From Chara braunii (lineage: Eukaryota > Plantae > Charophyceae), in the NCBI GenBank assembly GCA_003427395.1, contig BFEA01000031.1, positions 833,528 through 897,527 on the forward strand: 64,000 nucleotides of DNA, read 5' to 3'. Position 1 is the stretch's first letter, and the number at the start of each line of letters is the position of its first letter. Positions 1-64,000 of this stretch are shown here, in pieces. Under the pieces are notes generated by a model. That model searched no databases. It had not been told where the DNA came from and saw only the letters and a list, made by a program, of their open reading frames with translations. The position numbers and the translations under genes are program-made.

Positions 1-48
1 TTGGGCCCAGTCGGTTTGGTGGTGGTGCCTCAGGGGTGGAGTGCTTTG

Positions 49-113
49 GTCCGTCGGGACATCCGTTAAAATTGGAACAATACAGAGGAGACTTGCATGG
101 CTCCTCTACGATG
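49..113 (+). pseudogene. U6: U6 snRNA-derived fragment (5' ~65 nt, diverged)
   Basis: gtccgtcgggacatccgttaaaattggaacaatacagaggagacttgcatggc matches the plant U6 5' end GTCCCTTCGGGGACATCCGATAAAATTGGAACGATACAGAGAAGATTAGCATGGCC. Confidence 0.85.
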
Positions 114-115
114 CC

Positions 116-433
116 AAACACAGACTGTGGAGTTCAGCGTGCACGCGAGCTGGTGGGTGTTTTGACCCACGGGACAGAAGAAACCTGAGTGGTGGGGACC
201 CTCTGCTGTAGGCACCGTCCGTCGACCACGATCTGCTATGAGAGGTTGAGTGTGAGAATGCCCGTTGGGATCCGAAAGATGGTGAACTATGCTTGAGCAG
301 AACGGGCCAGGGGCACTGTGGCGGAGGCATGCCGCAACGCCAACGCGTACATCGTCCGTCCAACTTGGGTACAGGGACGAAAAACTAATCATAGCGGGCT
401 CCCTCCAAAGTTTTCCTATGAAATAGCAGGAGT
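116..433 (+). pseudogene. Diverged 25S/28S LSU rRNA fragment
   Basis: Colinear LSU motifs: aaacacagac..., ccgaaagatggtgaactatgcttgagc, acttgggtacagggacgaaaaactaatc, ccctccaaagtttt; many substitutions. Confidence 0.85.
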
Positions 434-1235
434 TGTTGGATAGTGTTGCTACATGACGGTGGGACCGCGTGGTGAATGAGGTCGACATCAACAGGCGAGT
501 GAAGGCAATGGCGGACGAGTAGTTGAAAAGCGGAAGGAAATCCCACTCCTTCAATCCTACTTGGGATAAGGCAGGGGGAAGGATGAAGTTGCGCTATTTA
601 GGCCGGATGACCATGAATCAGCAATCAAATTTGGACAAGAATTAGTGGGGGAGAAGGTAAAGAGAAAACGGGGAGCGCAGGGGTGTTGGAGAAGTGTATA
701 TGGCGGGTGTGAGCAAACAAATATCTCGCTCGATTCTCGATGGAATCGAGCGTGGGAGGGGGCTAACCCAAGGTTCTTGGCCATGTCGAATATGATAGGG
801 TTGACCGATTCCGCGTTGGGGGTATAGGTTTTGTGGTGCAACAACTCTGAGTTGTGTAGGGAGAGGAGGCTTGCAACAACGATGCGTCCGACCGCATTCT
901 AGCGGAAGATTCAGTCTCATTTTGCATATTAGGATAAAAATGGAGTGGGACCCATATTCACGTGACCCACTTGTCATTATGGTCGTCATAGTTGTCGACA
1001 CGGCATCTGATCCAGATCAAGATCATGTTCGTGATAGCCATGCTCGTCTTGGTCCTCGTCTCAACGAGCGCTAGATGGTCGTCGTGATCGCATCGTGGTC
1101 ATCTCCGTCAGGGTGCAAGTTGTCATCATCACCCTTATCTCGTTGCTCACCGCTATCTCGACAACGTCCTGCTGATCATCATCAAAGTTTCTCGTTCCGT
1201 TGACGGTCTCATTCTTGTGCGTAGCTGCTTATCAT

Positions 1236-2128
1236 TGTTAAGCTAGCTCATGAACGTATGAACCTGACTGGGAGGACGACCAGATGCCTTAGGAAGAAGG
1301 AAGCAAATAACGGACGGGGTAATCAAGATATGGGATGAGTAGGGGAGAAAGGAAAGGGACGCGACGAGAGGAAGATACCTACTGAGCATGCATCTCCCCA
1401 TGTTTTAGAGGGAGATCCGTTCTTACTCTAAGCGTTGATTGAGTTGTGTGGCAGAGAGCACACAGATGCGCGAAAGAGAGGAAGAGGACGGCAAGGTACC
1501 TTCGGGCTGGCGGTGCAGGGTGAGTCGGAAGTCGAGCCGTGATACCAAGCTGCCGCTGACATAAAATTATGAAGGTGTATCATTTTGTATTCTAGCAGAA
1601 AAGTCGTACTCATTTTATAGGAGGGATCGGGCTACTACTTTATGGGGATGGGGACTGCTGATTGAGTGACGTGAGATTGGTGCAGTTTTCCAAGCAGGAA
1701 TCGATTGGCAGCTGTTGCAAGGGCGTTGTTGCTTGAATGTAGGACTTCATACTCGCATTTGCAGTTGCTTCGGTTGACTGCTATTGTTATGTTCCTTGAT
1801 GATTATTACTGTGTATGACAGTGAGGCAATTGGAGATTAGTGGAGGATTTGTTGCTCGTTGCTAGTGACCGTTACTGTAGATGGACTCGGTATTCGTTGC
1901 TATGTTGAAAGTTGTTGCTAAATTTGGCGTTGGTCTTTGTTTTCGAAGGAGTTGTCGCCCTTAGTGACAACGGTTTTACTGAAACAAAGTGTTACTGCAG
2001 TAAGGACGGACGGTCACGGACCTACCTCGTCAAGGTTGGTACTGACCAAAGTTGGTATTAATCGGAGTGGCGGTTTTTTGGTTCCGAGACATTGTAGATT
2101 GGAGTATTCCTACTATAATTCCTCAACA
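1236..2128. mobile_element. Possible solo LTR
   Basis: TG...CA ends (tgttaag / ctcaaca) form imperfect inverted termini; only a 3-bp flanking match (cat), so no convincing TSD. Confidence 0.3.
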
Positions 2129-2582
2129 CATAGTCAACGACACTGTATTGTGTTGAGCACAATCACTGTTTGTTGTGCACTGTTGTTGTGTATTGTTGTG
2201 CATACACGTCGTGTCCACTATGCATGCTAAGTTGATTATGAATCATTGAGGGGAGCGTTGTGTTTTACCATGTGTTTGCACTGTGCATCATTGAGTGCGC
2301 CGTTGTGGCGATGGTGTTCGGTGTCGAGCATTGCCACAGTACCTTGCTGTTGTGTGTGATTGTTGTGTGCGCAATCTTGATTGATTTTTGCTGCGTTTTG
2401 CCTGCATTTCGAATAGAGCATTGGGGGTGCACTCTATTTGAACGTAACCTCTCTAGGCTGCGAGGCAGCAGTCTGTTCAGAGGGAACAACATTGCAACTT
2501 GCGAAAGTAGTGACAGTCTGTAAGAGGGTTACTACTGCGACGTGAACATAGGATTCGTGAAAACCCAACCAAAAAAAATGTT

Positions 2583-2585
<3 letters not shown>

Positions 2586-2654
<69 letters not shown>

Positions 2655-2804
2655 NNNNNNNNNNNNNNNNNNNNNNNNNNNNNNNNNNNNNNNNNNNNNN
2701 NNNNNNNNNNNNNNNNNNNNNNNNNNNNNNNNNNNNNNNNNNNNNNNNNNNNNNNNNNNNNNNNNNNNNNNNNNNNNNNNNNGTCGTCGTCTCTCTCTCT
2801 CTCT
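2586..2804. repeat. (CT)n microsatellite spanning an assembly gap
   Basis: Seen directly, N run inside. Confidence 0.95.
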
Positions 2805-3130
2805 AGGTTTGAACGAAATCTATTTACGATTCTGAGAGTACAGTTTTTATGCCTTCTGCAAAAGCAAGATTCTTTGCAAAGTAAAATAATAAAAAAAAGA
2901 ATAAAAGAATATTTTTTGAGAACCACAGGAAGTGGCGAGGAAAAAAAAAAAAAAATCCCACAGTAAATCATTACTAGGCGAAATACCGTATATTTATAAA
3001 TTGAAATATCTATTTTTTTTATTATCTCAAGAGATCATGTATATGAGTTGTGTATCACGACGAACATGATCGAGGGTTTGGAAAACACGTAAACGTCTTA
3101 GCTTGTTTGCGAATACGTTTGCATCATATA

Positions 3131-3654
3131 TCAACAGAAAAATATTCCAGAATTAAATAATCATTCTAGAGTAAAATTACATTCTAAATTTCAAATTTTC
3201 ATTCCATCTTGAAAAATGTCATTCCAATTTTAAAATTTTTCGTCTTACTTGAAAATTTTCCTTCCAAGAATGGGGTATCCCTTCTTATTTGAACTGCATG
3301 CTAGAGATGGAATGAAAGTCTGGATGAGTTCATGAAATATTTTAATTGGACTGTCATTCTAAGTAAGGATTTCCAGTCATAAATAGGTTAATCCAATCTA
3401 AATTAAACGATATTTATTGTAGTAGAATGAAAGTCTCATTAAAACATTTTATAAACTCGTCCAGACTTTCATTCCATCTTGAACAAATAGATATAGTTGG
3501 AAGGGAAAACTCATATTTAGACGGAAACTTATCAAATTAAATTGAAAATTTTACAATAGGACAAACATTGGAATGATAATTTATAAATATGAAGGATTTT
3601 TTTTTAATGGAATGTTTTTTTAACTTTCATTTCTCATGGGAATTTTTCTGTTGA
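3131..3654. mobile_element. AT-rich foldback/MITE-like element with long imperfect inverted arms
   Basis: tcaacagaaaaa...tttttctgttga termini; internal gagatggaatgaaagtctggatgagtt (~3304) is inverted relative to aactcgtccagactttcattccatct (~3454). Confidence 0.65.
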
Positions 3655-3671
3655 TTCTTCAATCTGTAGGC

Positions 3672-3702
<31 letters not shown>

Positions 3703-4717
3703 CCTTTCAGTGTTTTATTTTTAACTTGCGTTTGACTAGGAATTTGAAGATGTTTCCGGGACAGTTGTTTGTGCTATTATTTTACATAACATATCTTTTT
3801 TGACAACGATTTAACTGTTAACCTGAAAATTCCTTTATAGAGTCTATAAAATGTTGAAAACGACATATAGTTTTATATAAAGAATTCACTAAAACTATTT
3901 TTTTACAAGTTTCGAGTTTGTTTTATTGAAGCTCTGTTTTTTTGTCAGTCTATGAAGAATGACTTGTAGTCCTATAACAGGATCTTCGCAAGAAAATTTT
4001 CCTCCACATTTTGAGGATCGCTCGACTGTTTGTTTGATCTTTTGCCTTGTCTCTCGAAACGTGGTCAAAATTGTGTTTTTTTTTTAAGGCAGAAAGATAA
4101 GTTTGACTTCAACTTTTTCACTCTATACAAATGTTGTTGTTTTTTTTTTTTTTTGGTTTTCACGAATCCTGTGTTCTGGGAGGTCTTTCAGAATACAAAT
4201 GTTCTACGTTTTGGGTCGCGGTTCAACCATCTTGCGGTGATTTCTCGACCACCATTATGGAGCCCTCAGGCGATAAAAGACTTCAAGGCACTCTGAAGCG
4301 AGTTTGAGCGCACCTCTTTTGCATCTGAGTGACTAAGGCACTTCTACTTTTGACCTTCTTACTCTAAGTCTAACATGAGGTTACGAGAAGAAGGCACGTC
4401 CACCCTGATTGCAGGAACTCTGTCAAAACGTTTCTGAGTTTTGGAGGCAGGGAACTGTGAAGTAGTTTGTTTTTGCCTTGTGTGAGTCCACGATATCCCT
4501 ATTTTCATACACCTCTCTAGTCTGATTGAAATGTACGCGTGCAACCTTATGTTTTATTGATTCTTTCTATAACCTTAATCAGATTGAGTAAAAAAAAAAA
4601 TTGTGTGAATCCTTCTTTGCATTGTTGCATGAAAACAGACAAACATGGATGAATTAGGGGAAGGTGCGAGAAGTGTGGTCTTGATTAAGAATCTGGGTCA
4701 CAAAAAGGGTCAGGCAT

Positions 4718-6020
4718 GTTTCTAAGCTGAACGACTTGACCGCTATGTTTCTTTGGAGTTGTTTTTTGATGGGCCAGACACTGTTTCTAAGTTGAATGAT
4801 CTGACTACTGTGACTTTGTTTTTGAGGCATGCATGGTTTGTTTTTGGGGCTAAACATTGTTTCTTAGTTGAATGGTTTGGTCCACATGCCTTTTTGGGGG
4901 GCATCTGAATGAAACCTGACCATGTTTTCAAGTTGAATGACCAAGGATCCTTGTTTTTCTTGAAATATGAAAGTAAGGGTTTATTATTATTTCTAAGTTG
5001 AATTACTAAACTTTTATTGTGTTTCTCCTGAGGGGACTAAGGTTGAGAGTAAGCATTGTTTCTAAATTGAATGACTTACTTTAAAAAGTCGTGCATACAA
5101 CAGGGAATCCAATGATAGTTCCTTCTATATTATATTTATATATCTTATATGAACAAGTTAGTCAGATAGGGTTTCTAAGTTGAATGGTTTGATTATAACC
5201 TATCATTAAGGACGAGAATATGAAGTTAAAAGTATAATTTACTGTAAGTTTGAGCAGGCAGAACATTGTTTCCATGTTGAATGGTTCAGAGGTGGACCCC
5301 ACAGGGGAAAATCTCGGAAGAACTCTTCCGCCGGGTGTTCTCTCAGACCCCACAACCTCTGGAAAAGTGTCTGGAAGTCCTTTTTTTTGTATTTCCCAGA
5401 CCCCACCACCCGGAAAAGTGGCGCCTGGAAAAGAGGAGCGAGTTTCCAAGTCCTTTTTCTGGGCGGAAAACGGTCGATCCACGTCACCCTCGCCGAAATT
5501 TTGTGGCAAACGCAAGGGGTAGGGGGGGGGCATCCCCCTACGTCTTCCAAACTTGGAAGATCGCGCAGGTCCATTTTGTGTCCGCACGGTGCAGCGCAGA
5601 TGCCACGCAATGCCACCCACGACCCGTAAGCGGCCACCCTGCAGGTCCACCACGGCCTACCCGGGCTTCGACGGCGGACAAAACAGCCAAACTGGTTAGA
5701 AAGTCTGGAAGAACTCTTCCAAAAGTCTGGAAAAGAGGCACTTCGGTGGGGTCCCATCTTTTCTTTTTCGAAACCTTCCAGGACTTCCGCGTCGTTTTAC
5801 CACGGAAACTGCCACCCCTTAGTCCTACACCCACGTTCAACTTGAAGACAAGGAGGCAAAAAAAAATATAAAATTTGATTATTAAACAGTTCAGGATGAC
5901 TAAGCAGGGTTTCTAAGTTGAATGGCATGTTCATATGCCCAATGAAGAGAAAAACTTTACTGTGCGTTGTGTTTTGTTTATAATAAGGCAAGGCTAGATA
6001 TTGTTTATAAGTTGAGTAAT
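4718..6020. repeat. Degenerate ~66-bp minisatellite with core gtttctaagttgaatg
   Basis: Core recurs at ~4718, 4783, 4859, 4925, 4990, 5058, 5170, 5268, 5909, 6003. Confidence 0.75.
5288..5759. mobile_element. GC-rich non-autonomous TIR element inserted in the minisatellite
   Basis: gaggtggaccccac ... gtggggtcccatct inverted ends; repeated ggaagaactcttcc; sharp GC contrast with flanks. Confidence 0.5.
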
Positions 6021-6387
6021 CTAGTCTTTATGCCATAAAGCAAAATGAGGGTATTAGGGTTTATCTAACTAAGAGTTAATGAACTATTTATTTGAAAAAC
6101 AACTTCGGGTTTTAGTGGGAGTACTTACTCATTGTGGTATGGACTTGTATGTGGATTGATAGGAAGCTAGCTTGATTTATGCATACTTTCTGCCTTAGGA
6201 CTTAGACTTGTACAACTTGGGATATCACTTCTCCTTGAGAAAATTGTACAAAATCTATGGAGTTGGACAATTTTTCATGCTTTACATAATTGAGTAATCT
6301 AAGTTTATCTTTGGATTAGTATAAATTTGGTAGTCTACCTTTTCTAAACGAGATGTTGCCCAACTTGTTATTAATTCGAAGATTTAA

Positions 6388-7557
6388 ACTAAGTTGTTTT
6401 TCTGGATATCCATATGACCCTGGACCATCCGGAATATCCGGCCGAAAAAACACCCCCAAAAAAACTCGAAAATAAACATTCCGGACCCTGTGCAAAATAG
6501 GCGCAGAGCTTCTTCCTAGGGTCTAGGGGCGCCAAGGGGTTTTGATCAACCCCTGACAACACCTCGTTGTGGCAGATCCCGAAAGGGACCCACAAATTTC
6601 GAAAAAAAAAAGTCCGATTCGGGCCATCGGTCCACCAAGATCGGCGGCCCAGATTGGGCCAATTTTGAATTTGAAATCGCACTATGCCGCTGCCCGGCTG
6701 CTTGCTGCCCCTGTGCTCGTTGCCTCGCTGCCCTGCTGCTCGTTGCCCGCTGCCCCGCCGCTCTGCTGCTCGCTGCCCCGCTGTTCCGCTGTTGCTGGCA
6801 TAGCCGCTGCCACTAATGCCATCGCCGGGTGCTGTTCCTCTTGTACTTGTCACTGAAGGTGAGCCGCCTCCTCCTCCTCCTGCTCCACCTCCTCCTCCTC
6901 CTCCCCCTCCTCCTCTTCCTACTCGTCTTCAACCTCCTCCTCCTAGTCTTCCATCTCCTCTTCTTCCTCCTCCTCCCTTTGCTCCTCCTTCTCGTCTTCC
7001 TCCCGCTGTTCCGCTGCTGTTGGAGCCATTGCCGAGAGCTGTTCCTCCTCTAACCGTCGCTAAAGTGAGCCTCCACCTCCTTCTCCTCCTCCTCCTCCTC
7101 CTCCTCCTCGGCTTTCACCTCCACCTCCACCTCCTCCTCCTCCTTCTCCTCCTCCTCCTCCTCCTCTTCCTACTCGTCTTCCACCTCCTCCTCCTCCTCC
7201 TCCTCCTCCTCGTCTTCCACCTCCTCCTCCTCCACTTGCTCCTCCTTTTCCTCCCGCTGTTCCACTGCTGCAGGCATAGCCGCCGCCGCTGGAGCCATCG
7301 TCGGGAGCTGCTCCTCTACCCGTCGCTGAAGGTGAGCCTCCACCTCCTCCTCCTTCTCCTTCTCCTCCTCGACTTTCACCTCCTCCACCTCCACCTCCTC
7401 CTCCTCCTCCTCCTCTTCCTACTCGTCGTCCACCTCCTCCTCCTTCTCCTCTTCTTCCACCTCCTCCTCCTCTTCCTCCTCCTCCTCCTCCTCCTCCTCC
7501 TCCTCGGCTTTCACCTCCTCCACCTCCTCCACCACCTCATCCACCTCCTTCTCCTCC

Positions 7558-7588
<31 letters not shown>

Positions 7589-9223
7589 ATGAAAAACAAA
7601 AAGGCAAAATGTTATCCAATCGAATCAATCGATTCGATGGGATTTTGATTCAAAAATCAAGATCCAATCGAATCGATTGATTCAATTGGATAACATTTTG
7701 TCTTTTTCTTTCCATCGATTGATTGATTGATTGATTGATTGATCCAATTGAATCGATCGATTTGATTGGTTCTTGATTTGGAAATCAAGATCCAATCGAA
7801 TCGATTGATTTGATGGAATAACTTGATAACGTTGTCGAGTGAAGCGAAAGATTGGAGTACTAGGAGGAGGAAAGGGCCGACGAGGAGGAGGAGGAGGAAG
7901 GATGACGAGGAGGAGGAGGAGGAGGAGGAGGAGGAGGAAGGATGGAGAGGAAGAGGAGGACGAGGAGGAGGAGGAAGAGGAGGAGGAGGAGGAAGGATGG
8001 AGAGGTAGAGGAGGACGAGGAGGAGGAGAAAGAGGAGGACGAGGAGGAAGGATGATGATGATGTTGAGGAGGAGGAGGAGGAGGAAGAAGAAGAATTAGA
8101 AGAGGACGAGGAGGAGGAGGAAGAAGAAGAATTAGAAGAGGACGAGGAGGAGGAGGAAGGAGAGGAGGACTGGCTTTCTTTTCTAATCATCTGCTCCCAT
8201 CCGGGGTCGAAAACAAGTCTGTATTTCAAGAAGTTCATGGGTGTGGCAATTGAGACAGGGCAGGCATGAAAACGCCTCCCATTATGCTGATGGGCAGACG
8301 ATCGTGAAGCATTCAGAAAGAGGGAAGAACGAAAGAATAAAAAGAAACGCCAGAAACAGAAAAACCCTCCCTTCCGTATAGATTCGATCAACTTGGGAAT
8401 AAATCGAATGAGCTAGTGTAGCAGTATCATACACGAATTGCAAGGTAATATCGAAGACGTCAATAACAAAACCCGCCATATTCACTTCTGGAAGGCAATG
8501 AGCTCTCCTCTCGAGCTTGTAGATAACAGTACCGCCCGCCATAGCTGCAGAGCGCTCTAGAAAGCCCTCGCCCCCCCTGCCCCAACAACACCTTCAAGTA
8601 CTACGACCGCGCTGCAAGATTAAACCGATGGTAGCGGAACCTCCCCCTCCCATTATCAACCACCATACACACATCCGCGTAATCCACTTCTTCTTCGTCT
8701 TCTTCACCATGGTCATGCTTCCATTCACTCCTCCGCAAGAACAACTCTCTCCTCGACGTAGCCGGTGATCATTCCTTCTTTGGCGCCACCGCTACAAAGA
8801 AGCGATTTCTCCACTCCAATCACTACTGCTGGTGCCGCCGCTACCCCGGATGCCACACTTCATTACTTCATTTGCCAATCTCTGCTCATTGGGACGCAGC
8901 CTGCCATCATGCGTCCCGTTTTCTACTGCACACCCTCATCCACTCCCCGTGCACCCCCTCCCTCTTTCCTCCTCTCCAGATCTTCACACGCTGGAATCCC
9001 GACACTACCCCACCCCCCGCTACTGCTGATACGCTGACCTCCACAAAACGCCACCGCCGCCTCATCCTCCCCGCCGCCCACATCATCAGCGCGTCCAACA
9101 ACAGTTTGCCTGCCGACACGATACCGTTGTCTTACCTCGTCTTCCGGTGAGCGCGCAGAAAAGGGAAGGCCAACAATGAAAAAAAGGTAACATGTTTAGG
9201 GGAGGGTTGAGAATGACAACCAC

Positions 9224-9260
<37 letters not shown>

Positions 9261-9805
9261 TTTGATTGATTTGATTGATTGATTGATCCAACTCAATCGA
9301 ATGAGATTGAACTGGCGCCGCTGCCACTTCGTGGCCTTGGACATGTAAGAGTCATACGAAACCCAATTGTCTTGGTATTTCTTACCGTGAAAACCAAGCC
9401 AAGTTTGATTCTCAGGGAAGTACTTATGCTTGATTCTTTGTCGACCCCAGGTAGGGTGTCTACGAAAGATTCATGCACGAAGTTGTTGAAATGTTCGAAA
9501 ATCCATACGGTGAAAGATTGTAGAGCATTGGTGAACAAGTAGAGTATACTAAGACGCTTGAGATAACCATGTTGAAGGAACTCGGCAAAATGACTCCGTA
9601 ACTTCGGGAGAAGGAGTGCTTTTCTTTGCAAAAACAGACAAAAGTGGCACATAACAGGGGGTAGCGACTATTTATTAAAAACACACGACTCTGCCAAGTG
9701 GTAACACGATTGATTGATTCAATGGAATCGATCGATTTGATTGGTTTTTGATTTGGAAATCAAGATCCAATCGAATCGATTGATTCGGTTGGATAATTCG
9801 GTAAT

Positions 9806-9842
<37 letters not shown>

Positions 9843-10650
9843 ATTGATTGATTGATTGATTGAAGGGGAAAAAAAACAAAAGTGGGTCAGGGCGGTATAG
9901 GGGCGAAAGCCTAATCGATCCGCTTTATAGCTCGTTCCCTCCGAAGCTTGCCTGGCGATGGTTCGAGGCTTGAAGCTCTTGAAAAGTGTTGCCGAGTGAA
10001 GCGAAATATTGGATTACTAGGAGGAGGAAAGGATCGACGAGGAGAAGGAGGAGGAAGGATGACGAGGTGGGGGAGGAGGAGGTGGAGGAGGAGGAGGAGG
10101 AGGAGAACGAGGAGGACGAGGAGGAAGAATGATGATGATGATGAGAAGGAGGAGGAGGAAGAAGAAGAAAAAAAAAAATTAGAAGAAAAGGAGTAGTAGG
10201 AAGGAGAGGAGGAGGAGGAGGAGAAGGAAAAAGACAAAGTAGAGGACGAGGAGGAGGAGGAAAATGAAGAGGAGGAAGGAGAGAAGGATGAAGAAGAAGA
10301 TGCAGAATAGAAGGAAGAGGAGGAGGAGGGGGAGGAGGAGGAGGAGGACCACGATGACCAAGAGGAGGAGGACGACGATGACCAAGAGGAGGAGGGGGAG
10401 AAGGATGAGGATGCAGAAGTGGTGGAGGACGAGGAGAGGAGTAGGGAGGAGGCGGACAAGGAGGACGAGGAGAAAAAAATCCCATATCTAAACCTGTTAG
10501 AGTCCTTTTCAAGCGCAAAAAAAATAAAAAATGAAAATAAAAAAATCGGTCATTTTTCGGTTAATCCGAATTCCGGATAAACAGGATACCGAAAAAAGTG
10601 GCCAGATATTCCGATCACTTCATCCAGCCGGAAATGATAACTAACTTAGT
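6388..10650. mobile_element. Non-autonomous composite TIR element with CCT/GAG-rich arms
   Basis: TIR actaagtt / aacttagt flanked by direct repeat atttaa (6382-6387, 10651-10656); subterminal ccgga/gatatcc motifs; (CCT)n left arm, (GAG)n right arm; nested (GATT)n/aatcgaatcgat modules; the same satellite continues on both sides. Confidence 0.65.
9894..9960 (+). pseudogene. Short 25S rRNA-derived fragment
   Basis: ggtatagggggcgaaagcctaatcga...gttccctccgaag matches LSU GGTATAGGGGCGAAAGACTAATCGAACC...GGTTCCCTCCGAAG. Confidence 0.7.
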
Positions 10651-13600
10651 ATTTAAACATATTCTTATATGCAAAGTTATAGGTTTTTGTCTACTTTAAT
10701 ATTTTTGTGTTAGTAGAAATTTGGAAAGCTACCTTCTCTACAAGAGATGCAGCCTCAGGGAGTTAGACAAAATTGTATTGGAAAAAGCTACTTCAAATAT
10801 GGACTAGTATAAACCTTTGGATAATACTTTCCTAAAGAAAGTATTGCCCAAATTTTTCCTAATCCAAGGAGTGAGATAAAATTTGAGTGTTTTTTAGTTA
10901 GAAGTTTTCTGAGATTTTCATATTTAATCTTATATAAATTTTGCAAAGACACTTTTTCCTATGGGAAGCGCTGCTGAAATTTCCTGAAATCTATGGGAGT
11001 TAAATATTTAAGGACTTCAAAAATTTTGACAATCTATCGATGACTAGGAAAAATGCTGCCGAAATTCTTGATGTTTTCATACGTGTCAGAGATGAAGCAG
11101 GAAGGTAGGATCATACTCACTTAAGCATAGCTTGGTTGCTAACTTGTGTTGTGTTGCAAGTCATTTTCATTTTCAGATTGTTTTGAGGTTTGATTAGCTT
11201 CGGGATGATCCTACAAGGATTATCTTTTGTTATCTTTTGATAACACGTCGGTTTCTCGCGACTCAACCTAAGACTGTAATCTACGTGCTTTGATTTGTTT
11301 TGTTGGGTTCTTACCCGAACTTTTCGTAAATGACCATTTAAAAATGAACTGCATGTTTTTCTTTTATAAGGTTGGACAAAAGTTGGGGCTTGTGTGAATA
11401 AGGCAGAAAAATTTTAACAAGCACAAATAAAAGGGATCTTTTTTTTTCTATCGTTACAAATCCGCTCAATCATGACGCATGGTCAAAGTAGACTGCACGG
11501 ATACACAAAATATAAATATAACGGGGTTATATGACACGAGGCGATCACTCTCACAATCAGTGTGTGACTCCCTTCAAAATATACACATGATCGCAAACAA
11601 AGTCAAATTTGGACTTCAACCCACAAAACATATATGTAATCATACCAAAGATTCCACATCAACATACAACACACTACACGGGGTCAACTTAATCCACTCT
11701 TTGCACTCACAAAGTCAAACCCTTTGACCTATCCGACGAACTCCGAAGATGGAGCCCCTTTCCCAGAGTCAAGAGGCGTTTGGCCGCCACAAAGGGTTGA
11801 GGGCCCCCTACCACTCGTCTCCGTTGTACAGAAGAAGGTAGGTCTGACAATCATACTCACGATTGTCTACCGTCGAGGGATTAACCCATCAGGACCCGTG
11901 TCATCCGACACTTGAGTGTCAAAAATGACCCTTAGAATCTTTGAGGATCGCGTGGCTATGGGTACCACATAGTATGCCATGATTGCGACCGCTCGAGTAC
12001 TCATGCATGGCTGGTTGATATTATGACAAAGTCTTTGTCGCTGCGATCTTTTATTCAGAGTCTAGCGCGCGACTGCTGTATGTATTGCCATCGAAAGGTT
12101 ATGGGTCAAAGGCGCAATTCACATATGAAGCTTGATTTTGTTTTATGAAGTGTTTCACGTGGTTAGATTGACCGTCCTAGTCGACTAGCATAGGATTGCG
12201 TTCGAGAGATTAGTGCCTCGGGTAACGATTCGCGCATGGGTCCAGTTCGAGCGTTAACTGCATGTACCCCCTACGCTACAACGAACGAGAAATGCCCTCG
12301 GTTGGGCCACCTCTGCGATTGCATACGAAAAACGTTCTTACGTGATTCCGTAACTTGACAGGGATAAGACCACCTAAGGGATGGTGACAGTTCCCTCGGG
12401 TGGAGTTAATTTGTACTTTGCATGACCCTATTCTGTTGTAGGTGTTCGTGAGAGACATGGCTGGTGCACTCGCCCGGAGCGGCAACGCTCTGCGACGAAG
12501 TCCTGCAAAATCATGCGTGACGTGGCCAAGAGGGTCCCCTCTACGGGACCGATGTGCTCGACAATGTGCCGAAGTGACGGACGGAGTGGCGACGTGAGGT
12601 GGGATTAGCGACAGACTTGGGGGTACGTGCAGTTGGAGAGATTGAGCGGTGGTGGTGATAGAACGTGGCCAGCGGCAGGGCGTTGTGGGCCTTGTGGCTA
12701 TGGTTGGTTGGCGTTCTTGTTGGTTGGCGTTCTTGTTGGTTGGGGTCTGTGCTTGATGAAGGCCAATCGTGTGGAATTTCAAATAGCAAGGGATTTGCTC
12801 TTTTCTCTGTTGCTGCTTTGTCCAAGTGCTATGTGTGTAGTAGACTAAGCATGGGTTCTCAGTCGCATGCATGACGTTGGTTGTGAGGGTCTATGGATGT
12901 TGAGTGCTTCGTTGTCCAAGATGCATGGATGTATGGATATGGAGTAATGTCACGGGTGTAAAGCGTTGCAGGCGCAACCCGGGAGAAAGGTGGGGGTATC
13001 AAACGTCTGCCTGTATGCATGAGTGTGTTGATCTCCCCTTGCCTTCCCCGCCCCTTGCCGATTCCTGGCGCTATCCATGAGCGTGGAGAATAGCCACCCA
13101 CTCTTCCTTCTCTTCCCTCTTGCGCGCAAGTGCCACGCGTCGGGTTATTCGACGTGACCGGTCATCGTAACTAGAGGCCGGTCGCGTGTGTGTCCGCTCG
13201 TCGCCTGATCTCTTTGCTACCCGACCATAACCATTTTGTCCAGATAACGATTCGTTGACAAACGACACTGTGTTCCTGAACTTGCATTTTGTTAACTGGG
13301 AGAGAGTGGGGTGAAACCCATTAAGATTTGCATGAAGTCCAAATTTACTACGCTAGACGTGAGCGAGGGTAATTGTCCGTGCTCGACCCTCTCGACGATC
13401 AACCTCAAGACGCTGCCATTCCCGATTGCACATGAAGACAGTGTGTGTTGCGATGCGGATGTGAGAAATGCGATGTTACGAACTGACCGGGTTCGTCTAT
13501 ACAACCCGTCCAACGGTTGTCACGTAGGGGGGAGTGGGTTCGTGTTGATTGATCGGTTTTCTTCCCGACCCCTGATCCTACCTTATACTGATTTGACGGT

Positions 13601-14343
13601 ATTGCCTTGGTCGACGGCCCACGCCACGTGGCGGCCCCAGTTTAATTGTCCCTGGTGTCGACAAGGAGACTTGTGTTCCTGGCGGAGGCTGGTGCTGGGA
13701 TACGAAGGATCGGCTCAATTCCCAGAACTCTCCCACAGTGTGGGCGCCCTACCGGCGAGCTTCTGAGCTTGGATTTCAAAGCCGCGAAGCACTGCAAAAA
13801 TGTCAAAGCACCCTACGAGGACGTAACATGGAAAACTTGTCACAATGATCTCTTTTCATAACTACCTTGTCAAAATACGCAAAATGTTGTATTCATTTCA
13901 CACAGCCCTGCCCCAATCGAACGACGACGCGCCTGGCCGACCTCGCAGACTTTAGGAATCTAACATGGAGACTTAGATGCTCCTTATCTCTTGGGTTCTT
14001 GTAATAAAGTTGGCGTGAATCTGGCGCAAGAGAAGTGGTAGGTTCTGCGTTTTCCCTTTTTCTTCTCAATGCCTAGCGACGGTTGCATCACGCGCATTCC
14101 ATGGCCCTTGACGAAGCGGAATTTTGGTCATACCCCGCACGTTGGCCCTATCTACCCCTCGAATTCCCTAGTGTTTCTGCTTAGCCTTCTCTGTCGACCT
14201 AATTTTTTTGAGTAACCTCGGAATCAAGCGAGAATCCCGCGTTGCGACTGGGTGATGCAACCCTTGCCTAAAATCCTCGGCCACGCCCCCATTCACTCTG
14301 ATCGAGCGTCCCTCGATACGGAACACAGCGTAGGGCATGAGGT

Positions 14344-14355
14344 TGGTATCAGAGC
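14344..14355 (+). promoter_or_regulatory. LTR-retrotransposon primer binding site (tRNA-iMet)
   Basis: tggtatcagagc just upstream of gag. Confidence 0.8.
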
Positions 14356-14493
14356 TGGTTCGTTTCGGCTCTGAGGTTTCCTTGACAAGGCTGCAATTTC
14401 AAAAGACTGGCACAAAGGTGCTGACAATCGGCCAACGGCCCAACGCCAATCAAAACCAGACAAGGGGCCGAGCTTGGGTCCAACCTCGAGCTA

Positions 14494-16451
14494 TTGCGGA
14501 ACCCGCAGATGCTGACAATCATGCAGGCCCAGTTAACAATCCCCTGCACCTTTTCCCTCTTCGGAAGTCCCCATCTTCACCAAAGTAAGTTTGAACCACG
14601 CACCTGGCTGGCCACCCTAAAAGCTCAAGATTGGTCGGACCAGTTGCTCAAAGAACACATTCCCGAGCGATTGGCCGTTACGACATTTGAGTGGTACGGG
14701 CAAAATCCTTACACTGATTAGCGGAATTTTAGGAAGATCTTTCTTGAACGCTTCAATCACATATGGCTCGGGCAATGCCTGCGCTTGATCAAGGAATATA
14801 TGCAGCAGCCCCGCGAGACTCTCGCCCGGTACGCAGAGAGGATTTCCTACCTCGCCGAACGCTCCGGGGTCAATGAAAACATGGTGCGGACAGACTTCGT
14901 CCGTGGTCTGGCTGACTCTCGGTTACGAAAAAAAATCCGTAAGGAGTGTAATCCGATTGAACACGGTCTAAAGGAATTAATCCAGTACGCTATCAAATAC
15001 GAAAAGGAAAATTATGATGTAGGGCTAGACTCCGAATCAGATGACGACGACCCTTCGGGTGTCCGTTGCCATAGCTACCCGGCAACAACCAAAATGTCCG
15101 AAGACTGTTTCAGACTAGGACCGATGAAGAAGGGTCTGGACCATACGGCCCCTAGCGTACAAGTAAGAAGTACGAGTCGTACTCGTACGAGGGTGCGTAC
15201 GAGTCGCAACGTAGGAAATCACGATGAAAGAGGTGGCCGCGCAACTTGTAATGGTAGTTGCGCCCCTAACCGAGTTCGTCCAGGGACTTTGCAGAGAGCG
15301 ACTGTTGTGGCTCAAAGGCAGCAAGCGACCATGGCGGCAGGTACAGGAATAGCCAGGCCAGCCTATGTGGCCACTCAGCCCGTGCGATGCTATAGCTGTA
15401 ATCAGCCAGGCCACCTTGTTAAGGATTGTCCAAAACCCCGAACTCAACCGGGACAATCCGGGGCCTCCCAAATCCCATTGGCCGGCACCCACCACCGCGG
15501 GTCAAGGAGGGCTGGCGGTCGTCCTCGATACCGGAATTACAGAGGTTGTGGCACCTTCGACCGTCGAGATTGGGTCTGATGAATACATGGCTGCGACCAC
15601 GCTTGAACCCGGGCCCATTGGGGTGATATGTCACATCCAACGGATCACCGAAGCTGGAGACCTGGCACCCTAGAGACTAGGGTTTGAGGACCACGTGATG
15701 CCGGGACCTGAATACAAAGATGGTCAGATTGACGTCTTAGACGCAATGAAGCCTCTGGACCTTAGGATCCCGATGCTCATCCCTTATTTTCTAACGATAT
15801 CGGAACGAAAAGTTGATTGAGCGATGTTTAAAGAATCGACAACGGTTCGAAGAAAGCCGAAAGGGCAAGAAGCTAGCAATGGAAAACTGACAGACAATAA
15901 CCGATGTCACACCCTCAACCTCACGACCTCCTAAAGCGGTGTGCAGCGGGATGATCCAGGTGACTGAGCCATCAACGGAGAAGCCCGAGGTATTTCTTCG
16001 GGCCTACCCGATTACCTGGAAAAGCGTAGAATATGACTGCGAGGTGTGGGGAAGCCCATCACCGGCCACCCTCGACTCAGGATCCTCTGCGGTGGCCCTT
16101 TCGTGGGGGTTAACAAAACGCTTGGGACGAGAAGGCCAGATTCAGCCCCTGTGACCGGATGAGCTGTATGTGTCGGCCAGAAAAGATAGTATTCATTGTA
16201 AGGGAAGAATCACAAATGTGCCCATAGGGGTCGGTCGGATTCATTGTCTGTGTGACACGATCGTTATGGATGTACAGGCTTATGATGTGCTGTTAGGGAT
16301 CCCGTGGCAGGTGGCGGTTGGCGTGCGAATGCATTTTGATAGTTCACAAGTCGTGCTGACCTCAGCCCAACCCAAACCTCAAACCAAACCGACGAGGGTG
16401 GCGGAGCGCGTATTCTCGCAGCCGGTCCCTCACAGAAGTCCGCCAGCTTAG
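14494..16451 (+). mobile_element. Ty3/Gypsy remnant: degenerate gag (CCHC knuckle) plus aspartic protease; no RT/integrase seen
   Basis: ORF 14785-15579 has CYSCNQPGHLVKDC; 15939-16451 has ATLDSGS and YDVLLGIPW protease motifs; stop codons and frameshifts. Confidence 0.85.
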
Positions 16452-17334
16452 TATGATCTGGCAGTTGTCGATAAACAGCGCGATGATATAAGGAGAATCT
16501 GAGGGATCAGACAAACCCAACCGGTATCCAATCCGAGTGCAAGATTGGTTTCGTTGACTTAACCTACACGACTCCCAAAGGACCATTCGAAGCGGATCCA
16601 GCTGGTCCCGAATGTTTTCCTCCACCGTCCAAGGGGAACCTCAGCTACAAGTTTCACAAATAGCTGATCTCTCAGAACCCCCTGCGTCCCTGTATCTCAA
16701 CGTGGACCCCCTTCCGGAGCGATTCACTGAGCTGAGGGGCCTCTGCGATTTGTCATTTCAGCCTCCAAGACCCTTACTTACGGACTTTAAGGCCGCTTTG
16801 CTTCTAACTTCTAAGGGATGGGGTAGCATTTCCACCAAGTTCCTTTGACCAGAAATGGGGTCCGACGGAACTATTGCAGGCCTTTTCAATTAAACCCTCG
16901 GCCGATGAGCCTATCGACACCGAGGACGAAGCAGTTGGCGCTTTGTTTCGGGCCTAATCCACAAACCCTCAAATTTTTAGATTTTTTGGAGCATTCTCGT
17001 GAGCGCGAAAAACTGCTCAAGTTGGCGTTTTTGTTTTTCGAATTGCTTCCGACCTCTGCATTCTTTGGGCCTACTGACTTTTGGAGGTACCGGAAAGCCA
17101 GTTCTCAACTCTCGGGAGAATGGCGGTTTAATGGGACTGTCTACTTTTTTTTCTGAGTGAGAGACCGCAAAAGAAACCGTTATTCTGTTATAGTAGGACG
17201 TCAAGAGTCGAAGAGAGATTGTGTATGTGGACATTTTCCCACAATGCTAAGGGTTTCCTCATGATTGCTTGTATTTTACTTGTTATGACGCCTTTATTAT
17301 ATATCTATCTTTCCCATATTTGTTATATATCATC

Positions 17335-17427
17335 ACAAACAGAACTGCCCGGTAAACCGTAGGCAGAGAGAGAGAAAAGGACAACAAACGAGGGGCTGTG
17401 ACAAACTGTTTCGTTGGAGTTTCACCG
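17335..17427 (+). repeat. ~95-bp dispersed repeat, copy 1 (others at ~18600-18693 + and ~63483-63570 -)
   Basis: acaaacag...ctgcccgg...taggcagagag...ggacaacaaacgaggggctg.gacaaactgtttcgt.ggagttt in three copies. Confidence 0.8.
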
Positions 17428-18725
17428 ACTCATCAGGAGGCTGAACCCTCAACAGTCTGCAGAATCCCCTCACTGATTACACTGTAAATGATAATCTACC
17501 TTAACCAAAATCAAAGTAGACTNNNNNNNNNNNNNNNNNNNNNNNNNNNNNNNNNNNNNNNNNNNNNNNNNNNNNNNNNNNNNNNNNNNNNNNNNNNNNN
17601 NNNNNNNNNNNNNNNNNNNNNNNNNNNNNNNNNNNNNNNNNNNNNNNNNNNNNNNNNNNNNNNNNNNNNNNNNNNNNNNNNNNNNNNNNNNNNNNNNNNN
17701 NNNNNNNNNNNNNNNNNNNNNNNNNNNNNNNNNNNNNNNNNNNNNNNNNNNNNNNNNNNNNNNNNNNNNNNNNNNNNNNNNNNNNNNNNNNNNNNNNNNN
17801 NNNNNNNNNNNNNNNNNNNNNNNNNNNNNNNNNNNNNNNNNNNNNNNNNNNNNNNNNNNNNNNNNNNNNNNNTCAACAGTCTGCAGAATCCCCTCACTGA
17901 TTACACTGTAAATGATAATCTACCTTAACCAAAATCAAAGTAGACTATCACTCACCCACACCAGATGGAAAACTCTACAGACTGTCGGTTCACACCCCAT
18001 CACAAGCCAGCAAAACATTTCCCGTTGTTCGGCCTGCATGGGGGCGGTGCTTTTATGTGGGAATCGTCATCCGGGATTGCCTTTTATACCGGTCCTCCGT
18101 TTTTTTTATGATGTCCCGGTACGAATTGCTTACGATGACGCCGAATAGGAATGTCGAACAAGGCCATCTGCTCTGTATAGATATGTATCTGGGACTTCTT
18201 TTGATTTCTTTGCAGACAAGAATGTCTGACATCCTGGTTGGTCTTGTCCCGTCGTTTGGCCTGTGTATGTTGGGGCGGTGCTTGCATGTGGGACTTGTCA
18301 TCTGGGATCTGTTTTGTTGCCCCCTGTTCTGTTTTATTTGGCTGTTCCCTTCCTCTTTTCTTTGCCTCTTTGCCTTTTGGCTGTGTGCAAGTGGGTCGAT
18401 ATGACACACGGGGGTGGGGGCAGCCGCCGCTCAACCTACATCCACGTGGGCGGCCTTGTACGCAAGAGGTTCTGAACAGGGGGAGCTATAAGGAAGAAGA
18501 TAAAAAACTGAATTCATTTTTTCTTGTTTTTCTTTCCTTTTTCCTTTTTGTTCTTTTTGTTCGCATTTGCGCTCTGATACTCTTGTGACAATATATATTG
18601 ACAAACAGAGCTGCCCGGAGAACCATAGGCAGAGAGGGAGAAGAGGACAACAAACGAGGGGCTGGGACAAACTGTTTCGTCGGAGTTTCACCAAGTCATA
18701 TATATTTCTTCTCTTTTATTAATCT

Positions 18726-19705
18726 GCGAGGATCTGGGTCCTCGGCAGGCCTAAGGGGCCCCTGTTGCAGATGTGCCCGCCCTAAGTGAAGGCGGGCCTG
18801 ACAAATCACGAGAGGCCCTCGGCTTTCAATTTCGTATTTGGGGTCCAGGCAGTTGTGACACGCCAGTTGGTTGAGGGAAACACAGGCCAAGCAGCAAGGA
18901 CATTCCACGGCCCTCCAGGCCTTTTGGAAATGCAGGCCCTGGGCGAGAATCGCAGCCTCATACACAGACAGTTAGGAGGCCCAACCGAACGGTGGCACAG
19001 CCTCCTGGGGCCTACTGGAAGCTTCTGGGCAGAGGCCCAGGCCAGCCAGGCCGCCAATCGAGGCAGGAGCTTTCCATATAGGGAAGAGCTCGCTGCCTGG
19101 GATGGCATTCAGCACTTGCATGCTAGCGGCAGCGCTGCTGGAGCGGACGCTTGTGGGCTGCTGCTGGCGCTGAGAGGCAAGGTGCAAGCACGTGCGGGCA
19201 TGCGTGAGTCAGGGCGCTGCCCTCAGCAGCGCCATAGACCAGCCTCCATAGCTGGCTCGGGCTTGGTCTACAGTGAGGCGCAGGGATGGTCTTTGGGTGT
19301 ACAGGGAGAAGACGTGGGTGTAAGTCAGGGGAGAGAGAGAAGGATGATGATGACGGTGATGATGTGAGGGCACATACCTGGTATTGGCGATGGTCTGCAT
19401 TGGGCGACATCTTCAAGTACTTCGTGGGCTGCTGACGTAAACAGTTGCATTGTCAATTAGTCGGCAGACAGTAGCTGTGTAGGAAGTAGGCTGGGCGCCG
19501 AGTGCCAAGTAGGGAGAAGGGCCTGGACACTCATGTTGGTGGTGGCGAGAGCAAGCTCTCATTGACATTGGTTTTCAGTGTTACGATTCTTCATTGGTGT
19601 TATATTGGTGCAATTCTGCTTTCTGGACACTGTGATACTATCTGGCTTTCAATGTGATTGTGCATTCTGGAGATTGTCATCTCGCTTCTACTCATTTTTC
19701 TTGCA
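18726..19705 (+). repeat. ~1-kb dispersed repeat, inverted copy at ~42988-43996
   Basis: Colinear reverse-complement similarity along the whole length; both give ORF MKAG(L/V)TNHERP..NFVFGVQAVV. Confidence 0.85.
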
Positions 19706-19979
19706 AACCTTTGGTTATAAATATTTCTTCCCATATTTTGACTACATCAAACATGGGTTTTGGGATTTGAGTTTTATCCTCTCCGTTCTCCTAACAATTA
19801 GTAAGTCCCTCTTGTTGTCCTCAGCGGTAATGTCACCCCTCTCCAAAATATTGTCGCTACAATTTTCAGCATTTCTAAGTCTTTTTAAATTTTAATAGTT
19901 TTTATGTACTTGTCCTTTACAACACTTTCTAAGATTTAGAACATTTTTATTCAGATGTTATGCTCTTCTATTGGGGGGG

Positions 19980-20020
<41 letters not shown>

Positions 20021-20054
20021 NNNNNNNNNNNNNNNNNNNNNNNNNNNNNNNNNN

Positions 20055-20122
<68 letters not shown>

Positions 20123-22285
20123 TTATGCTCTCTCTATGTGTTGTGTACATGAGCTCTAGGCCAAAAATAGGCACAGAGACACTATCTTCATGATATTCTG
20201 TGTATCCAACATTGGGCTGTGTGCTCTGCCTCTGCACCCAATTGGGTTGCGTGGTCTCCCTCTCTCCCTATATGTTATGTCCCGCATTCAATTTGTCTAT
20301 TTTTATCTGGTGCATCTGCCTCAGCAGGGCTGGGGCACCACTTTCCGCTTGCTAATTAATAGTCAAAACTTTTGTAAAAGCCAAAAATACTTGGCAATGA
20401 GTTTTCAGCAAAATGCAATGCAATGTACACAAATTCAAAGTTTTGACTCCTGATTTTCAGTACCTGACCAAATCTGGGCCGAGGTCCTACCAGCAAAGAG
20501 GATCCGGTTGACTGACTAAATCTGGACGGTTTTTTTTTTTTTTTTTTTTTTTTTTCCAAAAAAAAAGAACCTCACGGTTCTGGCTCCTACCATTCTGGGG
20601 AGCGACAGTCCGGTTCCTATTCCCCCGGCAAGTCAATATGGAATACATAAAAGACTCACGCACGCTCCTCCCCATTATGGCTGAGAGGCCCGAGAGGGCA
20701 GCATTGATTACTTCCCTGAGGAAGGATGTACCACCTCTCACCCCTGCCTAATGTAGCCTGTACTAACTCTGCCTGCCAATCTGTCTGATCCCAGATCTGC
20801 TCCTCTCAGCTATGAAGCTGTCGGTTANTTGTGATTATGCAAGAGCCTTCTGGAACACTTATGTGCCTTTTGAAGCGTCTATTACTCTATAACAGCATTT
20901 GCCTTGTTTCTGTCTAAGCTGTAAACCCTAAACCCTCGGTCTTAAAGCTGTCCTGATTTCTCTGTTCCAAGACGTCCAGGTAGAAATTACCTCTCCTACG
21001 CCCTAAAACTCGCCGTGTTTTCACCCGACTACGACCCTTAACCCCTAAACCTTTCCTTCGACTCATAATCCTGAATCCCTTCCCCCTTTTTTTTTTTTTT
21101 TTCCCCCCTTAGAAGTCGCTGCACGGCCTTTCAGGAGTGTTTTGTCCATGACGACCTGTTTCATTCAACACCCGCCTCCGTGTCCCTTGGTATGAACGAC
21201 CAGATCTCTTAAGCCCTTAACCCTTAGCCAGTGTTCCTGTCTTCTGAAATGTCTACCTTGGCGTTGGCAGGATTCCGTTTATTTCCAGCCCCTGTGACCG
21301 AACCTCCTCAGCAACCCCCGTTCATGCACCNTTTTAACCTTTTCTCNGGCTTGTCCTCCCTTTTCCCGCTTCCCCTTTTGTCTGTGCCCCTTGGATCTCT
21401 AGCCACTTGTAAGTATCCCTTTGCGTTCTAAGAAGTGGCTATATTCTCTGACGTTGCCTGCTGTAGAACGCCTTTTTCTGGAATTGGATTATGCCAGTCT
21501 TTCCGGCATATTCGATCCTGCCGCAGTTCTGCACCTTGCCATTTACCAGCCAGCTTCTATAGAATTTCTGTCTTTCCCTTTCCCGTTCATCTTCTGACCT
21601 CTGCAGGGGGTCTTCGCTTGAATCGTAGCTTTGGTCTCTGTCAACACCNTCTCTCGTGGGTTGGACCGCCCTTCAAATGTTCTGCTGCATCTTTTCTCTT
21701 CATGTGACCCACAGAGTCACTTCCTGGTGGGATCGAACCAGATTTTCTCTGTCTTCCTTGCCAGTTCGGGGATGTTAGCCAGGAGGAGCAATTGAATGGG
21801 TTGTTCGGGGGAGGGAACTTGAAGAGGGAGTGCCGGAGAGCTGAAGCTCTCGCCCAGTATGCGGTTGCCTCTTTACAAAGCATCAAACAGTGCCCTACAT
21901 CCTCTACCGCCCTTCGGTGCAAACTGGCCATAACTCCGAGCTGTCAGGATCTGTGGTTTTCTGTCTGATGTGCAAGCATTGATTTACCGGGGGGGCAGCA
22001 TATGAGGGCATCCACTACCGGCCGTCAGATTAACCTTTTGCTGGAGCTGTTACTTAGGCTCTTGCTCGTGTCGTGTCCACCTCTGGTCTTAGATGACTTA
22101 TGAACTACCCTTGAGTGAGAATTCTATGGTCTATCTATTTCCTTCGCCCCTTTATTGTATTACTTGCTGTCTTGGTTGCTATCTTGCTCCCCTATACCTT
22201 TTGCATGTCCCAGGTCTGTGCTTTTCTTCCGTATTCTTCGGTGTTGGTTGGAATGGTGGGTTTCTGTTGCTGGCCTAACGTCGGT

Positions 22286-25200
22286 TTAGTCTGTGGAAAT
22301 GTTAATTTCGAGGGACTCCGGTATACTGTNTACTGAAGAGTCTTGCGACTGGTGTCTTGGTGGGGCTTCATCCCAAAGACGAAACACTATACTTGAGCCA
22401 TGTATCAGGGCAACTTTGCCTTTTGCTAGGTAATTTTCTTCGAATTTGCATTGGTGATCCTTTGCCTTGCCTTCGTCTTCTTTCATTCTCCTTTGTACCT
22501 TGCGCCATAGGGTCCAGTACTCGGTTTCTACCTGTTGTTGGAGTAGTCCCCACGCNTCTTGCGTGTGCATTTTTTGTCCTTCTATTGTTTCTTGGCATCT
22601 TTTCCGCCATATAACCCATAGTGTAGCTTTTCTGAGTATTCTGAAGAAATTGATTTCTATTGGCTTCCGGTTTTCTGGGTTTTTGAAACCTAAGAGTAGG
22701 AGTGTGTTGTTGTTTGTGAGGGTGGTGCCTGTTACTGCATTCCATAGACTTGCTACCTTTTNCCATAGTGGTTTTATTCTGGGACAGTGTAGGAAACAGT
22801 GATATAGGTTTTCTATTTGATTCTCCCTACAGTTGGCACATATCTCTTTGAGGGGACTCCTGTCATCTTTTTTCCTTCGTGTATTTAGCCACTGGTTCAG
22901 TGGGACAGCTAGGTACAAGATTAGCCATTGTAGACTTCTAAATTTGGGCGGGTTAATAGATGCTATTTTGATCCATGGTATTGGGTCAAGTGTTTCTGGT
23001 TCTACGTCCAGGTGTCTTTTCCATCTTTCTGCTATTATTGGGTCCGGGTTCACAGAACGGCGTCTCAGCCTATAGCCTAATCTAGTTGTGTAATGTAATA
23101 GGTTGAATTTGGTGTTGATCCTTGAGGCTCCTTGCTTTATGTTCCATGNCCATTCTGCTGGGTCTACTTCAAGGTTTTCTAGTGGTATTTGGGGGCAATA
23201 CAGGGTTAATTNCTCATTTTCTATAACTCTTACCTTCCTTAGATTGTCTTCCCTTACTGTAACTTGCGCTGTTGAGTTTTTGAGGATCTTGCTAAAGTCT
23301 GAACCTGGTTCTTCTATTTCATGCATAGTAAATGTGTGNCAGNTTGGATTGCCCTCTTCTCTACCCCAGTATGCTAGCGCGTGTTTCTGTTGGGGTTCAN
23401 TCAGTAAAATTGCCCAGTCTCCTGCAGACCACTGTCTGTCTTTTTTAAGTGTCACCATCCAGTCTTGTGGTATGGCTGCTATGATTTCTTGTAGATTCTG
23501 ATTTAGTCTGTGGCAGCCTTTAAGCTGTTGTCTGAGTTGGTTACTTTGTTTCCAGTCTCTGGTGTTGTCGTCCCATATGTGTTTGATCTGCCATATTCCT
23601 TTTTTCTAGCCATACTCCCCATTTTGTGTCCTTAGAAGTCAGTGTAAATGGGCCTCCTTCTTTCTTGGTTATCCATTGGTTACATAATAGGGGTTGTCTT
23701 AGTATTTCTTCCTTATTGCTCGGTTTCCGGACTTTAGCTGGGAATATCTCTCTCCAGTCGCGGAGGATCCCTCTCCAGAAACACAAACGGGACTGGTTCC
23801 TTGAGTGTATTGTGTTGTGGTTTCTCCCTTTCATTGANCATGATTTGCTCATTAACCAGAAGGTACCCTCCATGTTAGCCGGGGTGTTATATATTGGTAG
23901 TTGTTGTATCCCATCTAGGGCTAACGTTCTCCACGGTAAGCTAGGTCTCGTGATGAGCTTTAGGATCCATTTTGTTTGTAGAGCTTTTATTTGGGTTGTG
24001 GGGTCTAGTACACCCAGTCCTCCTTGCTCCTTTTTCCTCGTGACATACTGCCAAGCGACTTTGGTTATGAAGTGTTGTCTGGTAGCATCTCCTGTCCACA
24101 AATATGNTGTGGCTTTCCTTNTTAGGTTTCTCAATGTCCCGTGATCTGGTGCCCAGAAGGCTGCCACGTACCACATCATTNNGAAAATGGATGAGTTTAG
24201 TATTAGTGCTCTACCATATAGTGAGAGGTGAATTTTGCCCCAGTCGCTTAATTTGTTTGTCATCTTGGCTAGGAGGCTAGGGGACATTTCTGTCTCTGCT
24301 CCGTGTTCTGTCATCTGGATTCCTAGGACTCTTAACGGGTCTTTCGCGTCGGACCATTTCATGCCTTCTAGAGTGTTTTGAGGGAGGTCAACGCTTCCGT
24401 CCGTTAGCCACCATCCCGTCGTTTTTTGCCAATTTATTCGCATTCCAGAAGCTAGTTGAAATGCCTGCATGGCTCTGGTAAGGGCCTCGAATGAGGAGTT
24501 GGATGCTCTTACGAGTACAGTCAAATCATCTGCGAACATGATCGTGGGTGGTATGTGGTGTGGTCTGTTGGGGTCTTCCGTAGGGTTTGTGAGACGTTGT
24601 ATAGATGGGTCTTTCCTGAGGAATGAGGCTATTGCTTCCATTATAAATAGGAATATGGGAGCTGCTAGTGGGTCACCTTGTCTTACAGACCTGGACATCT
24701 TGTAGAGATTGGATATGTGGCCGTTTACTTGAACTGCTCCGTGTGCATCNTTGTATAGCACTCTAACCCATTTNNTGAAGTTTGGACCCACGCCCATCTT
24801 TTCCATGCACTGCTGGAGGAAGTCCCAGTTGACTTGGTCGTAGGCTTTCTCGAAATCAAAGAAGAGGATTGCTGCATTCNGCTTTTTATCTTTAATGTAT
24901 CTTACTGATTCAGNTAATGTCATTACATTGTCTAATATGAATCTGCCCGNGATGAAGCCTGTTTGATCTATATGGAAACAACTTTTGGTGATCTGTCTTA
25001 TTCTGTTTGCTAGGAGCTTGGCTAAGATCTTATATGCAACAGTTAGTAATGTGATTGGTNGGTAATTTTTGATGTCTGTGGGGTCCCCTTTTTTGTATAG
25101 TAGAGTGACTATTCCAGTACTAAGGTATTTTCCTAAGCCATCGGAATCCCATGCTGATCTTATGAATTTGCAATATTCATCCCCTAGGAGTTCCCAATAT

Positions 25201-26798
25201 TTTTGCCAAAATTCTTTCGACAGTCCGTCTTGGCCCGGGGTCTTCCCTATTTTCATTGAGTCTAAGGCTTTTTTTATTTCTACGTTTGTTATGGGAGCGT
25301 CTAGTTCCTCTGCTAGTGCCACTGGAATTGTTTTGGACAGGTGTTTGCTGAATTTTTCTCTTGCTCTTATCACTTGACCTGGAGTGGGTTGTTCTGTTTT
25401 AGAGGTATAGAGGTTTTTGTAAAAGGATTCTGCTATTGCTAGCATCTTCTTTGGGTCTGAAGTAAGGCCATGCTCACCTCTAAGTTGGTGAATGGCGGAG
25501 TTTCTTCCTCTTGTTTTGATTTTTTGGAAGAGGAACTTTGTCATTCTCTCCCCTTCTTCCCACTCTCTGACCCTTGCCCTTAGTCTCATTCCTTTTGCTT
25601 TCCATAAATTCTAGTTGCCTAGTTCTGCTCTTGCTTTGGCTAGCGAGTCCTCGTATGAAGTCTGTCCTGGGTTACTAATGAGGTTTCTTTCTGCTACTCG
25701 GACTGCTGCTTCTAATTCTTTGATGCGCCTGTTCCTTTTGTCTGCCAATTTCCTAGAGGCTAAGGATGCTGCTTTAGATAGGTTGGCTACTATGGACGGG
25801 AAGTCTGATCCTCTTTTCTCCGAGTCTATGCACGCTATAGTTATTGCTTCTTTCATTTGTTGGGTTTCTANAANGGAGTTGTTAATCTTNAAAAAGGANG
25901 GGCCTTTTTGTAAACCGGGGTCAAAAAGGAAATTAATGAAGGTTGGGCTGTGATCAAGACCGTTGTTGTAAGGCATTTTGCCTATTCCTACTTTGTGGAT
26001 TGTTCCTCTGAGGGATTCGGAAACTAAGAAGTAGTCTATTGCTGAGCTTGTTGTGTGTTGTGATCTGTTCCTTTTCCTGAAGGAAAATCTTAACGCTTCT
26101 GGGTGGAATGTTCTGAGGGGTTCTATTAGTTGTCTTTCCAACACGAGAGCATTCATTTCTTGAGTCTCGCTTACTGAGGCTTCTTCCCTGTCAGACCGTT
26201 GTGCTGAGATCCGGTCTTTGGCTGGATCAAGTACAGTGTTCCAGTCTCCTACTAGTATCAGGTGTTTCTTTGTGTTGCATTTGTCTGAGATAAGTTGTAT
26301 GAAGTCTCCTCTCTGCGTTGAGTCATTGGGTGCGTAGACGTTTATTAATTGAAAGCTTTCNTCCTTNTATGTGAAATGNATTTCTATCCATCTTCCGTTT
26401 TNTGTGTCTGTTTTGCTCTCAATGNTGTTGATTTGGTTGGCTGCTCTTGAGTTTNCGTTCCAGAGGATGGCTGTACCTGCTGAGCCNATCCTTGGGGACG
26501 GCGCCCATTGGCTTGCTTTTACGTGTTTCAATCTTGTCTGTATTTTGTTGATCATTGTTTGATGTTCTATTGAGTTGGATAGGTGAGTTTCTTGTAGGCA
26601 TATTATGTCCGNTGGNCTTCTTGAGAACCAGTTGAGGTAGTTGGTTNTGTTGNCCNATTTTTGTTCATNANTTAAGACTGTTGCTAAGCCATTGACATTC
26701 CATGACATCATTGTCAACTCAGGCTCACTCGGTTTAAGGGTGTAGTGTCTCAGTTGGCCTGGGTGTGTGGCCTGGGTTGTGTGGTTAGGTGATGTCAT
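22286..26798 (-). pseudogene. LINE A ORF2: APE endonuclease - reverse transcriptase - zf-RVT (one stop, one frameshift)
   Basis: SWNVNG, LQETH, NVYAPN, GDWN, IDYF, LDH (APE); PITLL, DFEKAYD, SVRQGDPL, MFADD (RT); CANC...HCFLHC. Confidence 0.93.
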
Positions 26799-26845
26799 GG
26801 AGGGATGGCTATGACCCCANCCTTATCTCTCTCTGTGGTGGTGAC

Positions 26846-29778
26846 TTAGTTGGGGGAGGATCCGAAGGGCTCTGTGCTGTGGATTTTANCTACTCGGGCC
26901 CCCACCTCCAGTGTGTGAGCCAGGTGCTCTTGGTTGTCTGCGAAGAGTCCATGTCCTTCTGCCAGCGACGCTGCAACCGCTGCTCTTTCTGCTGGGATAT
27001 CTCCGCCTAGGAGGCCGTAGGGAATTGCTTGTATTACCTTCCATGGTTTCCATGTGAGATGTTCTTTGATCTTTGCATCCATTGAGTACTGTACCATGTA
27101 GGGTCTGAGGTCACAGATCATCAGATCTCCTGATGAGTCAATCCACTCCTCTCTCCAATCTTTCCATGAACCTAGAATGTGGGCGCTCATGGGGGCATCC
27201 CCTGAGATGTTGTTTGTCAGGGTCCTTTTGCTCAGTTTGGCAACTGCAATGAGGACCCATGACTTGTTAATTGCTACTTCCCAATCTCCATGATTTGTGT
27301 TCCATCTGTAGGGGATTATCGCCCTTTTCTTGCAGCCACTTTTGGCTTCGAGCTTGGCAGCTGTGAATGTTTCTGCGTTTTGTCCCCCTGCCAACTTTTG
27401 CAGATTGATTGCCATATCGGATGTTTCCCTGTTCTGATCTCTTAGCACCGTGATTTGTGCTTTGAGGATCTCCTTTTGTCTGTCAAGGTCTTCCTTCTCC
27501 TCCAGCGGCCTGTTCTCTCCATCCTCCTCGTCCCCTGTGTCCTGAGAACTTGCTGTTGGGGTCGATTTTGCATTCCCTCTTCCCCCCTTGCGCCTCTTGC
27601 TCGGTTTTTGGGAGTCTGTATTGTTGTAAGATTTGGGCCAGATCCAACTGTTCGATGTGTGAGACCCTTGGTTGGCTACCTCTTCCAATTTGGCGCCGTA
27701 GCGTTCAGCAAAAAAGTCTGACAATTCCTGTTCCTTTTCTAGGATTTCGTATTGGTTGTCTGTGGGGAACAGATTGCTCAGCGTTTGCTGCGTCGGGTTG
27801 AAGTTCTGCAGATTGAAGATATGTTTTTTGTGTGCGATCCTGATTTCAAATTCAATTTCTCTTTCTCTTTCCAGCCCCTTGACATATTTCGAAAGCCAAT
27901 TGAGCGAGTCCTCCTGATCTTCTTCCCCTGTTATATCTGTTGCGTCTTGGTTCGTACCCATGTGAGAGTCTCCCTCTGCAGATTCTTGCGACATGTTGTC
28001 GTCTGTTTTCCTTTCGTCCACTTCCTCCTTTTCTTCTCCTTCTCCTTGTTCTCCTCTTCCTTCCGGAATGTCTGTTTCATCTCCTTCTTTCATCATTTCT
28101 TCTCCTTCTTTACTGCCTCCTTCCTTAGTCCCTCGCTGTTTTTTCCCTTTGTTGGCTGCATCTCCCACTGTTCCCTCTTCGTTGTCTCCTTGACCTTCAT
28201 CCGTCTCAGCTTCCATCTCTTCAGTTGCTGTGACAGGGCCTCTAGGCTTGCTGCTTTTGTCTTGTGATGTGCTGTGTCGGTGAGTTTGGGGAGGGTTGAT
28301 TCGCTTTTCTTTTGAGCTTCTTATTTGAGCCGTTGGTTGTGCTTTCCTTCTGTGGTATCTGGGAGTCTTTGGTGCCTTGCGAGGAGTTCTGAGTTTTGGA
28401 AGATTGAAGGATCTTTCCTCTTNCCTGTAAGTTCTCGAAGAATGCTTTTTCTGNTGAGCTGCCTGTTTTGATCAGTTCTTGCAGGGTGTCTTTCCTGTGT
28501 TTGTCTTCCATAATCCCCTGCGTGTCCAGAATTGGCTTTTTCNGGAAACCCCCTTCTTTATCCTCAATCTTCCTNGCCCCCTTTGTTTGCCATTGGCTGC
28601 CATGTNGAGGGTAAANGTCGGGTTGAACCNATGGTTCGGTCTGTAGTGTCCACACCCATTTTGGGTCTTTCAGNCTGTCATCGAAGACCCAACCTCTGTA
28701 GGTGGGGTCGTCAACAAACCACAGGCCTGACATTGCTTCGCACTCGACCAGGTTCGCTTGGATTTGGCCTGGTTTCCCTGCTCTGTCCCTGTTGAGTGGG
28801 CAATTTCTGTCTGTGCCCAGATGACCTTTCCCTCTGCACCTGAAACAACGTGGATTGGATTTGGTGGAGAGGAATACTGTCAATTTCTGACCATTCGGTT
28901 TTTGGAACAGCCAGGTGTCTGGGAACTGTGGCGGGATGCCTGAGGGAACCTCGAGACATGCAATCCTGGAATCATGGTTGGGTGCTAAGAATTCAGGACC
29001 TGAAGCCAGCCATTCGATAACAGGGTTGTTTGGGTAGGCCTTTGCCAATCTGTGTTCCACAAGGCCGTGCAGTCCTTCTGCGATGTTATCAAACTGGATC
29101 CAAAAATGATTCCGCAACATGGTTTGCCTGTTTCGAGGCATCAGGCTGCGGTGCTCGTCTGGGTTTCCAATTTGTGACGGTGACCACTCCTTTCCTGCAC
29201 TTGAGACTGTTTAAGGCTATCAGATAGTGTGCATAAGCCTTATCTGGAGTAATTATCATGACTGTGTTGCGCGCTCGCTTGTGGTAGGTGACGTCTGGTT
29301 CCGTGCCCGGGATTTCTTCTAGGGACCTGAGAGTGTCCCGAACCCAAGTTCTTTTTTCATTTGGGGACATGTCTGCGCATTTCTGAGGAAAGTTAAAGAG
29401 AACTGCGTGCTTGTTAAAAACTTCTTCACAGTTTGTTTCGTCCTCTTCCGGATATTCCCAAATCTCCACTTGCTCTTCTCCTTCTCCCTCATCTGATGGG
29501 ATCGTTTGTTTGATGATGTTCACCTTGGATTTGATCCGCGTGCTTGATATGAGGAATTCCATAGCTTTTTGGCCTAGTGATTTGGAGGCTGAGTCCGCTG
29601 TTGAAGATTGTGGACCTTTCTGTGAGCCATCCAGTGGGTGTGTTTGAGTTCCGGTTACTGGGTTTGGTTGTACGTGCNGCTGTCCTCCTGGGATGGGTTC
29701 ATTCCTCGGGTACGTGGGACTTGCTGGTTTCTGGGGNGCGGNTCCTTTCCCCAGTGCTTCTGCGTATGAGATTGCCAT
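26846..29778 (-). pseudogene. LINE A ORF1 (long, zinc knuckle plus acidic linker; frameshifted)
   Basis: Consecutive ORFs 29778-29089, 29141-28242, 28216-26846; begins MAISYAEAL; CFRCRGKGHLGTDRNC; C-terminus resembles LINE B ORF1 fragments at 56319-56952. Confidence 0.8.
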
Positions 29779-29950
29779 GTTGTGCGTGGGGTCAGATTGC
29801 GTTGTCTTGTCTCTTGTGTCGATCGTTGGTCGCTGTCTTTGTTTGGAGAGAAACGACGTGCAGTTTGTCCGATTCGGGATCAGAAGTGGGAATATTCGTG
29901 ATCAGAAGAGGGAATAATCCCAAGGATTGGCCAGCGTATACACGCTCTTC

Positions 29951-29985
<35 letters not shown>

Positions 29986-32098
29986 AAGGTTTGAGGACGG
30001 CAATTAAAAATCCTCTTCTCTGAGAGTGGGGACGTCCTTACTCCGTTTGGGGGGAAGGATTTATTAAAGAATTGGACAATTTAAAGAATGTGTGGATCGA
30101 ATCTTTCCACGGGTTTGCAGTATTAGGCTGTTCGCCTATAATAATAATAATAAATAATAATAACGTTGTGCAGAATGTCTGCCCGATAAAAAATAATGGT
30201 TAATGATTACTTTATTCCCAATATTTTGGGAAAAGGATTTGGGGAAAANAATTTCGGAGTTGGCACTGTGAGAATGTGACACGCTGCTCCTTTCGACGTG
30301 TAGGGCAATTATGCTGTTTGTTCGCCCTATCGAAATATGAGAATACTACACGGGGAGAAGGAGACAGTTTGGCGGTGAGCCGCTTACTAATCTAGGTTAG
30401 GGGGGCAGNACNGGGTGTTNGGTGTGTGGAGAATTTGGGTTGTCGTCCAGGAGGCTGGGAGGTGATGGTGGNTCTAGGAGGTGTGGGTGGGCGGTTGGCG
30501 GGTGGGCGAGGGGACTGGGGATGGGAGAGGGGGGCGGTTTGGGTGGATTAGCGGAGGGATGGCGTTGAGCGACGGTGAGAGGGGTGGGGTGGAGATTGAA
30601 TTTTAGCGGGGCCGTAGNGCGGGGNTCAGTTTGTGTGTAGGTGTGGGTGGGAGGTGGGAGGAGTGGGAGTGGGGTGGGGATGGAGTGGGATGGAGTGGGA
30701 GGGCGGGGAGGATGTGTTGGGGAATAGTGACTGCTGTGCTTGTGTCGCGTAGTGAGTGAATGGGGGTCGATCTTCTCAAGTACCTGGGTTGTGTTCGTTC
30801 GTGGGGTTGTCGTGTTCTCTGCGCTGTTTCTGTTTCCTTTCTGAACAGTCTCCTCGTTAGTACTCGTGAGCGTCTAAAGGTAGGATATCGTTTCTTTGCC
30901 TCACTTTCTGTGTTCTCTAGTTCAGCAGTGTCCTCTTGTGCTTAGTGCCGGTGTGGAAAAACTAAGTCGAAGTAGGAGGCTACAGTGACGGACTGGGTCG
31001 GAATAGGACGCTGCCGTGGTGCGTGCACTGTTCCTCCGCCGGAAATTTTACCGGTTTTGGTTACTAAAAACGGAGGAAATGATGATCTTGGCTCGTCCTG
31101 TTGTACGTTGTCTCTTCTTGAAAAAAGGAGCGCCTGCTTTGGCTCGTCCTGTTGTACGTTGTCTCTTCTTGAAAAAAGGAGCGCCTGGCTGATGATGACT
31201 CCCTGGCCTGGATTCTTGAACCGTGCGTAGGCTCTTTAGGTTCTTCTGTCCTCTCTTCCTTCGATTGTCGCGGCGGGGTACAGTGAACGATCTTACCTTG
31301 CGTTCTCTTTGAGTTAATTTGTCTTGTTCTGACGTTCCTCTGCTTCAGTATACGACGCCTTCCTCCTTTGTTCCCCTTGGTTCCTGTCTTCGGTCCTGCG
31401 GTCCCCTCCTCTGTTACGTTCCTCCGTCTCGTTTGCCTCTTCTTTGCGTGGTAGGGTCTGTCTTTTCTTCTCGCCTTTGGACTACCTCTCCTTCCCACCT
31501 TTCGTCTCTTNCCTCTTTGTTCTCACCGACCCTCTGCTTCTTCCTCCGCTCTNTAGCTTCGTTTGTTAGGAGCGTGATGCCACGCNCTCGGGCNTGGCGA
31601 AGTATGCCACGTGGATACTAGTTACTCGCCCCTGANGTGTTTTGCCATTCGAATCAGATTCACCTCCTGTCCCTTCCTGATCTTNGAAGANACTCGCTTT
31701 ATTCACCCCTTGACCTTGTTTTCGACTTCCTCTTTCTTCTCCTTCCTTCCCTCTCCCTCTCTTTCTTTCCCTCTCTTGCTCGCTTGTAATTGTTTGTCCC
31801 GCTACGAGATCGAGTCGGCCACTCCCGAGGGCGTGGCGTGACGAGGCTTCACGAGTTTCTCCCTCGCATCCCTCACTCCCTCACGTTTGATTCGAATTGG
31901 GATGAAAGCGCGCGAATCTGCGTGCGCGGCGAATTCTCGCCTGGCTTGCTGCGGGCGCGAAAGTTCGCGGTGCTTCTGGCCCAGGGCAAGGCGGATCGGT
32001 CCAGCGCTCACCGGACGGCGCTAGCGCTGCCACTCTCGGGGGGTCAAGAAGCTCGTAGCACAGTGTCACTTAGTCAGTAACTCGACTAAATCTGGACG

Positions 32099-32924
32099 TG
32101 TTTGTGGAGAGGTGCAGAAAATCGGCACTTGTCTGCTTTTCTGCATCACTGCTTAAAACCCATCCAGATTCGAGCGCTTAATCCAGTCCTCTTTGCCAGT
32201 GGCACCTGGCCCCTGCCAATTCCATGCCAATTCGCAACCACATCACCAGAAGACCTAAAATTTCTATCTGATGAAAGGCGGTTTCCCTGTGCAGACCCCA
32301 AATCCGAATTTCTGGGTCAAGGTCCCCAAGTCAATAGAGGCCGACAGGCCAAAACTGAAAAGATGTCATGCCGGGTACCCAGAGGTGGAGTCCAACCGGT
32401 ACCCGAAGTCAAGTCGAGTCCCACAGTCCAAAATGCAGCAGCGCTCCAGAGAAAAGCCTGGAAGATACTGGCCCAATATCCCAAAAGCAAACAGGGCGTC
32501 GGCGTCCTCTACCAGCAAAGTCAAGCCCAGACCAAGTCAAGCAGAGGCCAGTCAATAAAGGTTCCATTCCAAGTCAATAAGAAGACTGACCCAGCCTCAG
32601 TCAGACAGATTGCTCATTCGCGAGAAGGTGGAAGCTCTGTTGGTGCTTGTGCGCTATCGTGAGTCACAGAGCGCTAAGGAGCCCTGCTGGGCAGTGCTAT
32701 GCTGTGGTAGACAGGCGGCCATAGCCACAAGTAGTAGTAGAGGTAGAGCATGAATAGAAGGCGGATGTATCCAGGGTTATGATACTCGTAGTAGCAGAGA
32801 CAGANNNNNNNNNNNNNNNNNNNNNNNNNNNNNNNNNNNNNNNNNNNNNNNNNNNNNNNNNNNNNNNNNNNNNNNNNNNNNNNNNNNNNNNNNNNNNNNN
32901 NNNNNNNNNNNNNNNNNNNNNNNN

Positions 32925-33013
<89 letters not shown>

Positions 33014-33319
33014 TGTGTGATACAAGCCAGGAGAGAAGAGAGGGAGTGCGAGAGAGAGTTACATACCTGTTAGAGGATGCTGGATGATGCGCTGACGAGC
33101 GCTTGACGACTCAGATTTTGACTCGGCATAATATGATGAAGCGCCGATGAGCACCTGCAACACAGACTCTGACTCGGCATAATATGATGATGCGCTATGG
33201 AGCGCTTGGTGAGATGAACTCTCGCTTTGTATTGTACAATCATTCATTGAAGTTTATGAGCTGCCCTAATCTGGTCTCACCTTCTCTGGACTTCTGTGTG
33301 GATTTTGTGTGAACTCTCA
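32099..33319. repeat. Dispersed LTR-like repeat related to ~61140-62120; LINE A is inserted at its left part
   Basis: Shared blocks gactg.cccagcctc...cagattgctcattcgc..gaag.tggaagc, (GA)n and agttacatacctg...ctggat; both end ...ctca. Confidence 0.55.
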
Positions 33320-34370
33320 TGATGCATATGCTTGGAGTGATAATATAAGTGGTTCATTGCACAAAAACCTTTTTGATGGCCAACTTGGGACTGATTGGAC
33401 ACCACTCACCAAAGCATTCAGGTACCATCAGGTTTCACAAGTGAAATCACACAGCCAGCCAAGAATGAAGCAAGCGAACGGCAGGATCGTAAGAGTAAAA
33501 ATAAATCAACGGTTGTACAGCGGCCACAACTTTTTGTGCACCAATGGGTCTAACTCAGTTGGTACACCCATAAACTGTTGAAATACAGACCTGAGTTCAA
33601 ATAGGCATCACGGTCCAGTCAGTTGAATGACGATATCTCAAGGTTGTCAGTGCCCATCACCCTTTTCAAAGAAGAAAAAAGGGAAAAAAAAAGACAAAAA
33701 CAACTTTTGGCATGGGAATCCTCACCCCTCCGGTGCAAAGATGGCCATGTTACCAATGTGCCTAGATCAGTTGGTACACGGATGAATTGTTGAAATATGG
33801 ACCCAAGTTTGAATCCAGATACAATCAAATGAAACAGAGTAAAAATCACACTTCCAAAAAAAAGAACAACAAACAAACAAACAGGTGGGCATGTTCAAGC
33901 AATTGCGCGGGGCGGTGGGCGTGATCAGGATGTCATCCTGATATGAGGATGAAGAGGGGAGGACACAAGCAACCAAGACAAAGGGGCAGCTGTGGCTGCA
34001 TGGTTCACACATGTAACCGCTGACAAACAGATCGCGATATCGACGCCTGGCGGAATTTGATGGATGCAGTAGTATCAGCCGATACCCCCTTCACGGGAAA
34101 CGAAGGGGCGGGTTAAGCTGCCAGTACCCCAGGGGGTCTTAGGCCCCCTCTGGGGAGGCTCTGACACAAATGCATATGGACCCCCGCGGCGCACCGATTT
34201 AGCCACCGCGTTAACGGCCTAAGAACGTGGAGGTACTGGTGGTTTAAACCGCCTGTACACGGCCCCAGCCTTGGTGAAAAAGAAACTCGTTGCCTACAAA
34301 AATTTCGGAGGCTCGGCCTACCGGATCACAATGTCTGGCGGCGCCAGGCAAACGAGAAAAAAAGTGCGCC

Positions 34371-34509
34371 GCTGGCAGTGTGGAAAAGCTTGGCGCGCAG
34401 TACGGCGCCTGCAGGCCCGGGTGTGCTGGTGGTTTAAGAGCTGGCAGTGTGGAAAATCTTGGCGCGCAGTAAGGCGCCTGCAGGCCCGGGTGTGCTGGTG
34501 GTTTAAGAG
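34371..34509. repeat. Two-copy ~69-bp tandem repeat
   Basis: gctggcagtgtggaaaa.cttggcgcgcagta.ggcgcctgcaggcccgggtgtgctggtggtttaaga twice. Confidence 0.9.
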
Positions 34510-34808
34510 GGAGGGACCGCTTGGCAATTAGTAAGGGAGCTTGCATCTCAGTTGAGAAAGCAGAAGATTCGATAACTCGGTGCAGCTACATGAAAAGACG
34601 GAACACGCTGCCAATACAATACGGTGCCAAGCCAACCATAGAACAGTCAGGTCACTTAACGAGAGAGTGGCGGTCCTCAATGTGAGGTAGGATAGAACGG
34701 GAGTGGGGGTGCGCCAGGGAACATCGACAGGGGGGATGGGACGGGTCTCGTGAGGGAATGGACCCAGGAAAAATGAAAAAGAAGAAGAGGCAAACAATTG
34801 ACATCCAT

Positions 34809-34932
34809 GTCCTTCAGGACATCCGTTAAAATTGGAATGATACAGAGAAGATCAGCATGGCCCCTGCACAAGGATGACATCATGACACGCATAAATCGAG
34901 AAATGGTCCAAATTAGTGAACAAAAAGAAAAA
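34809..34932 (+). pseudogene. U6: Full-length U6 retrocopy with 8-nt insertion, A-rich tail and candidate TSD
   Basis: Complete plant U6 through aaatggtccaaatt; TSD gacatccat (34800-34808) / gacacccat (34933-34941). Confidence 0.88.
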
Positions 34933-35661
34933 GACACCCATCCATCGAATGACAGGAAACAACTGAGACCCGTCCATCACCGACGGCAGCAAACAATTGA
35001 ACAGGTACAGACAGATGAGGACAATCCGCAGTCAATAGAAGCAATCAGGGCATCATCATACTTGCACTTTCCGGGACGTATCTGACCGCAATTACGGCCA
35101 CGCCCGGATGCATCTGACTGCAATCAAGTCCAGAACTCAGTTGAAAAAGTCCTAGTGTGAGTCTGCACTGAATTATCTTCCAATGGAGGGAAAAACTACT
35201 GATGACTGACTGTAATAAAGAGTATTAAAGCCTCATTTTTCTTTTCTATTGTTATATTTTCGCATCTGGCATGAAAGAATATATGGTTGCAAATCATCAA
35301 TCAGGACCCAAGAAAGACAGGACATCATTTTCCTTGTCCAACCCCAACCCCTCGCACAACTTTGCTGAGTACCAAGAAGATCTTATGGACTGGTCATTGA
35401 TAAAGGACCCCTCTTTGTTGATTCATCTCGGCGAGCAGCAACAGATACCAGGGTTTAATAACCATAAGGAGATATCAGCAGACGAAATATGGTGCCATGC
35501 CATGCAACCATGAAAGCTCTCAGCATATATGCTTGGACATCCCATGAATAGGCCACAGACTTGTGTGCAACAGGCTTCGTACTGTGTGCTGGTGGTCCGC
35601 CAGAAAGATCAAATCTGGGAATAACAGACGCCATGTAAAGGTCAATGCTGAGTCAACCAAC

Positions 35662-36510
35662 CTACCCTTTTCTTTTATCGGAATGAGAAGGATTTTCAAA
35701 GGCCTCTTCGCGAAGGAAGTTCTGTGTATGAATGACAACATCACCCACGGTCCCGAGCCGCAATCGCGTGCCTTTCGGATTCACGTTACGGGGACCTGCG
35801 ATATGAGGTTGTTCCTCGTCGATGTTCTCTAAGCTTGCGCAGGTTCCGACGTTTCCTCTTGATTGCCCGGCGGGATCGGTATCATACATAACGGTGGATG
35901 ATGACGATGTCAATGTCAACCCTCTTGCAACCCGGGCGACATTCAACGGCAGCGCGATTACGTCTGAGTCGTCCTCTGGGTCGAGAAGTTTACCCGCAGC
36001 TCGTTTCGCTTCCCTTCGCGCTTCCCTATGCTTCCGTTCGCGAATCTTCTTCCTTCTCCATGCCGCCTGGATGGCACATGCAGCCCACGTCTGCCATTGC
36101 TGAGAATAACATCGTAGGGTGTGCTGGATCTCTTTCGAGTGCAAACGGCGGAACTGACTGGCAACATACTTGAGGTCGTCAGCGCCAAGGGAAAACGCCT
36201 CCACTTCGTCCAGAATGAGCACTCGCCGGGAGGACTTTGGCAAGCTGTCATGTTGGCTTTTTGGCTCGAGTGCCCACGTCAGCAGCTCCTCACCACAGAA
36301 ATCGCCAGCCCGTAATTGTCTGGTATTCAGAAAACCCGTCCGGCCACCATTCGTCGTCGAGCTCTCCATCCGTCCCTTAATGATGAAAAGCATTGACTGT
36401 ACTGGGTCGTCCTCACGAATCATCACCGTGCCTTCCACGAACATAGCTGGCTGTAGACACAAACAGATTGCATCTTGCAGGTTGCTGTCCATCTTCTCAA
36501 ACAGGGGGAC
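35662..36510 (-). CDS. CNGC: Cyclic nucleotide-gated ion channel, CNBD/CaM-binding IQ exon (probably last coding exon)
   Basis: VPLFEKMD...IREDDPVQSMLFIIKGRMESSTTNGGRTGF...GDFCGEELLTWAL...VASQFRRLHSK...TWAACAIQAAWRR; AG acceptor at 36511-36512. Confidence 0.95.
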   Translation of the reverse strand, partial: VPLFEKMDSNLQDAICLCLQPAMFVEGTVMIREDDPVQSMLFIIKGRMESSTTNGGRTGFLNTRQLRAGDFCGEELLTWALEPKSQHDSLPKSSRRVLILDEVEAFSLGADDLKYVASQFRRLHSKEIQHTLRCYSQQWQTWAACAIQAAWRRKKIRERKHREARREAKRAAGKLLDPEDDSDVIALPLNVARVARGLTLTSSSSTVMYDTDPAGQSRGNVGTCASLENIDEEQPHIAGPRNVNPKGTRLRLGTVGDVVIHTQNFLREEAFENPSHSDKRKG

Positions 36511-36519
36511 CTACGGATG

Positions 36520-36853
36520 AAGCATAGAGAGAAGGGCGGAACACAACAAAGTGTCAGAAAGGAATACAGGAGGGGTGAAATCACCGAGCCCAGCTCGCTG
36601 AACGGTACACACATGTCACTGTTGTTAAACGGATCAAGGGATCGAGTCCTCCTGGAATCGAAGCCATGCAATACGTTTAGGTGTTACAAGCATAGAGAGA
36701 AGGGAGGAACGAAACAGCATGAGAAAGGAATACAGGAGGTGTGAAATGACCCAGCCCAGGCCGCTGAATGGTACACACGTGTAACTCTTGTGAAACAGAT
36801 GACAGGATCGGGTCCTCCTGGAATCAAAGGCATGCAACACGGTTAGGGGCTAC
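36520..36853. repeat. Two-copy ~167-bp tandem duplication next to the CNGC splice acceptor
   Basis: aagcatagagagaaggg...cctcctggaatc...ttagg repeated. Confidence 0.85.
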
Positions 36854-36854
36854 A

Positions 36855-37100
36855 CCCTTGAAAATTATGTATAGGGCCGTCCTCTTGAATCATCTCAGTG
36901 TCTTGTACAAACATGGCTGGTTCCAGAAACACAAACAGATTGCATCTTGCAGGTTGATATCCTTTCCCCCCCCCCCCCCCCCCCCCCCCCCCGCGAATCT
37001 TCAGTGGAGGGTGCCGCCTGAGGTAGTGATAAGAGCATCCACCTCAAGTGGGCCCATTCATGAAGGCTCCATTCTCAAACAGAGGGATCTATGAAAGCAA
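36855..37100 (-). pseudogene. Degenerate duplicate of the CNGC exon 5' end and acceptor, interrupted by a ~107-bp insert
   Basis: cacaaacagattgcatcttgcaggttg identical to ~36458-36484; ttctcaaacagagggatcta mirrors the exon start. Confidence 0.8.
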
Positions 37101-37334
37101 ACACAGATATTTTTTTTTTTTTTTTTTTTTAAGAAGAAGAAAACCACGCTGTCTTAGATAAGGGAAGAGATCTAAATCATCAAATATATAACCCCAAGAA
37201 GGAAAATACTGAAATAGGGAAGAAAAAAAAAGGGAAAAAAAGGGAAAAAAAAGGAAGGAAAATAGGGAGGAGAGGGGAGGACATACAGAAGAACCTCAAG
37301 TTGCAGGTTGCGGTCAATGGTCTCAAACACACGT

Positions 37335-37410
37335 ATTTACTATTCAGTATTTACTATTTACTATTTACTATTTACTATTCAGTATTTACTATTTACTATT
37401 TACTATTTAC
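37335..37410. repeat. (TATTTAC)n minisatellite
   Basis: Seen directly. Confidence 0.9.
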
Positions 37411-37658
37411 AAAATGAAACAAGCTTATAGACACAAAGGGAATAACGTGATAGGACTCTCGTCCTATTTCGTTCGTCTTCAATATTGGAGTAACAGTTGA
37501 TAGAGACGGTTGGGGATATTTGTACTCTCCCGAAAGGGGAAAAAAAGAAATATAGACGATCGAGAAGGAAATATGGACCCGGTTTCCAGCTTTTCATTGT
37601 TGCCGTTATTGTAGCATGCTGGACCAAGTCTTCACTGTTGTACTTATTTTGGGATGCT

Positions 37659-37818
37659 GTCCTTCGGGACATCCGTTTAAATCGGAAGTTGGAAGGATAC
37701 AGAGAAGATTAGCATGGCCCCTGCACGAGGATGACATCATGACATGCATAAATCGAGAAATGGTCCAAATTTTTACACGTGAACAGCCGAAAAAAAAGAA
37801 AAAATGAACAGAAAAAAG
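37659..37818 (+). pseudogene. U6: Full-length U6 retrocopy with the same 8-nt insertion, A-rich tail and candidate TSD
   Basis: U6 match through ggtccaaattttt; TSD ttattttgggatgct (37644-37658) / ttattccgggacgcc (37819-37833), differing only by C/T. Confidence 0.88.
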
Positions 37819-40800
37819 TTATTCCGGGACGCCGGGATCCAGTTTCCACCAGGCGCAGCTCTCCACCAAAAACAGAGATGGGGTTTCACTCCACAACTCA
37901 CCAAATGTGCAAAATGAGAATGAATCTTCCGCTAGAACATAGAAAGATATGCCGCCATATTTTGTGTCTTTTGTGCATGTTGTGAGTAGAGGAGTGAGGC
38001 CCATCTACAGAAAAGCAAGCAGAGAGAAGAAAGGAAATACACAATTTCAAGAGGGAAGCACAGTGGCAAGAAACAGACATAAAGACTAACCATGAAAGTT
38101 AGGTAGTATTACCGTAGTAATGCACAAAAGGGACTTGACGAGCCAAACGATCCATGGAGGAGTTTCAAAAAATGCAAAAGCATGAAGTCCAGAGGACAAA
38201 TAGGACCTACAGAAGAACCTAAAGAGTGAAAGCGGTATACAGGAAGATCTGAAGATTGTAAAGGGATTACCAGAGAGTGATTTGAAATAGAAAAGAATGA
38301 GTTGAAGGCGAGAGAAGTGCTATGTGCGTTGTTGAAATCGCAATTCAGTTGAGCTCTACCATGTTGCCATAAACACGCAGAGACAACGAATCCGAACTGA
38401 CATGGAGAGAGATTCATACCACGACCAAGATAGATATGCACAGCGGAAGCTCCGGCAACCAGAAGAATTGAATATACACCATACTCGCAACTGCACGAGT
38501 CGCACAGCCGTGCGGCACGGTGCACCGCGCGAGCGTGGAGCCTGCCCGTGCACTGCACCAGTAACAATTTCTGTTTTCTTTTTTTTTCCTTTGCTGTTTT
38601 CGTAGATGCAGACGAGTGTATTAACTAAGGAAGAGATCCTGCTCAAGTACAGCAATGCAAAGTAGCCTCCTTATGGTCCTGGCTCCATATCCATTCTGGG
38701 GAGCATCAGTCCGGTTCCTATTCCCCAGGCAAGTCATAGTAACAATATTACATCATGTACCCACTCACGCATCCTTCCGTCTGGCTGAAGGATCCCTGAT
38801 CAGCATTGATTACTCCACTTGGTGGAGGATTGACCGTCAGCTCGCCTTCCCCAGTGATTCTGCTCAGAGTCCTCATCAGAGACCCTGTCAGATAGACTTG
38901 AACGCAAGAAGCAACAGGAGAATAACTGCTGTGAGTCTTAAGTGACATGACCAGCTTGGTTGTAAGTGTGCCCATGGTCATATGTCCGAACTATGTAGCT
39001 CTGAAGTCTTGAGGCTGTGCGAGATGATTGCCCTGTTCTGTCTGCAGCGGGCAGGAGCTGTGCCAGTCTTTCCATCTGAGGTGAAGTCCGTGAATGCTCG
39101 CAATGTTTCCATTGACCCGCCATACTTTTCGTGAACTTTGCCAGAATCTCTTGCTGCTTCTCCTGATTCTCCTGGAGTTGAATCCTGGCTTTCTTCCATT
39201 GGGAGAAGACTTCAGTCTCCGTTAAGGATTTGGTCATTGCCCACACCTTTTCACATGAACTGCTGGAGTTGTCAAATGCTCTGCTGCACCTTTCCTCCCA
39301 TATGACCCAGAGCGTCACCTTTCGAATCAAGCCAAACCCTACTTTATTTTCCCATTACTGGACGATTGCCCCGATTTGAGGTGCCAAACCTTTTCCCGTC
39401 AATGTGAACCCTTGGGGAAGATCAGCAGCTTGTTATCCCCAGACTAACTTTATCCGGTGCGCTCCGACTTGTTAAGGCTACCGTTTCAGGAACGTTGGTC
39501 CAGAGGAGTAGTTGGATTGGGTGTTCGGGGAAGGAAGAAGAAAACAGGTAGTCCCAGAGAGCGGATGCTCGTGCCCAGTAGTCGGTAGCGGCCTTGCATG
39601 TGATCAGGCAGTGTATGGTGTTTTCCTGTTCATGGTCTGAGCACACTGCACAGAGATCTGAGCTGTTGGGGTCATTCTTGTCTCCTTCTAATGTGTAGCC
39701 AACTGTTCACGGGTAGTGCATTGTAGGCAATGAGCCACTGTAGACTTCTTATTTTGACTGGTCGTATTGATTTGTATTTCAGCCAAGGAATTTTTGATAT
39801 TTGTCCTGCTTCCTGGCCCAGTATCTTGTTCCACCTAACTTTGATAACTGGATCTGGGTCATTCGTCTTTAGTAGCATTCTGTAGCCCATTTTGACTGTG
39901 TATTGTGTAATGTGAATAGGAGTTTTGCAAAATCTGTTGTTACCGGGGGACCATGCCCACTCATCTGGGTAAAACTCTAGTTCTTGGATTGGTGTTTCAA
40001 TTTGGAAGATTGTTTTTGGCCAATTACCTAATAAGCTAATACTCTTATTTTTCGGAGTGTGAATGAGCTCAGGACTGACTGTTGTGGATCTGTGTTGTAG
40101 ATGCATGGAGACTCGGGATTGGTTAGGTCTATCGGGAATGAGGTGAAGACCCCCGAAAAGTCTGATCACGGAGGTCTGTGGAAGAATTTGTATGCCCTTG
40201 CAGGCATCGTCTCCTGTGGGGGTACTCCCCATTCGCCTGGCTTCCAAGAGAAGTTCTCTTTGAGTAAGTCTTTCCATCCATCTGAGATACTATTAATCAC
40301 TGTTTGCAGGTTTTCATCTCTGTAGTGGCAGCCCTTCATGCGTGATTTAATCGTTTCCTAGTCAATCCAGTCCTTTCTCTCTTCATCCCAAATGTGGCTG
40401 ATCCTCCATACTCCATGCTTGATCCACGAGAGCCATCGCTGGCTGCCTGAAAGTGAGAGTGAGTGATCACTTGCGCCTCTGACACAGGGGTTCCCTAATA
40501 GGGGTTGGCGTAAGACTTCCTCTTAAGATTTGGGTTTCTTGTTCTTTTGGGGCATAATTTCTGTCCATACAGAGTTGCACGCGCCAACGGTCGGTGCCCC
40601 CCAGGCGGTCGTCTGCCGACCGCTGAACGGTCAGTCGGTCGGCGCTGACATGTCGGCGGAAGTAGGGCTGCCGCACTTTCCTGGGGTGGCGGTCCGACCC
40701 GCAAAGGCCCCGTTTTTGGGGTCTGGGCCGGTCAGGGGGTGGTCGGCCATTCGCCCTCCGACCGTAGACACCGACATTCCCACGGTCGGTGAAGTTCAAA

Positions 40801-41161
40801 ACACTGTGGCTGCCCACATTCTTCTCACTCACTCGCAGTGGCATTGTGGGCAACCGTGAGTGTGGGCAGCCACAGTGCCAGGGGGAGGTGAGAAGAGTGT
40901 GGGCATTTGTGTTTGGGGAGGGAGACATGTGCAGCGTGGAGGGGATGGGGTGCAAGCATGAAACTTGCAGAGAGAGAGAGAGTGAGGTGGAGGATTCCAC
41001 TGACCTAGTTGGAACGCGAGATGTCTTTCGCCAGCAATCGTCGTCCTCAGCCCGTGACATGAGCTCCACCATTCAAGAGAGGCTGCAGCTTTCAGCCTCC
41101 TCCGGTCAGTGTATGTGTGTGTGAGAGCTCAACAGGAGTGAGAGCAAGGCTTCTTCTTCTT

Positions 41162-41193
<32 letters not shown>

Positions 41194-41647
41194 CACCATC
41201 ACCCACCCCCATTTCGGTTTTTTTAATTTATTCAGAAATTCGTAGGGCGGTCATCATCCACTCCATCTTCTTCTTCTTCTTCTTCTTCTGAACACCATCA
41301 CCCACCCCCACTTCGTTTCTTTTTTTTTTATATTTTAAAATTGGTAGGGTGCTCATCATCCACCCCATCTTCTTCTTCTTCTTCTTCTTCTTCTTCTTCT
41401 TCTTCTTCTTCTTCTTCATACCATCATCACCCACCCCCACTTCCTTTTGTTTTTCTTTTTTCTTCAATTCGGAAATTCGTAGGGTGCTCATTATCCACCC
41501 CATCTTCTTCTTCTTCTTCACTGAAGTGCAATAGCAAATAGTCAACCCTAATTCTTCTTCTTCTTCTCCATTGAAGTGCAACAGAAAATAGTCAACCCTA
41601 ATTCTTCTTCTTCTTCTCTCCCTAATCATCCAACCCATCTTTTTCTT

Positions 41648-41679
<32 letters not shown>

Positions 41680-41846
41680 CACCATCATTCACCCCACCTC
41701 GTTGTTGTTTTTTTTAATTCGGAAATTCGTAGGGTGCTCTTCATCCACCCCATCTTCTTCTTCTTCTTCTTCTTCTTCTTCACTGAAGTGAAATAGCAAT
41801 TAGCTAACCCTATTCTTCTTCTTCTTCTCTCCCTAATCATCCACCC

Positions 41847-41878
<32 letters not shown>

Positions 41879-41939
41879 CACCATCACCAACCCCCACCAA
41901 CCCCCACCAACCCCCACCAACCCTCACCAACCCCCAACT

Positions 41940-42948
41940 TGCAATGAACCCAGAACGTGAAGACAGTTGTCAACAATGCAAGCCCAGATAAATGTTCATC
42001 AAATGATGATTACTAATAGTCAAAATCGAACCAGACAGAATGAGGTGAGGTAATCATACACAGACGAAGAGAGAGGAGGGAGATGAGACAAAGGAGAGGA
42101 AGTACAATGCCCACTCCTGCTTCGGGCTCCCTCCTCATCACCACCTCAATAATCAATAGTCTGAACGAGTATCCGAAATAGCCTCGATGTGCCACGTGGC
42201 ACGTCTAATCAGTCCCGCATCAGCATCTGGAGCAATGTCGACATGAAGACCACCAGGTACGTATCCTCGAACTCTCCACAGTCCTGGTCTCCTCCTGAAG
42301 TGACGACGAAACAGAACAGCAATGCCGATTACGTAGTCCCAGCCATAGAACACGTGGCAGCAGCCACGTCAGCCAATGACACATGTGGCAGCAGCCACAT
42401 CGGCGATAGCGCATGGCAGCTGCCGCGTCAGCAAGCCAAGAAGACAGGAGCAAGCCGGCCACCATGCCGGACTAGCAGCGCCTCGCCAAGTCACAATGCC
42501 AGCGTCGCAGCGTCTAGCCAGCGTTGAAGTCAATGCGTGAAGTCAGCATCAACGCAAGACAGAATGAATGTCAAAGCCAGGAAGTCAGTTCTTATGTAGT
42601 GTTGACGCGTGGTCTGGACCCCGGATGCTGTATCCCTCGGCCGTCCAGATCTCGATGTGAACGAAGGCCCAGATTGGCCTGAAACTGAATTCCCTCCGGC
42701 CTGGATGCTGTCTGGGTACCTGCGCACAATAAGTGAGTGTATCCAACCAAGGGCCTGCGGTACCTTTGACTCTACAGTTGACTTTGACTCTTGAATTTCC
42801 TGTGTGCAGCATTCGGTCACACAGCCTCGCTCGACAGACTCAGGCCTGGGCGTGTCTTGGTCACACAGCCCAGCGCAGACTTACTCAGGTCTGCGTGGCT
42901 TGGGGCTGAGTTCAGGGCCCCAGGCTACTTCTGAACAGGGCTATTACA
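41940..42948. mobile_element. Probable solo LTR nested in the hAT element
   Basis: tgcaatg...tattaca termini; 4-bp direct repeat aact on both sides. Confidence 0.5.
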
Positions 42949-42956
42949 AACTCGTC

Positions 42957-42987
<31 letters not shown>

Positions 42988-43996
42988 CCAAGGGAAATGA
43001 GCAATAGCGAGATGACAGAATCCAGATTGCACAATCACATTGAAAGCCAGAAAGTTCCAGTGTCCAGAAAGTAGCATTGCACCAATAATACACCGATTGA
43101 GAATCATAACACTGAAACCGAATGTCAAAGAGAGCTTAGTAGCTTACTCTCGTCTTCACCAACGTAAGAGTCCAGGCCCTTCTCCCTACTTGGCACTCGG
43201 CACCCAGACTACTCCCACACAGCTACTGTCTGCCTAAGAATTGACAATGCAACTGTTGACGTCAGCAGCCACCGAAGTACATGAAGATGTCACCCAATGC
43301 AGACCATCGCCAATACCAGGTATGAGCCCTCACATCATCATCCTCATCACTAGCTCTCTCTCTCTCTCCCTCGCCTGTCTCCCTTGTCTTCCCTCTGTAC
43401 ACTCGAAGACCACCGCTGCGCTTTGCTGTATGTCCAAGCCCAGCCAGCTATGGAAGCTGGGCTATGGCGCTGCTCTCAGCTGCGCCCTTCCTCCCACACG
43501 ACCACACGTGCACAGCACCTTGCCCCAGCGCTAGCAGCAGCACGCGAGCAATCGCTCCAGCAGAGCTGCCGCAAACTGGCAAGTGCCCGAATGAGCTGCC
43601 AGGCAGCGAACTCTTTCCTATATGGAAAGAGTCTGGCCTGGCCTGTGGCCTGGCTAGGCTGGGCCTGCGCCCAGAAGCTTCCGGTAGGCCCCAGGTAGCT
43701 GGGCCTCTGCTGCTGCTGCTGGGCCTCGTTCAATTACACCTCCCAACTGTCTGTGTATGTTGCTGCGAATGTGGCCCAGGGCCTGCATTTCAGGAAAGGC
43801 CTAGAAGGCCGCGGAAAGTATTCGCTGCTCGGGTCCTGGGTTCCCTCAACCAACTGACGCGACACAACTGCCTGAACCCCAAATACGAAATTGACAGCAT
43901 TCGGCCTCTCGTGATTTGTTACGCCCGCCTTCACCTAGGGCGGGCACACTTGCATAAGTGGCCCCTTAGGCCTGCCGAGGAGCCACATCCTCGCAA
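42988..43996 (-). repeat. Second copy of the ~1-kb dispersed repeat, flanked by TTA-rich runs
   Basis: Reverse complement of 18726-19705. Confidence 0.85.
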
Positions 43997-44055
43997 TTAT
44001 TATTTTATTTGGAAATCCGTAGGGTGCTTATCATCCTCAATACGCACGGTTTTTT

Positions 44056-44087
<32 letters not shown>

Positions 44088-44418
44088 CACCATCACCCCC
44101 CCCTATCTGTTTTTTTTTTTTTTGGTTATAAATTCGGAAATTTGTAGGGTGCTCATCATCCACCCCATCTTCTTCTTCTTCTTCTTCTTCTTCTTCTTCT
44201 TCTTCATTGAACTGCAATAGCAAATAGTTCACCCTAAATCTTCTTCTTCTCATCCACCCCTTCTTCTTCTTCTTCTTCTTCTTCTTCTTCTTCTTCTTCT
44301 TCTTCCACTTCTTCTTCTCCACACCACAACCCACCCCCACTGTGTTTTTTTTTTCTGAAATTCGCAGGGCATCATCATCCACCCCATCTTCTTCTTCTTC
44401 ATCTTCTTTTTGACAACC

Positions 44419-46852
44419 ATGGCGGGTAATCGGGGACCATTCGAGCCAGATACTGGTGAATCGAGAGAGGAACTGCTTAGGAGGTCTGATGTTTGGAAAT
44501 GGGTGGACCGAGGGCAGAGGTTGTTGGGCGGTACGTCGCATGGCAACTGGAGATTGCGGTGCAGATTGTGCAACAAAGATTTCACCGGAACGGTATCGAG
44601 AGCGGCGAAGCACTTTGTCCAATCGTACGACGCTGCTCGCTGCCGGCACAGCACAGGGGAGATTGTTGCTGCGGTCTGCAAGTGCCACCCATCCCAAGAA
44701 ATCTGCCCAAAGATGATGACCAAATTGAATGAGTATTACAGGACGCAGGGCTGTCCGCCGTCGCGGCGGACCCGTGGATCTGGAGCCAGATCAACCACCC
44801 GGGGTTGAGGGTGGGCATGACACACCTTCGTCAGGGGGAGATTGCAGGCCTGGTCCGGCGTCGGAGGATAGGAGCGGCATTGGTGTTGCATCGACCTCCG
44901 TCGGGAACAGAGCAGCCACCACTTGCACACATGATGAGCTGCCATAAGAGATTGCCGAGCACCTGCGGACTGGCTTCGCTCGCCCACCACGACCTCTATC
45001 GGTCGGTGTGGGGCGGCAGCAATCATCAATGAGCGGTTTTGTCATGGATGAGCTGCAGAAAGAGTTTGACCAGGTGATTGCCTCATTCTTCTTCAAGAAC
45101 GCCATTGCATTCAACGCCGCAAGATCAGATTCCTATAAGAACATGGAGACGATCATGAACGAGGCGGCCAAGTCACGGAAGATGTTGAAACTGCCAGGGT
45201 ACAACTTCTTGAGGACAAAGGCCCTGCCCGTGGAGTACAAAACTGTGGATGCAGATTTGGAGAAGATCTGTGAGCCATAGGATGTTACAGGCCTTACATT
45301 GATGACGGACGACGACAACCAGCAACAGGCCGATCGTGAACTTCAGTGCAGCCGGGGATTCAGGGGTTGTCATGGTGAGGACTGTTGATATGGAGGGCAA
45401 GGACAAGTCGGCTCCGGCTTTGGCGAGGATGTGGGAGGAGGTCATAAGGGAGTTGGGGTTGCACAGGGTCAATGCCATATGCACCGACTCGGCAGAGGTG
45501 AACATATCCGCAAGGAAAATACTAGCTGAGCACGAAGACCCGGCGATCAGGAGCATTCCTTGGGTGCCATGTGCATGCCATGTGTGCAACCTGCTCATGA
45601 GCGACATTGTTTTAGTGCCATGGATTGGAGAGGTGATTCTGCAGGGCAGGGAGATCACCACCTTCATCCAGAGACATCAAAGGGCTTTGGCGATGTTCAT
45701 GAGGGCTGGGAGGGAGTACAGGACGCAACTGGGCATCAAAGATGGCAAGCCGTTGGAGTTGATCGAGTTAACAACAAAAAGCTAGTAAACATCAGAAAGA
45801 TGGGTATCAGCATAGAAAGATGTATTGATGTACCGAATTGGCTAATACTAGAAGGTTGATGCAAAGTGTTCCAAACCAGGGGAAACAAGATTCGACAAGG
45901 ATCTCATATGAGACCCGGCTTGGTGGTTGACCGTCGAGCCGGCATGCACTTTGCTTCAACCCGTTTTTGCCCTGATGAAGAACATGGACAAAGTCGGGAG
46001 GATGGGGATGCAGATGTGGTCTTTGGGGATCATGTTGGAGAAGAGGATGGTTGTTTTACCCATGGATTGCGAGACAAGGGAGATCGTGATGAAGAAGGTG
46101 AAGGAACGTGTGCGGATGATGGCTCTCCCTGTGCGTGCAGCAGCATGGATGTTGCACCCACTCCACAGATCGCCTAGATTATTCGACGACTTGGAGTCTA
46201 CGGAGCTCATGAACACTCTGGCACACTTTGCTGCAGTTTACACGAAACATTTGAAGGAGTACAAGGAGTGTTGGAGGTCTCTGGAGAGTCTCCATCACAA
46301 AGATCTGGGTGGAGTGCGCCGAACTCAGAGGAGACTTTGAGAGGCACTCCCGTTTGGTGGTTGACATATGGGAAGAAACACAAGTCAATACAAAAGATTG
46401 CAGTCGGAGTGCTTAGTATGTGGACAACCGCCTCTCCATGCGAGAGGAATTGGTCCACCTTCGACCTCATTCACACAAAGAGGAGAAATTTGTTGAGCTC
46501 GGAGAACTTGCAGATGCTTGTGCTCATACATTGGAACAAGAAGTTGCTTAAGATGTCGAAGATGAAGATCGAGTTTGTTAACATCGAGCGACTGGAGTGG
46601 GAGACACTGGAGGATATGGCTCCCTATGATGGTTTCATGCAAGATGGGGAGTACGACTCGGGGGAAGTGAAGAGGAGGGCCACGAACTGGTCAAATCTTG
46701 CAGCCGAAGATCTAAGGCAACGAAACTCGACATTCGGGAGCTTGAGGAGGAGAGGGTGGACGATGGGGCATGGCTCCTTGATCTTTCTTACCGTCGTCGC
46801 CATCTTGCAGATCATGATCGTGGGAAGACCGTTGTTGATGTTGACAGCGTAG
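44419..46852 (+). pseudogene. hAT transposase pseudogene (BED finger, DUF659-like core, hATC dimerisation domain)
   Basis: VWKW...CRLCNKDF...KHF; FFFKNAIAFN; ICTDSA; WVPCACHVCNL; WWLTYG...ASPCERNWSTF..IHTKRRN; several stops and frameshifts. Confidence 0.9.
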
Positions 46853-48153
46853 AGCTTAGCCATGACAGTGAGGATGATGACGAGCTGGTTCAAGTGGAAC
46901 TCACTGACAGTCGGTTGACCAGGAGGTCGGGAGGTGGCTCATCTTCTTCCACACCACGTGACCACATCACGATGTTGGAGTCCTTGCGTCTGGCAGGCGC
47001 TCGGCGGGCACTTCAGCCTTGTTGACAATTGAGGAGGGTATTCGTTCACGACAACGGACTTCAGCATTGGGCGGTTCAGCTTCGCTGCAGGGGACCGCCT
47101 CACTCTCTGGGGGTTGGCGCACGTCGCCCGACACTGGTTGAGGGACTGCACCCGGGGGGTCACCGTATGTCGCCGATGACACTGATGCAGTGGAGGCAGA
47201 TGTGTCTCTTGGTGCAGACAGGGACTGCCCCATTGTTGTTGCTCCAGTGAAGACAGATGAGGTGATAGGTGCGCGTGGGGATGATCCGGTCGGTGCCACT
47301 GCTGCAATTGATGATGGTGTTGTTGGTGCAGTTGACGATGGTGTTGTTGATGTAGACAAGGAGACCGGTGATGGTCCCATTGCGAGTGGCGATGTGTTCT
47401 CCACTCCGGATCCGAGGTTGCGATTGGGGGAGAGATTCACCTCCCTGTTGCCGCCCCCCGTGGCTCTGCACGAGACTTCGGTAAGCACCTGGCTCCGATG
47501 TCCCTAATGCGGACTGATGACGAGTCTAACACCCCCGATTGGGCTAGATTCACCGGACCCACCCCGCCCCCTCCGCGGTTGAACGAGGGCATTCAACAGG
47601 TCGCTCAGGAGGGCACACATTCTAGGTCTACAGGAGGAGGACCCCGCCAGTTCAGGATGGCGGGGCGACCCCACCACACGACATGGATGCACGGCGTGCA
47701 ACGATGCCACCGCCCGACATTGATGAGAGCAAGGTGCACCAAGTGAAAGAGTTTGGCGAGAGGAATAAGGAAAAGGAGGCAGCGACACCCAAGACGAAAG
47801 GCGGAAGAGGGAAGGGGCGCAAGACTGTCACGCCGCCTGAGACCTTGGAAGAAAAGTGTGGTGTTGTTCGATAGGCGAAGAGGAAGAATGCTCAAAGAGG
47901 GCAAAAGAAAGTCGCGGTAACCAATCGATTGCCGAAACGTGGACCGCAGAAGAAGAGGAGACATGTGCAAGGGGACGACGAATCGAGTAGCAACAGCTCC
48001 TAGTCTTCCACTTCTTCGTCCTGATCAGGGACGGCATTGTCATCATCTGACACGAGTAGCAGCAGTGAATGAAAGTGTGGTTTGATAAGAGAAGTGATCG
48101 GGACGACATTGTCGTTATCTGACACGAGTCGCAGCAGTGAATGAAAGTGTGTT

Positions 48154-48243
<90 letters not shown>

Positions 48244-51200
48244 NNNNNNNNNNNNNNNNNNNNNNNNNNNNNNNNNNNNNNNNNNNNNNNNNNNNNNNNN
48301 NNNNNNNNNNNNNNNNNNNNNNNNNNNNNNNNNNNNNNNNNNNNNNNNNNNNNNNNNNNNNNNNNNNNNNNNNNNNNNNNNNNNNNNNNNNNNNNNNNNN
48401 NNNNNNNNNNNNNNNNNNNNNNNNNNNNNNNNNNNNNNNNNNNNNNNNNNNNNNNNNNNNNNNNNNNNNNNNNNNNNNNNNNNNNNNNNNNNNNNNNNNN
48501 NNNNNNNNNNNNNNNNNNNNNNNNNNNNNNNNNNNNNNNNNNNNNNNNNNNNNNNNNNNNNNNNNNNNNNNNNNNNNNNNNNNNNNNNNNNNNNNNNNNN
48601 NNNNNNNNNNNNNNNNNNNNNNNNNNNNNNNNNNNNNNNNNNNNNNNNNNNNNNNNNNNNNNNNNNNNNNNNNNNNNNNNNNNNNNNNNNNNNNNNNNNN
48701 NNNNNNNNNNNNNNNNNNNNNNNNNNNNNNNNNNNNNNNNNNNNNNNNNNNNNNNNNNNNNNNNNNNNNNNNNNNNNNNNNNNNNNNNNNNNNNNNNNNN
48801 NNNNNNNNNNNNNNNNNNNNNNNNNNNNNNNNNNNNNNNNNNNNNNNNNNNTCAGATTTTTAAAAAATCAGCGGACGACTGTTTTCTGACTGGTCAGCTG
48901 CAAAACGGTTGGCGGTCGGGATCAGCAGTCGGCGGGGGTGCAACCCTGCCTCCATATGTGAATAAGAGCAGTCCAGTAAGGAGTAGGGGCTGTGAATCGT
49001 TCAGTGAGGAGTTTGCTGGCACTCTCCTGCGGCCGGTCTTCGCGGTCCACTCTTTGTTCATTACCCATAATAGGCCTGCCATGTTGGTTGGACTACTGAT
49101 AGGAGCTATGGCTCTGATGCTGTCCAGTGCTAGTTTGTGCCATGCCAGTATGGGTTGGGTTAACAGCTTAATGATCCACTTGATTTGGAGAGCTTTAGTT
49201 TCCTGCTTTGGGTCGATGACTCCTAGACCCCCCTTAGATGGCCTTCTTGTTATATAATGCCACGCTATCTTGGGTATGTATTTAGTTCTATTAGGGTCGC
49301 CTGACCAGAGGTATGCCTTGGCTCTGCGGTTCAACTCCTTGGTCGTGTGACCAGGTATGGTCCAGATGGAGGCAATATACCACATCACAGAGAACATAGA
49401 TGTGTTGATTGCCATGGCCCTTCCTAACAGAGAGGTAAACGTGTGCCCCCATCGTCCCGTTCTGTTGATTTTATTTGTTAGTAGGTTTTGTGCCATATGA
49501 GGGGTGGGGCCGTCCTTGGTTACAAGAATTCCCAGGTATCCCGTCGGCTCTTCTGGTTTTTCCCATGTCATGACTGCTTTGGGACCTTCCAACCTGGGAG
49601 TCTGGTCCGCTGCGAGCCACCAACCTGCTGTTTTCTTCCAATTAATTTTCATTTCAGAGGCTAGCCTGAAAGCTTCCATTGCCCTGACAAGCGCTTTCAC
49701 TGAGGAGTCCGACGCTCTTATAAGGATCATGAGATCATCAACGAACAATATGACTGTCGAGAATTGGATGTGGTGCGGGGTACCAACATTGAGCTTTGTC
49801 AATCTTTGTATCCAGGGGTCTTTGCGTAAGAAGGAAGCAATAGCTTCCATTACAAATAGGAAGATTGGTGGAGCTAGGGGCTCCTCCTGTTGCACTGATC
49901 TTGAGATCGAGTAGGATTCAAACAACAGACAGTTGACCTGAACACACCCTGATGCATCGTTATAGAGAATTTTAACCCATTTTCCATGCTCGCATTGAGG
50001 AAAGCCCAATTGACTTGATCATAGGCTTTCTCGAAATCAAAGAACAAGATTGTTGTATTTAATATTTTTTCTCTGACTTTTCTGGCTGCCTTGTTTAAAG
50101 TTAGAACCATTATCTAGAATATATCGTCCTGCAATAAAGCCAGCCTGGTCTACGTGGAAGCATTTGTCAGTGAGGTTTAAGATCCAGTTGGCCAAGGCTT
50201 TAGCCAATATCTTGTAGGGGAGAGTGAGTAGGGAGATGGGTCTGTAATTCCGGATGTCTTTTCGATCTCCCTTCTTGTATAGTAATGTGACGACACTGCT
50301 GCTCAATACCTCTCCCAGACCTCCCTTTTCCCAACTGTCTTGATAGAAATATAGAAGATCGCTCCCCGGCCAGAACTTCTCCCATAATTCCTTAGTCAGG
50401 CCGTCAATGCCTGGGGTCTTATCATTGTTTATATTGTGGACCACAACTTGCAATTCCTCTAAGGTTACTGGTCTAACGAGTACCTCTGCCTGATCCTGGG
50501 AGATCGTTCTATCTAGGAATTGGAGCATTTTCGATCTTGCTTCCCTTACAAGAGTGGGAGTGGGAGAGGAGGTTTTGGTCTAATACAGTTCTTGGTAGAA
50601 TTCCTTGACTATTTTCAACATTCCTTCACTGTCCGTTCTCGTGGGCTTGTCACCAACCATCTCTTTAAGAGCTTTTATAGACCTTGATCTATTGTTGGCC
50701 TTTATTCTTCCAAAGAAGAATTTTGTCATTGATTCATGCAGTTCATATTCATTCATCCTTGCTCTGAGTTGTAGTCCTTTCAGTTCCCATTGTCTCCATA
50801 GTGCAAGCTCCTCCCGAGTTTTTTCGAAGGCTAAGGAGTAGATCGGCGAGGACGAGTTGTTTATCAAGTTCGTCTTGACGATTTTGAGTGTTCTTTCAAG
50901 GATTTCAAGGATTGTTTGGTTCGCTTCAGATCATTTGCTAGTTCCTAGAGATACGGGCTGCCGACTGCGACAAAGATAGGTAGTTTTCTTGGAACCATTC
51001 CCATCTATCCTGACCTTCTAGACAGATACCTTATTCCAACATTCATGAATATTGTTTTGAAAAGTCTGGCTTAGGAGAATGGAGTTGTTAAGCTTGTGGA
51101 AACTGACTCCTCTGGTTATATATTGATCAAAGCTGAATATCGGCTCTATTGGCTTGTGGTCCAATCCAGAGTATGATGCGAGAGCCAAGATATCTGCATC

Positions 51201-51769
51201 TTTGACAGTTCCCATTAAGGCTTCAAAAACAAGAAGTAATCAATCTGGGAGAAAGTCGTGTGATATGTGTGGTTGTTCTTGACCAGGGAGAAAACTTTTC
51301 TGCCCAGGTACAGTGTACGGAATGAGTCCACTAGGTTATGGTCCATCATAAGGTTGTGGATCGGAGTTGCTTCTTGTGAAGCTTGTGTGGATGTTGCAAA
51401 GGAGATATCATCGTTATTCGGGTCCAGGGTAGCATTCCAGTCTCCTCCTATGATGCAAGCCGAGAGTTGTCTTACTAATCGTCCCACTGTGAGTGTGAAC
51501 TCTGCTTTTTCCAATGGGTTGTTCGTGCGTAGACATTAATGATTCTTAGTAATTTCTTACCTCTTCCTCTTCCTATTTCAAGTCAAGCACCATTTGTCTG
51601 TCTCGCTGTCCATTTCTCCCCCTTGTACTGCCCCGGCTGAGTAGACACGAGGAAATTTTGGTACGGGAATCGCAGTGCCTTCCGTCCTAAATGTGTTGTC
51701 CACACCTCGTCCCTAACTCCGCCTAATTTTCTTGTGAAGTATTTTTTTATTTTTAGGTGGTCTTCTGAG

Positions 51770-54700
51770 GTTTTTTTTTTTTTTTTTTTTCTTAAACAGG
51801 TCCTTGTGGCTCTGGCTCCATTTCCATTCTAAGGAGCATCAGTCTGGTTCCTATTCCACCAGCAAGTCAAAATAAAATATTACATCATGAACACACATAC
51901 GCTTCCTTCCATCTGGATGAAGGACCCCTGACCAGCATTGAGTACTCCAGCATCGTGGAGGATTGACTATCAGTTTACCCTGCTTCTCCCTTTCCTCTCA
52001 GGACCACCATAATGGCCTGCCAGATAGAACGTGAATGTCAAGAAAGGACCTGGACGCTACAAAGGTTGTCGATTTTGTCCAACCTTTGATCCCCGCCCAT
52101 ATGCTACGTGAGATCCCTACCAATCTGATCCCTGTTTGCCTTGAATGTCTAAACCCTAAACCCTAACCCACACCTATAGTTTTGAAGAGACTCCCAATTC
52201 ATAAACCCTAAACCCTAGCTAATCTTGTGTGTCTTTTCCTAACTATGAAGGCTCTACTTCAAGACCACCGTTGTTGCTCTCCTACTCATGCTTTTAAATA
52301 GCCACACTTAAGCCCCAAACCCCATCTCACTTCTTTGAACCATTGAACCCTAAACCCCTATTTTTTAATCTCTATCCTCCTGCTCCCTATTTATCTTGTT
52401 TCTGTACCTACCCTGGCCCTAAACCCTAGACCGCCTTAATCTATTTTTCCATCTATTCGCTGTGAAGATTCTGCTGTTGCCTGCCATAAGTGCTTCTCGG
52501 ATATTCATCTAGGCCCAGATTGGAAAAGGATCTTCGTGTACCTGAGTGTTCATCCGACCGAAAGACTTGACTGAGTTGTGCTACTCTTTCCATCTTAAAG
52601 TGTGCCCATTTAGCCAGGCCACTTTGTCATCAACCAACCATACCCATCTGAATTTGGCAAGAGTCACCTGTTCTGTCTCTGGACTGTTCTGCACCCGGAG
52701 TTTCACCTTCCTCCATTGACATAAAATTTCCGCTTCAATCATCTCTTTGGTTGCCGCCCACACTTTCTCCCGTGGGTTTTTCGTGCCCTCCAGAGTTCTG
52801 CTGCACCTCTCCTTCCAAATGACCCAAAGCGAAACCTTTCGCACCATCCCGAACCAGATTTTCTTTGATTTGTCGAGGTTAGAGGGTAAGTTAGTCCATA
52901 GGAGTAGTTGGCGGGGGTGCTCTGGGAGGGGAGAAAGGAACAAACTATCCCAAAGAGCTGCTACTCTTGCCCAATACTGTGGCTTCTTTGCAGTTAATTA
53001 GGCAATGTAACATGTCTTCCTGTTGTTGATCAGAGAAGACTAAACAGACATCAGAGCTGGTTGGGTCGTTCTTTCTTCTGATGACATCTAACCACTGGTT
53101 AACCGGTCGAGCCACATAGGTTATGAGCCATTGCATGCTTCTGATTTTTATAGGTCTTATCGTTTTGTACTTCTTCCGTGGGATTTTTGCCATCTGGTCT
53201 GCCTCATAACCAATTAATTTGCTCCATCTTCCTTTGATTATTGGGTTTCGGTCCTTTGTTTTTAACAACATCTTATAACCCAGGTTAACTGTATAATCAT
53301 ATATTGGAATTGGTGGTTTGGCCGTTCTATTTCTTTCTGGGCGCCATGCCCATTCTGATGGGCCAAACTCAAGGTCTTGAATTGTCGTGTTTATTTGGAA
53401 GATCTTTTTAGGCCAGAGGCCTAGCGTCCTTATTTTCTGCAACGTAAACGCATTCAACACTGCTTTTTCAGGATTGATGTTCTGAATGTATTGTACATCT
53501 GTCTTAATCTTCAAAATTGGGAAGGAGGTGAATACATCCCTTGGCCCGGGTGAGGACTGCCGATGGGAGAATTGGTAGGCTCTAACTAGGGAGGATTCTT
53601 GGACCAAGGCTCCCCACTCGCCTGATTTCCATGTGAACTCTTCTTTTAGAATATCTATCCAGCTACACGGGATGCTGTGTATTATCTTTTGGAGGTTTTC
53701 GTCCTTGTGATGGAAGCCTTTCAGGCGGGTGTTGAGGTCCGCCTCGTCCAACCAGCTTTTCTTATCCTCGTTCCATATGTCCCTTACTCGCCAAACACCC
53801 TGTTTGATCCAGGATAGCCATCTATTGCCTCTGCTGGACATAATCCATGGGTGGTCCCCCTCATCTCTAATCCATGGATTACCGAAGAGAGGTTGCCTGA
53901 GCACTTCTTCATTAAACGTTGGTTTGCCTAGCTTTTCTGGCATGATCTCTCTCCACATCCGTAGCTGAGCAGCCCAGTACGGGTGGGAGGATTATGTGGG
54001 GGTTAGTCTCCCCTGGCTTCTTTGACCCTTAGGGATCCAGTCTTTGTTCATTACCCAGAACAGTCCTGACGTATTTGGAGGGGACTCAATCTTGGCCAGA
54101 CTTCTAATACTGTCTTGTTCCAGGGCAAAGACTGTTTAGACAACAACTTGACTGCCCACTTGATTTGGAGGGCTTTCGTCTCTTGTTTGGGTTCTATAAT
54201 ACCCAGTCCTCCCAGGGACGGTTTCCTTGTGATAAAGTGCCATGCTATCTTAGGGATGTAATTCTCTCTGCTCGGGTCCCCTGCCCACAGGTAGGCTATG
54301 GCTTTCCTATTCAGGTCTTTGATTGTCTAATCTGGTATAGTTCAGATTGAGGCAATGTACCACATCATTGAGAATATGGAGGTGTTGATGGTAAGTGCTC
54401 TGCCCATTATTGATGTGAACGCTTGACTACATTTCCCCATTTTATTAATTTGGCTAGTTAGAAGGTTATGTGCCATCTGGGGTGTCGGGCCTTCTTTCGT
54501 TACTTGGATTCCTAGATATCTCGTTGGCAGCTTTGACCTTTCTCATGACATCTGGCTCTCCGGACTTTGGAGATGTGGCAACGTTTCATCTGAAAGCCAC
54601 CAACATATCGTCTTGCCCCAATTTATCTTCATTTATGAGGCTAGTCTGAAGGCTTCCATTGCCCTGACCAGGGCAGCTATTGACGAGTTGGAGGCTCTGA

Positions 54701-55943
54701 TTGAGATCGTTAAATCATCCGCGAACATGATTACTGTAGGAAAATGTATGTTGTGCAGAGACCCCACATTCATTTCTGGCAGCCTTTGGATAGAAGGGTC
54801 CTTACGGAGAAAGGAGGCTATGGCTTCCATTACAAAGAGGAAGATAGGCGGAGCTAATGGGTCGCCTTGTCTTACTGATTTGGAGATTGGGTAACCTTTG
54901 GAGAGGAGTTCGTTAATCTGAACACAGTCGGAGGCATTATTATACAACACACACACCCATTTCCTGAAGTTGGGACCTACTCCCATCCTTTCCATGCTCG
55001 CATCTAGGAAGTCCCAGTTTAACTGGTCGTAGGCCTTTTCGAAGTCGAAGAAAAGAATCATTGTCCTAATTTTCTTCTCTACAACTTTCCTAGAGGCTTC
55101 GTTGAGTGTCATTACGTTGTCTAGGATGTATGTTCCTGGTATGAATCCGGACTGGTCTATGTGAAAACACTTGTCTGTTAGGTCCAGTCTGCAGTAAGCC
55201 AGTGCCTTGGCCAGTATTTTGTAGGGGAGTGTGAGAAGAGAAATTGGTCTGTAGTTCTTAATGTCTTCTCGGTCGCCTTTTTTATAGAGTAGAGTGACCA
55301 CACTGGTACTAAGGAATTCGCCCATCCCTTCTTTTTCCCAACTGTCATTATAAAAGTTCAAGAGGTCCGGACCCATTAGAGGCCAGCATTTTTCCCATAA
55401 TTCCTTTGTTAAACCGTCTATGCCCGGGGTCTTGTTGTTGTTCATGTTTCGAATGGCAAAATCCAGCTCTTCCAGGGATAGCGGTTTATCCAAATTTTTG
55501 GCTTGATCATCCGATATTGTTTTGTCTAGGTATTGTAGCATTTTGGCCCTAGCAGTACGGATATTTGTAGGGGTATCAAAAGGGGTTTTAGAACTGTAGA
55601 GCTCGTCATAGAAGTCCTTGGCTACCTTGAGCATCCTTTCGCTGTCTGTACGGGTGATATGTTGACCCCTTAATTCCTTAAGCCCCTCTATTTAGCTAGA
55701 GCGGTTATTTGCCTTTATTCTAGCAAAAAAAATATTTTGACATCTGTTCGTTGAGCTCAAGATCCGTCGTTCTGGCTCTGATTTGGAGCCCTCTGAGTTC
55801 CCACAGGCGCCAAGTCCGAGGAAAATGGCCAATGATAGGAAAAGACGGAAGGTGATGCTCGAAACTGCCTTGAAAGTAGCAGAGAGTAATTTACTCACTA
55901 ATCCGTCTTCTCAAATGTACGCGGATGTATTACAAAAAACGAG
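51770..55943 (-). mobile_element. 5'-truncated, 5'-inverted L1-clade LINE C with poly(A) tail and 11-bp TSD
   Basis: TSD ggtcttctgag at 51759-51769 and 55944-55954; RT 54633-55634 (SVRQGDPL, MFADD); inverted segment ~55738-55943. Confidence 0.88.
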
Positions 55944-57307
55944 GGTCTTCTGAGTTTGTAAGATGATTTTTTTGCAGAAAAATAATATCGGCCGATTTTT
56001 TGAGTGGTCTTTCAGTCCCTGAATTATGTCGTTTAGTTTGTCTCCTTTGTTGGTAATATTCCCAAGACCATTGACGTTCCAACTGCAAATGATTAGGCCT
56101 TGTGTTTTCCAATCCACCTTCTGCCCCCTTGCATTGGCCTATCTTGTCAGCACTTCCATGATTCGTCTTGGATGGTAACCATGAAGGGGCTAATGTTTCC
56201 CGCTCTAGGTGGTGTCTAGGTCCCCGGGTTCCGTAAAATCTGTTGAGTCCCTTGGCGGATCAGACTGGGTTTTGGACAGGGAATCATCCAACACAGACTC
56301 TCTGATTCTGCCGCTGATTTATCTGGCCAGAGAATCCTCCAGCTTGGCTTCGGGGTCCGTCGCAGTCCTATCTTCCATCTCCTCCTCAGAGTATTCATCT
56401 CTGTAGTATCTTTCCAGGTCTATTGCATAGGCCGTGGAGTCTAAATCAGCGTCCCCAGTGAAAATTCCATCCCTGATGAGAACAGCCAGTGAGGCGACCT
56501 GCAGTTCCACGGGGATGCCATTCCCTGACAGCACGCTGCAGGGAATAGTTGTCACCGTGTTCCAAGGTTGCCATCTCATTCCTCCTTTCAACTTGGCACC
56601 CTCAGGCATTTTTGCAAATGAGGGGGGTGAAGGCTCTGGGATCAGGCTCAGTCTGGTCCGTCTCAGAGCCCGTGGGATCTGTCTGATCATACTCTTCCTC
56701 TTGCTGTGCTGAGCGAGAGTCGTCATTCTGCTGAGTCACCAGGGTCCCTGTTTCAAAGACACCAAGGGGGTACGCCATTGTGATTTTTCCTTGTAGGATG
56801 GTTGCGACGTTCTGCCCTTCATCGATCCTCGGGATCGCGAAGGACACATCTGTGGCAACCTGCCACTTTTTTGTCTTGTCCACATAGCGGGCAGCCAAGA
56901 GGGGGTGTGTCCCCATCAGTGTTAACTTTGCAGATTTGGCTGATTCCAGCACGTGGGGGGCCTTGCCTTCTGCTATGTGCTGAGGGAGGTGAACTCAAGC
57001 TCATAGACTACATTCAATTTCTTGATCTCGTCAGACTAGGCCTCTATTACCGCAATTTCCTGTTCAAGTTCAGGCCTGACTTTTTTATTTGCAGACTCAG
57101 TTTCTGATCCGTTTGTGCTAGTTCCTTTTTTCTTCTGGTTCATGGTGGTCTTCCATTTCTTTGGTTGTATCTCCTGAAGGATTACTTTAGCATGCGCCAT
57201 GGTTATGTCTTTATCGCTGAGGCCTTGTTCCTTAGGCTCGCTTCTTCTCTGCATATCTGAAAGCTGTGTACTCAAAGAACTCTTCTGCTTTTTCCAGCGC
57301 ATCGTAC

Positions 57308-58985
57308 TGGTCGGAGGAGGTCTGAAAGCCTGCAACTGAACCGGGGCTGGTCCCCGGATGGACCAGGGACCCCTACCCCATCCGTGGTCCTCCCGGTCGG
57401 AGGAGGTCTGAAAGCCTGCAACTGAACCAGGGCTGGTCCCCGGATGAACCAGGGCCGGTTCCCTCCCGGTTTCCTGAATTTTTTTTTTTGCCGGCGCATA
57501 TGTGTTCCCGAGGCCTCGTGGGGGTGGGCCCTGCCCCGCAATTTCGAAACCGGGTCCTGTAGGCCCGGATTTTTCAATTCCAAAAAGTGGCCAATCTTGG
57601 CTGCCGATCGTCAAAGATCGGCCAGGACCCCATTTCTTAAGAAAAACGGGCAGAGGATATCAGCCGCTGATCTTTGCAGATCAGCAGCGGAGAACCTATG
57701 TGTTCCCGAGGCCTCGTAGGGTTGGGCCCTGCCCCGCAATTTCGAAACCGGGTCCTGTAGGCCCGGATTTTTCAAGTCCAAAAAGTGGCCAATCTTGGCC
57801 GCTGATCGTCGCAGATCAGCGGCAAAGATCTGCCAGGACCCCATTTCTTAAGAAAAATGGGCAGAGGATATCCGTCGCTGATCTTTGCAGATCAGCAGCG
57901 GAGAACCGCCACACATTTTTCTTAAGATGTGGGTCGGGTAGGCCCCTTCTCCAATTTGTCATCTTGTGGTCCAACGGACCAGTTACCATTGGCAACATCT
58001 GATGCTCTTTCACCCGCAGCCACGAGGGGAACACTATGCTTGCGATGAGGCTCTGCTGAGATTATATCCTTCTGCAACGTCCCTGTCATCTGTGGAAAAA
58101 GTTATGGGTTCGGATTTTGGAATCGTGATGTCAGAGCCGTCCGAGGTGCAAGTCCAAGAATGGACCTAAGGTATATTCTTCTCTCTATCTATCTCGAATG
58201 GACCTTGCTCCACTACATGTATCTGGACAGACTGCCAGGCACGATACTTCCGTACTGCTAACTCACGTTATGTAGAAACCAACAAACAGAAAACGCTCTG
58301 CCTCCACGAGCTGAAAACTGGAACCATAACTCTTCTGCTGTCGAGTTATACTCTGGAAGAGCTATAACTTCTGGCAAGGACCTCCTCTCATCATATTTGG
58401 TTCAGCTCGTGGGGTATCAATATCAAATGACACACTCCACGAAGTGCTCCAGCCACGGGGGGTTTGGGTAAGTGAACTTGATTACTTGCCCCTCCCCGTG
58501 GAAGCCATAGTTGCCTGAATACGTCAATAATAACCCCCTGCCCTCCTCTGCAAGCCCCCTGAAAAATATTGCACCTTGAAAATTGTATTGCGGATCCGAC
58601 AGCTCTTGAAGAGCGCAGTCGGAATCTGCCGGAAAAAAAAAAGGAAAAAAAAAAGATATTTGGGCACTTTTTTTTCAAAACCGGTTTCCCGGTTCACCCC
58701 CCCGGGCTGGTCCGGCTCCGGTTGGACCGGGGTAGCTCAACCGGCCGGTTGCCGGCCCAGCACTGAACTGAACCCTTTTTTTGGGTTCTCTCCATGTGTT
58801 TCATGCAAACTGTGTGAATGTCGAAGAGGTGTTCCCTCTCTCTCTTGACATAGATTTTTTTCAGTTTTTTTTTTTTTTTTTTTCTTGCGCTGGGACTGCC
58901 CGGGACCTTAATCGGGACTTTGTCCAGACCTGGCCCGGCCGGGCTACCCGGGCCAATCTCAGGCAACCCGTGCCGCCCGGCTGGT
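57308..58985. mobile_element. Unclassified non-autonomous element with GC-rich subterminal tandem repeats
   Basis: ~87-bp duplication (ggtcggaggaggtctgaaagcctgcaactgaacc) and ~200-bp duplication with gctgatctttgcagatcagc hairpins; ccgg-rich right end; boundaries uncertain. Confidence 0.45.
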
Positions 58986-59537
58986 AAGTTGTAACACATC
59001 TCCCCACTTTTTTTTTTTTTTTTTCATGCTACAACAAATTTTTGAAGGGGGTGCAGGAGACCACTGATCCAAGCCTGCAACCACTCTTTTTTTTTCTGGT
59101 TGTCTGTTTCTCCTGTGTGCTGCACTGCCGTGTGCGGCACAGGTCCCACGTGCTCGTGTGCCGTATGTGCAAAATTGTCGGCATGTCGTGCGCTTGCATG
59201 TATGATATACACCATTCAATGACCCTCCCCGCCCTCCAAGTTCAACAACGTCACACAAGCACCCAAGAATCACAACAACCGAGTATGAAACTGCCTCGAA
59301 CAAACTCAGAACATGAATTCAGCAAGAATATAGAACCTTCTTCACCAAATTAACACCAGGCGAATCACCTTCCCTCCTAGCTGGATATGGCGTCCAGCCC
59401 TATACTACTGCGTCCAGTACAACCGGCCTGCAGACCACCAGCCTCGACAAAATCCACTCAACAGCACTAGCGCCAGCCCTGGTATGAAGGCAGAACCTCC
59501 AGCTTGAAGGACTGCTGCTGCAGAGAAAAAGTATTGG

Positions 59538-59805
59538 CAGCGCCTAACCCCACAGCACAGAGATGGCTGTCGCCAAGCTCAGCACGTGAAGCGCCTGTTT
59601 CACTGCTGCACCAAAACCCTAGCAGCGGAACCCGGCTGTTGTGCTGCTCCAGCAGCCTGGCGGTGTCAACAACCACCGCAGCGCCTAACCCCACAGCACA
59701 GATATGGCTGTCACCAAGCTCAGCAGGTGAACTGCCTGTTTCACTGCTGCACCAAAACCCTAACAGCAGCTTCCAGCTGTAGCGCTGCTCCAGCAGCCTG
59801 GTGGT
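59538..59805. repeat. Two-copy ~141-bp tandem repeat
   Basis: gcagcgcctaaccccacagcacag...tttcactgctgcaccaaaacccta twice. Confidence 0.85.
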
Positions 59806-59949
59806 GTGAACAACGACCGCTAACCAAAGAGAGCCTAACAGTTCGGTCCTGCTTTATTTATACTTCTAAGCTAACCTACCGGTCTGGACTGCCTAGGACC
59901 TAAGTAGTTACTGAACAACGTGCGTTCAGGGTATCAGGCCCCGCCGTGC

Positions 59950-60020
59950 ATGCACGGCTTCGAACCGGCACCCTCAGCCTCACGAACAAAGTTCTCGTAA
60001 CCACTACAAGTCTACAACCC
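59950..60020 (-). other. tRNA-like (A box/B box) sequence, possible SINE head
   Basis: Minus strand gtagtggtta...ggttcgaagcc at tRNA-like spacing; no clean cloverleaf. Confidence 0.3.
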
Positions 60021-60184
60021 TTGGAGGTGTTATAAAAACTGGATCCGTACCGGTCATGATATCCAGCCCACCTCCAGGACTGTAGCGTCCTTGAACTCAC
60101 ACCACACAAGACCAAGAGGAAGGGAAATACAAAAGGACCAAACAGAGGAATGACTTCAGATGCCACCCACATAGAGAAGCACAT

Positions 60185-60253
60185 GTCCTTCAGGACATCC
60201 GTTAAAATTGGAACGCTACAGAGAAGATTAGCATGGCCCCTGCTCAAGGATGA
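60185..60253 (+). pseudogene. U6: 3'-truncated U6 copy followed by an A-rich tract
   Basis: gtccttcaggacatccgttaaaattggaacgctacagagaagattagcatggcccctgctcaaggatga. Confidence 0.88.
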
Positions 60254-60513
60254 TGATACAGGAAGGGGAAAAAAAAATTAAAAAAATTCGGGTAAGTATG
60301 TTTCGGTCGCGAATCGCAATCGGTTTCGAATGTGGAAAACAAACACAGCCAGGTTGAAAAGGCGCTGCAAGCACGGCACGACTTTAGAGAAAAGGCGTGT
60401 CAGGTTTTCTGCAGGTGGGGGGCAGTGGTGTGCAGACTGCCGTTTCGTTTCTTTTCTTGTGCCCCTTTTTTGCGCTGCGGCCGTTTTCAAACTGCCATTT
60501 CATGTTTGTTTGT

Positions 60514-60548
<35 letters not shown>

Positions 60549-60626
60549 TCAAAACCTGTCGCGGCCGCACTTGTTTCCCAAAAAAAAAAAGAACAAAACA
60601 AAACCCAGGATAACAGTTAATCTCAC

Positions 60627-60863
60627 CTTCCGAATAAGATCAATAGCCAGATGCCTTTTGATATCTCGCCGCAGATCCCACGGCAATTTCTCGAGCAACA
60701 GCTCCTCATTCACGCCCCTTGTGGCCGCCCACTTGAATGCCTCATACCGCCGGACGCGCTCACGAAGGTCCTTCGGCAGTCGACGATGCCACATCCAGTA
60801 CTCTGTGTCTCTTCTGCTTGTCCTCATCTCCTCCACCCTGGTTGTCAGAGATGTCCAATATGT
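60627..60863 (-). CDS. CNGC: CNGC C-linker exon (237 bp, phase 0)
   Basis: TYWTSLTTRVEEMR..RRDTEYWMWHRRLPKDLRERVRRYE..KW.ATRGVNEE...LPWDLRRDIKRHL; cttgcag acceptor and AAG|gtgaga donor; joins in frame to VPLFEKMD. Confidence 0.95.
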
Positions 60864-62291
60864 CTGCAAGAAGCAAATTAGAAAGGAGGATCAGAAGACG
60901 CAAGGAAGGGAAGATAGGAAGTAGAGAAGGGCATTGAGCCGGGAGCACAAGATCAGAGAGAATGGGGACAATATTTTACCAAAGATCTTTTTTTTTTTTT
61001 TTTTCCTTGGAGAGCTATGCAGTTCGCCATAATGATTTCCAATACCTTCACATACCTAAAAAGAGATTTCAAAAACAAAAATCCATTTGAAACATTTGGG
61101 TATCCGCAAGTCGTACGAGATACAAAACGGTCCTGTCTGGCACTGTTAGTCTGACACTGCTTGCGACAAGGGCAGAGCGAGCACAAGTCGGAAACTCCAA
61201 AAGAAAGGCCTTCCACGGTTCAGACCCCAAATTCGAGTTTCACAGTCAGAGGCCCTGGTCAAGAAGGGCCGAGTCAGTCAATTTCAGGAAAGTCACAATC
61301 GGGTACCTTAGCAGTCAAGATCAACAGGCACCCGGCAAACAGTCACATCTTAGGGGCAAAAGTCACGTCTCATAATGAAAACTTGAAAAGTCATATTGAA
61401 GAGTTACATCCCACGAGAAGAGAGCAGTTCCACAGGCAAGAGTCACAGTCCACAGTCAAAACCATATGCCAAAATCGAAAAGTCATGACTCAAAGGCCCA
61501 AGCAGCAGCAGACCAATGGAAATTCGGGAAGGCTCCAGGCCCTGACATTCGAAAACAGACAGGCCGTGGGGATGTGGTACCGGAACCCAGACAAGCCCCA
61601 AGAAGCAGAGGTTGGCATGAGTTGAAGTGCGGTCCAAGACTACATAAGGACTGGCCAGCCTCCTCATTAGGCAGAATGCTCATTCGCATGAAGTGTGGAA
61701 GCGCTGGTATACTTGTGCGCTATTGTGAGGGGCAGAGCGCTGCGGCCAGAGTGCTGCGCTAAGGAAGAGAGAGAGAGAGCGAGAGAGAGGAAGAGACAGC
61801 GCTGGCAGGGAGAAGGAAGCCATAGCTGCGCCAGTGCAGAGTGTTAGTGGATTGGTAGTAGACTTCAGAAGGGTTAGTAGGCATAGCAGTGGGTGTATTC
61901 AGAGTTGGGAAGAGAAGAGCCTCGAAAAAGTTACATACCTGAGTGGGGATACTGGATACTTGGGTTTGCGCTTTTGAGCGCCTGTGACTGAAACTCGTAA
62001 TTGCTTGTATAATAACTTGTTGGAATTCTAAAGCTGCGCTACCTGGTCCTCGTCTCTCTGGCCTCCAGTGTGAACTTCGCGTGATTTCATTCATGCATGC
62101 TGTGTGATTGTGTGCGCTCATTGGTGTTGAACTGAGAGGTTTGTTGCACGAACCTTGTTCTTCTTCTTGTTCTGGTTCGTTGTCATGCCGTAGTTGTTGT
62201 TCCTCTCATTGTTGCTGTTGTTATTGTTATTGCTATTGTAATTGTTATTGTTATTGTTGATGTTGATGATGATGATGATGATGATGATGTA

Positions 62292-62410
62292 GAAGTAAGA
62301 AAAGTCAGAATCTCCGGAACCACCCAATTAGTCCCATCCATTATACCAAAGACTCGTCAAGAAACCTTAGCTCTTCGGTGGATTCTTGAAGGCGCCTTGT
62401 GGAGACGACA
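62292..62410 (+). pseudogene. rps7: Mitochondrial-type ribosomal protein S7 fragment (probable NUMT)
   Basis: Translates EVRKVRISGTTQLVPSIIPKTRQETLALRWILEGALWRR, the S7 core (V.G...VP.....RQ..LA.RWI). Confidence 0.75.
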
Positions 62411-62550
62411 TTTGATGTTGATGGTCAACCTGACATGGGAGTGGTTCGTATTTTCTTTGTAGTTCCAACTCCACACACTGGAGTTCATACTCAGGACTGC
62501 CATGGGACTTCAAATCTACTGTGAAGTTTTCTGGGCACCTATGACGTTCA

Positions 62551-62907
62551 ATTTTCTTTCTTTCTTTCTTTCTTCCTCTTTTTTTTTTTTGTTTTTTTTT
62601 TTTTTTGGAATTTCCCGGCCCCTTCTATTCTGGGGGGCACCAGTCTGGTTGCTTATCACCGGCAAGCATGAGTACAAAGAAAAAAAAGGTGGAAGAACAG
62701 TGTTGAAGAAGAGTCCGCCCAACCCTTGGGGTACGAGTCACCTTCTCAAGGGGGGAACGTTCAAGTTTCAACATCTTTTTTTTTTTTTTTGGGGGGGGGG
62801 GGGTGGATTATTTAAATTTATTTCTTGATTTATGTGTGCCATCCTTCCACAGGGGCTGCACTAATCTTCTGTGTATCATTCCAATTTTAATGGATGTCCC
62901 GAAAGAC
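62551..62907 (-). mobile_element. U6 head plus LINE-like 3' tail plus poly(A) retroposed unit (U6 chimera/SINE)
   Basis: U6 62907 to ~62815; LINE-tail motif ttctggggggcaccagtctggtt...ccggcaag at ~62625-62668; T-rich tail; TSD atgacgttca (62541-62550) / atcacgttca (62908-62917). Confidence 0.8.
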
Positions 62908-63042
62908 ATCACGTTCACCAATGCACCCGTATAATCAGTATATCAAAGCATCAACCCGTCGGTATCACCGGCATCGCCATCATTGTCATCTTGTTAAGTC
63001 ATCATCAACTTCTTATTCGTTACCATCGTCCTCATTGTTGAC

Positions 63043-63078
<36 letters not shown>

Positions 63079-64000
63079 TTCTCATTATACTCATCATCAT
63101 CATTTCTCATCAAACTCATGATCATCATTGCTTATCAAGCCACCAAGCTGATAAGTATCATTTTTCTCCTTCCTTCTTGCGCCCTTACTTGAAACGCGAC
63201 TAAGGAACACATACTCTTGCTACTGTCCTTTAATTATTTACAATCTTGCGACCGTCCTCACCCAGTGCATTCGAAGCATGACCAAGTGAAAAAAAGGAGT
63301 CCTAAAAGGCTAGAGGACACTTTTGCAGATCCATTCCAAGATTTAAGATGGGGAAGATGGGGGTTAAGTTCCATTACATTGGGTCATACCAATTGAACCA
63401 AGAGGTACATCCACCCAAACAATGGCCTCTTGCTCAACTGCAAGGGCTATAGCAACCATGTTTGGCATTTCTGGTCTGATATAAACTCCGACGAAACAGT
63501 TTGTCACAGCCCCTTGTTTGATGTCCTCTTCTCCCTCTCTGCCTACGGTTTACCGGGCAGCTCTGTTTGACTATATACATGTATATCTCTATACCCTTAA
63601 AGCAAGCAAAGGGCCCAGCGTGACGCCCCCGCCGGGCCCAGCAGAAACCGGTGCAGAGGCGGAGGGTTCCAAAGGGCGCGCGGTAGTGGAGGGGCGCGGG
63701 ACCAGGAGGACGCAAGCGTGCGCAGGCCACCGAAAACGCCGGCGGACGGTGGCAAGATCGAGCGGCCGGAGGCCGACGGTTCCAAAGGGCGCGGCGGTGC
63801 AGCGGGAATGCGCTGTGCGTCGTTTCGCGGCGGTACTACGGACCATAGCCGTCATCGCGACGGGGGGGGGGACCGAAAAACGGAGCGGGCGGGAAAGTGG
63901 CGGGCCGGGAGGGCACGATGAAACGGTGCTGAAGGATGGGAGGGTGCGAGGGTGCGACTAAACGGCAGTGTCGGGGCGTACGACGATCGAACCGCGGGCA

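What the first reader, a model, noticed from the sequence alone, without database searches (positions are those of the whole stretch)
34800..37833. Two independent U6 retrocopies share a diagnostic 8-nt insertion and 3' extension
Seen: the copies at 34809 and 37659 both read GGATGACA-TCATGACA instead of canonical GGATGACAC. Both continue past the U6 end with gtgaaca and an A-rich tail, yet they have different flanks and different candidate TSDs (9 bp and 15 bp). Inference: they were retroposed separately from one variant master, either an amplifying U6-derived SINE subfamily or an expressed variant U6 altered at the base of the internal stem-loop.
Basis: partly seen in the sequence, partly recalled or inferred. 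Interest (0 to 1): 0.78.

Follow-up and report, generated by a model that had tools for sequence, protein, structure and literature searches.

The report
Scarred U6 copies among many retrocopies
Two neighbouring DNA copies of the splicing RNA U6, likely from the alga Chara, share an 8-base insert that is likely the scar of a cut-and-paste transposon; they likely belong to thousands of pasted-back U6 copies, a known kind of genomic fossil, and nothing yet shows a new jumping-gene family.

Summary
In detail: both copies carry an identical 8-nt insert, A-rich tails and unrelated flanks. The 9-bp TSD holds; the 15-bp one is confounded by a host repeat. The genome is Chara-like (92% protein match). 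The window holds five U6-derived pieces. Contigs of one DNA run pile about 290,000 deep on the U6 3' end against about 12 on single-copy contigs, then run into oligo(A) and mixed flanks, so the genome likely holds about 1,200-24,000 retrocopies. Copy B's 3' extension has at most 0.1% of that depth and is not a family trait. The insert's frequency could not be counted; the few upstream glimpses show normal spacing. New here: the insert reads as an 8-bp duplication with its two central bases changed, a palindrome and a microhomology, the shape of a hAT excision footprint. Best reading (0.45): one scarred, still-transcribed U6 gene was the source of both. Main rival (0.3): conversion between neighbours 2.85 kb apart. 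A self-propagating U6 SINE is not shown (0.1). The scan noted U6 chimeric retrocopies in other genomes, nothing on this insert.

The parts
34800..34808 (+). Copy A, upstream target-site duplication (9 bp)
   Evidence: 8 of 9 match to 34933-34941; anchored null 26 of 5000
34809..34914 (+). Copy A, full-length U6 retrocopy
   Evidence: Rfam RF00026 77.2 bits; no TATA-like or USE-like motif in 120 nt upstream (motifs recalled)
34873..34888 (+). Copy A, 8-bp head-to-tail duplication with both central bases changed (net insert 34880-34887, U6 position +72); footprint-like
34915..34932 (+). Copy A, short filler with GTGAAC and A-rich tail
34933..34941 (+). Copy A, downstream target-site duplication; part of a degenerate host repeat unit
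   Evidence: 12 of 14 match to the next host unit at 34965-34978
37644..37658 (+). Copy B, candidate upstream TSD (15 bp), within a degenerate ~38-bp host repeat
   Evidence: 11 of 15 to 37819-37833; 12 of 15 to the preceding host unit
37659..37774 (+). Copy B, full-length U6 retrocopy with the same insert (37737-37744), a private 7-nt near-duplication (about 37678-37696) and an intact T-run
   Evidence: Rfam 62.6 bits; alignment
37775..37818 (+). Copy B, 15-nt filler containing GTGAACAG, then A-rich tail with a second TGAACAG
   Evidence: depth at most 0.1% of the U6 3' end in run X1
37819..37833 (+). Copy B, candidate downstream TSD
35662..36513 (-). Context: last matched coding exon of a cyclic-nucleotide-gated channel gene; A lies about 0.73 kb past its stop, B in the 24-kb intron before it, both antisense
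60185..60287 (+). Copy C: U6 5' ~69 nt, then filler and A-tail; ends before the insert site, so uninformative
62776..62907 (-). Copy D: older full-length U6 copy without the insert, with filler and A-tail
49..450 (+). Copy E: U6 5' part fused to a large-subunit rRNA fragment (end approximate)
   Evidence: U6 37.5 bits, LSU_rRNA_eukarya 83.8 bits from 124

Best explanation
The two copies are A-tailed, full-length U6 copies at separate sites that were likely pasted in by a resident poly(A)-tailed LINE, and their shared 8-nt insert likely arose once, as the excision scar of a cut-and-paste transposon in a U6 gene that likely kept its upstream promoter and served as the source of both. Steps: (1, inferred) an 8-bp-TSD, hAT-type element entered one genomic U6 gene and left, and hairpin opening with microhomology joining left the duplication with changed centre; (2, inferred) the gene was still transcribed by Pol III, sometimes past its T-run; (3, inferred from known U6 turnover) the altered, 3'-extended RNA was oligoadenylated at different points, after GTGAAC in A and after GTGAACAGCCG in B; (4, inferred) LINE reverse transcriptase primed on the A-tail and inserted the copies separately; (5, shown) the copies then gained only private changes. 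They are a minor lineage inside a much larger pool of ordinary U6 retrocopies (shown as a very deep pile of A-tailed U6 3' ends; number inferred), and are likely dead.
For: Insert identical in both and shaped as an 8-bp duplication with a 3-bp palindrome centred on the complement of the unit's first base and 2 nt of microhomology, the pattern described for Ac/Ds footprints (PMC5873905, PMC1978519, passages). A and B differ at 6 sites plus indels but share only one other change from the Rfam consensus, at a CpG, so the source was nearly canonical U6. Flanks unrelated, TSD of A significant. B keeps the T-run followed by non-U6 sequence, as a read-through RNA would. At least 258 X1 contigs leave the U6 3' end into oligo(A) and mixed flanks. 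Poly(A)-ended LINE 3' ends and an RT with a weak zf-RVT match lie in the window. Poly(A)-class U6 pseudogenes and adenylated U6 are documented (PMC4476161 section 7; PMC5855946 passages).
Against: No source gene was found (no genome held) and the insert could not be counted genome-wide. If the lineage is rare, two members 2.85 kb apart is a large coincidence: B's extension has at most 0.1% of the depth, and 8 of 8 listed long X1 pieces differ from it as a plain A-tail would. The two fillers need at least two indels to be made homologous. The footprint fit is loose: 6 of 16 junction pairs would pass, and slippage or end-joining snap-back gives the same shape. None of the three upstream glimpses in X1 shows the insert.
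Confidence: 0.45

Rival explanations
1. Two ordinary U6 retrocopies landed independently near each other; the insert arose in one of them and was copied to the other, with the start of the tail, by non-allelic gene conversion or another short-range DNA copying event.
For: Same strand, 2.85 kb apart; at the window's density a neighbour this close is expected 24-37% of the time. Extension rare genome-wide. The 3' 61 nt differ at 2 sites, the 5' 45 nt at 5 sites plus an indel. Other local duplications lie between and beside the copies. Conversion between neighbouring Alus within about 10 kb is reported (as cited in PMC8230782, passages).
Against: The 3'/5' contrast is not significant (Fisher p = 0.13). 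Tails differ by several indels. Only about 100 bp of homology; whole-type Alu conversions were rare in PMC8230782 (3 of 544,034).
Confidence: 0.3
2. The insert marks a self-propagating U6-derived SINE lineage whose retrocopies are themselves transcribed and copied again.
For: Shared indel among copies is the argument used for SINEU-3 (PMC4494074, passages). Very high U6 copy load. An internally promoted human U6 variant is mentioned in PMC5855946 (passage).
Against: No LINE-derived tail: the window's LINE 3' ends lack the motif. No substitution above about 2% of depth over 37748-37763 in X1, so no sign of subfamilies there. No nested shared mutations between A and B. No listed RNA record matches B's extension cleanly.
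Confidence: 0.1
3. The same insert formed twice independently, because reverse transcriptase slips where it meets the 3' strand of the U6 internal stem-loop.
For: Four of five window copies change or break at or near this strand, and one X9 contig differs there too (table 7).
Against: Those other changes all differ in sequence; two identical 8-nt events plus a shared tail word is unlikely.
Confidence: 0.06
4. The species' functional U6 carries the insert and these are ordinary pseudogenes.
For: 2 of the 3 window copies that span the site carry it.
Against: Copy D lacks it; two loose-end consensuses of 5 contigs each and one joint in X1 read in normal register by eye (tables 5c, 7); the Rfam consensus lacks it.
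Confidence: 0.04

Closest known systems
Poly(A)-class U6 processed pseudogenes (Doucet et al. 2015, PMC4476161; sections 5, 7, 8, 9 read)
   Same: Full-length U6, A-rich tail, TSD, no upstream promoter, alongside truncated and chimeric U6 copies.
   Different: Charophyte alga, not a vertebrate; the inferred load (about 1,200-24,000) brackets or exceeds the highest count in that paper's Table 2 (2,849, dog), by a different and rougher method; TSDs do not begin with an A-run; two copies share an indel.
SINEU-3 and other SINEU families of crocodilians (Kojima 2015, PMC4494074; passages and section 21 read)
   Same: snRNA-derived retroposon; a shared internal indel taken as the sign of a master copy; no internal promoter.
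   Different: U1/U2, not U6; defined on many copies. Here the indel is seen in two linked copies only.
Ac/Ds (hAT) excision footprints (PMC5873905, PMC1978519; passages, incl. Table 1 of the latter)
   Same: Palindrome centred on the complement of the base next to the element, with microhomology at the joint; ~8-bp TSD for hAT (PMC3706591, passage).
   Different: No element with this target was seen; the footprint is read from sequence shape only.
Dada-U6 DNA transposons (Kojima and Jurka 2013, PMC3706591; passages)
   Same: DNA transposon insertion into U6 genes.
   Different: 6-bp TSD at U6 65-70; the duplication here is 8 bp and lies further 3'. Not a match.
Gene conversion among neighbouring SINEs (PMC8230782; passages; Aleshin and Zhi 2010 only as cited there)
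   Same: Nearby copies share changes without sharing flanks.
   Different: Alus are about three times longer; no conversion tract is demonstrated here.

Membership tests
Poly(A)-class U6 processed pseudogene | U6 sequence starting at +1 | tested here: met
Poly(A)-class U6 processed pseudogene | A-rich 3' end | tested here: met
   both after a short non-A filler
Poly(A)-class U6 processed pseudogene | Target-site duplication, copy A | tested here: met
   8 of 9; 26 of 5000
Poly(A)-class U6 processed pseudogene | Target-site duplication, copy B | tested here: inconclusive
   11 of 15, 11 of 5000, but host repeat unit matches 12 of 15
Poly(A)-class U6 processed pseudogene | No upstream promoter | tested here: inconclusive
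   No TATA-like or USE-like motif in 120 nt for A and B; motifs recalled from land plants, Chara's own not known to me
Poly(A)-class U6 processed pseudogene | Mammalian L1 cleavage consensus TTTT/A | tested here: inconclusive
   Neither TSD begins with an A-run; target A's could be hidden in the tail and the consensus need not apply to an algal LINE
SINE (self-propagating, incl. SINEU-type) | Diagnostic change shared by many unlinked copies: insert | not testable with these tools
SINE (self-propagating, incl. SINEU-type) | Diagnostic change shared by many copies: B-type 3' extension | tested here: not met
   206 against 291,707 depth; 8 of 8 listed long pieces are plain A-tails. A-type short tails are not bounded by this test
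SINE (self-propagating, incl. SINEU-type) | 3' tail shared with a partner LINE | tested here: not met
   Three LINE-end regions in the window lack the motif; other LINE families not seen
SINE (self-propagating, incl. SINEU-type) | Own transcription from copies (internal or flanking promoter) | tested here: inconclusive
   72 reads laid from X21, both strands, 92% running on into unlike sequence; oligo-dT library, about 6% of the run read
hAT excision footprint | 8-bp duplication altered only at the joint | tested here: met
   6 of 8 identical, mismatches at the two central bases in that register
hAT excision footprint | Palindrome centred on the complement of the flanking base, with microhomology | tested here: met
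   arm 3 nt, 2 nt shared; 6 of 16 junction pairs would pass
hAT excision footprint | An element with this target site in a U6 gene or related strain | not testable with these tools
   No genome held
Dada-U6 target site | 6-bp TSD at U6 65-70 | tested here: not met
   Duplication is 8 bp and further 3'

The most novel reading that the evidence does not exclude
A U6 gene scarred by a DNA transposon escaped splicing duty and founded a self-propagating, U6-only retroposon lineage inside a Chara genome that holds some 10,000 U6 retrocopies: a SINE-like family being born from U6, in the green lineage.
Probability: 0.12. Interest if true: 0.72.

Novelty: new member of a known kind. Interest (0 to 1): 0.36.

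Why it matters
If the leading reading holds, it is a traceable case of a variant snRNA gene made by a transposon footprint and then over-represented among retrocopies, and it shows that an algal LINE mobilises U6 on a scale like or above that of mammals, which I found no paper describing. One genome-wide count would decide between a variant source, local conversion and a young U6 SINE. If the insert is confined to these two copies, the finding is an ordinary pair of pseudogenes and only the copy load remains of note.

Tried and rejected
No whole genome is held, so no genome-wide count or master search. Two metagenome scans with U6 3' end patterns found 0 stretches; uninformative, since the organism may be absent there. 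Earlier-findings look-ups by word in this genome, by sequence and by relatives gave nothing on this insert. Folding of A and B with the insert gave different structures in the two copies, so no structural role is claimed. The 8-mer also occurs twice in LINE copies in the window, about what chance gives; rejected as a source. A likeness between B's tail and an A-rich run at 38592(-) was dropped: the aligned LINE ends lie elsewhere and lack the motif. Dada-U6 rejected on TSD length and position. Segmental duplication rejected. One comparison and one were off register and were redone. Aleshin and Zhi 2010 was not held.
Full report
Observation. Rfam finds U6 at 34809-34917 (copy A) and 37663-37774 (copy B; true start 37659), each with 8 extra nucleotides against the model. 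The insert and the 16 nt around it are identical in the two copies; it begins at U6 position +72, just 3' of the strand that closes the internal stem-loop (numbering of that stem recalled, not from a call). A and B align at 100 matches, 6 mismatches and 10 gap columns, 7 of them a near-duplication private to B. About 1 kb of flank on each side shows no collinear match next to the elements; the best hits are a 38-nt match far from them and a 15-nt A-rich match in the tails. A has a 9-bp TSD with one transition (26 of 5000 random pieces do as well when anchored). B's 15-bp candidate has four transitions (11 of 5000), but B lies in a degenerate host repeat whose previous unit matches the upstream 15-mer at 12 of 15; a TSD remains the simpler reading but is not secure. 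The shared word after the U6 end is 6-7 nt, at different offsets, with a chance level of 0.3-1.3%.

Setting. The exon between the copies encodes part of a cyclic-nucleotide-gated channel whose closest match by identity is a Chara braunii protein (92% over the whole query; the other 119 listed hits are 45-69%), so the genome is likely Chara. A lies about 0.73 kb past the stop codon and B in the preceding 24-kb intron, both antisense. The window holds three more U6-derived pieces: C (60185, leaves U6 before the insert site), D (62907, minus strand, no insert, older) and E (49, U6 5' part fused to large-subunit rRNA). Five pieces in 62.7 kb of called sequence is dense. LINE copies with RT and poly(A) ends are present.

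The wider family. Four runs were laid on the 3' part of B (37739-37900). In DNA run X1, 1,759 contigs were laid. Summed word depth is about 291,700 over 37751-37762; the eight longest listed pieces average 12.2. The tool warns that this is no copy number; allowing each genomic copy to be counted 1 to 20 times by overlapping contigs gives about 1,200-24,000 near-identical 3' ends. Extrapolating the window's three 3'-end-bearing copies to the run's 1.2 Gb gives 12,000-171,000, biased upward because the window was picked for U6. Listed loose ends behind 37771-37774 come from 258 contigs and read as oligo(A) followed by mixed sequence (agreement 0.38-0.59; 36 rows not shown), the pattern of dispersed retrocopies and not of a tandem gene array. 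For scale, the highest U6 count in 48 vertebrate genomes was 2,849 (PMC4476161, Table 2), by BLAST, so the comparison is loose.

The extension. Depth falls to 206 over 37781-37786, 0.07% of the U6 end. All 8 long X1 pieces listed (1,947 further pieces not shown) have 11-13 differences there, and B's tail has 11 non-A letters, so they are plain A-tails forced into alignment. B's extension is therefore rare. A's shorter form would be clipped in this lay and is not bounded. A filter drops some records, including apparently B's own contig, so absence is not proved. No substitution above about 2% of depth is listed over 37748-37763; a 17% A/T difference at 37769 sits at the edge of the T-run. In raw oligo-dT run X21, 72 reads were laid from about 6% of the run, on both strands, 92% running on into unlike sequence: U6 copies carried as passengers in other transcripts. 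X24 (RNA is a guess) has a very uniform U6 3' end (listed variants under 0.2% over 37748-37769) and about 0.01% depth on the extension.

The insert. Its frequency was not measured. Against its being the species norm: D lacks it, and two loose-end consensuses (5 contigs each) and one joint in X1 read in normal register by eye. For its being common: 2 of 3 informative window copies have it. Its anatomy is informative. Read as a head-to-tail 8-bp duplication (34873-34880, 34881-34888), only the two central bases differ; the second is the complement of the unit's first base and is the centre of a 3-bp palindrome, 2 nt of which overlap the left unit. Ac/Ds footprints are described as palindromic insertions centred on the complement of the base next to the element, usually with microhomology (PMC5873905; examples in PMC1978519 Table 1), and hAT TSDs are about 8 bp (PMC3706591). 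The fit is modest, since 6 of 16 junction pairs would pass and slippage or snap-back repair can mimic it, but it points to one DNA-level event. Dada-U6, the known U6-targeting transposon, uses a 6-bp site at U6 65-70 and does not match.

Mechanism. Apart from the insert, A and B share one change from the Rfam consensus, at a CpG, and otherwise carry private changes, so their common source was nearly canonical U6. I favour (0.45) a scarred U6 gene that kept its promoter, gave read-through RNA that was oligoadenylated at different points, and was copied twice by a LINE; adenylation of U6 and poly(A)-class pseudogenes are documented (PMC5855946; PMC4476161 section 7). Its weakness is the coincidence of two members of a seemingly rare lineage 2.85 kb apart. 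Local conversion (0.3) removes that coincidence: a neighbour this close is expected 24-37% of the time at the window's density, and the 3' part is somewhat more alike than the 5' part (p = 0.13). A self-propagating SINE (0.1), recurrent slips at the stem-loop (0.06) and a species-wide variant (0.04) follow. These weights are judgement, not computed.

Comparison with what is known. The copies work like, and on the features tested are, poly(A)-class U6 processed pseudogenes. They fail or cannot be tested on the SINE features. Searches for U6-derived SINEs, plant U6 pseudogenes and Chara snRNA (listings and abstract starts only) showed no report of a U6-only SINE or of a U6 expansion in Chara; the library lacks most subscription papers, I did not read the Chara genome paper, and its supplements or repeat databases may already list these copies. 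Papers seen: PMC4476161 (outline, sections 5, 7, 8, 9), PMC4494074 (passages, section 21), PMC8230782, PMC5855946, PMC3706591, PMC5873905, PMC1978519, PMC11347168, PMC10541799 (passages); no supplements were opened.

Verdict. Real observation, half-supported interpretation. New member of a known kind; interest 0.36, carried by the large U6 load in an alga and the footprint-like insert. The bold case, a U6-born SINE lineage, is not excluded (0.12).

Noticed in passing
window 49-450 (+): U6 5' part fused to a decayed large-subunit rRNA fragment (model 665 onward, 83.8 bits): a U6-rRNA chimeric retrocopy.
   Followed up: partly
window 34809, 37659, 60185, 49; X9 contig: Four of five U6 copies break or change at or shortly before the 3' strand of the internal stem-loop, a possible hot spot.
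   Followed up: partly
window 34800-34808, 37644-37658, 60176-60184, 62908-62916: Three of five copies have AT, and four of five have T, directly before U6 +1, which would extend the 5' stem; may mark the true 5' end or fold-back at the cDNA end.
   Followed up: no
window 60254-60268 (+), 62776-62815 (-): Copies C and D carry fillers ending in G or C runs before the A-tail; several other A-tails in the window are also preceded by homopolymer runs.
   Followed up: no
window 36398-36962: Local tandem duplications that include an 80%-identical piece of the channel exon (36398-36490 against 36868-36962).
   Followed up: no
window 36513-60618: 24-kb intron of the channel gene holding several decayed LINE copies and two U6 copies; a shared LINE 3' end with poly(A) at 51793(-) and 20555(-).
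   Followed up: partly
window 17403-17458 (-): Type III hammerhead match below the gathering score (38 bits), next to a repeat also present at 18591 and 63483.
   Followed up: no
window 37835-37870: Sequence just downstream of B is itself a low-copy repeat (X1 depth about 147, also in RNA runs).
   Followed up: no
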